Shown here piece after piece: positions 1 through 64,000 of a DNA stretch of 64,000 nucleotides. Within the stretch, counting starts at the first letter, position 1. Each line of letters starts with the position of its first letter. The notes below the pieces were generated by a model. That model was not told the DNA's origin. It saw only the letters and a program-made list of their open reading frames with translations, and did not search any database. Both the position numbers and the translations under genes were made by a program. This stretch comes from Octopus vulgaris (Eukaryota): contig OX597831.1 in the NCBI GenBank assembly GCA_951406725.2, positions 72,416,001 to 72,480,000 on the forward strand, given 5' to 3'.

Positions 1-34
1 AATGGTATCAGTGCATATGTAATGACATAGGTTT

Positions 35-150
35 ATAGGCGCAGGGATGGTTGCAAAATTAAGAAATTCAGTTTGCGATCATACAGCTTCAGGTTCTGTT
101 CTACTGTGTGGCATCTTGGGCACACGTTTTCTATTACAGCCCTGAGCTAA
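35..150 (+). mobile_element. Degenerate 5' part of tRNA-derived CORE-type SINE (family A)
   Basis: ATAGGCGCAGGG...GGTTCTGTTCTACTGTGTGGCATCTTGGGCA matches the head of the intact copy at 49196. Confidence 0.6.
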
Positions 151-379
151 TTAACACACTTCGCAAATTTCTTTTTTCGCCATTTCGGTTCTTAATGGTT
201 CTATAAGAAATATCGTTGCGGAGAAGCGATCCCAACCTCACTGCCTGCATTGCAGCCAGTTCTACATTGCACACACACTCTGCGAATCCCTCCCCCCCAA
301 ATTTATCCCCTACTAACGCTTCAGGTTTATCACTTTAGATACATACATGTACGTCAACTGCAAAAATACTAAGGATCTT

Positions 380-1128
380 GGATCTTTTCCTTTTGAACGG
401 CAATTTTCAACACAATTTCTAGTTAACTAAACACTTTTAAACTTCGTATACTGGTAGAATGTGTCAAAATAAAACATTTTTTCTCTTGGCTTTCTTGAGA
501 AAATTGTAATTTGTAAGTTTAACGTAGTTCAATTTTTCGAATTTTAACCAATCGATTGCCTCTATTGAACTAAAATCATTTGCTGCGTCTAAAACTGAGA
601 CAACATCCTGTCACTAAACCCAACCCTAAATTTTAGCCTTTCGTTTTTTTTTTCTTAATTGTTACACGTGTGTCTAAAATTATTCGTTTTGTTTTTGTTT
701 TGAGGTTTTGCTTTCGTTTTTTTTTTCTTAATTGTTATCCTTAAATTGATTTAACAAAAGGCTAAAACGAAAAGCAAAAACTCAAAACAAAAACAAAACA
801 AATAATTTTAAACACACGCATAACAATTAAATTAATTTCACAATTAAGAAAAAAAAACGAAAGGCTAAAATTTAGGGTTAGGGTTAGGGTTAGTGATAGG
901 ATGTTGTCTCAGTTTTAGACGCAGCAAATGATTTTAGCTCAATAGAGGGCAATCGATTGGTTAAAATTCGAAAAATTAAACTACGTTAAACTTACAAATT
1001 ACAATTTTCTCAAGAAAGCAAGAGAAAAAAATGTTTTATTTTGACACATTCTACCAATATACGAAGTTTAAGAGTGTTTAGTTAACTAGAAATTGTGTTG
1101 AAAAGTGCCGTTCAAAAGGAAAAGATCC
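380..1128. mobile_element. Foldback/MITE-like element with ~350-bp inverted arms
   Basis: GGATCTTTTCCTTTTGAACGGC at 380 is the reverse complement of GCCGTTCAAAAGGAAAAGATCC ending at 1128. Complementarity continues inward for several hundred bp. (TTAGGG)3 at 872-889. Confidence 0.8.
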
Positions 1129-1375
1129 AGGACCTTTGAAAAATATTAGTGATGCGACAAACAAGTTTTCATGTGCGCTTGCTTGCGCACGCACACGCGC
1201 AGACAGGTCAAAATATTTCGTATATTCAAAATACTTTTCGCGTTTAGGTAGCAAGGGAAACAACCCTGGACTTTAAATTTATTAAAACCAATTAAACGAA
1301 AAAAACAGAATTATTTCCCTTGTTAACTCAAACGTTTTCTATGGCTTAATTTTGTGTTTTTTTTTTTTTTCAAAG

Positions 1376-1479
1376 CGTTCAGCCACCGTTGTGGAAATTT
1401 GGGATTTGTCCCCGACAGTGAAGGGATTGAAACTACACGCAGAATGGCACATGAGAAAATCTTTTAAAGCCGGTCAATG
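1376..1479 (+). CDS. OXNAD1: OXNAD1-like oxidoreductase, internal exon (RSATVVEIWDLSPTVKGLKLHAEWHMRKSFKAGQ-W)
   Basis: Poly-T tract plus AAG acceptor, GTGAGT donor at 1480. FKAGQW motif of the FNR-type FAD-binding domain. Phase-2 end joins the next exon. The upstream exon(s) were not identified. Confidence 0.85.
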
Positions 1480-1559
1480 GTGAGTTAGAAGCCGTCGTCG
1501 TTGTTCTTCTTTAACTGTTTATAAATTCCGATCGATTTAAATCTATAATCAGAGAAACG

Positions 1560-1742
1560 CTTTTTACTACAGGGACAAGTGTCTGAAATTTTGGGGAACA
1601 ACATCGCTTTCAGTGCTCGGTCCCGATAGGATGAAAGGAAAAGTCTGCATCAGCGCCATTTGAACTCACGACATAGAATTGGACGAAATGCCGTGAAGCA
1701 TTTTGCCCGCTGCCATAGCAATTCTGCCAGCGCACCATCTTG
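1560..1742 (-). mobile_element. Degenerate SINE (family B)
   Basis: Reverse-complement similarity to the GGTGGTGAGCTGGCAGAAACGTTAGCATGCCGGGCGAAATG family at 16643. Confidence 0.6.
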
Positions 1743-1870
1743 GAGGAATTAGAAATATGGAAGACTTCGTTATCTAATTGTGTAATTTTCATTTTTAAAC
1801 AGAGTAGGGTGTGTACGAATGTATTTATGTATGTGTGTGTATATGTGTACGTGTGTGTGTGTATGTATGT

Positions 1871-4474
1871 ATGAATGAATGAATGAATGAATGAAGGAAT
1901 GAATGAATGAATGAATGGATGAATGAATGAATGGATGAATGAATGAATGAATGAATGAATGTATGAATGAATGTATGAATGAATGAATGAAGGAATAAAT
2001 GAATGAATGAATGAATGAATGTATGAAGGAATGAATGAATGAATGAATGAATGAATGAATGAATGAATGAATGAATGAATGAATGAATGAATGAATGAAG
2101 GATGGAATGAATGAATGAATGAATGAATGAATGAATGAATGAATGAATGAATGAATGAATGAATGAATGAATGAAGGAATGGATGAATGAATGAATGAAG
2201 GAATGGTATGAATGAATGAATGTATGAATGAATGAATGAAGGAATGGATGAATGGATGAATGATTGTATGAATGAATGTATGAATGAATGAATGAATGTA
2301 TGAATGAATGTATGAATGAATGAATGAATGTATGAATGAATGAATGTATGAATGAATGAATGAATGAATGGATGAATGTATGAATGAAGGAATGGATGAA
2401 TGTATGAATGAATGAAGGAATGAATGGATGTATGAATAAATGAAGGAATGAATGAATGGTGAATGAATGAATGTATGAATGAATGAATGAATGAAAGAAT
2501 GAATGAATGAATGTATGAATGAATGAATGAATGTATGAATGAATGAATGAAGGAATGGATGAATGTATGAATGAATGAATGTATGAATAAATGAAGGAAT
2601 GAATGTGTGAATGAATGAATGTATGAATGAATGAATGAAGGAAGGAAGGAATGAATGAATGAATGAATGAATGAATGTATGAATGAATGTATGGATGAAT
2701 GAATGAATGTATGAATGAATGAATGAATGAAGGAATGAATGAATGTATGAATGAATGTATGAATGAATGAATGAAGGAATGAATGAAGGAATGGATGAAT
2801 GAATGAATGAATGAATGAATGTATGAATGAATGGATGAATGAATGAATGTATGAATGAATGAAGGAATGAATGAATGTATGAATGAATGAATGTATGAAT
2901 GAATGAATGAAGGAATGAAGGAATGAATGAAGGAATGGATGAATGAATGAATGGATGAATGAATGAATGAATGAATGAATGTATGAATGAATGAATGTAT
3001 GAATGAATGAATGAATGAAGGAATGAATGAATATATGAATGAATGAATGAAGGAATGAAGGAATGAATGAAGGAATGGATGAATGAATGAATGAATGAAT
3101 GAATGTATGAATGAATGGATGAATGAATGAATGGATGAATGAATGTATGAATGAATGAATGTATGAATGAATGAATGAAGGAATGGATGAATGTATGAAT
3201 GAAGGAATGTATGAATGAATGAAGGAATGGATGAATGAATGAATGAATGTATGAATGAATGAATGAAGGAATGGATGAATGAATGAATGTATGAATGAAT
3301 GAATGTATGAATGAATGAATGAAGGAATGGATGAATGTATGAATGAAGGAATGGATGAATGTATGAATGAATGAAGGAATGAATGGATGTATGAATAAAT
3401 GAAGGAATGAATGAATGTGTGAATGAATGAATGAAGGAATGGATGAATGTATGAATGAATGAAGGAATGAATGGATGTATGAATAAATGAAGGAATGAAT
3501 GAATGTGTGAATGAATGAATGTATGGATGAATGAATGAATGTATGAATGAATGAATGAAGGAATGGATGAATGTATGAATGAATGAATGTATGAATAAAT
3601 GAAGGAATGAATGTGTGAATGAATGAATGTATGAATGAAGGAAGGAAGGAATGAATGAATGAATGAATGAATGTATGAATGAATGTATGGATGAATGAAT
3701 GAATGTATGAATGAACGAATGAATGTATGAATGAATGAATGAAGGAATGAATGAATGTATGAATGAATGAATGAATGAATGAATGAATGAATGAAGGAAT
3801 GAATGAAGGAATGGATGAATGAATGAATGAATGAATGAATGAATGAATGAATGAATGAATGAATGAATGTATGAATGAATGAAGGAATGAATGAATGTAT
3901 GAATGAATGAATGTATGAATGAATGAATGAATGAATGAAGGAATGAATGAATGAATGAATGAATGGATGAATGAATGAATGAATATATGAATGAATGAAT
4001 GAATGTATGAATGAATGAATGAATGAATGAATGAATGAATGAAGGAATGAATGAATGAATGAATGAATGAATGAAGGAATGAAGGAATGAATGAAGGAAT
4101 GAATGAATGAATGAATGAATGAATGAATGAATGAATGGATGAATGAATGAATGTATGAATGAATGAAGGAATGAATGAATGTATGAATGAATGAATGAAT
4201 GGATGTATGAATGAATGAAGGAAGGAAGGAAGGAAGGAATGGATGTATGAATGAATGTATGGATGAATGAATGTATGAATGAATGTATGAATAAATGAAG
4301 GAATGAATGTATGAATGAATGTGTGAATGAATGAATGTATGAATGAATGAAGGAATGAATGAATGTGTGAAGGAATGGATGTATGAATGAATGGATGAAT
4401 GAATGTATGGATGAATGAATGTATGGATGAATGAATGAATGAATGAATGAATGAAGGAATGGATGGATGAATGA
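1871..4474. repeat. 2.6-kb (GAAT)n microsatellite with GTAT/GGAT/GAAG variants, intronic
   Basis: Directly visible tetranucleotide array. Confidence 0.98.
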
Positions 4475-4876
4475 TTTTTCTGTGAGTTTAATTTAAGTTC
4501 TTCATATAGTTCAAGCCGGTTGTTAACAAAGCAACAGGACTTTTTGAGTTAAGATCTCTGCATTCATATTCGTGTGTGCTGCTTTGTTTTGATAGCACGT
4601 GATGCTTGTAAGCAAGTGTCACCGCCATACAAGTGGTATCATCCATCTGCATATTTCCATGGAAACATGGCAAAATATACCAGGCCGTAGAAGATCTGTC
4701 TCTATAAATTCCGTCAGATTCATGCATGCATGATAGAGTGGATGTTAAAAATCGATGTTGATGATGATGGCGGCAGTCTGAATTTTTATATCTTCATTCT
4801 TTATCATTTAGTTGTTTAAGTTAGACTGCGGCCATGCTGGGGCACCACCTTGAAGAATTTTAGTTGAATGACTTTC

Positions 4877-4934
<58 letters not shown>

Positions 4935-5790
4935 GTATGTATATGTATATATATATATATATATACTCAAAATAAGAAACAAGGATATCCAGAGGTAATG
5001 CAGTAGGATCGTTTCATGCAACTCCATTTAATTGAACAATGCAATCATTACATCAATATAAAATGTAGAGCAATCTTCAGCTGCACAAGGACATAGAATT
5101 TAATTAAATTAGAACAGATGGACACATTAGTATATTTATACCTAAAATCTCCAATAACCCTAACTCTAAAAACCTGACCTTCAATATAAACTTAACAGGA
5201 AGTTTCCCCAGAAATCCTGCACTTTACCTGTTATTTCTAGCATGTCCAAGGTGACATTTGCACCCCCACCTTATTTTTTCCTAACTTTCTTCCGATTCCT
5301 ATGTTTTTGATACAGGAGATTAGGATATCACCCCCAAAACATGTTCTCAATATTTTAATTTTCTCCCTCCCCACTCCAATTTCTTCATTTTTACTTTTTT
5401 CCTCAGATTTTTTTCTTGGTAATCCACGGAGAAAAAAAACAGAGAGTACAAATTGTTAAGAATTTTCTTCTCCCTTTTTTCTTAAAGAAACTCTGAAATC
5501 TGCTTCCCAAATATCCACCCATCACCTCACCACTTTCTAAAAGCTACAAACTCCCAACATTTTACTTTTAGCTTTTTGGAAAGAGGGGAAGTTTCTTTCA
5601 GAAATACTGTCATTTACCTGTTGTTTCTAGCATGTCCGGTTTTCTGGTAGTGGTCTTATATTTTTTACATGTGCTATTTCAGTTCAATTCTACACATGTG
5701 TGAAGCATCAGATGAAAGTGAAACATCGGGAAGTTTTAGCTTTTTGAAAGTAGGTAGGTGATAGGTGGGCGAGTGTTTCTTTAAAAAGAT

Positions 5791-6210
5791 TACTCTTTAC
5801 TCTTTACTCTTTACTCTTTTACTTGTTTCAATCATTTGACTGCGGCCATGCTGGAGTACCGCCTTTAATCGAGCAACTCGACCCCGGGACTTATTCTTTT
5901 TGTAAGCCCAGTACTTATTCTATCGGTCTCTTTTGTCGAACTGCTAAGTAACGGGGACATAAACACACCAGCATCGGTTGTCAAGCAATGCTAGGGGGCC
6001 AAACACGGACACACAAACACACACACACACATATATATATATATACATATATATGACGGGCTTCTTTCAGTTTCCATCTACCAAATCCACTCAACAAGGC
6101 TTTGATCGGCCCGAGGCTATAGTAGAAGACACTTGCCCAAGGTGCCACACAGTGGGACTGAACCCGGAACCATGTGGTTGGTAAACAAGCTACTTACCAC
6201 ACAGCCACTT
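5791..6210 (-). mobile_element. tRNA-derived CORE-type SINE (family A), near full length
   Basis: Minus strand shows A-box TGGCTGTGTGG, B-box GGTTCAGTCCC, CORE-like CCTTGGGCAAGTGTCTT, internal (TG)/(TA) run and (AAAGAGTA)n tail. Confidence 0.9.
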
Positions 6211-6757
6211 CCCAGATTCGTAATCTCTATTTTTCTATGTGGATAAAAAAGAAAATATCGAAAAAAGTTAGAAATTAAGAAATTGCAGTGGGGATGGTGG
6301 GAAAATTAAAATTTTGAAAATGTGATTTCTGGGCAAAATCATATTAACCCCTTTTATACGATGAAACAATACATAGAACAAAAAGCACTTTCATACACAC
6401 CCATGCAGATTGTAACCTCCTCACTTCACTTTTAAACAAACAATAACTTCCATTACACCAGTAATCCAGTTCATTATATACCAGCTGTGCAGATTCTGCC
6501 CATAAGAAAGGAAGAAATAATAAATGTGGCTGTAGATCATAACACCCGGGCAACGCCAGGATGCATTGTTTGTGTGTGCATGTGTGTATGCTACGAGTAC
6601 ATGTAGTAACTATTGAAATGTTTTTATTTTTTATTCCCTTTGAAATTACTCTTATCTACGGTTTTAGGTTTTAACCGCCCTTTTCAGCATGTAAGGTGTC
6701 CTGTTAGGGTCACCTCTTTTGTGTATAGAAATGCACACTAATTTATATGAAACATAT

Positions 6758-7983
6758 ATCATCATCATCGTCATCATCGTTTAACGTCTGCTTTCCATGC
6801 TAGCATGGGTTGGACGGTTTGACTGAGGTCTGGCGAACCAGATGGCTGCACAAGTCCAGTCAGATCTGGCAGTGTTTCTGCAGCTAGATGCCCTTCCTAA
6901 CGCCAACCACTCTGAGAGTGTAGTGGGTGTTTTTCCCACTAGGCCAGTCAGGCAGTACTGGCAACAGACACGCTCAAATGTTTTTTCACGTGCCACCAGC
7001 ACAAGTGCCAGTAAGGCGACGCAGGAAGCAATCTCGCTTGAATGGTGCTTTTTACATGCCATCGGCACGGAGGCCAGCTTCTTGCTCTGGCAACGATCAT
7101 GCTCGTATGATGCTCTTAGCGCTCCACTAGCATGGATGCCAGTCATCCAATTTGATTTCGATTTCACTTGCCTCAACAGGTTTTCGCAAGCAAAGTTTAG
7201 TGTCCAATGAAGGAAAGGCATGTATAAGTGGGCTGGTTACACCCCTGGCATAGGCCACAAGGTTATGGTCTCACTTGAGCTTGCCGAGTCTTCTCAAGCA
7301 TAGCATATTCCCAAAGGTCCCAGTCACTAGTCATTGCCTTGTTGAGGCCCAGTGTTCAAAGGTCATGCTTCACCACCTCATTCCAGGTCTTCCTGGGTCT
7401 ACCTCTTCCACAGGTTCCCTCAACCGCTAGGGTGTGGCACTTTTTCACACAGCTATCCACATCCATTCTCACCACATGGCCATACCAGCGCATTCGTCTC
7501 TCTTGCACACTACACCTGATGCTTCTTAGGTCCAACCTTTCTCTCAAGGCACTTACACTCTGTCAAGTATGCATACTGACATTACACATCCATCGGATCA
7601 TACTGGCTTCATTCCTTGTGAGCTTACGCATCTCCTCAGCAGTCACAGCCCATGTTTCACTGCCATGTAGCATGGCTGTTCGTACACATGCGTCATACAG
7701 TCTGCCTTTTACTCTGAGCGAGAGGCCTTTTGTCACCAGCAGAGGTAAGAGCTCTCCGAACTTAGCCCAGGCTATTCTTATTCTAGCAGCTACACTTTCA
7801 GTGCACCTGCCCCCATTACTGACTTGGTCACCTAGGTAACGGAAGCTATCAACTACTTCTAGTTTTCTCCCTGGAATGTGGCGGAAGTTGTTCTCTGCAC
7901 ATTTTCAGTGTTTATTGCTCCTGAGCATCTGCCACATACAAAAACTATCTTCCCAGTTAGCCTTCCTTTGATGTTGCTGCACC

Positions 7984-7985
<2 letters not shown>
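6758..7985 (-). mobile_element. RTE-clade LINE, 5'-truncated 3' fragment
   Basis: Minus-strand translation includes FRYLGDQV...LYDACVRTAMLHGSETW and RMRWYGHVVRM...GRGRPRKTW. 3' UTR ends in a (GAT)n tail at about 6760. Confidence 0.9.
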
Positions 7986-8029
<44 letters not shown>

Positions 8030-8111
8030 CCTTACTGTAAGGTATCATTTGTTGTAAGAAAAAATAAACATGTCTTATTTAAAGGATGTTTCCCTTTTTT
8101 TTTTAATCCAG

Positions 8112-8253
8112 GGTGCACACCAATATTCCAAGTATCAATCGCTTAGGAGGCTATACCCTTTGCAACAGCCCTTTGGAATTCTCTAAAACAGGCATCCTTC
8201 AGTTGGCTGTAAAATACAGTGATCATGCTCCAACACTTTGGTTTCATGAAAAG
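8112..8253 (+). CDS. OXNAD1: OXNAD1-like exon (W-VHTNIPSINRLGGYTLCNSPLEFSKTGILQLAVKYSDHAPTLWFHEK)
   Basis: T-tract CAG acceptor at 8110-8111, GT donor at 8254, 142 nt, phases compatible on both sides. Resembles the GGFSICSSP...LAVKY.NHPPALW segment of vertebrate OXNAD1. Confidence 0.92.
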
Positions 8254-8271
8254 GTATTTGATTAAATAAAC

Positions 8272-8325
<54 letters not shown>

Positions 8326-8328
8326 CAT

Positions 8329-8372
<44 letters not shown>

Positions 8373-8376
8373 TTAT
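8272..8376. repeat. (ATT)n(ACT)n microsatellite
   Basis: Directly visible. Confidence 0.95.
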
Positions 8377-8399
8377 TTTTTTTTTTTTTTCTTCTTCTT

Positions 8400-8905
8400 T
8401 CAAATTTGCTTCCATTTCTTGCCGAGTGTCTTCTCGACTCCTAGGGCAAAGAAACTCATAGTATACATTGGTAGGCCATTAAACTAAACTTAATAGTTCG
8501 TTCATTTAAAAAAAATTTTTTTTTTAAGTTAAATTAAAATACATGGGTAGTAATAGTTCTCACATCGACAATGCTCTTCTCAATACATGTGATGTACCAG
8601 TTAAGACAATGTTTTGCACTCCTTGCAGGGATGGTAAGCCAGGGATCATTCTCATATAATTTTCGGTTCCCTTCTTGATCATTCCTAGTGCTCCTACGAT
8701 CACTGGTATTGTAACCGTCTTGAGATGCCACATTTTCTCAATTTCAATGAGTAGGACTTTATATTTTCTGAGCTTGTCAAACTCTTTCGCCGTGATATTA
8801 TGATCACAGGGGATGCTCATGTCGATCAATAAGCAAACTTTATTGTTTTGGTCTTTCACAACAATATCCGGTTTATTGGCTTTGATGGTTCGGTCTGTAT
8901 GTGCT
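8400..8905 (-). mobile_element. R4/Dong-clade non-LTR retrotransposon 3' fragment (restriction-like endonuclease)
   Basis: ORF 8560-8976: TDRTIKANKPDIVVKD...LIDMSIP...KY..L..EI.KMW...IPVIVGALG (RLE PD-D motif). Flanked by (TAA)n. Confidence 0.85.
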
Positions 8906-8974
8906 GGAATATTATTATTATTATGAATAATAATATTATTATTATTATTATTATTCAGTAGTCTTATTATTATC

Positions 8975-9490
8975 ATGGGCTTTCACTACACTACTGAGTG
9001 CCGCTCTGTGTGCTTTGGGTATGTGCTGTGGTCTGTTGTGGTGCTCTTATTTTTACTGTATTGAAAGTGTTTTATGTAAGATGTGTGCGACGCCTGGTAG
9101 TGCTATTTTCTGTACGTTGTATATATTTGTAAGTCCTGGTGTTTTTGTTATGCCTTTGTCTGAATGTTTTTTTTTATCATACCTAATGTGCCTACTATAA
9201 TAGTAATTGTTTCAGTTTTTAGGCTCCACATTCGAGTTACTTCTATTTCCAGGTCTTTGTATTTTGAAAGTTTCTTTGTTTCTTTTAGAGAAACATTGCC
9301 ATTTGTTGGTATTGATACATCAATTAGAAAGCATTTTCTTTCTTGGTGATCTCTGACAACTATATCCGGTCTATTAGCCTTAATTTGTCTATCTGTGTGT
9401 ATTGGCATATCCCAGAGTATGGTTGCTTTCTCATTTTCTGAAACTTTTTCTGGCATCTGCTTATACCATTTTTTTCTGTTGTTGTTATTG
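8975..9490 (-). mobile_element. R4/Dong-clade 3' fragment, second copy
   Basis: ORF 9148-9456: ILWDMPIHTDRQIKANRPDIVVRD...IDVSIP. (TAA)n on both sides. Confidence 0.85.
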
Positions 9491-9559
9491 TTATTTTAAT
9501 TGTTGTCACTATTATTATTATTGTTGTTGTTGTTGTTGTTGTTATTATTATTATTGATA

Positions 9560-9617
<58 letters not shown>

Positions 9618-9618
9618 G

Positions 9619-9800
9619 CAGAATTGTTAGCATGCTGGATGAAATGCTTAGCGCTATTTTGCCTGTCACTGCGTTCTGAGTTCAAGTTCCGCCGAGGTCA
9701 ACTTTACCTTTCAACCTTTCAGGGTCGACAAATTAAAGCACCAGTGAAACACTAGGGTCAATGTAATCAAACTGCTGCCCTTGTGGCAAAATTTGAGACC
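9619..9800 (+). mobile_element. SINE family B, degenerate
   Basis: GCAGAATTGTTAGCATGCTGG...TTCTGAGTTCAAGTTCCGCCGAGGTCAACTTT matches the 16643 and 47542 copies. Confidence 0.75.
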
Positions 9801-10049
9801 ATTATTATCATCATCATCATCATTATTATTACTGGATAAAATAATAAATAGTGGAAAAAGAAAAACTGTGGGCCAGCTGAATTTTTTTATCAAGTATCTG
9901 TCTACATATTATGGGTCTGAACAGATGGGTTTTTTACCATTTAGTTTAGGAATGAGTTACAGAGCCTATGATCTTTAATTTTTTCCAAAGACTCTAAGAC
10001 TGATAAAAGGAAAGGGGGACAATAACCTCCTTTCTTAAACCATTTCCAG

Positions 10050-10678
10050 AATTGTCAGACCGAGACCTATGGAAGTATGCTGTGCGTGAGAAGACTCGGC
10101 AGGACAAGTGAGACCATAACCCATCGCCTCTCAACCAGGGATGTAGCCAGTCGACTTATGCATGCCTTTCCTTCTTGGGACACAAAACTTCACTTGTGAA
10201 GACCCGTTGAGGCAAGTGGAAATCGAAATCAAAATCAAATGAAATCAAATCAAATCAGAAATCAGAACCAAAATCGAAGTCGATCAACATCAGTGGAAAT
10301 TGCAGCTGCGATACCAGTGCCGGTGACACATAAGCGTACCATCTGATAGTGTCCGTGGCCAGCGCCATCCCGACTGGCCACCGTGCCAGTGGCACGTAAA
10401 AAGCACCATCCGATCGTGGCCGTTGCCAGCCTTGCCTGGCCCCCATGCCGGCGGCACGTAAAAAGCACCATCCATCCGTGGCTGTTTACCAGCCCCGTCT
10501 GGCACCTGTGCGGGTGGCACATAAAAAGCACCCACTACACTCACGGAGTGGTTGGCGTTAGGAAGGGCATCCAGCCGTAGAAACACTGCCAGATCAGACT
10601 GGGCCTGGTGCAGCCTTCAGGCTTCCCAGACCCCAGTTGAACCGTCCAACCCATGCTAGCATGGAAAGCAGACGCTAA

Positions 10679-10710
<32 letters not shown>
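10050..10710 (+). mobile_element. RTE LINE 3' end
   Basis: Reverse complement of the 6758-7350 element end. Finishes CCCATGCTAGCATGGAAAGCAGACGCTAAA(TGA)n. Confidence 0.85.
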
Positions 10711-11214
10711 AGGGGCTTGTGTGCGTGTGTGTGTGTGTGTGTGTGACTGTGATTCTATCAATCTCTTTTGTCAAACTGTTAAGTCACAGGGATGTAAACA
10801 ACCCAACACTGGCTGTCAAGTGTGCAGCACACACATATACAATGAACATCCATATAGTTTCCATCCACCAGTTTTACCCACAAAGCATTGGTTGACCTAA
10901 GACTATATTAGAAGACATGGGACTGAACCTGATACCATGTGGTTTCAATGTGGGCTTCTTAAACCACACACCCATGCCAGCACCTATAGCAAATAAATAA
11001 AAGATTATAAGTTATGCTGCTACTTCCCAAATTAAGCACTAAAAGCCACAACCCGTTGGATTCACAATGTGTATGGATTTGGCTCAACAACTTGGCCAGA
11101 ACGCAGTTCTTTTGTTCTAATATTTATTATTTTAGCGACGGTTTGATATTTCTATGCCAGAAATACCAAACCTTGAGACATTCAGAAGGTTAAATCTCTG
11201 GAAAGACTAACATA

Positions 11215-11433
11215 ATCTTTTCTACTCTAGGCACAAGGCCTGAAATTTTTGGGGAGGGGTGGGGGGCAGTCGATTAGATTGACTCCAGTACACAACTGGT
11301 ACTTAATTTATCGACCCCAAAAGGATGAAAGGTAAAGTAGATCTCAACAGTATTTGAACTCAGAATGTAAAGGCAGACAAAATACCACTAAGCATTTTGC
11401 CCGGTGTGCTAACATTTCTGCCAGCTCACCGCC
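11215..11433 (-). mobile_element. SINE family B
   Basis: Ends TTCTGCCAGCTCACCGCC on +, the reverse complement of the family B head. Confidence 0.8.
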
Positions 11434-11437
11434 TTAA

Positions 11438-11658
11438 CCCTTTCATTCCCGTATTTATTTTGAGATGCTCTGTGTTTCTTTCAATTATTTTAAATATAAC
11501 AAAGATTTTAGTAAAATAACTTTGCTACCATTAAGCTAGTGTTAGGAACATAAATTGTGATTAAGGTTTGGTGGAAGATTTTAATTCAAAACTTAAGAAA
11601 ACAAGACATTTGTACTACAGAGCCAGAGCCGGTTTCAACTGGGTTGGTATTGAAAGGG
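11438..11658. mobile_element. piggyBac-derived MITE
   Basis: TTAA|CCCTTTCA...TGAAAGGG|TTAA: CCC/GGG termini with TTAA target duplication (11434-11437, 11659-11662). Confidence 0.8.
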
Positions 11659-12242
11659 TTAAAGACTCACATAATCAACAAACACTTCATCAAAAGGACC
11701 TCTTTAGGCTCAAACAGTATTCAATCCCTTATCAACTTCTATCCACCTACAAAACTCAAGGGAGACCCACAAGATGGGGAGCTATTGTTAAATACAACAC
11801 ACTTACACACACTGACAATTTACTTCACTTCTCAAGTAAGATCCCATGATTTATAGGCCTTAGGTCACTTGCCAATTTAGTCCAACCTCTGAACCACAGA
11901 TGTGCTGTGTCTCCTCTCTGTGCCTTTTCTACTGTTACTATTGTGGCTTCTGCTCTTCAGAAGTTTCGATCTTCCACCAACGCAGACAATCTTGATTCAT
12001 TCATCTCTCTTCTCTTTGTCATGCATATTGTTTCCCCATGTCAAAATCCTTCACTAATCCCTACGTCCTGTTCCTCCGCAGAATGTCGACCCTCTGGGAT
12101 CTCCTTGAATATGTTTTCTGTATGACCATTGCCTTGAAACTATCCAAAAGAAATGTTAATAGCATTGGCTCACTGGATTTGGAGGTTCCTGTCTCCAAAC
12201 CTAACCAATAATAATGATAATGATGATGATGATGATGATGAT

Positions 12243-12455
12243 CCTTTCTATTATAGGCACAAGGCCTGACATTTTGGGGGAGGAGGCCAGTTAATTACAT
12301 CAACCCAGTATTTCACTGGTACTTATTTCATGAACTTTGAAAGGATGAAAGGCAAAGCCAACCTCAGCAGAATTTGAACTCAGAACGTAGAAATGGGTGA
12401 AATACCACTAAGCATTTCGTCCAGTATGCTAACAATTCTCCCAGCTCACTGCCAT
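12243..12455 (-). mobile_element. SINE family B
   Basis: Same sequence family as 11215-11433. Confidence 0.75.
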
Positions 12456-12569
12456 AGTAATAGTCATAATAATAACCACCACCACAACAACAACAACAAT
12501 AGCAACTTTTGTGATAATAATTTGCTCATTTATTAATGTTTTTTCTGTTTTCTTCTTTAATCTCTCCAG

Positions 12570-12806
12570 TGTAAAATTGGTGACACGATTCTCGTTGAGT
12601 TTGGTGGCACAGTTTTCTATGATCCTAAACCACAAGATTCCCAGTACGATCTACTGTTAATTGGGGCTGGAATTGGAATGAATTCCCTTTATAGCATCCT
12701 CAACTTGGTGACGGAGAGAGAAGCCTCGGGAGTAGACAAAGAACTTCTACCAGGAAAAGTACACTTCATGTATTCTTCTAAGACAAAAAAAGAACTTTTG
12801 TACAAG
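12570..12806 (+). CDS. OXNAD1: OXNAD1-like exon (CKIGDTILVEFGGTVFYDPKPQDSQYDLLLIGAGIGMNSLYSIL...KVHFMYSSKTKKELLYK)
   Basis: Pyrimidine tract CAG acceptor, AAG|GTAAC donor, 237 nt open. Carries the NAD-binding LLIGAGIG motif (IAGGVGINP in vertebrates) and YS.K...ELL. Confidence 0.93.
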
Positions 12807-13404
12807 GTAACGTTGACAAAACAGAAGGTAACTTCTGATAAAAGCTGAAAATTTTACTCTTTCTTTCACTGCTCTTCTGAACAACCCATCTTTTCTATTT
12901 CATCTGAGAGTCTTCCCTCTTTCCCCCTCTTTATACCTAATGTCTGTCCCTTTCCAGACCTTATTCTAAATACTTTACTCAGACCTTACCCAACAGAAAT
13001 ACTTCCCTCTGTAATTCCACTCCTGGAACCGTGTGATTAGGAAGCAAGGTTCTTACCACACATCCATGCCTATGCTTTTTGAAGCAAACCCCACTGTGGT
13101 AAACAAGGATAGAGGTATATTTATTTCTTTATTGCCAACAGCGGGCAAAACATTGAGGGGATAAACACGGACAGAAAAAGAGATTAAGTCAATTACATCA
13201 ACTCCAGTGCGAAACTGGTACTTATTTAATCGACCCCGAAAGGATGAAAGCAAAGTTGACCTCGGCAGAATTTGAACTCAGAACATAATGGCAGATGAAA
13301 GAACGTAACAGCAGAAGAATAGATGTATATTGATAATATGATGATACCAGTGGCCTTCCTTTTCTTCCATTGCAGCATGTGATTTGAAGGAGATTAGTTT
13401 GCTA

Positions 13405-13867
13405 TACTCTTTTACTCTCTCTCTTTTACTTGTTTCAGTCATTTGACTGCGGCTATGCTGGAGCACCGCCTTTTAGTCGAGCAAATCAACCCCGGGACTT
13501 ATTCTTTGTAAGCCCAGTACTTATTCTATCGGTCTCTTTTGCCGAAGGTGGCAAGCTGGCAGAAACGTTAGCATGCTGGGCGAAATGCGTGGCCGTATTT
13601 CGTCTGCCGCTACGTTCTGAGTTCAAATTCTGCTGAGGTCGACTTTGCCTTTCATCCTTTCAGGGTCGATAAATTAAGTACCGGTTATGCACTGGGGTCA
13701 ATGTAATCGACTTAATCCGTTTGTCTGTCCTTGTTTGTCCCCTCTGTGTTTAGCCCCTTGTGGGTAGTAAAGAAATAGGTCTCTTTTGCCGAACCGCTAA
13801 GTGACGGGGACGTAAACACACCAGCATCGGTTGTCAAGCAATGCTAGGGAGACAAACACAGACACAC

Positions 13868-13900
<33 letters not shown>

Positions 13901-14073
13901 CATATATACGACAGGCTTCTTTCAGTTTCCTTCTACCAAATCCACTCACAAGGCTTTGGTTGGCCCGGGGCTATAGTAGAAGACACTTGCCCAAGATGCC
14001 ACGCAGTGGGACTGAACCCGGAACCATGTGGTTGGTTAGCAAGCTACTTACCACACAGCCACTCCTGCGCCTA
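13405..14073 (-). mobile_element. SINE family A interrupted by a nested SINE family B
   Basis: Full family A sequence split at 13546/13778. Confidence 0.9.
13547..13777 (+). mobile_element. SINE family B nested insertion with 16-bp TSD
   Basis: GGTCTCTTTTGCCGAA duplicated at 13531-13546 and 13778-13793. Confidence 0.9.
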
Positions 14074-14170
14074 TGTCTAGATAATTGAGTGTCTGTGTAG
14101 AAGCTCTCTAGTTGACTCTCGCACACCATTTGGCTTCAGTGCAACGTAATTGCTCTCTCTCTTTCGACAG

Positions 14171-14261
14171 GACAAACTTGATGAAATGGAGAGAAACCAT
14201 CAAAACATAAGCTGCCAATATTTCGTGACTCAAGAAAAACTCAATGAACCGAATATTAAAG
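14171..14261 (+). CDS. OXNAD1: OXNAD1-like exon (DKLDEMERNHQNISCQYFVTQEKLNEPNIK-D)
   Basis: CT-rich tract CAG acceptor, G|GTAAT donor, 91 nt. Phase 0 start and phase 1 end fit the neighbouring exons. Resembles the I.CSLHVT segment. Confidence 0.85.
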
Positions 14262-14266
14262 GTAAT

Positions 14267-14482
14267 CTTTTACTCTTTTACTCTTTTACTTGTTTCAGTC
14301 TTTTGACTGCGGCCATGCTGGAGCACCGCCTTTAATCGAGCAACTCGATCCCGGGACTTATTCTTTTGTAAGCCCAGTACTTATTCTATCGGTCTCTTTT
14401 GCCGAACCGCTAAGTAACAGGGACATAAACACACCAGCATCGGTTGTCAAGCAATGTTAGGGGAACAAACACAGACACACAA

Positions 14483-14527
<45 letters not shown>

Positions 14528-14688
14528 CATATATACAACGGGCTTCTTTCAGTTTCCGTCTACCAAATCCACTGACAAGGCTTTGGCCGGCCCGAGGCAC
14601 TTGCCCAAGGTGCCACGCAGTGGGACTGAACCTGGAACCATGTGGTTGGTAGACAAGCTACTTACCACACAGCCACTCCTGCGCCTAT
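14267..14688 (-). mobile_element. SINE family A, full length
   Basis: Same as 5791 and 49196. Tail starts a few nt after the exon donor. Confidence 0.9.
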
Positions 14689-14935
14689 AAATGTTTTAAT
14701 TTTTTTTTTTTCGTTTTTACTTTTTTCAGTCTGAAGCCATGCTTTAAAGAGTTAATCAAACGAATCAACTCCAGGGTTTATTAATTTTTTTTGTAAACCC
14801 TCATACTTATTTTATTGTTCTCTTTTGTTGAACTGTTAAGTTATGGGGATCTAAACATAACCAATACTGGTTGTCAAGAGGAGTTGGGGGACAAACATAG
14901 ACATAAAAACACACACACACTCATATATGTATGTT

Positions 14936-14978
<43 letters not shown>

Positions 14979-16642
14979 AGGATGAATTATATTTTGTCCT
15001 TTAATTTGGAAGATTCTTAAAAACGATTTCTAATATAGATTCTTCGTATTTTGCTGGTAGCTTACTGGTATAAATTTGTAGCTTACAAGTTTATATATAT
15101 AATATAAATAATATATATATATATATATATATATGCATATATACAAACATACATGTACATACCTACATATATATGTACAAACATACATGTACATACCTAC
15201 ATATATATGTACAAACATACATGTACATACCTACATATATATGTATATATACATGCATATACGGGTACAGGATGTCAAAAAACAAGAACGAAATGAGAAA
15301 CAAGAACATAAAAAAGCAAAAGCATGGAAAACAAACTTTTTTTCAAACAATGAAAAAGACAAATAGAGAAACGAGGCAGGCAACATAAAGAACATTCCCT
15401 TCATCAGTTGTCCCCTGTTTTATCTACTCCACTTTTCGAAGGTAGGGACCACACAGCCAAGCCTGACTTTTGAGAGATCTTGTTTTTGCATGGAAGAAAT
15501 TGTCTTTTTATTCAAAACAGACGGAAGTCGGTTCCTCAAGTATTTCGGAATTTCATGGTGTTCTGGTTGACAACTAGGATATAAGATGTTATATATTTTG
15601 GAAGTGGTTAATTGAACAAACTGTAAGCAAAATGGAAAAGTAGTATGTTTTAATGGTGATTCTTGTTGCATGGATGTGATCCTACCACCATTGAAGTTGT
15701 GATACTGATGCCTTTCTAAGAAGTATTAGAAATGTAAATGAACCGGTTCAAGTGACACCCAAGATTTGGTTCAGTTTACCAGAGATCTTGTGCTTTTAAC
15801 AGCAGTTCATTTGTTTGCGAGATTATGAAACTCACGAGAAATAAAAGATATTTTTGTTAGTGCTAAATGTCTGAGGTAAGATGCTGTCATACTGCCTCAG
15901 CATCAACTGCTCCCTTCGTCAAGTCAGCTTCACTGATGTGACATAGTTTGAATGCAACTGGTTTGCCATCGCATTTGGTGTTAACATAACACCAAAAAGG
16001 ACAGTGAAATATTGCACATTGTCCTGATCTTGTCATTCTGAGGGGTCAAATTTCCAGCTTGGAATGCAACCTGAAATGATAATTTCTCCATCATCAACTT
16101 GATGAAAGCAGAAACAGCCTCAGGCTCCATACTCCAACAGGATGAGGACTGCAAATTGATGTCCCGATGCTCTTCTGTGATTTTCTTTTTGAACCTACAG
16201 CAGGGGAAATGTCTGGTGATCTATAACACTGGACCACCTCTCAGTCTGATCAACGTAGAGATGGCTAGCTGCAGGAATGAGTTCTGCAAGAATTTGAACA
16301 GTTCTTTTGGCAAATCTTGCTGACAATTCTTTGTGAGTAACACATGGCATTTTGTCTGTTAAGACCACAAAACATGTAATTAAAGTGTTTGAGCTTGTGA
16401 AATTTTATGATTTTAAGAATTTTTGGGAATAAAAAGATATTTCTATTCAGCCACTTCCAGACAATTCACTTAATCTCTAATGGTGAAAAGTGATTCTTTT
16501 TAAATATTTACATTTTCACATGAAAAAGATTTTACGTCTCTTTTTTATAGTTTAGTCAGAGAGAGAAGGGCTGTAATGATAACAGAATTTTTTTGTCCTC
16601 CAAGACAGGTGGGGAAAAGCATAGAACTTATCCTTAATTTAA

Positions 16643-16862
16643 GGTGGTGAGCTGGCAGAAACGTTAGCATGCCGGGCGAAATGCATATCGGTATTTCGTC
16701 TGCCATTATGTTCTGATTTCAAATTCCGCCAAGGTTGACTTTGCCTTTCATCCTTTTGGGGTTGATAAATTAAGTACCAGTTATGCACTTGGGTTGATGT
16801 AATCGATTTAATCCCTTTGTCTGTCCTTGTTTGTCCCCTCTATGTGGGCAATAAAGAAATAA
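16643..16862 (+). mobile_element. SINE family B, full length
   Basis: GGTGGTGAGCTGGCAGAAACGTTAGC...AATAAAGAAATA with an imperfect TSD (CTTATCCTT) on both sides. Confidence 0.85.
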
Positions 16863-17212
16863 GACCTTATCCTTTATAGGGGCCTGATCAGAATTCTTGT
16901 AACAGACTGGAATTTGCTAAAGGCATTCAAGGACCAGATGGCAGCTGTGTTGATACATTGGGTGATAGATTAAGTTTGCTACCCACGAGCAGAGAGGAAA
17001 TACCAAGCAGGCTTCCACATGGTTTCCATTTCCAAAATTCCTCTCCTAAGTATCGATCTGAAGCACTTGTTCAAGGTGTTGCATAGTGAGATTAAAGTTA
17101 AAACCACATAGTCTGCATCGTTAAGAACCAAACTTCTTAACACCTGTGTGTGTGTGTGTTGTCTTGATTTAAGTTTTAATCTTTGTTTAATTTTTCTTCT
17201 TCTCTCCTTCAG

Positions 17213-17379
17213 ATTGTCGAATAAACAAAGAAGATGTGGAAAATGCTTTTCAAATGGTGGACAAAAGCAAGTGCAAAGTATTTCTGTGTTTACCATTCGA
17301 AATGTGCAATGAAATTGAAGATACATTACTGAATCAGGATATTGTAATTGACCAAATATTTTCTATCAATTGGTGGTAA
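17213..17379 (+). CDS. OXNAD1: OXNAD1-like terminal exon (CRINKEDVENAFQMVDKSKCKVFLCLPFEMCNEIEDTLLNQDIVIDQIFSINWW*)
   Basis: Strong pyrimidine tract CAG acceptor, phase 1. Ends in the characteristic WW-stop of OXNAD1. Confidence 0.9.
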
Positions 17380-17387
17380 TCTTGATA

Positions 17388-17393
17388 AATAAA
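17388..17393 (+). promoter_or_regulatory. Candidate polyadenylation signal AATAAA (alternative at 17619-17624)
   Basis: AATAAA downstream of the OXNAD1 stop codon. Usage not demonstrable from sequence. Confidence 0.4.
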
Positions 17394-17814
17394 ACCACTT
17401 TTCCAGGTATTACCAGAACATACACCACCAAAATTTTGTTGGTGGCACTCAAAGAAACATCATAAATTTTTTCTAGCTTTTATATTTTTAATATTTTTTC
17501 CCTTCTCTTTTGCAACTCTAATTCGCCATTTTATATGTTCTTCCACAATACTCATCTCTTTCTGGCACAGACAAATGATTCTGAAATTCAAAAAACTCCA
17601 TGAGTCCTTGTGGTTTAAAATAAATGCCAGATTTATGGGTTTTTGCTACATTTCCTTTACTTCACTTCAATATATTTAACGTGTATTTAAGTATATTATA
17701 ACATTAAAACCATGATATACCATAAATATATCACTAACAGAGAAACGGAAGCCGCCTATCTGTTGGTCACGTGATATATCGTCTGCTGTCTTTCTCTTTT
17801 CATTACTAGAGATA

Positions 17815-17888
17815 TCGTCTGCTCTTCCATTCTATCGTGTCATATGTCGTCTGCTCTTCCATTCTATCGTGTCATATGTCGTCTGCTC
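17815..17888. repeat. 32-bp tandem repeat, ~2.3 copies
   Basis: TCGTCTGCTCTTCCATTCTATCGTGTCATATG repeated. Confidence 0.85.
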
Positions 17889-17937
17889 AATGAACCTACC
17901 TTACAACTACCGCATCTGTTTCTTTTTATATCTCACT

Positions 17938-17982
<45 letters not shown>

Positions 17983-18219
17983 AACACACACACACACACA
18001 TGCGCGCACACACACACACACACACATCCTTTCTTTCTTTCTTTCTGTCTGACTGTCTGTCTCTCTCTCTCTCTGTCTTTCTCTCTCAATGTATGTTCAA
18101 TTATTAATCTTTCTCTTTTAGTAATTCTCTACGTTTCTCTTTCCCTTCCAAGTTACCCCCTCCACATTTTGTCTTTTTCTCTTTAACCATCAGCTACCCA
18201 TACGTACATTTACGCATGA

Positions 18220-18250
<31 letters not shown>

Positions 18251-18551
18251 TACATACATTCATGTAAACTCCATGCGCACACACACACACACACCCACAT
18301 TTATATATTTATATCTTCACATTCATGCGGTGTGAAGTAGTTGGATAAAACAATCCTGATGTCTTCTCGTCTTCTTCTAATGGCCGTTCGCCTGTGTATT
18401 ACGAAGAGAGAGAGAGAGAGAGAAGAAAGAAAAAAAGCAGGAAGAATACGGAGTAGAAGAGAAAGAGAAAGGAAACAAAATCACTCTCTGCCTTTCTTTC
18501 TTGGTTACTCGTATCACTTTCTCGTTTACGTTTCTCCACCCCCTTCTCTCT

Positions 18552-18589
<38 letters not shown>

Positions 18590-19426
18590 CTCTCTCGTTC
18601 TCTCTTTCTCTGTCTGTCTATCTGTCTGTCTCTGACGCACCAAAATACACACACACACACGTGCAGAGGGAGAAAGACAGAGAGAAAGAGGAAGGGAGAA
18701 AGAAAAAGTGAAAGGGTGAAAGAAAAAGTGAAAGGGTGAAAGAGTAAGTGCGTGGGAAAGAGAGAGAGAGTGTGTGAAAGGGAGAAAGAGAAAGTGTGAA
18801 GGAAGGGAGAGGGAGAAAGTATTTCCTTATTCACCATAAAGTAAGAGCGAAGGAGGGAAGAGAAAAAAAGAGTGGGAGAGAAAGTGACGGACGGAAAGAG
18901 AAGGTGAAGGCGTAGGAGTGTGTGCACGTGTGTTCAGTCAAGCAGCCAACCATTCGAAAACGACCGAACCATTCCCGCCTTTCCCACTCTGAGCAGACGA
19001 AGACCTTTTTACTGCCGAAATAACATTTAATAATATTATCCTTGGGTCTTTTCTGTTTGGTTGCCAATTTCAATTTCTGTTCAAATTTATTTCGTTTTCA
19101 GTGTAACGATCCATTTTTATAGCAGGAGTGTCAAAACTCATTTTAGTTCACGGGCCACATAGCAACCCATTTTGATCTCAAGCGGACCGGACAAGTAAAA
19201 TCATGGCATAAGAATCTATGAATAGCCGTTTCAAAATTTTCTCTTTGTTTTAGTGTAAAGTACATTCTGAAAATGTTTATGTTTAAAGAATTTTTTTGCA
19301 AAACATTGAACAAGCGAAAGTGGGAACTTTTAAAGAAGACTGAGTTATCACACTGCCTTGTATATGTATACAATTTATAAAAAAAAAAAAAATTTTTTTA
19401 ATTTTAATCACTTTTTTTATCATTTA

Positions 19427-19823
19427 CTAGCAATATCGCCCGGCGTTGCTCGGGTTTGTAAGGGAAATAACTATATAAGCATTTTTAGAGATGTAAAGTA
19501 TAATAGTCATCTCAATATGGCTAACCACAAAGGGAGGGGGGGTTACTGTAGCTTTTTACGTTCTGAGATTTAATAATACATTTTTAGAGAGTTACTTCCC
19601 TTATATAATAGCGAAAAAATGCATTAAAAATGGGAAAAAATTATGGTAAATTTTTTTTAAATCGTTGACTCATCGTAGACGCGCGCTAATACCCAGAAGG
19701 GCTCGATATGAATCACGACTATAAGATACCCGCTTTTGGTTACACTGCACTGCAAAATGTGGGAGTAGTTAGGAATCTAAATCGTAGGAGACAGACACAC
19801 AACTTCACTTTTATATATAAAGA
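19427..19823 (-). mobile_element. Non-autonomous Helitron, copy 1 of a tandem pair
   Basis: Minus strand 5'-TC...CCCGAGCAACGCCGGG hairpin...CTAG-3'. Confidence 0.85.
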
Positions 19824-20336
19824 CTAGCAGTATCGCCCGGCGTTGCTCGGGTTTGTAAGGGAAATAACTATATAAGCATTTTTAGAGAGTTACTTCCCTT
19901 ATAGATGCCAATTCGGGCTTTCTTAGCCATTTCTGCTTTGGTGTCTTCAAGCCATGAAGTCGTTGTTCTAAAAGAACGCTGGTCTCTTTGACAACGCTTT
20001 ACGACGTTGATTTCCTTACACTCCCTTCCCCACAGCTTCACGAGGGAGGGAAGAAGGGGGAGAAGTAAACAGGTGCAGGTGTGACCATGGACGCCAACTC
20101 CGCCGCCATCGACACACGAAAAATTATGCATTAAAATGGAATAAAAAATGATGTTAAATTATTTTTAAAATCGTAGACTCATCGTAGACGCGCGCTAATA
20201 CTCAGACGGGCTCGATATGAATCACGACTATAAGATACCCGAATTTGGTTAAACTGCATCGCAAAATGTGAGAGTAGTTAGGAATCTAAATCGAAGGGGA
20301 CAGACACTCACACAACTACAGTTTTATATATATAGA
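19824..20336 (-). mobile_element. Non-autonomous Helitron, copy 2 of a tandem pair
   Basis: Abuts copy 1 with no spacer. The pair sits between A and T on the minus strand, with no TSD. Confidence 0.85.
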
Positions 20337-20339
20337 TAT

Positions 20340-22351
20340 CCAATATGTTCCTGAACTTGGCATCTTTTCTCCTTCACAAGTGCATCAATATCAGGCGTCA
20401 AATCCTGAGTAGCAGCCAATTTCAGGATGTCATTTAGGTGTGAGCCTTGAGTGCAGATTTGTTTTTTTTGGGGGTTTTTTTTATGCTCATAGAGAAAACT
20501 TGTTCACAAAAGTAGGTAGTCCTGAACAAGCACAAAACTTTCGCAGCAAGGGCTGTAAATTTGGGGTTCTTTGGTAAGTGATACTGATAAAATATGTCCA
20601 AGCCTACCGAGATAAATTTGTTGTTCAAATCTGAATCCCACTGCAAGTCAATCATTTCAAGTTGGATGTTGACGAGCAGATCAGAGGCGTTGACTGTAAA
20701 TGGCGAGCGAAAACTGTAAGATCTGTCTCAAGTTCATTAAAAATCCGAAACCGTTGCTCAAATTCTCGCAGAAATCCCGTGATATCGTCTTTGTACCGAT
20801 TCATGTTAACATTATCCGCAGTCGCAACCACATCTTTTAGACAAGGAAAACGAGCAGGGTCACCACCTGACAGTTGTTTCTCCCACAAAGTTAGCTCCAT
20901 CTTAAATGCACGAATGCTTTCAAAATACTGTGTGACAACTTTTTTACGACCTTGCAGCATTTTGTTCAGATTATTCAAGTGCTCTGTCGGAGCACTGCAT
21001 CCTTCAAAACTTCCATGCTTTCTGAGATTCGCCAAAACTACAGCTGATTTTCTCCCCTCCATACACACACAAGCATGTATCTGACTCATACATTGTTCGC
21101 TTTCCAGACATTTGTACATTACTGCATATACTCTGACAAGTTGTGGTGCACCTGAGCACTATACAATAATTTCATTATTATTATTATTATTATTATTCAT
21201 CTGCGCCCTTCCTCTTCCGGTCAGCTCCCCAGCCGCTGACGTCATCCCACACTCGCTGGCCAGATGAAATGGGGGTGGTTCCGGTTCGCAGGCGGTATGT
21301 CTGACGCCACTGTTTTTTAGGCTGATCAATGCCATGGAAATCATTTTCGTAATAACTCAATATCGGTGTGATATGGCAAGCCACAAGTAACGCCTATATC
21401 GCGTCAAACTGACTGTGGTTCAGACCTCCTGCTCGGACGAAATTAACAGTTCGGACAACCACTTCCAAGACGGGATCCATTTTGAATGGCTGGCAACACA
21501 ATGCCTCCTGGTGCAAAATGCAGTGAAATATCCCCAAATCACGTCTTCCATTTGCAGTCTGTACTTTCTCTCTGAACTGCGTCACAACACCTGATTTTTT
21601 CCGCAATCAATGATGGCGCGCAATCTGTAGCCACGCTGACAGCACAGGTTCAATCCACTCCGACCCTGTCCAACGCTCCAACGAGAGTGATGAAAATGTT
21701 ATTTGTTGTTGTGGTGTATATCATAGGAACCAATTCCAGGAACCCGTCGGTGACGGTCAAAGTCTTATCTACACCACGAATGAATATGGCCAGTTGCACA
21801 ACGTCCGTAATGTCCGTACTCTCATCAATTGCAACCGCAAATGCAAAAAAATTACTTGACTTTGTGCTTCAGTTACCTGTCCAAATCTACAGAAAGATTT
21901 GAAATCCTATCTGCCAGTGTTTCTCGTCGGGCTAATGTTGGCAAAGGCCTGTCACTTCTCAGGGCATGTAATTTCTGCAACCTTCAATATGCATGTTTTC
22001 ATGAACTCTCCCTCACAGTACGGCTTCGATGCTAATGCTACTTCTCTAGCAACAAGGTAGCTAGCTTTTACTGCTGTGTGACTGATATCTCGGCTTTGGG
22101 TTGTTTCTCCAGATCAACTAACAATTTATTTACCTTCTCTCATCTCATTTCTCCTAGCAAGTTATTGTATTTGTCGGCATGATGTCTCATAGTGGAACCG
22201 AATGTTATATTCTCTGAGCACTGAAACCTGCTGCGAACACTCCAAACAAACAAGTTTCCCCATTCACCTCCATTAATAAATAGGAAAAGGACCACTTTTC
22301 TTGAAATAATCTACATTCTGTATCCACTTTTCTCCCTTATGTCAAAGACAT
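20340..22351 (-). pseudogene. hAT transposase pseudogene
   Basis: Fragments RKVDTECRLFQEKW...CLEC...EYNIRFHYE, VAIDESTDITDVVQLAIFIRGVD, FHCILHQEALC, HLNNLNKMLQG, TTYFCEQVFS, with stops and frameshifts. Confidence 0.88.
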
Positions 22352-23229
22352 TTTGGGTAAGGTCAAACAGAGCGAAATATTGACCTAAAAATAGAAAACA
22401 AGTTGTTAGTCATTGAATTTATTTTTTAAAAAATATATATTTATTCCAATACAATATTTAAACAAATTTTAAAATAATTTAACGAAGTGTTTTTTTTATT
22501 AGAAATTGAAGCATTGATACTATCATCATCCATACTCAAACAATCAACATTCACAATAATAAGTAAATAAATATATAATATAATTTTTACATTTTTCGAA
22601 GTCATCTTGCTGTAGTGAGTGAATGCGGAAGATTAGAAGTAAGACACCTACGTTTTCCCCGATCGAAAAAGGGCGTAATCTTCCTTCGCCTTACGCGCGT
22701 CACCTGCGCTATTCCTCTTCCGGTCAGCTCCCAGCCGCTGACGTCATCCCACACTCGCGGGCCAGATGTCTGACGCCCCTGTTTTATAGGCTGATCAATG
22801 CCATGGAAATCATTTTCGTAATAACTCAATATCGGCGTAATATGGCAAGCCACAAGTAACGCCTATATCGCGTCAAACTGTGACTGTGATTCAGACCTCC
22901 TGCTCGGACGAAATTAACAGTTCGGACAACCACTCCCATGACGTGATCCATTTTGAGTAGATAATAACTCAATAAATAAAGAGTTATTATCTATTAAAGT
23001 ATGAAAATTCTGGGTATTTTTAGCCGATCATAAGCTACAGACACATTCATACCTGTTTCCTTAGTAACAAGCCGAACACGAGAAATCTTTTGTCTGTGAG
23101 AAAGCACCAGCTGACGAATATATTGAAACCACTTGCCGACGCTGTGTTCTACTGTTTTACCCACCGAAATGCATATCGAATGCTTTTCCGTGAGTGAAAA
23201 TGATCAAACTTTAAACCTCTGTAACTTCA

Positions 23230-23296
23230 AAGACTCACGACAAAAGAAGCACCGAATACTCACATCGCTGTGAACAGGATTCGAACCTGTGCGGGT
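23230..23296 (-). pseudogene. 3' half of tRNA-Ser plus trailer, inverted copy of the 23869 gene end
   Basis: Minus strand CCCGCACAGGTTCGAATCCTGTTCACAGCG-ATGTGAGTATTCGGTGCTTCTTTT is nearly identical to 23921-23975. Confidence 0.8.
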
Positions 23297-23868
23297 AATT
23301 ACGTAAGACACGTAATGTGCGATTGGTGGGGTAATATTATTGCGGGTCAACGCGGCAGGACAAAAAATAAAGCATCAGTTGAACATTTGAGTCGATGTCG
23401 TCGAGTGGCCACCTCCTTCGAATTTTCAGGCCGTGTTACCATCCAATATACTACATCAAAACTACTGCAACGATACCACCAACCTCCTCCACCCCACCCA
23501 GTCTTTTCTTTCTTTTTTTCACAACTGACAAAAGCAATACTAAAAAGCGAACAAGAAACGAGACAAACTCTACGGCGGTAAACTGTGGTCTGTTAAAACA
23601 TTTTATGTGAAGATCAAGGTCAGAAAATAAATATATCAGAATATAAAACAGAGATTATCAAAGGAAATGGTGGTAAAGTTAGAAATATATTTGATGTCGA
23701 GATCAGAAGATAAATAATGTTATTTAAATAACATTAAACTATCTTAGCGACTGCCATTTCGGCACCTATATTACTGACCTCAACAGTAACTAAATAATTT
23801 AATCAATTCACCTGGATTAATGAGGTTTGTTTATTTAAGTAATCAAATGCAAGTGTCTCTTGTCAGCA

Positions 23869-23950
23869 GCTGTGATGGCCGAGTGGTTAAGGCGTTGGAC
23901 TTGAAATCCAATGGGAGTTTCCCGCACAGGTTCGAATCCTGTTCACAGCG
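23869..23950 (+). tRNA. tRNA-Ser (anticodon TGA)
   Basis: 82-nt cloverleaf: GCTGTGA/TCACAGC, TTGGA-CTTGAAA-TCCAA, long variable arm, intact A and B boxes, G73. Confidence 0.95.
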
Positions 23951-25594
23951 ATGTGAGTATTCGGTGCTTCTTTTATCGTGAGTCTTAAAATTATTTCAGA
24001 TATAGTTATTGTCGAAGGATATTAAATTCACATATTCACGTTCCAATCTACCAGAAATATAAAGAATATAAAATAAAACGGAAGCTATTCTTTTGATTCT
24101 TGCCGTTCACCGTGTATATGACGATTTATGGAATTGTCGACAACGGCTTGTTTTCCATTTCCATTGGAAACTTGAATTCGGGATATCAAAATAGAAAATA
24201 AAGAACTCCTGCTAACTATTTATTTTGCTAATTTCTCTCTTGGAATAATTTCTAAGTTGATTGTAGTGAATCTGGTGTTAGCTAAGTTGCAATACACTGT
24301 CTTGTGTCACCTTTTGGAAAGTAAAATCTCAACAAAGAATTCGTCTGAAACGCGTCCTGGTCCCCCTAACCTTGTTTGTTCTGCTGCAGAATTTGTGAAA
24401 TCCAGAAAGAGATTCTGGCAGCTCTCCGCCTTCAGTAACACTCTGCCATCTTTTTTATTATACCGAGAATCAAAAAACTAGAAATATGTATAATGTAGAT
24501 AGATTTATAGTTGTTTATTTGAAAGCTTCAAACGTGGAGATTGCAGACGATATACGAACTTCCTCATGTTCTCTTAAATGAAGAGAAAAATAACTGATAA
24601 TAATTTAGACTAACGATTCTCTGGGTAACTGAAGAATGAGATGCGTCTTTTTATAGCTATTTGAAGAAATTAGTGCTGCCAGCAGCTGTGATGGCCAAAA
24701 CTTAAAATAAAGATATTCATTTGGAAACTAAAAGATAAATATGCATCTTCTCTGATGAGAGGAAAATCATTCCCGAAATATATCTGCAAAAGGTTCCACC
24801 CTAACTATATTTCTGTTTTCTTAAGAGAACAATAGAATGTTTTCACATCGCTCGCAATCTCCACAACTAAACTCTTCGAAATAAATATCTGTATTCTTAT
24901 CTCTATTTGTTTCTAGTATGCTTTCCAAATATTTTATAAAACGATACTTTTCTGTGGAGAATATTCCTCGGGTTTCGCTTTTATTAAATGCCGTACAGTG
25001 GCCTTCATACCGTTACTTTATTGTACAATATATTTCATGAAGTTTTTAATATCTTTTTCAAATACTTCAAACATAAAGGATTTAATTTTCATCACAGCTT
25101 CAGAATTGTCACGTGACTCACTTTGTGTCGCGACTCATTTTTGGCGAAACTGCATCTGTTTCAGTAGAAACACTGTTTCACATTTAAAAAAGCCAAAACT
25201 GTGTCTTAGTTGCAAGGATGTGTGGCAATAGAGAAATGATGCAGCAATAGGGGCAGGTCAGACCGAGATGTTGGGACAATCCTGCACTCTAGCGGAACCT
25301 GTTACACATACAAACACGCGTGCGCACGCGCACGCACACATGTTTAGTATTTTAATATTTGCTATCGAAAAAAGTAGTGCTCAATACCAGAGTAGAGAGA
25401 AATCATCTTTTATTTTGGTACTCTGAGTTTCGTCTTTCGGTGCACAAAATCTCTTTGGTAAAACTCAGGGTAGCAAGGAAATAACTCGGCCAAGATAATA
25501 CACACACACACACAAACACACACACACACGCACACACACATACAGATATATACATATATATGCGTGTGTGTATATATATATATATAGATAGATG

Positions 25595-25655
<61 letters not shown>

Positions 25656-25724
25656 AAATATATATATCTGTGTGTGTGTATATATCTATATGTGTGTGTG
25701 TGCGTGCGTGCTTTATCTTTATTC

Positions 25725-26289
<565 letters not shown>

Positions 26290-26299
26290 ATAAAGGGTA

Positions 26300-26882
26300 T
26301 ATATTGTATCGTGGGTAGGCCAGAACAATGCGTAGTAAATGCAAGGCAAATCACAAGAAACAAATATATAAATTAATGAAGACTTACCTTGTATTCAATA
26401 TTTCGGGGTTATGACCCCATTTTCAAGAAATTAACGAATGTTGCCGATGTGCGTGTGTGTGAGCGTGTGTGGAGTGAACATGCGCAGAAAGGTATTCCTA
26501 TAGCATGCAGCTAGCTTTTTTGCGACTCTCTTCCGTTGTTGATTTTGGGTTTCTTTCGGTGTATGAGCATGGCCTCAGAGATTCTAAGGCTGCCTCTGTT
26601 CCGCTGTGTTGCCTTGATGTGTTCTGTGAATTCCCAGGCCTGGCATTTCCGTAGATGTTTCTTCGCGGAAGTGTCTGCCTGTATGTGTTCCTTAATGCGT
26701 ATATGCAGTTTTCTTGTCGTTCTTCCGATGTAGGATGCGCCACATTTGCCACAGATGATCTCATATATGACATAGATCCTCTGGCACAATTCAGGATCAT
26801 TGACGGAGCAGTTCGATAATGTGCACTCCTCGGAGTAGTGAGAGGTGTTGTTCTTGGACAGAGTTTTTCTTAGGGTGTGCAC
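26300..26882 (-). mobile_element. Penelope-like element 3' fragment (GIY-YIG endonuclease plus pseudo-LTR)
   Basis: ORF 26511-26882: VIYEIICGKCGASYIGRTTRKLHIRIKEH...EAMLI..KKPKIN, followed by a hammerhead-like motif at about 26395-26432. Confidence 0.88.
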
Positions 26883-26924
26883 TATCTGTATGTCGAGTCA
26901 TACAGATAGTGTACATCGGCTCCC

Positions 26925-27790
<866 letters not shown>

Positions 27791-27794
27791 TTAT

Positions 27795-28556
27795 TATTCT
27801 GGACGAGGTAATGAGCAGGGTGACTACTCTCACTCAGAAGTGGGCCGAGAGAAAACTATCTCTGAAAGGTCGGGCAGAGGTGGCTTACGCGTATATCGCG
27901 TCTGTCATCTACTATCGCTTGACCGTCGTGCCTTGCCCTGGCAACCGTCCGATTATGCTGGAGCGTATACTCTTCCGCTTCTTGTGGAAAGGACATGTCC
28001 CGATGGTTAGGCGGTCTATCTGCTGTCAGCACTCGCTGCGTGGTGGCCTGGGAATACCGTGGTTGATGATGCGCAGACATGCACTGAGGCTACGACATCT
28101 CTAGTGTTTCCTTGATGGTGAACAGGTGTGGTTGCCGTTTGCCAGACATGTATTTCTGCAGCTAGTTTCTTCAATTGAGCTGCAGTCATGGGTACAACAG
28201 AGACTGAGGGGGAGCATTTGGAAAGTGGAATGTCTTCAAGCGCTCACAGCCCTCAACCAATCGGACAGTGTGATAGGTGGAACATCCACTTTAGCCTTTT
28301 ATAGAGGATTAGTGGGGGTAAAGTGCGACGATGTTCATGGGGAGACCTTGGCTATCGAAGATAAGCTAGTCGCTCTTTTCCAGAGAACTTTCGGGTCGGG
28401 ACCGATGGATAATTTCCAAAAATCTCAGGCCTGGCAGTGCTACCGGGGAGCTTTGCTTGTCCGAGATAAATTTTACAGGCACGGAAGTGCCGTCAGCCAA
28501 GCATACCCGGGATGCGCGCAGGACGACGAGAAGGCCCTGCATGCACGCGTCCAGAA
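27795..28556 (+). mobile_element. Tx1/L1-clade LINE ORF2 fragment
   Basis: KWAERKLSLKGRA...FRFLWKG...RGGLGIP (post-RT region) and a degenerate zinc-finger-like segment near 28430-28545, with in-frame stops. Confidence 0.8.
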
Positions 28557-28688
28557 ATTTTGGGGAGGTGGTAGTTAATTTTGTTGATCCCAAAAGGATT
28601 TGAGCTCAGAATGGAAAACTGGAAGAAATATCGCACTGCATTCTGTCCGACTCATTAACAAGTCTGTCGGTAGCTTTTGCTATATATA

Positions 28689-28771
28689 GCTATGATGGTC
28701 GAGTGATTAAGGCGTCGGACATAAAAATCCAATGGCAATTTCCCGCGTAGTTTCGAATACTTTTCATAAGC
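28689..28771 (+). pseudogene. tRNA-Ser pseudogene
   Basis: Alignable to 23869 but with broken stems, an altered anticodon loop and an altered B box. Confidence 0.8.
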
Positions 28772-28949
28772 CTCATTTTCAATTTATTTTTTCTTGGTTT
28801 TTGGAAATGAAGTTTTTACACTTGAAAGTAGCGTTTGTTTTGATGATTTTATTTTCCATGCTATTACACGTTTCGGACTCGAATACTTCATCTTAGCAAA
28901 GCTTTGTGTTTTGCATTGCCATCAGATTCATTGTTTTCTTTTAACAGAA

Positions 28950-31000
28950 ATGCGCTGGCGTGGCTTTGATACAAAATCTCCGCCTTCAACCACCCCTTAT
29001 TAACTGGCCTCTCGCTTCTCTTGGGCTGACGCCGCGCTTGCAAGCCCCTTTCGACTATGCAAAAGAGTCTTCGAGCCCGAGTCAACCGGAAACTTATTGA
29101 CGGCAACGTTTCCACCGCGATGCGCGTGCTAGCCTTTTGCTAGTCCTCGCCCCCACATCGGACGTTCTCTCCGTCTGAAATATCAAGACCCTGAGCGAGA
29201 TACGGCTTTGACAGTGACCGATGATGACGTTGCTGCTGCCGTGAAATCGTCCCTGGGAACAGCAGTGGTAGAATTGATGGCCTGCGACACGGCCACCTTA
29301 AAGATTTAATCTTACCAAATTCCGCCGAGGTGGAAGCGGGTGGGGTGGGGGGGGGGCGCACGCTTGCTCCGATCTATCATCACTTTGACAGACAGATTTC
29401 TTCACGCGGACCTTCCTCGCCACGACCGCGATCTTCTCTTCTAAGCCAACTTAATTGCGCTGAAGAAGAAAGACGGAGGCATACGTCCTATAGCAGTGGG
29501 AAACGTCTTTCGTCATCTTGTGGATAGGTTAACTTGCAGATCAGACCTGAGTGAAGCGCTCAGCCCTGTCTAGTTGGGGGTGGAAGTCAAGTGTGGCTGT
29601 GAGGCTGCTGCCCATGCTGCCAGATGTTTCATACAGCAAACACTTACCTCGTCACTTTGCTTCCAACTGAAGCTGGACTAAAAAAAAACGCCTTCAACAG
29701 CGCCAGACGCGACCACATCATGGAGTCATGTCTAAGACGTGCCCCCTCATTATACTCACTTACATAAATCTCCTCTGGTACAAACAGTTTACTTAGAGCT
29801 GCTGATAACAGGATCGCTTCTTCCACAGGTGTCCAGCAGTGACCCTCTTCGTCCGCTCCTATTTGCGGTGACTGTCGACAACGTTGCCCGATCGATCCGC
29901 CCACCCTTCAGTATCTGGTACTTGGATGACGCAACCCTATGTGGCCCTGCTGAGTCTGTTAGGGAGATTCAGCAGATTATTCCATCCCTAAAGCTTCTCG
30001 GGCACGAGATCAACCCGTCCAGTTGGAGGTGATTAATGTGAGCTATGGTGAGGCCGAATTGCGAGACGCCGTACTCAGCATCCAGTCCGTCTTGGCGGGG
30101 CCTCCGCTAACACCTAACGGCGCTGTCCGCATCCTTGGCTCCTCAATCCCCCCGAAAGCCATAACAGAGTGCCTGGACACCAAACCTGCGGACTTGTGCA
30201 GGATGACCGAAAGACTGAACCTCATTCAAGCGCATCCGGCGCTCTTCCTCTTGAGGAATAACTTCACTCTGCCTAAGCTCCTTTTATCGTTACGCGGTGC
30301 GCTATGTCACCTTCTCAGAGATCGCTTCGGTGATTTCGATAACACCATCCAACGCTGTGCCGAACTGATCAATTCTGGCAACGCCGGCTGGAAGATTCTG
30401 TGGCTTTGGTCTCCAGTCTGCAGTGAACCTGGCTCTGCCTGCCTATCTTTCATCGATCTCTTTCAGCCTGCATCCTCTTCCTGTAGCCTTAACGCAAGCC
30501 TATTTCCTCCACACAGAATAATATAAATGACGCGGTTGACTTCCTGTCTCCACCACAGGGACGGTAAGCGCCCCAACGAGACAAACTTCTTCCCATTCGA
30601 GGGAGGCAGATCTCTAGTTTGGGATGCGACGAGCAGCGACACGTTCTTTGGCTCCAACCTTGCAGCATCGGCCGCAAACCCTGGTGTCGCAGCCCGTAAC
30701 GTGGAGGAGAGAAAAATCAATAAATAAAAGAGCCTGGCCGGCCGCTATCGGTTTGTGTCGGTCGCCATCGAGACGTCGGGTGTTCTAGGACCCCGTACTA
30801 TCGATTTCCTCCACAAAATAGGAATATTGGCGACCCGTTGAAGAAATGAGCCCCGCGATCTGAAATGGCTGCTGCAGGGAGTGTCACTGGCCATTCTACG
30901 CGGCGACGCCACCGTGATCATTACCGAGAGGCGTGGCTGGGCATCCCACTCGTTCTGATATATGTAGCTCATTGCCTCTCCTCCTTCATCGTCTGCTGGT
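28950..31000 (+). mobile_element. CRE-clade-like non-LTR retrotransposon (RT plus RLE), decayed
   Basis: Frameshifted motifs DGLRHGHLKDL, KKKDGGIRPIAVG, CGCEAAAHAAR, NAFNS, GVQQ-DPL.PLLF, WYLDD, DGKRP...SLVWDAT, VAIETSGVLG, SLAILRG. GC-rich island. Confidence 0.82.
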
Positions 31001-31114
31001 GTACCCACCTGCCTTTTTCTTTCTTTTTTCCTCTCTCATCTATCTTCTTTCTTGTTCCTTTGACACAGTCACTCAAATCAAGAAATATTTTCAACCAAGC
31101 CACTTTCGTTTCCT

Positions 31115-31196
31115 GTTGTGATAGCCGAGTGGTTAAGTCGTTGGACTTCAAATCCAACAGGCTATACCTGCACAGGTTCGAATCCTGTTCACAGCG
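31115..31196 (+). tRNA. Ser-type tRNA with TCA anticodon (possible UGA suppressor or young pseudogene)
   Basis: 82-nt 7/5 cloverleaf, anticodon TCA at 31148-31150, paired variable arm CAGG/CCTG, intact B box, G73, T-run terminator at about 31214-31221. One D-stem mismatch. Confidence 0.75.
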
Positions 31197-31558
31197 ACAA
31201 ACAGTTTGCATCCTTTTTTTTCCTTGTCAGAGTTCTTTTTTAACGAATCTTATACATTAGAAAATTAGAAATGATTTTGGTCATTCCAATTTCTGTGGAT
31301 AGCTGAATTTAAAATACTGTATATTATTCAAATAAATTACCTCTGTTGATATACGCATGGACATAATTCTGTGTCTCTGTCTTCGTAAGTCCTTATGGAT
31401 TTTGGAATAAACTTTTGTCTGCTTTGTTAATTGTAGTTCTACATGAATGCTCACATTCAATGTCTAACGCATATACTATGCAAAAGTACATCATCATTTA
31501 CTTGTCTGGATATAGAGACAGAAATTAAATATTCTGAGAAAAGTGTAACTTAACCGCA

Positions 31559-31635
31559 GCTGCGATGGCAGCGTGTTTAAATCGTTGAGTTTAAGTCGTT
31601 GAGCCAACGAGACTATTCTGCAGAGTTTCGCAGCA
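31559..31635 (+). pseudogene. Highly degenerate tRNA-Ser remnant
   Basis: GCTGCGATGGC...TCGCAGC acceptor ends retained, interior rearranged. Confidence 0.55.
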
Positions 31636-32050
31636 GTCGTTTAAAATTCCACTTTCGTATATAAGTGATTCGAGGGTGTTGATCACGATTAATATTAATA
31701 TTTTTTTTTATCAACATAATCCTATTCTACATCCTCGAAAACGCATCTCTGGAAAATTTCAGTGAAAATATAAAACTGTGCATATAAGAGGAAGTTATGG
31801 ATAAACAAACTCGAGAGAGCGAAATAATACGACTGCTGTTATGGCGATTTTGATGGAAGAATAAACACGATCACTTGAAATTTGAAATCTTGTCAATATT
31901 CTTCTCAGCATGAAGTAAAGCGATGCAGCTATTAATCTTGAACGAAATTGTTCAATATTTCATCGAAATTCAACGAAATTATTTCTCCATTTACCTTCAT
32001 CTACTGGACTGAATAAATCAATAAATACTTTAAGATAGTCTAGCACCAGA

Positions 32051-32132
32051 GCTGTGATGGCCGAGTGGTTAAGGCGTTGGACTCGAAATCCAATGGGATT
32101 TTCCCGCACAGGTTCGAATCCTGTTCGCAGCG
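32051..32132 (+). tRNA. tRNA-Ser (anticodon CGA)
   Basis: 82-nt cloverleaf with TTGGA-CTCGAAA-TCCAA, intact boxes, downstream T run. Confidence 0.95.
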
Positions 32133-32363
32133 ATTGTTAAAAATCTAATTTTTGATTAGTTTTCTAAAATGAAATTTATTCATTTAAAAATTATGAGTGA
32201 TTTTGTTTAATTTAGCTTTCATAACCCATGTGAAAATATTTCACCATAGCAAATTACCATGTTTTGCAAAATCCTTAGATTTCATGTCCTAACTCAATAT
32301 CAATAGAGACGTAACTTCTTATCTCTCAGTTTAAATCATTGGAACGTAAATTATTATCCAATA

Positions 32364-32714
32364 CTAGCAGTATCGCCCGGCGTTGCTCGGGTTTGTAAGG
32401 GAAATAACTATATAAGCATTTTTAGAGAGTTATAGCCAAAAAATAGCAAAAAAAAAATGCATTAAAAATGGAAAAAAAACGATGGTAAATTTTTTTTTAA
32501 ATCGTTGACTCATCGTAGACATTTTTAGAGAGTTACTTCCCTTATATAATAGCGAAAAATGCATTAAAATGGAAAAAAATTATGGTAAATTATTTTTAAA
32601 ACCATAGACTCATCGTAGACGCGCGCTAATACTCAGAAGGGCTCGATATGAATCACGACTATAAGATACCCGGTTTTGGTTAAACTGCACCGCAAAATGT
32701 GGGAGTAGTTAGGA
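32364..32714 (-). mobile_element. Non-autonomous Helitron, 5'-truncated
   Basis: Same family as 19427 and 44085. CTAG end and hairpin present. Confidence 0.85.
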
Positions 32715-32899
32715 AAAGATTGATATAATTACACAGTAACCTACCCTTTTAAAATTGTTGCCCTTGTGTCGAAATTTGAAACTGTTCAGGAAGTGACAAA
32801 CTGTCAAAATCATTAACAGGTCGAACAAAATGCTTGCTGCATTTCTCTTGGTTCTTAACGTTCTGAGGTCAACTTCGCCTTTTACTCTTTCACAATCGT

Positions 32900-33335
32900 T
32901 TTGCTGTGTCTCGGGAGGGTCATTTTGCCAGTAATAAACACACGCCTTGGTTCTATTTTATTCTTTTATTATTTGTCAATTGGCTAACTATTGAACCAGT
33001 TAACTAATCGATTGTTTGAGCAATCGTTCAGGTAATCAATCAATCAGCTAGGTTTGTCAAAATCTTTTCATTGCCATTTGCGACCTCTTCACTGACATAC
33101 CCTCTTTACGTCAGTACTGCTTTATACAGATCTGAAGTAGAAAGGGGATATCATTGATGAGATCATAGATGATGACGAAAGAACTTTAACAAAACCGATT
33201 GATTGACCAACGATCTATTGTACAATCGATTAAGTAATTAGTTAAATAGTTAACCAATTAACAAATAAATAAATGAAACAGAACCAGAGCGTATATTTAT
33301 CATTGGCCTAATGATCCTCCCGAGGTACAAGAAAA
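32900..33335. repeat. Degenerate inverted repeat (~200-bp arms) with hammerhead-like cores
   Basis: TCTCGGGAGGGTCATT...GGTTCT on the left mirrors AGAACC...AATGATCCTCCCGAGG on the right. Confidence 0.7.
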
Positions 33336-33471
33336 TATGTTTCAACGCATAAATTCACTCTATTTTGCAAACCAAATTCAAAAACAAAAAGAATATCGAC
33401 TCCACTTTATAGTCAAGACTAGACACACGGTCTCCGAAATAATATTTTCAGGAAACTGTCTGTTCTGAGCT

Positions 33472-33553
33472 GCTGTGATGGCCGAGTGGTTAAGGCGTTG
33501 GACTTGAAATCCAATGGGTTATTCCCGCGCAGGTTCGAATCCTGTTCACAGCG
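33472..33553 (+). tRNA. tRNA-Ser (anticodon TGA)
   Basis: 82-nt cloverleaf, intact boxes, T run at about 33574-33580. Confidence 0.95.
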
Positions 33554-34248
33554 TAGAGAAAATATTGCTTAAATTTTTTTAAAAAAGAAAACAAATTTTA
33601 AACATTACAAAATCCTTTGGTTCACAACCAATTTTTTCATCTATGGGCCCATTTGATTACTATCTTATTCTTGTGATATCTTTTATCTTTTACTTGTTTC
33701 AGTTATTGGTTTGCGGCCATGCTGGGGCACTGCCTTGAAGGGTTTTAGTTGAATAAATTAACCACAACACTAAGTTTGGTACTTATTCCATCGACCTCTT
33801 TTGCCGAACTGTTAAGTTACGGAGAAGTAAACAAACCAACACTGGCAGTCAAACAATGACGGGGGACAAATACATTACAAAGACACATATACACATACAT
33901 AGTACGTACATACACATATGTATGTGTATTACTATTTTCTTCTCTTCTATTTATTTTAGGTCCTTTCAAAATCTCTCCCAGGCGTTACTCATGAAAATGT
34001 GTCTTGGCCCAATGGCCCTTAAACTTTTGTCTTCGCCGATTGTTTACTCTGTACGTCCATTCTAGCGTCGTTTGTTCCTTCGAAGCTCTAACTCTCCACA
34101 AATTTGATATTTTTTAAATTTCTGGATGCTGCTGTTTTATTAAGTTTTCCTATCATGTTGTTGAAAGATCGAAACAGGGAGTAATTAACAGTCGACAACT
34201 AAGGAAGAGTTAGACTTCTTTTGGCATTTTGTCCCGCACTTGTTTCTC

Positions 34249-34330
34249 ATTATGTGTTTACGTATCTTTCATTCGTTGGTGATGTCCTATACTTTATGTA
34301 ATATATATATATACATTCATACATACATAC

Positions 34331-34363
<33 letters not shown>

Positions 34364-34424
34364 TGTATGTATACTACATAAAGTATAGGACATCACCAAC
34401 GAGTGAAAAATACGTAAACACATA

Positions 34425-34425
<1 letters not shown>
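34249..34425. repeat. Hairpin: ~52-bp inverted arms around a (TACA)/(TATG) spacer
   Basis: ATTATGTGTTTACGTAT...ACTTTATGTA mirrored by TACATAAAGT...CGTAAACACATAAT. Confidence 0.85.
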
Positions 34426-34465
<40 letters not shown>

Positions 34466-34537
34466 ATCTCTTGAGTACCACCAGCAAAAAATTTTTTTTC
34501 CTCTGTCTTCCCTTCTCGGGATCTTTCCTTCTCCTTT

Positions 34538-34572
34538 GTTTCCGACGAAGAGCTCCGCTCGAAACGTTAAAC
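34538..34572 (+). ncRNA. Minimal hammerhead-ribozyme-like motif (variant core)
   Basis: GTTT-CCGACGA-A-GAGC-TCC-GCTC-GAAACGTT-AAAC: stems I and II pair, palindromic ACGT stem III. Confidence 0.55.
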
Positions 34573-34667
34573 CCTCCTTCCCTTCTTTCCTGAGCGTCAA
34601 ATAATACTTTAATTGTTCCACGTCCTCGCGTTGCTGTGTTTTTTTTTCTGTGTTTTCTTGTTTGGAT

Positions 34668-34718
<51 letters not shown>

Positions 34719-34766
34719 TTAGCTCCTACACGCATTTTTTTCTCTCCTTGTTTTTTTTTCTTTGTA

Positions 34767-34804
34767 TCTTTCTGTCGAAGAGCGTAGGCTCGAAACGTAA
34801 AAGA
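34767..34804 (+). ncRNA. Minimal hammerhead-ribozyme-like motif (variant core)
   Basis: TCTTT-CTGTCGA-A-GAGC-GTAG-GCTC-GAAACGTA-AAAGA. Confidence 0.5.
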
Positions 34805-34906
34805 CTTGTTCTATTTCTATTCCTGAGCACTATACTAATACATTTGTTTGTTTGTACTCCACCTGCCTTCGTCTTTTGTTTATTTTCGTAAACTTTCCCT
34901 TCATTC

Positions 34907-34980
<74 letters not shown>

Positions 34981-34999
34981 AAAAAAACTTAGAAAAAAC

Positions 35000-35720
35000 T
35001 TAGGTATGTTTCGACCAAAGATTGGTCCAGGCCATGTCTAACTTAATAGCACCATCTGATAGGATTATCTAAATCTTGTTTAAGTCAAGTTTTGTTTATA
35101 GTCAATTCAAGTAGTGAGTTTTTGTTGGGTGAGTTGTATCCAATTATGGGTGGCTTATCTGGTAATCCTTGAAGGAATCTATCCAGACTCCGTTTAAAGT
35201 TGATGAGATCCTTTTCCTCTTTGATCTCTTTCGGGACAATGTTAAATAGGGCAGGGCCTGTTGAGGAAAAGAAATTATGTTGCAGTGTACATGTATGCTG
35301 TGATCTTGAATTGGGCAGAGGACGTATGGCCCGTGGTCCCAGTCTTGGATGAACCTTGAAGCTAATGTTCAGGTCGTTTGGGCAAAGTTGGTGGTATATT
35401 CTCCACATCGTACAAATGATGTACCGCTCACGGCGACGCTGGAGAGAGTAGAGTTTCAAGGCTTTAAGGCGGTCCCAATAATCGAGAGCAGCCATGCCTT
35501 CAATTCGTTTAGTGAGTGCCCTCTGGGGTGACTCAATCCTCGAGATGTTTTGTCTTGTATGGGGAGACCACAGTGGGCAGCAGTATTCGAGGTGTGGCCG
35601 TACAAAGGAGGAGAAAAGTGGTATGATGACACCTTGTTCTCTGGACCGGAAAGTTCTTAAGATCCAGGAACTTATCCTACGAGCTATATCGACCTTGTTG
35701 TTGATGTGTGCACTCCAACT
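35000..35720 (-). mobile_element. CR1-clade LINE 3' fragment
   Basis: FVRPHLEYCCPLWSP and LDYWDRLKALKLYSLQRRRERY...FKRSLDRFLQGLPDKP. Confidence 0.88.
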
Positions 35721-35987
35721 GTATGTATGTATGTATGTATGTATGTATGGATGGATGGATGGATGGATGGATAAGTGTATGTATATATATACAACGGGTT
35801 TCCAAACAGTTTCTGTCTAATAATATCCACTCACAAGGCATTGGGTTGTTCGGAGCTAAAGTAGACGACATTTGCCCGAGGTGTCGTACTGTGGGATTGA
35901 ACCTAAAGCCACATAATTGCAAAGCGAGCTTATTAACCACACGGCTACTGACATTAGATACTTTAAGAAAAGTATAGCACCGCTGTA

Positions 35988-36070
35988 GCTGTGGTGGTGG
36001 AGTGGTTAAAGTCGTTGAACGTCAAATCTAGTGAGATTTATGATCGCTGTTTCGAATCCTTCTCGCAGCA
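35988..36070 (+). pseudogene. Degenerate tRNA-Ser pseudogene
   Basis: GCTGTGG...GAGTGGTTAAAGTCGTTG...TTCGAATCC...TCGCAGC with stems broken. Confidence 0.7.
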
Positions 36071-36796
36071 GTCGCCTGAAATTTTCCTCAGTTTTCCTCA
36101 GAAATGAAGTCGATAAAAATGAAGTCGATAAAAATGAAGTCGATAAAAATAGGAATATGTTGCTCGATTCAATATTAAACTCGATCAGCCAATACGAACG
36201 GAAATCGAGGACTACATAATCAAATATATCCCTCTATGTACTCAGCTAGCCTATCACCAAAGACGTTCCGGCAGAGACCATCCCTTTCGTTTTTCTTTTT
36301 TCTAGACTAAACCCAACAGACTTTTTATGGAGATTTCCATGCTATTTCTAGCAAGTAGAGTGACCGCTCAGAGGCCTCATCGCTGGCTCGATATTGTTGT
36401 TGTTCATGATGATGATGATTATGTTGGTGATGGTGATGCTTATAATGACAACGATGATAATGGTGTGGATGCTGATGATAATGATGACGGTTATGATGGT
36501 GAAGATGAGGATAATACTGAATGAGGAAATGATGACAGCAATGGAGATCCTGGTGGTGATGACGACGTTGATGAAGATAGTTGTGTTGGTGATGGTGGCG
36601 ATGATCGTGGTATTTAATGGTGAAGAATCGAATAACACGAATCACCGGTTTCATAAATTGATTTCAATATGAATGTTAAGAGAATATATACACACGCGAG
36701 GGAGAGTGCATACATACAATATATAATATGATATAATATCAAGTATATATACCAAAAAACCAAGGGTTTTAAAAAAAAGAAAAAAAAGTTAACCAG

Positions 36797-36868
36797 TTCC
36801 CACGCCGGGAATCGAACCCGGGCCACCTGGGTGAGAGCCAGGAATCCTAACCACTAGACCACATGGGA
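36797..36868 (-). tRNA. tRNA-Glu (anticodon CTC)
   Basis: TCCCATGTGGTCTAGTGGTTAGGATTCCTGGCTCTCACCCAGGTGGCCCGGGTTCGATTCCCGGCGTGGGAA, 72 nt, followed by a T-run terminator. Confidence 0.96.
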
Positions 36869-37001
36869 AACTGCATTTTAACATCGAACTATAACGGTTA
36901 TAAAATATTCTGATTCTATAAATAACCGTTTCGATCGATTCTTCATCAAATGGAGAATATCTGTGTTGCAATTCCTGTCTCGCTGTTCCATACCTAATTC
37001 T

Positions 37002-37050
<49 letters not shown>

Positions 37051-37063
37051 TGTGTGTGTGCGT

Positions 37064-37096
<33 letters not shown>

Positions 37097-37519
37097 CATT
37101 TTGCATAGAGCAACAGACAGACAGACAGACAGATGCACAGATGGATGCTCAGACAGACAGACGGACAAAGATGGTCACACAGACAAGCAGACAGACAGAC
37201 ACTGACACAGAGAGAGAGAGAGAGACACACACACACACGCACACACACACACAGATGGAAAAGCAGGCAGACAGACAGACGGACGGACAGACTGACATGT
37301 AGCTACATAAATACACGGTAGAAATACACGGAAGAGAACTTGCACTCACACATACACACAAATGCACATACATACACATACATACACGCATACGCAAAAC
37401 GATCACGGGTTAATGTTTACAATATTACCCGAAAACGAAAAAAAAAAATAATAATACTGCAACGGGTGTTAAAAAATGTGTATGAAACGATGATGAAAAC
37501 AAAAATGCGCTCAAAGCAA

Positions 37520-37865
37520 CGGGGTGGGGAGTGGGGAGTGGACTTCGGAAAATTCACAAGATCCGAGTTTATCCCTCATAACTTTTAGGAATATGTTTTT
37601 TTTTTTAAATGAAGTTTTATATAAATACCTTTCAAAAGGCATAGATTACGATTATAAAAAGATTTGTGGATACAATCTTTTCCGAGGGGTGGTGAGAGGA
37701 GTTTCGGAAAATTCACAAGATGCGATTTTTTCGTTCATAACTTTGAGGAAAATGAATATCTTTTATTGAAATTTTATAGAAATACCTTTCAAACAGCATA
37801 CATTACGGTTATACAGAAATTTATGGGGAAAATCTTTTCCGATGGGGTGTGTTGAGGACTTTCGA
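37520..37865. repeat. ~160-bp diverged tandem repeat, ~2 copies
   Basis: TTCGGAAAATTCACAAGAT...CATAACTTT...AAATACCTTTCAAA repeated at about 37544 and 37703. Confidence 0.7.
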
Positions 37866-38452
37866 AGAGGAAGAAATTCATAAATTATTTTTTGCTTGAG
37901 TGTAATAGAAAAAAAAATTAGATTCATTTTATTTTTTGAGTAATAGAAAAACGCTTTTTAAAAAGATTCCATATATCATAGTGAGAGAAACAAATTCATA
38001 AATACGTTGTTGAATATGGTTTCATTATAGAAAAAAAGTTAAGGGCGATTTAGCTGTTGCTTTTAGCATATCTCACGACCGTCTGATACCGTCCTTATTT
38101 GTTTAATATTTTCGGTTAATTTCTACAAGTTCTCTCAATCACCAATAAGCAAGTTAACAAGCCTAATGGGTGTAGGAAGATTGGTATCGAATGTTTTAAG
38201 GTGTGAGCCTAGTTGGGGTAAGAAGAAAGTTCTACAGTATAAGGAGTTATTGGTGAACGACACCAGGAACCGGTATACATTCTTCCGTGTCATCAGGAAC
38301 ACGGGTATAGTCTTGCAGATACGTTATACAAACAATCATTAAAATCGATATAAAATCAATGAATATGTTATAATCGATTAAATATTTAAACCACAAAATT
38401 TGAAAAAAAACAACCCAAAAAACAAAACAAACAAAGCCTTCTCTGGGTCCTA

Positions 38453-38500
<48 letters not shown>

Positions 38501-38969
38501 CAGCAGCAGCTGTAGTAGTAGTGGTGGTGGTGGTGGTGGTCGTCGTCGTCGTAGTAACAGCAATAGTTGTTATCATTTAATTCTTGCCCTTAGATGCCTA
38601 GTGAAAAAGTGGGAAAGATGAAGGGGTCAGGTGGTCAATAGTAGCCTCTCCCCGCCCACGTTCCCGGTTTGAAGTGTAAAGTGGCGCAAGCTTTCTTCTG
38701 CCTCTTTATGTGGTGAGGCAAGGCGACAGGCAAATATGACTGTCCATCACTGCCCACCCCCTCGTGCAGCCTCGATGTAGCAGAACCATTGCGAAGAGTG
38801 TTCCAGCCATGAATATCCCCCACCCCCGCCACTTTTGCATATCTGCGAGAATAGTTTTCAACGTGTCTTTTCCTTTACGTAGAACAGTAGACTGTGATTT
38901 GATGGGCATTTAGCTGTTATTTCGAGGTGGTGGTGGTGGTAGTGGGTGGTGGATCTAGATAGAGTACTC

Positions 38970-39326
38970 TAGTCGAGCAAATCGACCCCAGGACTTATTC
39001 TTTGCAATCCTAGTACTTATTCTATCGGTGTCTTTTGCCGAACCGCTAAGTTACGGGAACGTAACCACACCACCATCGGTTGTCAAGCGATGTTGGGGGT
39101 GGGGGTGGAACAAACATAGACACACAAACACACACATATATATATACACATACATATATACGACGGGCTTCTTTCAGTTTCCGTCTACCAAATCCACTCA
39201 CAAAGCTTTGGTAGGCCCGAGGCTATAGGAGAAGACACTTGCATAAGGTGCCACGCAATGGGACTGAACTCGGAACCATGTGGTTGGTAAGCAAGCTACT
39301 TACCACACAGCCACTCTTGCGCCTAT
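38970..39326 (-). mobile_element. SINE family A
   Basis: Matches the 49196 copy in reverse. Confidence 0.88.
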
Positions 39327-39453
39327 ACTGTTGAGAGAGAGAAAGAGAGAGGGAGAGAGAGATGGCGAGAGAGTGAGGGAGCAAAATACAACTTTGTTCT
39401 GGATTCAGGATAACAACCACTTACCACTCATCCTGATCTGATTGTCGGATACT

Positions 39454-39823
39454 TCTGTCCATTCGGCTATTCCATTCGGCTATTCTGTCCATTCGACTAT
39501 TCCATTCGGCTATTCTGTCCATTCGGCTATTCCATTCGGCTATTCTGTCCATTCGTCTATTCTGTCCATTCGACTATTCCATTCGGCTATTCTGTCCATT
39601 CGGTTATTCCATTCGGCTATTCTGTCCATTCGACTATTCCATTCGGCTATTCTGTCCATTCGGTTATTCCATTCGGCTATTCTGTCCATTCGGCTATTCC
39701 ATTCGGCTATTCTGTCCATTCGACTATTCCATTCGGCTATTCTGTCCATTCGGCTATTCCATTCGGCTATTCTGTCCATTCGGCTATTCTGTCCATTCGG
39801 TTATTCTGTCCATTTGGCTATTC
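39454..39823. repeat. Minisatellite, 30-bp unit made of 13+17-bp subunits, ~12 copies
   Basis: (CGGCTATTCCATT-CGGCTATTCTGTCCATT)n. Confidence 0.95.
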
Positions 39824-39859
39824 CCGCCCTCCACATCCTTACGGCGTTTCATTTTGTCG

Positions 39860-40180
39860 CTACAGATTCTGAAATCCCGAGAAGATCAAATCTGCACGAA
39901 CTGAGGGCAAGTGCGGTGGAAATAAGAGTGCGACTTGCAGGTCAGGTTCTCCAGCTGCCAAGAGAGCGAAAACCCAAGAGAGATATGCAATGGGTACCGC
40001 CAGAGGGATGAAGGAAGACAAGGAGACCCATGAAGACATAGCACGCTACATTGAAAAATGATCTGAAACAACTTAGTATCGTTTGCGAAGATGCTGGCGA
40101 CTCTGCTCCGAAATGAGATGACTAGAAACGACTCGCTGCCCAATGAACAGGCCAACTGTACGGGAGGAACTAAGATTAAG
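39860..40180 (+). mobile_element. LINE (RTE-like) C-terminal remnant
   Basis: RVRLAGQVLQLPRER...MQWVPPEG..TRRPMKT resembles the RxRWxGHV...WxP.GxR..GRP motif. Confidence 0.6.
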
Positions 40181-40184
40181 ACTA

Positions 40185-40515
40185 GACGTGATAACAAAAC
40201 TGGTCCTCCGTCGGTTACGACGACGAGTGTTCCAGTTGACCCTATCAATAGAAAACAGCCTGATCGTGAAATGAACGTGCGAGTGGTTGAGTACTCCACA
40301 GCCACTTCACGTAGCTCTTAGGTAGATTCAGCATGATGCAGAATGGGACAAGGTAATCCTTTTGATTTGAATTACGGGTACAACTCAGTTTTGTCAGCTG
40401 AGTGAACTGGAGCAACGTGAAATAAAGTGTGTCGCTCAAGGACCCAATGCGTCGCTGGGAATCAAACTCACGACTTTACGTGAGCCGAACACCCTAACCA
40501 CTAAGCCACGCGCTT
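40185..40515 (-). mobile_element. tRNA-derived SINE (family C)
   Basis: Minus strand GCGTGGCTTAGTGGTTAGGG...GAGTTTGATTCCC then CORE-like GTCCTTGAGCGACACACTT. Confidence 0.75.
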
Positions 40516-41746
40516 TCGCAGACGAACATTGCAGCATTCTACATTGACTCAGTTCACGTTGCGATCGGGAATTACAGAGCAACACATGATATGCCGAGAT
40601 AAACTATGGAAGTCTATATGGAACAGAAATAGCGCAATAGAGAAGCGATGCTTCGGCGATTAGATGGGGTTTGAAGTTTAGCTGTCGTTTTAGGACGAGC
40701 AATTTTAGAAACTCACTTTTGAATTCGATCCAAGACAAAAAGTAGGTGGGTGGTGGGGACTTGTTTGATCTTTTTCTTGTTTCAGGCATTGGATTGTGGC
40801 CATGCTTGAGCACAGCTTTGAAGTGTTTCGTCCTACAAATTGACTCCAGAGTTTATTTTTAAGTCTGGTATTTATTATATCGGTCACTTTGCCGAACCGC
40901 TATGTTACGGGGACGTAAATAAACCAACACCAGTTGTCAAGTGGTGGTGGTGGTGGGACAAACACAAAGACACAACACACACACATGTAAGACGGACTTC
41001 CACACAGTTTCCTTTCACCAAATTCACTCACAGGGCATTGGTCTATCCGGATATATAGTAGACATTTACTCGAGGTTCCGCGCTGTAGGAGAAAGAAAGC
41101 CCCTCCGTCTTACCTCAATTTTATCCTCCACCCCACCCTCGCTCACTTCTCCTTCCTATTTCATTTCTTTCTTTCAACCAGTTTCTTTCTTACTACTTCC
41201 TGCTTACCTATGAAGCTTCTGTTGTCCTCTGTTCCTCATTAGCTGCAGCCAGTTTATCAAACACAGAGAATTTATAGCAGCTAATCGTCTCGGGATTTTG
41301 TAACAGTTGGCCTGATGTTCCGTTCCTGGGTAAAAACGTAAAATGTTTTCAAACATTCTAGCTAGATAGAGAAAGGACAACATTAAATATTTATTATTCA
41401 TCTTCTTTAACTCGCAGACTGGCTTGTAGATTTCAGCACTTTGTAGGTTAGAGTCATGGTAAGGTTTTCAATATTTTAAGCTAATGAAACCCTCGGTAAT
41501 TACACACTGCACAGCACATGCACTCACTGTTTACAATTTTGACTACGCAACTTCATGGTGGTTATCATGGTCCAGTTAAGAGTTTTAACTATGCTCACAG
41601 CAAGTAGCAGTGTGACAAAACAGGTTATCAGCTTATCTCCGCGGCTGCTTTCATTTATTAGAGTAGTTGATGCATACATTTTTGGTCATGCCTTTGTTGT
41701 AAGTGGGGGACAGAGAGTTTAATGGATGTTTAAGAAGTTGTAACGA

Positions 41747-41833
<87 letters not shown>

Positions 41834-41928
41834 CTAGCTAGCTAGCTAGCTAGCTATATGTCTGTCTGTCTATCTATCTGTCTGTCTGTCTATCTGTCTA
41901 TCTGTCTGTCTGTTTGTTTGCCTGTTTG

Positions 41929-41987
<59 letters not shown>

Positions 41988-42034
41988 GTCTGTCTGTCTG
42001 TCTGCCTGTTTGTTTGCCTGTCTGTTAATCTATC

Positions 42035-42073
<39 letters not shown>

Positions 42074-42075
42074 CA
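41747..42075. repeat. (TATC)n/(TGTC)n/(CA)n compound microsatellite
   Basis: Directly visible. Confidence 0.95.
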
Positions 42076-43189
42076 AATATATAAGGAATTGTGATGCAAT
42101 GTCTCTCTCCTCCACTTCGCTTTTCTCTCTGCTTATCTGTCTGTCTCTCTCTACACATTGACACATATAAGTATTTATGTAAGTATATGTGCACGTATGT
42201 ATGCACACATCGCATGTATGCAAATCAGGTTGGCTGATAATGGGGTATCCTGATAAACTTCGGCTATATTTAGTGATCTAGATTCAAAGTTCTCTGGGTC
42301 ACCGAGAAAGAGCAGCGCATCTTGTCTGAAGAGGGGGAGGTTATCATGAAATAGATCAGAAAGAAGATTACTCGCTGCCATCCACTAAGCAAAAATTATT
42401 TTTCTCGTTGCTAAAAAGAACAGTTAACATGTTTTTACATCCTTTCAATCTACATCATTAAAAAGGCTTTCAAATAACTAACTCCACGCTTAATTACTTT
42501 ATATATTTCGGGCATTCTGTAACACACACACACACACACAACTGTATATACGTAGGTATGTATATATATGAGTGTTTGTGTGTGTGTGTGGGGGGGTGAG
42601 ACTTGGAGCCAACTTGTACAAATATAAAGCAAAAGTCAAACATAGAATAATAATAATAATAGTAATAATAAATTCTGGTTTTATAGGTCACAAGGGCTAA
42701 CATAAATCAAAAACATATAAGGACAAACACAGGACGAAAAGTACAAAGGGTTTTGCGAAAAAGAAAGGTCCGTGTAAACATTCAAATAACAGCGAAAAAT
42801 ATACAACAGTTCGAAAGAACTCCCAATAGGGGGATGCGCTTTGAAAGGTTACTGGTGGAAAAACCCATAAAAACCACGGGAGCCTGCCTTGTCAAAAAGG
42901 GGTAGAGATCCCCTTCTTATATATAACTTTTTTTTACGGGTGTAACCTCAGAATTGGTGGGTTTATAATCCAAAAGATTGTGCTGACAAATACTGCCCTC
43001 GTCCTTAAAAAAAAACCCTATCAATTTAAATGTCAGTGTTGTATTACATGGAGATATTTCGCTACTACTCCTGTCACTTGCCCTGTCCAAGCTTTCAGTC
43101 ATACGGTAACATTACTTATCCTTCACTCGCCCTAAGGACGCTGGGTGTGTCTCGGCAAGTGATTGTAACAAACATGCAGATTAAAAGTA

Positions 43190-43196
43190 AATAATG

Positions 43197-43251
<55 letters not shown>

Positions 43252-43440
43252 TAATAACAACAACAATAACAACAATAATAATAATAATAATAGTAATGGT
43301 AATAGTAATAGTAATAATAATAACAACAGCAACAACAACAACAACAATAATAATAATAATAATGATAATAATAATAATAATAATAATAGTAATAGTAATA
43401 GTAATAATATTAATAACAACAACAACAATAACAACAACAA

Positions 43441-43480
<40 letters not shown>

Positions 43481-43675
43481 AATAATAATAATAATAATAA
43501 TAATAGTGGGTAAAGTGCCTAACTGGAAAGCCCCCAGACCAGATGGGATTCATGGTTTCTGGCTCGAGAGATGCCACGTGGTGCATGAAAGACTAGCAGC
43601 AGTTGAATGAGTACTTCCAGAAAGGTACAGTCCCCGCGTGGATGGTGACTGGGAGGACAACATTAGGTCTGAAAA
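43190..43675 (+). mobile_element. (AAT/AAC)n array followed by an R4/Dong RT N-terminal fragment (43506-43675)
   Basis: KVPNWKAPRPDGIHGFWL...PAWMVTGRTTL is the typical RT-start motif of this clade. Confidence 0.75.
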
Positions 43676-43951
43676 GTTGCTGCTATTCAATATATCATAG
43701 CAGCGAGTTTTGCCTGGGATGCGGTGACCGGACGCTTGCCACTGACGATTTCCAGTTGAATGAAATCAGTCGATATGAGAGTTCCAGCGCTCATGAGAGA
43801 TGATTCTCGTCTGTTACGATTTGAATGTGTGCTGCTTTTATGAGAGGATTTCTCGAGTTTAATAACGCAACATTCGGTGCTGTGTGACAAGACATCCATG
43901 TTATAAATAATACTTTCACTTCTATTTCCTGATCTTAAAACGAAAGATACA

Positions 43952-44026
<75 letters not shown>

Positions 44027-44084
44027 GTGCGTCTTTATATTGACCATTCATTTTTATACTTTTTGAGATCTAGTTATAAGTTAT

Positions 44085-44482
44085 ATCTTTATATATAAAA
44101 GTCAAGCTGTGTGTCTGTCTCCTACGATTTAGATTCCTAACTACTCCCACATTTTGCGGTGCAGTTTAACCAAAACCGGGTATCTTATAGTCGTGATTCA
44201 TATCGAGCCCTTCTGGGTATTAGCGCGCGTCTACGATGAGTCTACGATTTTAAAAATAATTTACCATAATTTTTTTCCATTTTAATGCATTTTTTCGCTA
44301 TTATATAAGGGAAGTAACTCTCTAAAAATGTCTACGATGAGTCAACGATTTTAAAAAAAATTTACCATAATTTTTTTCCCATTTTTAATGCATTTTTTTG
44401 CTATCTTTTGGCTAAAACTCTCTAAAAGTGCTTTATAGTTATTTCCCTTACAAACCCGAGCAACGCCGGGCGATACTGCTAG
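44085..44482 (+). mobile_element. Non-autonomous Helitron, full length
   Basis: A|TCTTTATATATAAAAG...CCCGAGCAACGCCGGG...CTAG|T. Confidence 0.9.
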
Positions 44483-44589
44483 TGTTTTATGAAAATATAT
44501 ATTATTTGTTATTTATGTTTTGGTTTATGTCTATCACCTGTTTGAGTTGCATAATAGTGGTTTTATCTCTAATTTATATTTTATATATT

Positions 44590-44658
<69 letters not shown>

Positions 44659-44659
<1 letters not shown>

Positions 44660-45386
44660 GCCTACAGAGTACCTCATTAGGCATGATAGAGATGCACAAT
44701 ATATTCACTGGGTAATTTGCAAAAACCTGGATTTGTCCCATGAAAAAAACTGGTGGGAACACAATCCACCTCCTGTGCTTGAAAATGACCACATCTCACT
44801 CCTCTGGAACTTCACCATTCAAACTGACAGGAAGATAGATGCAAATAGGCCAGACATTATATTGAAAGACTTCAGACAAAGAACATGCCTCCTCATTGAT
44901 ATGACTGTCCCAATCGATATAAACGTATCTGTCAAGACCTACCAAAAACTGAGCAAATATAAAGATCTTGAAATAGAAATCAGCAAAATGTGGAAGCTGA
45001 AGACTAAAACAATACCTGTTGTCATAGGTGCCCTGGGAATGATAGCGAAAGGGACTGATTGCTACCTAACTCAGATACCAGGAAACCCCAAAATGGCAGA
45101 AATTCAAAAGATAGTGCTCATGGGAACTGCTCATATCCTACGCAAAATACTCTCTATGTAATCCCAAGGTTTAAAACAAACTTTTATTTATTTATTTATT
45201 TATTTATTTTTATTTTATTTATTTATTTATTTTTTTTTTGTATTAGACATTCAATAGTACAACACAAAAAAAACAACAAAAAAACCCAAATATATGGCAC
45301 AGAACTTCCAACCTGTTGTCTCTTGAGGTCTCTGGGTGAGACTTGGAGCCAACTTGTACAGACATAAAGCAAAAGTCAAACATAGA
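44659..45386 (+). mobile_element. R4/Dong-clade 3' fragment inserted in (TAA)n
   Basis: EYLIRHD..AQYIHW.IC, LLWNFTIQTDRKIDANRPDI, IPVVIGALG to the stop at 45161. (AAT)n on both sides. Confidence 0.9.
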
Positions 45387-45539
45387 ATAATAATAATAAT
45401 AGTAATAATAATAATAATAATTCTCTCTACTATATGTACATGGTCTGAAAGTTGGGACAGGCGGGGTAGGGGGAGCGGTGTTAGTCGAAACCTTCTGTTC
45501 GATTGTTTGGCTGGTACTTGTTTTGTCTTAACTTAGATT

Positions 45540-45790
45540 GGTTTCGGCCATTATCGGCCCAGGCCATGACTTTTAGTTAATTATTTCGGGACACCATGGA
45601 CCACTCGAGCAGAAAGTTGTTGTTGGTTGAGGCGTATCCAGGTGTAGGTGGTTTATCCGGTATTTCCTGGAGAAATATTTGTCCAGGTACCGTTTGAAAG
45701 TTGTGGGGTCTTTTTCTACTGTAATTTCTTTGGGGGGATAACATTGAAAAGTGCAGGACCCGCGAAAGGACGATAAGCAAAGTTGGCACC
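45540..45790 (-). mobile_element. CR1 LINE 3' remnant
   Basis: FLQEIPDKPPTPGYASTNNNFLLEW, homologous to the 35085 ORF end. Confidence 0.7.
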
Positions 45791-46511
45791 GATGGATTTC
45801 AACAGTAACAATGACGACGTCAATGATGACGACGTTAAATGGAAAATAAATTTCTAGAATATGACGTCACTATGACAATAAATAATCGGAAGTGTAACCA
45901 TAACAAAAAATAAACCCTATTTTCGCTGTGATCTGCATTGATTATAAATCTTAATATAAATTATAATAGATCTTATGGCAATTCGGAAGAGCATCAACTT
46001 ACGAATAGCAATGTCGATCAATAATGCATCAGAGGGGACCATCGGTTAAAAAAAAAAAACCCAACAAAAACTCAACACTCTAAATCTCTCTTCGCGCCCA
46101 AATTTCCACCTTATATTTCTCTCTCTTAATATTTCTTTTTAGTTATATCTTTCCTCTTCTCCTTCTCTCTTCTTCTTGATCTTCACGCTTTAGAATACAA
46201 GTCTTAAATATATTCAGATGTATATTTACATAAGTATATAAATAAATATATATGCATAATCTATAGATAGGTATATATACATGCATGAATATGTGACATC
46301 TGTGTACATGTATTTTGCGAGGCAATCCTATAATATTCGTTTGCTGTGAAAGATGTCCGGTAAAAAAAAATTAACAGGTATGTATATCTTAAATAGAAAA
46401 TCAATATACATACATCCACACGCACGCGCGTAGACGTATTCACGTTCTCACTCACACACACCCGCATAATCACAAACGTTATCATTATTGTTGTTGCTGT
46501 TGCTGTTGTTG

Positions 46512-46579
<68 letters not shown>

Positions 46580-47270
46580 GTGTGCTTTCACTTCACTACC
46601 GAGTGCATCTCTGTGTGCCTTGGGTATGTGCTGTGATTTGTTGTGATGCTCTGATGGTTACTGTATTGAAAGTGTTCTGCGTAGGATGTGTGCAGTGCCT
46701 AGTAGTGCAATTTTCTGTATGTTGTATATACTTGTAAGTCCTGGTGTTTTTGTTATGTATTTGTCTGAATATTTTTTTATCATGCCTAATGTGCCTACTA
46801 TGATAGGAATTGTTTCTGTTTTTAGATTCCACATTCAAGTTACCTCTATTTCCAGGATTTTGTATTTTGAAAGTTTCTCCAATTCTTTTAGAGACACGTT
46901 GTCATCTGCTGGTATTGATACATCAATTAGAAAGTATTTTTTTCTTCATGATCTCTGACAACTATATCTGGCCTATATCTATCTGTGTGTATCGGCATAT
47001 CCCAGAGTATGGTTGCTTTCTCGTTTTCTGTGACCTTTTCTGGTGTGTGCCTATACGATCTTTTTTCTGTTGTTATTCCATAATGTTGGCATAGCTTCCA
47101 GTGTATGTAGGTCCCAACTCTGTCGTGTCTGTGAATATATTCCTTCTTAGCCAGGACTGGGCAGCCAGAGATAATATGATTTATTATTTCTTGTCCATCT
47201 CCATATATTCTGCAGTTACTTGTAATATTTCTTTTCATTATGTTTTTGGTAATTTCTGGTGGGGAGGCTT
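46580..47270 (-). mobile_element. R4/Dong-clade 3' fragment inserted in (TAA)n
   Basis: CCHC-like CRI...INHIISGCPVLAKKEYIHRHD plus RPDIVV. (ATT)n on both flanks. Confidence 0.88.
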
Positions 47271-47272
47271 TA

Positions 47273-47388
<116 letters not shown>

Positions 47389-47437
47389 GTTGTTGTTGTT
47401 GTTGTTGTTGTTATTGTTATTGTTATTGTTATTGTTA

Positions 47438-47501
<64 letters not shown>

Positions 47502-47541
47502 CATCATCATCATCATCATCATCATTATTATTATTATTACT

Positions 47542-47735
47542 GGCGGCGAGCCGGACGGAATACTTAGTAATATTTCGCCCGTCGCTTCATTCTGAATTCA
47601 AATTCCGCCGAGGTCGACTTTGCCTTTCATCCTTTCGGGGTCGATTAAATAAGTACCAGTTACGCACTGGGGTCAATTTAATCGAATGAATCTCTGCTCC
47701 CAAATTTGAGGCCTTGCATTTCCAGTAGAAAGAAT
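47542..47735 (+). mobile_element. SINE family B
   Basis: GGCGGCGAGC...TTCAAATTCCGCCGAGGTCGACTTTGCCTTTCATCC. Confidence 0.8.
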
Positions 47736-47788
47736 TATTATAATTCCTTTCCCGCCAAATTCTAGACCCTCTGCTTCCAGTAGAAAGG

Positions 47789-47869
<81 letters not shown>

Positions 47870-48258
47870 TTTATTATAAGGTACCAGTGTGATATTTCGG
47901 TCAAGAAAATCGTCTACGCCCTCTCTCCACAAAAATTGCTGGCTTTGCTCCAAAATTAAAAGCGTCGCCATTTCGCTGGACAAGATGTTCAGAGGCATTT
48001 CTCACTTTTTACGTTTTAAGTTTAAACGTGGCCGAGGTCAACTTTGTCCTTCATTTCTCCGGTGGTCAATAAAATAAAGTAGCAGTCAAATACCAGAGTC
48101 GACAGGATGACTAACCCTCTTCCACAACATTTCAGCCTTTGTGTCTGAATAAGAGGCAATTCTTCACTTTCAACTTTAGTCTTTCTCAGCCACGACGAAG
48201 CTTTTCCTTCTGTCCTCACCTGTTCACAAAACCACTGCCAGGTGGATATTATAGGATA

Positions 48259-48671
48259 CTAGCAGCTAAGCCCGGTTTCACCCGGTCTGTTTGGCTGATG
48301 TGGCTGTGGTTGTTTTCGGTTAGGCATAATCTATAACAGCGTTTGTCAACCTTATCATTTCGGGTCCCCTGTTTCAATTGGAGCCTCTAGCTATATGAAA
48401 ATTTCTTGACCCCCACCCCGTCAGAAAACAGCTTCTAAGCAACTGGTTGTTTCAATGGCAGAAGAAAAGGGAAAATTCTATTTGAAAACGTTTTAATCGA
48501 TTTTCTCGGTAAGTATGGGGGTTATGAAAAAAATACAAACTGCATTCCAATCTATTCACCTGTCTCTACCTGTGTGCCATTTTTTTAATGCAAATCCACC
48601 CGGCCGTTTGGCTGTGAACCTCAAGACAAGAAAGAATACAACGATCAGCCATGTCCAATTTATATTATAGA
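48259..48671 (-). mobile_element. Non-autonomous Helitron, second family
   Basis: Minus strand TCTAATATATAAA start, CCGGGTGAAACCGGG hairpin and CTAG end. Confidence 0.75.
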
Positions 48672-48729
48672 TTATAGAACCATTTACAAACCCACGACAT
48701 ACTAATTCGAAAGGATTGTCATGCATTAC

Positions 48730-48980
48730 ACAAGTGGCTCAACCATTTTTTACCTATGGGCTCTTTTGATTCTTATTTCATTTAAATGGATCCTCAGAGC
48801 CATTTCGAGGTTTTTTTTAACAAAAGCTATTATTGTTTTCTAATTAAGTATTATCAGGAATTATGTAAAAAAAACTGTTGAAATATTTTGTGTCTTGTAG
48901 AAGAATAACCAATTTAATATCCATAAATCTTAACAAGAAAATCTTATATGGGCCAAATGGACCACGGTTGAGAACCACTG
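48730..48980. mobile_element. hAT-type MITE
   Basis: Right end GGTTGAGAACCACTG (CAGTGGTTCTCAACC in reverse), degenerate left end CAAGTGGCTCAACC. Confidence 0.6.
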
Positions 48981-49195
48981 CCTTACACGATACTGTAAGT
49001 CCTAAATTAAAACTAGGGGTCGAACGTTGTGCTAGCATATATTTTCGGATATATTAATTTGACTGATATAGGGAACCATTTTTTTGTCTAAATATTCTGG
49101 CACAGTACAAACGATCGTCGGTTATATATTGTGTAATGATCAGTTAAAAGATGTGATTCTCCCCGTTGTTGTTCTTGTCGTTAAATGAAGAGACT

Positions 49196-49604
49196 ATAGG
49201 CGTAGGAGTGGCTGCGTGGTAAGTAGCTTGCTAACCAACCACATGGTCCCGGGTTCAGTCCCACTGCGTGGTATCTTGGGCAAGTGTCTTCTGCTATAGC
49301 CCCGGGCCGACCAATGCCTTGTGAGTGGATTTGGTAGACGGAAACTGAAAGAAGCCTGTCGTATATATGTATATATATATGTATGTGTGTGTTTGTGTGT
49401 CTGTGTTTGTCCCCCTAGCATTGCTTGACAACCGATGCTGGTGTGTTTATGTCCCCGTCACTTAGCGGTTCGGCAAAAGAGACCGATAGAATAAGTACTG
49501 GGCTTACAAAGAATAAGTCCCGGGGTCGATTTGCTCGACTAAAGGCGGTGCTCCAGCATGGCCGCAGTCAAAATGACTGAAACAAGTAAAAGAGTAAAAG
49601 AGTA
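49196..49604 (+). mobile_element. SINE family A, full length with TSD
   Basis: Intact A and B boxes, CORE-like block, (AGTAAAAG)n tail, AAGAGACT on both flanks. Confidence 0.93.
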
Positions 49605-49659
49605 AAGAGACTGATGGTTAGAGAGACACACACACACAAATGTATATATATGTATATAT

Positions 49660-50008
49660 AATTAGAAAAAAAACACCTTTTATCAATTCAAAATGAACAA
49701 TTAAATTACAGCATCTAGAAAATTACATATAATAGAAATATTAACATTAAAATAACAATAAAATGTTAAAGATTAAGTAAATTGCAATAATAATAATAAT
49801 AATAATAATAACTTATATAAATTATATATAAATTTATACAAGTTATATATATAATTTATATAAGTTATTATTTTTTTTTTTCAATTTACTTAATCTTTGA
49901 CATTTTATTGTTATTTTAATGATAATATTTCTATTATATGTAATTTTCTGGATGGTGTAATTTAATTGTTCATTTTGAATTGATAAAAGGTGGTTTTATT
50001 TCTAATTT
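49660..50008. repeat. AT-rich inverted repeat (~125-bp arms)
   Basis: CACCTTTTATCAATTCAAAATGAACAATTAAATTAC mirrored by GTAATTTAATTGTTCATTTTGAATTGATAAAAGGTG. Confidence 0.85.
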
Positions 50009-50751
50009 TTTATATATATATTATATTGTGTGAAATTTGATTTAGTATTTCTAAATTGAATTTTTTTTTCCTTAAAAATTAATAATTATATATATATATA
50101 TGTAAGTAAACATTTTTCTAAATCTTTTCTCACATTTCTTTGCCTTCTCTTCTTACTTCACTTTCCCTCCACTTTTCACTTCACTGTGTCCCTGTCCTTT
50201 TTTCTAGCCCCCTCCTTAATTCTTCTGTCCCTCTGCTTCTACTTCTCTCTCTTCTCTTCCCACGTGACCACCGGTCAGCCTAGCCTGCTCTTTCTTTCTT
50301 GGTCTGACCGCCGTCCGTGCAACATCGATATTCTTCCCTGTGTTCGTGAAATTATTGTATCTCTGCCGTAAGGCTTCATTTCCACACGCGCCAGCTTAAT
50401 TCAATTTATCCTTAGTCGAAAGACACATGTTGTTATGTCCTGTTATTATCTTTTATTGTATTTATATTTGTGTAACTTTGTCCGTTTTTTCTATCCTTGT
50501 TTTTGCATACATTCGCTGCTTTCTTCCAAGGAATCTAATGCTCTTAGCTTAGTTTTTCTTTGGGGCTGGTCAGATTGGAGCAATCTCAAGAACAATCAGC
50601 CGAAATTGCGAGGATAATCTGGTGCTTGACTGGGGATATAGAGCTTCGAATGATCCGTCCTGGTTTTCTTTGTATCGTCTATCTGGATGTTTTGTTCTCC
50701 TCTTTTGTATCACCTAGCTGTCCGGATGTTTTGCGTTCTTGTCCCATTTTG

Positions 50752-50800
<49 letters not shown>

Positions 50801-50806
<6 letters not shown>

Positions 50807-51362
50807 TGCAGGAAGTAAATAGACACCTTTAATTTTCAAAATCTTTTATTTGATAATAATTGGTTGAAGGAGAGGTTTTCTTCTAGCTGCTCGTCCATAA
50901 TACCTAAGCTTATGCAGATATGTAACACGTTCTTGGACTAACTTCTAGCTGTTTTGCAATGTCAGAAGCCTTCGAACGGGGTTCGTTTTCCACAATTCTC
51001 TTCAAACAGCGAAACTTCTTTTCCGAGGGCCCAGGTCAGCCAGGACGAGAATCTGTTGATTCTCCTTTTTGGCTTTTGAATTGCACTATAATTCTATTAA
51101 CAGTAGCAAGAGGAATTTGAAGATTTTCGACAATTTTTCGCTGGCTAAGACCAGCCTCAGATTGCCCAACAATACGGCCTCTTTGAAAATCTGACAGTTC
51201 TGCTGAATTTTTTGTGTGTGACATGGTTACTCTTCGGAAATGTTTAATATAATGGCACCTGGAATGAAAAAGAATAATTACGTTGCAAATTCTACACCGC
51301 TGAAAACATTAGGACGCTTAGATCAAAAATTTTGAAAATTAAAGGGGTCTATTTACTTCCTG

Positions 51363-51370
<8 letters not shown>
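50801..51370 (-). mobile_element. Internally deleted Tc1-like transposon
   Basis: TIRs CATGCAGGAAGTAAATAGAC.CCTTTAATTTTCAAAA at both ends. N-terminal HTH ELSDFQRGRIVG..EAGLSQRKI (ORF 51036-51224). Confidence 0.88.
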
Positions 51371-51441
<71 letters not shown>

Positions 51442-51630
51442 CATTACGGGGTGGAGTAGATAAGATCCGGGTTGCATATGTTTTATAGCGAGCGGAACCT
51501 CAGAAGTGGTAAGTAGTATACCGCAGGTTACTCGTCAGGCCAAGGACGTCAGGCTTAAATGAACGTTTACATTGTCGCAAGGAGGTACATGTTAACACAA
51601 GGAAGATTCAATCAGAATATATATACATAT

Positions 51631-51676
<46 letters not shown>

Positions 51677-52308
51677 TACATATATATATACACACACATA
51701 TACATACATATATATATATATATACACACACACATATATGCATATATGTATAAAACCATACATTCCTGTATTAGCAACAAAAGAAACACACGTTCTTTTT
51801 TTTATATTTGTTTATACATTTACCTGCAACTCTTAATCATCAACATCGTGTGAAAGTCTGTGTGTATATATTAGTTTTCCTTTGTTTACACTCGCGGATT
51901 GTCTCTTCTTCCTTTCCCTCCTTACGGAATATATATCAGGATATTCCTTCATATTCATTCACATTGCATTGAAGGTGTTATTACGCCAGAGAAGCGATCG
52001 TCAGGTGGTAAATTAACGAAGACATTCTTTAAATCATCCGCCTCTTCTCTTATTATATCCTCTTCCTCTAAAGTAAACACACACAATCAAACACGAGCGC
52101 GCGCACTTACATACACACACGCGATATATGCGTATAGATATGTACATACGTAAACAGACTACACCAATCATTCTGTCGTTGATTCCATTAAACCTGAAAC
52201 CCCACCACCACCACCATCATCACCACCATCACTATCCCTGTTTTCTCTCCTAACTTTTGATGTACAGTCATCGGGTGCGATCAACTGAAATACTTGCGCT
52301 GTTGCTTA

Positions 52309-52753
52309 ACCACCGTGCCGCAGACCAATTCCGGGCCATGGATTATTTGGTTCCGGGCGGTCCCGGACCACCGTGCCGCAAACCAATTCCGAGCCATGGA
52401 TTATTTGGTTCCGGGCGGGCCCGAACCACCGTGCCGCAGACCAATTCCGGGCCATGGATTATTTGGTTCCGGGAGTGCCCGAACCACCGTGCCGCAAACC
52501 AATTCCGAGCCATGGATTATTTGGTTCCGGGAGTGCCCGAACCACCGTGCTGCAAACCAATTCAGGGCCATGAATTATTTGGTTCCGGGAGGGCCCGAAC
52601 CACCGTGCCGCAGACCAATTCCGGGCCATGGATTATTTGGTTCCGGGCGGGTCCGAACCACCTTGCTGCAGACCAATTCCAGACCATGGATTATTTGGTT
52701 CCGGGCGGGCTCGAACCACCGTGCTGCAGACCAATTCCGGGCCATGGATTATT
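52309..52753. repeat. GC-rich minisatellite, 58-bp unit, ~7.7 copies
   Basis: ACCACCGTGCCGCAGACCAATTCCGGGCCATGGATTATTTGGTTCCGGGCGGGCCCGA starting at 52309, 52367, 52425 and onward. Confidence 0.95.
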
Positions 52754-52790
52754 GACAGTTGTGGTCTGCTGGGTGTTTCTGCTTTATATA

Positions 52791-53008
52791 CGAGGGTGTC
52801 TTGAAAAGTTCCTGGCTTTGGGTAAAAAAAAAATTGAAGAGGATCAGTTATTTATGCTTTTATTCAACACATTCCTCTCTCAGATTCACACACTTATTGC
52901 GGCGGTCCTTCAGTTTTTCTAAACCCTGCAAAAGAACTCGGAAGGTTGGGCCGCCAAGAAGGCCTTTCGCGATACCCTTAAAGCCAGCAACTTTTCAGCA
53001 CCCCCTTG
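52791..53008. mobile_element. mariner-derived MITE
   Basis: TA|CGAGGGTGTCTTGAAAAGTTCCTGGCTTT...AAAGCCAGCAACTTTTCAGCACCCCCTTG|TA. Confidence 0.8.
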
Positions 53009-53639
53009 TATATATTATAGATGTAATACATAACAGTGTCATAGTATCGACCAGACCATCAGATCCTGTTACACCGCTGATCACAATGCGCTTCCAGTTC
53101 TGTCTTGATTGCATCATTCTTTCCCATCATTCTTTCCAAATCACTTTATTAAATCGTCTTCCCATCACCTTGGACGCCTTCCAAGTGGCCTTTTCCAATC
53201 TCTTGAATACCATTCGGCAACTGCACAAGGTCCACTCGTTGTCTGTGAACCTAGCAACATGTAATGCACACGTATTATATTTGTAATAATTAAATAATTA
53301 AATTACATATTATGCACTTTATTGCGTTTTGTTACGCGCGAGATCCCCAAGTCCTAGAAAAGATCGTCTGGCATGAAACTGGTTGCGCTTTCCGAGCCTA
53401 TCACCGTTTTTTCCTAGGTCTTGTCGTACGATGTAGAATGCGAGCCAAAGCGGATGTCGCAAGATATCTCGTCCGTCAAGTTAATATTTTTCCACCTACA
53501 TTCCCCGCCCTCACCATTGTTGCTGCCGAAGCCGTCACCTCCTCCTCCTCCTCCCCACCATCGCCACCACCACACAAGACATTAACTTGTTTTATCAGAT
53601 TTATTAATACCTGTTTATTTTTTTTTCGTTTGTTTTTAG

Positions 53640-54091
53640 ATGGTAGAATCAGACTTGACCACCGGATCAAAGATAATCATCCAGGATTAACTATCCGAAG
53701 CAATGAGGTGAATCTGGCCTACCATCCTAAGAGACACAACTACTCGGATTTCAGAAGACGCGAAAAAGAGAGAAGAAAAAGATACGAAACGAAGAAATCG
53801 ATGGAGATCGATAGACTAAAGACTGAAAAACTGCAAATGAAGATGATGGAAGCAGCAATAGCGACAGAGAACACAGGACAATCCATAGCTGGAGGTTTTG
53901 AGAATATTTCGGAGACATCACTTTGCATTGGTACTTCGGATAACACAACAAACAATGGAGTGTCATCTTTAAATCGATGTCGGAAAAGGAAAGAGAAGAT
54001 GAGGACGGAACGGAAGAGATTCGAACAGTTGAAGTCCTTCAAATCGTTCTACTGTGGAACCGGTGAAACATCTTCCGATTCGGAATGCTAA
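53640..54091 (+). CDS. Possible terminal exon of an unidentified gene (basic/charged protein, ~150 codons)
   Basis: Long T-rich tract plus TAG acceptor at 53638-53639, 450 nt of non-repetitive open frame to TAA. No recognisable family. Confidence 0.45.
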
Positions 54092-54578
54092 GGATATTAT
54101 AATTTTTGATAATTCATTCTTAAACAAAAAATAGTAAAACTTAAATAAACATAAACAACAACAATAACAATATCAAAAACAAACGATAAGTTATTGGATT
54201 TTCGGACAATTTCATCCATCGTTCTTTCGGGGCTCAATAATAAAAAAAAAAGGGCTACAAATCGAGGTTGGCAGATTGGGTGGAGGGGACTGTAACAAAC
54301 GTCAAACCGGAAGTCTTCCGTTTTTGCTATGATTCTTTCCGTTCTGTGTTCAAATTCCGTTACGTCCTTCGTGGAGGGTTGACTTAATAATAACATCATT
54401 CAGTTTAACACCATTTCATGGCACCTTTAGCGGAGTCCATTTAGTTTGAAGCAGTCATGTCAGGTCTACAGTTCTTGGACATCTTCTTCCCACCTTCCCA
54501 TCAACATCTGAGAATCTGTAAAGTGTCATTGAGCAGTGCCTTTTGCTTCCTGATTGAGAGAGAGAGAGAGAAAGAGAA

Positions 54579-54639
<61 letters not shown>

Positions 54640-54767
54640 GGGGAGAGACGGGACTATGACAAACATATTTGCATGCATGTTTAGATGCCTATAGAAGACC
54701 GCTACTGATGCTAAATTGCGAATTGTAGAGGAGTCTGGAGGTGTGAGGGAAGCGTAGATTTACAGGA

Positions 54768-54936
54768 ATGAAGAAGAAGAAGAAGAAGAAGAAGAAGAAG
54801 AAGAAGAAGAAGAAGAAGAAGAAGGAAGAAGAAGAGGAAGAAGAAGAGGAAGAAGAAAAAGAAGAAGAAGAAGAAGAAGAAGAAGAAGAAGAAGAAGAAG
54901 AAGAAGAAGAAGAAGAAGAAAAAGAAGAAGGAAGAA

Positions 54937-55013
<77 letters not shown>

Positions 55014-55034
55014 AGAAGAAGAAGAAGAAGAAAA

Positions 55035-55095
<61 letters not shown>

Positions 55096-55138
55096 AGAAG
55101 AAGAAGAAGAAGAAGAAGAAGAAGAAGAAGAAGAAGAA

Positions 55139-55170
<32 letters not shown>

Positions 55171-55515
55171 AGGACGACTAGGAAGAGGAGGTGATGAATA
55201 AGAGCAAGAAAAATCAATATGTTTTTATATTTATCATTATCATCTTTCTCACAACCACCATCATCATCATCATCAACCTCATCCCTCACCATCACCACCA
55301 CCACCACCATCACCATTTCCACCTCTTTCATCATTATCATCATCATTATCATCATCATCATCACCATTATCATCATCATCATCTCCAATTATCATTATCA
55401 CTATCAGCAGCATCATCATCACCACCGTCATCATCATCACCGCCGTCATCATCATCATCATCATCATCACCACCACCATCACTACCATCATTATTATCAT
55501 CATCATCATCATGTA
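54768..55515. repeat. (GAA)n followed by (CAT/CAC)n microsatellites
   Basis: Directly visible. Confidence 0.97.
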
Positions 55516-55663
55516 TATTTAGCCATTCGTTATTCTCAGCTTATTATAAGCTAAAAAGCTGTGTTCTTCAGTCTCTAGCGACACCAGTTCCACAACGGAA
55601 TGCGAGCACATGCGCGTTGGGTAATTAGACAAGAGAGAGAGAGAGAAAGAGAGAGAAGCAGGT

Positions 55664-55698
<35 letters not shown>

Positions 55699-55759
55699 AG
55701 CAGGTAGAGAGAAAGAGGAAGAGAGAGAGATAAAGTGAGAAGCAGGAAGAGAAGAAGGG

Positions 55760-55794
<35 letters not shown>

Positions 55795-56455
55795 CAAGCA
55801 ACCCCACCAACAAATTTACCTCATTATCCCACCGAGCTTGAATTAGCTTTTTGTCTAAATCCGACGTAATTAAAATATTTCCTCTTTAGCTCCTAAGACT
55901 TCGTTTTCCGCCGCCATAAACTACGTAACCATCACTATCTCTCTTCCATTACTTGCTCCTCTCTTCCCCTTAGTTTATGCTCTAATCCACTACACCCCTC
56001 TTTGGACAAAACGCTTAGCGGCTTTTTAAAGACTTCTCGTATGTTCTGGGTTCAAATTCCGCCTAGTTCGACTTACGGGGTCGACGAAATAGATACCAGC
56101 TGAGCACTTGGGGCGATGCTATAGACAAGCCCCCTCCCCTCAAATTTACTGGTCTTATGCTAAAATATTATGATTATTGTCGTTGCTGTTGTTGTTGTTG
56201 TCGTCGTTGTTGTTGTCTGAGGTGTCATTGCTGCTGTTGTTGTTGTTGTTAGAGAGCGGACGACGGCAAAACCTTACGGCACATAATTCCGGTCTAACCT
56301 TGATGCTTCACACCCAACCAACCAACCCTGGCGCCACCAGCACAGGCTTCGAAAATACCACTCTCCCCACCCTCACCTCAAGGAAGTCAAGGCAGTCTTG
56401 TTTCTTCCAACAGCTCAAAGACACGAGCATTTACAGCATTTGAAACATACACACG

Positions 56456-56504
<49 letters not shown>

Positions 56505-56529
56505 TTACATATTTACAAACACAGATATG

Positions 56530-56593
56530 TGCATGCATACATACATACATACATACATACATACATACATACATACACACATACATACATACG

Positions 56594-56627
<34 letters not shown>

Positions 56628-56997
56628 CATACATGCATACATTCATACATACATACATACATACATACATACATACATACATACATACATACATACATAC
56701 ATGTATACATACATACAAACATATATGCATACAAACATATATGCATACATACATACATACATATATACATACATGCATACATTCATACATACATACATAC
56801 ATACATACATACATACATACATACATACATACATACATACATGTATACATACATACAAACATATATGCATACATTCATACATACATACATACATACATAC
56901 ATACATACATACATACATACATGCATACATACATACATACATACATACATACATACATACATACATACATACATACATACATACATACATACATACG
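56530..56997. repeat. (CATA)n microsatellite
   Basis: Directly visible. Confidence 0.97.
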
Positions 56998-57199
56998 TAT
57001 CGCTGATTTCTTCCAAGGAATCTAGTGGTCTTAGCTTAGTTTTTCCTTGGGGCTGGCCAGATTGCAGCAATCTCGAGTATAACCAGCCGATATTGCAAAT
57101 ATAATCTGGAACTCGACTGAAGAAAGAAAACTCCGAACGATCCCTCCTTGTATCGTCTGTCTGGATGTTTTGCGTTCTTGTCCCATTTTTGGTATTCCT

Positions 57200-57792
<593 letters not shown>

Positions 57793-59189
57793 CATAAGCA
57801 CAGGCGTGGCTGTGTGGTAAGAAGCTTGCTTCCGAACCACATGGTTCCGGGTTTAGTTCCACACCTTAGGCAAGTGTCTTCTACTGTAGCCTCGGGCCGA
57901 CTAAAGCCTTGTGAGTGGATTCGGTAGACGGAAACAGAAAGAAGCCCGTCGTATACTCACACACACACACACACACATTGGTATTTAAATAAGCCTAAAG
58001 CTTATATAAATACCATAATCATTATTTACAGGACTGTAAAACCCGGTACCGTATAACAAAACCATATATATGAACGTTTTAAGTTACTTTGGTAGTATTT
58101 TTTTTCACCAAATAATTGAACTACAGAGAAGTTTTATGAGTAGCACGGCAATCTATGTTTCCGATTAATCTAGGAACGGAAAATCAAATTGCTCTTTCAT
58201 TATCATAGAACATATAAGTTCGCAAGCGATGCAAAGTAGAGCTACTGAAGTGTTTTGGCAGTAGATTACGGATAATGACTACAAAATATAGTTGTGTTAC
58301 ATGAAAGCGAAATTTCTTGTCAGAAACAGCCACATACATTGTGTAATGAAATTGAAGGAAGACGTTGAAACTGCCCCTCTGCGAGTTTATTTTTTTCAAC
58401 AGCAAAGGAAGTTATTTTTTCGAAGAGATAAGCTAACAAAAGCCCCTTTATTCTATGTTCTCACATAGCCTGCATATAAACTAACAGCGAGTGCTGCATA
58501 AAGTTAAATTGGCATGGAGCTTTCTGAAAGCTTTCGCTAGTGAAGCAAAACGCTTATTTAAAGGTTGATTCTTTGGGACGAGTCATATGTGATTGTTTGA
58601 AAAAGACTAGAAATATGCTAAAGCATATTTGAAACAATGGACAACAGTCGAAAATTTATAATGGATGAGTAAATAAGAATCCTTAAAGTGAAACGCATTG
58701 GTAGGTAAAGAAAGGTATTATAAAAATAAGAACGTTCTCCTATTCTTAATAATATATTTTACTGACTATATTTTACATGCAGCGGCAATACACATAAGTT
58801 TGGAATGACAACAAGATTTCTTTTTAAGATATATACATTATTTATTTTACATATTTTACAATCATGTTTGATGTTGGAAGTTTGTAAGTGTTCGCATGTT
58901 TTTGTGTCTGTGTGTTCGTTAGGCGTAAAAAGGTACTGACCAGTGAAATGACGATGGGATTTGATTCACAGTTAATGTTGTTGGTATCGGCTTGGCAACA
59001 GGTAATAACAGATGGCTTAAGGTAGTTCTTAGAAGAAACTAGAACCCAAGAACAGATAATTGATTTACCGTTTATGAGGTACACTATAAGAGTCCCATAT
59101 CAAGATATTGCATGTCGCAGTTGAGATTAATTGAATCACTCGTTGTGTTTATCTTTCTCTTGATATGAATATACTTCCAGACATGTTAC

Positions 59190-60480
59190 TGTAGCCGTTT
59201 TCTTCGTGGCGAGAATTTCACCTAACCGCTATAGTTGAATCTGTAGTTGTCTCGTGTACAATTTAAATCTTCGATGTTTGTCGATTGGTTCTTGCTGCTT
59301 CTTCATTATATGTTCTGCTTGGTTATGTTTCTCTAGTTATAGATATCTTGTAACCGTTTTCTTCATGGTGATTTTTCACACTAACAGTATGAGAGGTATC
59401 TGTAACATCTTGTATTAATGGTGGTCGCCTGCCTCGAAACTGGAACTTGGTCGAGTATTCTCTGTGTGGTCAGAGACTTAGTTCTTAAAAGAACTAAAAG
59501 CCTAAGACGAGCTGTGTGGTCAGAGGTTTAGCTCTGAGAAGAACTAAAAACCTAAGACGAATATTTTTCTGAGAAACCTTGTTTTATAAGCTTCACATGG
59601 CTCCCAATGAACTTCAGAAATGGAAAGCTGTGATTGGCTGCTTGGACTATGGCGCGAAAATAAGTCGAGACATTTTGCGCCCAGTTATAACCAGCGGTGC
59701 GAGCGTAGTAGAGACCAACGTGTCAGCCAATCGAATTAGTGTTTACATCAATGTTGAACCAGCCAAAGCTGTTTGTAATCTCGACCGAGATCATTCTATA
59801 TACTCTTCTCAAACAGTGAAGATAGCACTGAGAGACGATATTGCTACATATACCTAACCGCTATAGTTGAATCTGTAGTTGTCTCGTGTACAATTTAAAT
59901 CTTCGATGTTTGTCGATTGGTTCTTGCTGCTTCTTCATTATATGTTCTGCTTGGTTATGTTTCTCTAGTTATAGATATCTTGTAACCGTTTTCTTCATGG
60001 TGATTTTTCACACTAACAGTATGAGAGGTATCTGTAACATCTTGTATTAATGGTGGTCGCCTGCCTCGAAACTGGAACTTGGTCGAGTATTCTCTGTGTG
60101 GTCAGAGACTTAGTTCTTAAAAGAACTAAAAGCCTAAGACGAGCTGTGTGGTCAGAAGTTTAGCTCTGAGAAGAACTAAAAACCTAAGACGAATATTTTT
60201 CTGAGAAACCTTGTTTTATAAGCTTCATATGGCTCCCAATGAACTTCAGAAATGGAAAGCTGTGATTGGCTGCTTGGACTATGGCGCGAAAATAAGTCGA
60301 GACATTTTGCGCCAAGTTATAACCAGCGGTGCGAGCGTAGTAGAGACCAACGTGTCAGCCAATCGAATTAGTGTTTACATCAATGTTGAACCAGCCAAAG
60401 CTGTTTGTAATCTCGACCGAGGTCATTCTATATACTCTTCTCAAACAGTGAAGATAGCACTGAGAGACGATATTGCTACA
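59190..60480. mobile_element. LTR-like sequence in tandem duplicate (632-bp period)
   Basis: Unit 59190-59848 starts TGTAGC and ends GCTACA. A second nearly identical unit 59852-60480 lacks the first ~30 bp. Confidence 0.65.
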
Positions 60481-60609
60481 GTATCAACAAATACAAGAGA
60501 GGGAATGGAACAAAACCTTTCAAGTAACTCAGAATAGGTAAAGGTAAGCTTGCCAAAGTTTAATGCAGTTTAAATATGGAGATTAAGATTGTTTGGTATT
60601 GGATAGTCA

Positions 60610-61075
60610 TCGCGTACAGTGTTCCTAGTCAATGTTATCAGTATGGCAGGTGGACAGTCACAATAAATAAATGGACAAAATCCTTTTACTTTTATAAAAA
60701 CATTAAGCAAGTATGGAAGACCCTGCATACTAAAAAACTATATCCATTTAGATCCATTTATGCAGGAGCTCTGGGCAAAATGTTTAGTGCATGGCCATCC
60801 CTGGGACAAAAGTAATGTATGTGTAAATTTTGGTGAATATGCGTTCAGTGTTCTTAGTCAATTTAATCACCGTCGCTGGTAGAGAGTGGCAATAAATAAA
60901 TAGGCAAAATCCTTTCACTTTTAAAAAAGATTAACAAATTATGGAAGATCCTACACACAAAAAACTATGTCCGTTTACGTCCATTTACGCGCGAGCTCTG
61001 GGGAAAATGTTATAGTGCATGACCATCCTTGGGACATAAGTGATGTGAGCGTTAAGTTTGGTGAAAATCGGTTAA
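60610..61075. repeat. ~230-bp diverged tandem dimer
   Basis: CAGTGTTC.TAGTCAAT...GAGCTCTGGG.AAAATGTT...TTTGGTGAA at about 60617 and 60847. Confidence 0.75.
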
Positions 61076-61149
61076 ACTTATTTTGAAAAACAACATCTAC
61101 AAAATGGAAATAACTGAAAGATTGTGGTGAAATATTTTGATAATGTATA

Positions 61150-61750
61150 GTGACATTCATTGGATGACATAATTAACTCATATCCCCAACACTATTGTCT
61201 GCAACACACCCCAAGATCACCACACTTCCCCCACTTCGCTTTACAGTTGGAACCATACACTCAGGAGTCATCTGTTCGCCTCACATAAACTCTATGCCGC
61301 GATGCGAAGATTTCAAACTTTGATTCATCAGTGCAGAGGACTCGTTTTCATTGATGTTTGGTGTCTTCAGGACCACTTTATTTAAAGGTCGGAACAGTGG
61401 TCTTCTAGCAGCGCAACGGCCATTTAGACTGGCAGCAATGAGTCTTCTCCTCGCGGTTGTAGGAGACACGTTAGCTTCACCGGCTTCACTTACTTGTGCA
61501 GCGATTTCATTTGCTGTCAGGCGCCTGTTTCGAAGATTGGTGACTCTGATGAACTTATTTAAAAATCACTTTTGGACGACCTGACCGAGCTCTGTTTGTG
61601 ATTTTGTCTTGTTTCATTATACCTAACAATGGCGGAGCGGCCGGTAATGTGGGAAACTTTAACTTGCTTAGCTATATCTCGAAAACTATAGCCTTCATTA
61701 CGTAATATACCAATGCTTTGTCTATTTTCAGGTGATAAATTACCGGTTAT
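61150..61750 (-). pseudogene. Tc1-family transposase remnant
   Basis: LSPENRQSIGILRNEGYSFRDIAKQVKVS, SPTTARRRL...LNGR.AARRP, DESKFEIF, with frameshifts. Confidence 0.85.
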
Positions 61751-61794
61751 GCTTATATTTAGATTGATTTTTAGGAATTTCACTAATCTTATTT

Positions 61795-61997
61795 ATAAAG
61801 TTCTATATTTAAGAGATGAGGAATTATGTACATTATTTACATTATTTACATTTGACGGATATTTGTCTTCATCTTGTTTGTTGTTAACATAACATTTCGG
61901 CTGATATACCCTCCAGCCTTCATCAGGTGTCTTGGGGAAATTTCGAACCTGGGTTCTCATTCCTGGAACCGAACTCGAGTTCGATTCCAGGTGATGA

Positions 61998-62078
<81 letters not shown>

Positions 62079-62232
62079 CAATAACGTCGAAAAACCCCTT
62101 GGAATGAGAACCCATGTTCGAAATTTCCCCAAGACACCTCATGAAGGCTGGAGAGTATATCAGCCGAAACGTTGTGATAACAACAAACAAGATGAGGACA
62201 AACATCCGCCAAATGTAAATAATGTAAATAAC
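61795..62232. mobile_element. Inverted pair of Penelope-like pseudo-LTRs around (AAT)n, each with a hammerhead motif
   Basis: 61830-61965 is the reverse complement of 62101-62230. Minus copy GACAC-CTGATGA-A-GGCTG...CAGCC-GAAA. Confidence 0.75.
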
Positions 62233-62676
62233 CTTATTTAAATAATAATTGAACCCGAAAGAACAATAAAACATTTAACGTAGCCATTAAATGATGTTAT
62301 CTCGACCGACAGCACATAAGGAGTAGAAATAATCAAAATGTATTTCAATGTTGCCAAAAAGGGGATTCTAAAATACTTTTGGCAACATTCCTAAATAGGT
62401 TTGCCATCACGAAATAAGATTAACATGTCTAAATAGTATTATTCCATATCAAATAAACCGAAAACTTTATGCAATATGTTATTCCATATTTTTATGCCAA
62501 AATCTTTTCTAAATCGATGACTTTGAACTAAAAATTCGACTTTGAAACAAAATTTTGGAGGTGATCATAAACTTTTGGATAGTAGTGTAGACTCTCCCAT
62601 ATTTATCGCTTATCAGCGCACTCTGTTCACCCACATTTCTCAGAAATATCATGTCCACGCATTTTCAAGAACCCTA

Positions 62677-62832
62677 CAGGTGTGGCTGTGTGGTTACAAG
62701 CTTGCTTCCCAACCACATGGTTCGAGTTCAGTCCCACTGCATGGCACATTGGGCAAGTGTCTTCTACTATAGCCTCAGGCCGACCAAAGCCTTGAGAGTA
62801 GATTTGGTTGACGGAAACTGAAAGAAGCCCGT

Positions 62833-62868
<36 letters not shown>

Positions 62869-63450
62869 TATGTGTATATATATCAGTGTATGCGGAGGCG
62901 CAATGGCCCAGTGGTTAGGGCAGCGAACTTGCGGTTGCAGGATCGCGGTTTCGATTCCCAGACCGGGCGTTGTGAGTGTTTATTGAGCGAAAACACCTAA
63001 AAGCTCCACGAGGCTCCGGCAGGGGGTAGTGATCCCTGCTGTACTCTTTCACCACTCTTTCTCTCACTCTTTCGTCTGTTGGCTTGCTCGCTTAGCCAGC
63101 GGGGTGGCGTCATTCGAAGGCTAAAACAATGCGAAGCGCATTGTGACCAGCGTTGTGTAGCAACATCTGATGGTCTGGTCGGTCACGTGATCACGTGATA
63201 TCAGTGTATATCTGAGTGTGTGTGTTCCTGTTTGTGTTTGTCCCCTCCCCCCACCGCTTCACAACCAGTATCGGTGTGTTTACCACCCCGTATCTAGCGG
63301 TTCGGCAAAAGCGACCGATAGAATAAGTACCCGGCTTAACAAAAAGTAAATACTGGGGTCGATTCATTCGACTAAAAAATTCTTCAAAACTACACCTGGG
63401 CCCCAGCATGGCCCAGGTCTAATGACTGAAGCATGTAAAAATAAAGGATA
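62677..63450 (+). mobile_element. SINE family A with nested tRNA-derived SINE
   Basis: Family A head and tail split by an insertion in the internal (TA)/(TG) tract. Confidence 0.88.
62892..63197 (+). mobile_element. tRNA-derived SINE (family D) with 12-bp TSD
   Basis: A box TGGCCCAGTGG, B box GTTTCGATTCC, TSD ATATCAGTGTAT at 62880-62891 and 63198-63209. Confidence 0.88.
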
Positions 63451-64000
63451 AAATATATATATCAAAGGTCCCTTCAGAGCCATAGGCTCGAAGGGCCAGT
63501 TTTTTTTATTCTGTAGCGGATATATTCCACCCCCACCCACCACCACCACCACCAAGCCACCTTCGACGAGACGACGGTCCGTCGCAGGATTAATTATATT
63601 TGCCAGCTGAGTGGACTGAGGCAATTTGAAATTACGAGTTTGCTCAAGAACGTAAAGGGTCGTCCAGATATCGAACCCAGAACCTTACGATCATGAGTGC
63701 AACACCCTAACCAATAATCCACGTGTCTCCGCATATACATCTATGTACATATACATACATATAAACACATCTAAAGTGTATGCATACGTATGTATGCATG
63801 TATACATACATACATAATACATACATACATCATACATACACACATATATAGATACATATATACATACGCGCACACACAAACTCTAAGACGTACAGCAGTA
63901 TATATTTATTACTGGTGAAGACCGGTTTATAGGGTTACCCTGGGTTTCTCGCCATAAAGGGTACCTTTATGGCATTTCCTCAGATCCTAAGACCCGTTGG

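Follow-up and report, generated by a model that had tools for sequence, protein, structure and literature searches.

In fission yeast, a single G35C change converts a tRNA-Ser with a sound body into a working opal suppressor, which comes to depend on Trm1 and La once misfolding changes are added, as described in the accessible text of bioRxiv 10.1101/2023.04.12.536578. For yeast tRNA-Ser, the accessible part of PMC6827378 gives miscoding of 0.4% with G9A versus 5.2% with G26A, an ochre suppressor that is weakened by G9A and still suppresses weakly, and a complete loss of function when C11:G24 or the variable-arm pairs are inverted. Anticodon variants, including UGA suppressors, are already catalogued in humans, and isotype switches in nematodes; the human nonsense-suppressor variants in the portion of PMC11212642 available to us include Arg-TCG-6-1 G36A (UGA) and Ser-AGA-2-3 G35A. 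The eukaryotic selenocysteine tRNA is distinguished by a 9/4 fold and a 6-bp D stem (PMC5330540, accessible text). A literature search that covered few subscription papers found no report of a tRNA opal suppressor in octopus or other cephalopods, nor of selenocysteine UGA readthrough in octopus. Here we analyse a serine-type gene with a UCA anticodon, hereafter the TCA gene, in a 64,000-nt stretch of Octopus vulgaris DNA (the window).

A serine-type gene with anticodon TCA

ARAGORN identified five tRNA genes across the window:

23869..23950, forward strand: intact tRNA-Ser(TGA), 68.5 bits (ARAGORN, Rfam)
31115..31196, forward strand: the TCA gene, with a Ser(TGA/CGA)-family body, 7/5 fold, 82 nt, G73 (sequence, ARAGORN, Rfam)
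32051..32132, forward strand: intact tRNA-Ser(CGA), 64.9 bits (ARAGORN, Rfam)
33472..33553, forward strand: intact tRNA-Ser(TGA), 67.1 bits (Rfam; ARAGORN places the start at 33471)
starting at 36796: tRNA-Glu(ctc) (ARAGORN)

The preliminary description of this locus had proposed a serine tRNA body with a UCA anticodon, and its sequence and coordinates agree with ours. ARAGORN reads the anticodon as tca, and the Rfam tRNA model RF00005 matches the gene at 54.8 bits (E 4.9e-9), far beyond chance and 10–14 bits lower than the three Ser neighbours. The closest relative is the Ser(TGA) gene at 33472..33553, with 10 differences, and the TCA gene departs from all three Ser neighbours at nine positions (numbered along the gene: C2U, G9A, G24U, G35C, U44C, G45A, loop 48, loop 52 and C55U). 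The alignment confirmed the G9A change, the C11-U24 mismatch and the altered variable stem described earlier, and added C2U, U44C and two variable-loop changes that had been overlooked. The elements of the gene are as follows:

31122..31132, forward strand: A box, fitting TRGCNNAGTGG despite G9A at 31123 (sequence)
31124..31139, forward strand: D arm, with the C11-U24 mismatch at 31125/31138 (sequence, comparison with paralogues)
31148..31150, forward strand: anticodon TCA, its middle base 31149 being position 35 (run contigs)
31158..31170, forward strand: variable arm, with U44C, the compensatory G45A and C55T (G-C to A-U) and two loop changes (alignment)
31175..31185, forward strand: B box GGTTCGAATCC, the same as in the neighbours (alignment)
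31214..31221, forward strand: run of eight T, Pol III terminator-like, starting 17 nt past the gene end (sequence)

All near-universal positions are intact (12 of 12 scored), as are A36-A37-A38 and the T arm. Scored against what we take to be the Pol III box and terminator consensus, with TRGCNNAGTGG presumed for the A box, the A box, B box and T-run terminator are all intact, which bears out the earlier account of the latter two. The three pairs of the variable stem are preserved by a genuine double change, G45A with C55T. A 10-nt A/T-rich motif lies about 30 nt upstream of both the TCA gene (~31084-31093) and the 33472 gene (33441-33450), and reflects either common descent or a TATA-like element.

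Farther upstream and elsewhere in the window we noted the following:

30546..31062, strand not assigned: old dispersed repeat with 72-81% identity to its copies elsewhere, stopping some 50 nt short of the TCA gene
35085-35816, reverse strand: open frame
26511-26897, reverse strand: open frame
27637-28578, forward strand: open frame

The repeat, in sequence that is GC-rich from about 29000, returned 445 candidates, the best 40 of which scored at 72-81%, and its frames are broken; to us they recall a non-LTR retrotransposon. A role for it as a tRNA-targeting element was rejected, as none of 11 other copies lies within ~1.5 kb of a tRNA. The three open frames resemble retrotransposon protein fragments, and Pfam gave no domain in the two tested; a Pfam search of four frames near the TCA gene likewise returned no domain.

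The ARAGORN label for the TCA gene is SeC, assigned from the anticodon. Read as a divergent selenocysteine tRNA, the gene would account for its TCA anticodon, G73 and long variable arm. Its 7/5 fold stands where a 9/4 fold (13 bp of acceptor and T stem) is required, and its D stem has three positions, one of them mismatched, against the required 6-bp stem with a 4-nt loop. The selenocysteine model RF01852 scores it at 43.1 bits; this is below the cut-off, 47, and no different from ordinary Ser genes. The true tRNA-Sec genes in this genome reach 72–77.7 bits. These comprise two identical genes on C24, 57 kb apart on opposite strands (L031 and L032, both 77.7 bits), and a third on C3 with two changes (L033, 72 bits); three weaker Sec-like copies reach 51-60 bits (L034, L035, L036). 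In the C24 gene the T stem is 4 bp and the D stem long. Structure thus refutes a tRNA-Sec identity, whose probability we consider negligible, in line with the preliminary description, which had set it aside on the same grounds. The label of such genes as Sec by ARAGORN is a known false positive, with 55.2 predictions per Sec-using metazoan genome versus 2.3 for Secmarker (PMC5330540, accessible text).

We searched the 2.8-Gb genome (227 contigs) for relatives of the TCA gene. The only exact match was the gene itself, and the next-best matches were Ser genes at 89% and below (best 40 of 101 candidates scored). Identity to the Ser(TGA/CGA) paralogues is 83-89%, and judged by its sequence the TCA gene belongs to this family by descent. 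A 30-letter family pattern spanning the D and anticodon arms, with the anticodon left free, occurred 39 times in the genome and never in the control, with anticodon counts of 25 TGA, 9 CGA, 1 TCA, 1 TGC, 1 CAA and 2 TAA. The genome-wide count of Ser bodies with TCA, among these 39, is therefore one. Searching for further TCA Ser genes with a 13-mer around the anticodon yielded 38 matches versus 39 in the control, and the 20 of these 38 checked with relaxed ARAGORN contained no tRNA. The two TAA matches, on C6, were set aside as parts of a truncated inverted duplicate; we take the fragment to resemble Leu(TAA). It lies at the centre of a long perfect inverted duplication (C6:56042450-56042820, L057).

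Among 36 distinct full-length Ser-body loci used for comparison, three have a non-Ser anticodon (TCA, CAA and TGC); besides the TCA gene these are two copies with evident damage:

C14:2506466 (L059): damaged Ser-body gene, anticodon CAA (Leu)
C13:4052302 (L058): damaged Ser-body gene, anticodon TGC (Ala)

Three such loci among 36 indicate that anticodon mutants in damaged copies are not rare in the Ser family; the CAA and TGC genes may be missense equivalents that arose by the same route. The changes at positions 2, 9, 35, 44 and 45 are absent from the other loci, and G24U occurs elsewhere only in two other damaged copies. A dense Ser(TGA) cluster at C30:1.52-1.61 Mb (L007-L013, L018, L020-L023, L030) holds several single-change and decayed copies, including another with G24U, and is a case of fast birth and death within the family.

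The anticodon base and the order of mutations

To verify base 31149, we inspected raw-data contigs from 8 of 24 sequencing runs. The anticodon of the orthologous gene was covered in four of the eight (X1, X2, X6 and X9), while X5, X11 and X14 had no coverage of it. X1, possibly the source run of the window DNA, provided a single contig at depth 60.9 with 0 differences over 30900-31600. X2, a different sample from a different study with the same species label (A), provided an 81-nt contig (31119-31199) at depth 9.5, also with 0 differences. An anticodon complementary to UGA is thus confirmed in raw-data contigs: C at 31149 in two runs means that C35 is real, and its presence in two samples from different studies means that it is no one-off. 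An assembly or sequencing error, the explanation under which the true base would be the G of the orthologues, could draw on the X2 contig having only 30 letters to the left of 31149, one below the 31-letter bridging rule; it is refuted by the X1 and X2 contigs together and is extremely unlikely.

The X2 upstream contig (depth 20.4) ends at 31148, one base short of 31149, and the depth then halves. From this we infer that X2 holds a second allele at 31149. No second allele is visible in X1, though contigs may drop variants.

Across the four runs, base 35 is C in the two with label A and G in the two with labels C and D. X9 (organism D) has one contig over 30960-31356 (397 nt) with 2 differences, one of them G at 31149, so that its gene keeps all other body changes of the TCA gene together with G35. 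In X6 (organism C) one contig, over 30960-31194, shows 5 differences, G at 31149 among them, and its gene lacks 8 nt from 31132, with much of the D arm gone, at depth 24.5. These genes are 98-99% identical to the TCA gene, and we regard them as true orthologues because the 3' flank (31197-31500) is single-copy and copies of the upstream repeat elsewhere are only 72-81% alike. A G at 31149 in X19 (organism F) was dropped, because the 53-nt piece that carries it has 7 differences and probably derives from a paralogue; of the tRNA itself, the X19 contig for 31296-31400 includes just the last 28 letters. A word share of 0.08 for organism F was likewise rejected as evidence of an identical tRNA, as the matches fall in the flank.

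Since X9 carries C2U, G9A, G24U, U44C and the variable-arm changes with G35, and parsimony with 33 TGA/CGA loci points the same way, these changes came first and G35C later. G35C is likely young by this comparison and, considering X2, probably still segregating. The organisms compared are very close relatives of one another, and their species labels may not mark clean lineages, because X2 and X6 have upstream variants in common and X9 agrees with the window at those sites. The variants concerned, at 31102-31106 in X2 (A) and X6 (C) and absent from X9 (D), represent either a shared polymorphism or loose species labels.

This order bears directly on the idea of a maintained, selected UGA suppressor, serving programmed readthrough or as a selenoprotein backup. 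The compensatory variable-arm pair, the intact signals and the recovery of the allele in two studies would fit it. The pair, in a stem that the preliminary description had called compensatory in appearance, is older than the anticodon change, and so carries no information on selection for a suppressor. In addition, the suppressor anticodon is not conserved, with TGA in both readable orthologues of other organisms; X2 appears to carry a second allele; the genome has no second copy; and true tRNA-Sec genes are present. Selection for suppression is thus largely refuted and very improbable. A singleton with TGA or decayed orthologues is what the preliminary description had named as counting against its own proposal, and we found precisely this: one genomic copy, TGA in both orthologues, and an 8-nt deletion in one. 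Of the proposed opal suppressor, the Ser body with UCA and the authenticity of the base hold, and maintenance as a suppressor very probably does not.

Folding, constraint and probable fate of the gene

ViennaRNA gave mean pair probabilities of 0.0 for the D arm, 0.2 for the anticodon arm and 0.02 for the variable arm of the TCA gene, compared with 0.55-0.63, 0.73-0.94 and 0.77-0.94 in the Ser neighbours; these predictions are made without modifications, Mg2+, chaperones or tertiary contacts. The cloverleaf is the lowest-energy fold, with no gap, in 17 of 27 distinct paralogue sequences. In the TCA gene it is not: forcing the acceptor, anticodon, variable and T arms costs 2.2 kcal/mol relative to the minimum-energy fold (1.8 at 20 °C). 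Resetting position 24 alone closes this gap. For the form with G35, which X9 carries, the gap is 4.8 kcal/mol, and G35C narrows it to 2.2. With respect to features of a functional tRNA-Ser, C11:G24 and G9 are replaced by C11-U24 and A9 and the computed favoured fold is not the cloverleaf, while G73 is present and the long variable arm can pair, though with a predicted probability of 0.02.

We then examined signs of constraint with a null model in which 7-9 substitutions were placed at random. A compensatory pair arose in 6-13% of trials; in 0.2-1.1% it came with no more than one mismatch and left the 12 near-universal bases untouched, under criteria that were chosen post hoc and for a gene of the intact-looking kind that gets noticed. 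The body of the TCA gene was therefore probably under some constraint, which suggests constraint during part of its history, most simply as a weak Ser(TGA) isodecoder. A second sign lies just upstream of the gene:

31102..31106, forward strand: three variable sites at -13, -12 and -9, common to X2 and X6 (run contigs)

These sites make up 3 of the 5 differences in the X2 upstream contig, a clustering whose chance is 0.005-0.007 for independent changes, although a single event may have produced all three. A transcription-associated mutation peak occurs 10-15 nt upstream of tRNA genes in other animals, and flank divergence is raised at inactive tRNA genes as well (PMC6130373, accessible text). 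By analogy, the upstream variants hint at transcription of the TCA gene.

Taken together, these data indicate that the TCA gene is probably a decaying single-copy paralogue of Ser(TGA) genes in which a mutation of the anticodon was tolerated, and that it yields little or no working suppressor tRNA. The preliminary description had mentioned early decay as a caveat, and given the singleton status and the TGA orthologues, one of them deleted, this is the better reading. The gene would have originated when a nearby Ser(TGA) gene was duplicated, the one at 33472 being closest in sequence. C2U, G9A, G24U, U44C and the variable-arm changes were gained while it read TGA, as X9 attests, and G35C would have followed by parsimony, probably as the segregating variant indicated by X2. 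Pol III probably still transcribes the gene, judging from the intact boxes and terminator, and the precursor is predicted to misfold at the D arm, with degradation or poor charging as the expected outcome. The X6 orthologue, whose D-arm deletion is present at depth 24.5, argues that the locus is dispensable; with some 30 other Ser(TGA/CGA) genes in the genome, a stop anticodon and an 8-nt deletion could both persist.

Rather unlikely, in our assessment, is a weak but real opal suppressor allele, unselected, of which a fraction folds, aided by modifications and La, is charged by SerRS through the long arm and G73, and inserts Ser at a low proportion of UGA codons. It retains that probability because the promoter, terminator and G73 are intact and the upstream variants hint at transcription; the variable stem is paired as well. 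The structure-sparing pattern of changes under the null model and the low chance of the upstream cluster (about 0.005-0.007 if three independent events) also favour it. Further support comes from the yeasts: G35C is the standard fission-yeast suppressor change, its alleles with additional misfolding changes can be rescued by Trm1 or La (bioRxiv 10.1101/2023.04.12.536578), and a yeast Ser tRNA with G9A still suppresses weakly (PMC6827378). Body changes acquired earlier, chiefly G9A, would dampen activity to a tolerable level, as engineered in yeast. Against this, G9A and G24U occur together and each is expected to cripple the tRNA, three arms are predicted to be lost, the D-arm deletion in an orthologue shows a dispensable locus, the upstream variants may have arisen together in a multi-base event, and a single copy would face the release factor.

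The corresponding population-level statement, a wild population with a Ser(UCA) opal suppressor at appreciable frequency, with at least one apparent homozygote and low activity owing to prior dampening by G9A and the D-stem mismatch, we consider unlikely. If true, it would be a natural instance of the two steps by which codon ambiguity was engineered in yeast. Weak activity would make the gene a natural example of the route, dampening first and anticodon change second, by which ambiguous decoding may become tolerable, with the mutation order readable from relatives, and carriers and non-carriers could be compared for UGA readthrough and Ser-for-Sec substitution. A silent gene, on the other hand, would be just another decaying tRNA copy with a mutated anticodon, one of three in the Ser family here, and of interest solely as an annotation trap, since ARAGORN says Sec.

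Comparison with known suppressor and variant tRNAs

The TCA gene shares with eukaryotic tRNA-Sec the UCA anticodon, G73 and the type of SerRS substrate, and differs in lacking the 9/4 fold and the 6-bp D stem. The parallel drawn in the preliminary description with positions 24 and 9 of E. coli tRNA-Trp involves different bases in a different body.

Segregating isotype-switch alleles in Caenorhabditis resemble this locus in their mismatch of backbone and anticodon, their species-specific occurrence and their attribution to the mutation load of tRNA genes; they are sense-to-sense switches, and the word "suppressor" is absent from the accessible text of PMC13010820. The human variants are likewise segregating single-base anticodon changes in one member of a redundant family, although Table 1 of PMC11212642, in the text available, includes no Ser-to-UGA allele. 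Human nonsense alleles stand at ~0.01% or less in the same portion of that article, whereas C35 is present in both covered samples of its species label.

The dampened yeast tRNA-Ser of Berg et al. 2019 is similar in that G9A, arising before or together with an anticodon change in a Ser(UGA)-derived body, makes that change tolerable (PMC6827378, accessible text), and the order of G9A before the anticodon change at the octopus locus, as reconstructed here, parallels those experiments. The yeast tRNA was engineered with one dampening change, whereas the TCA gene adds C11-U24, which may remove function altogether; the yeast test at 11:24 was an inversion, and the TCA gene has a C-U mismatch.

The G35C opal suppressor of S. 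pombe, tRNA-Ser(UCA), likewise has a Ser(UGA) parent, a single G35C and body changes that weaken it (bioRxiv 10.1101/2023.04.12.536578, accessible text). It is a laboratory allele with an intron and demonstrated activity, whereas the TCA gene is natural, intronless, bears eight further changes and is known from sequence. If active at all, the TCA gene would act like this fission-yeast suppressor, which we take to be the allele named sup3-e.
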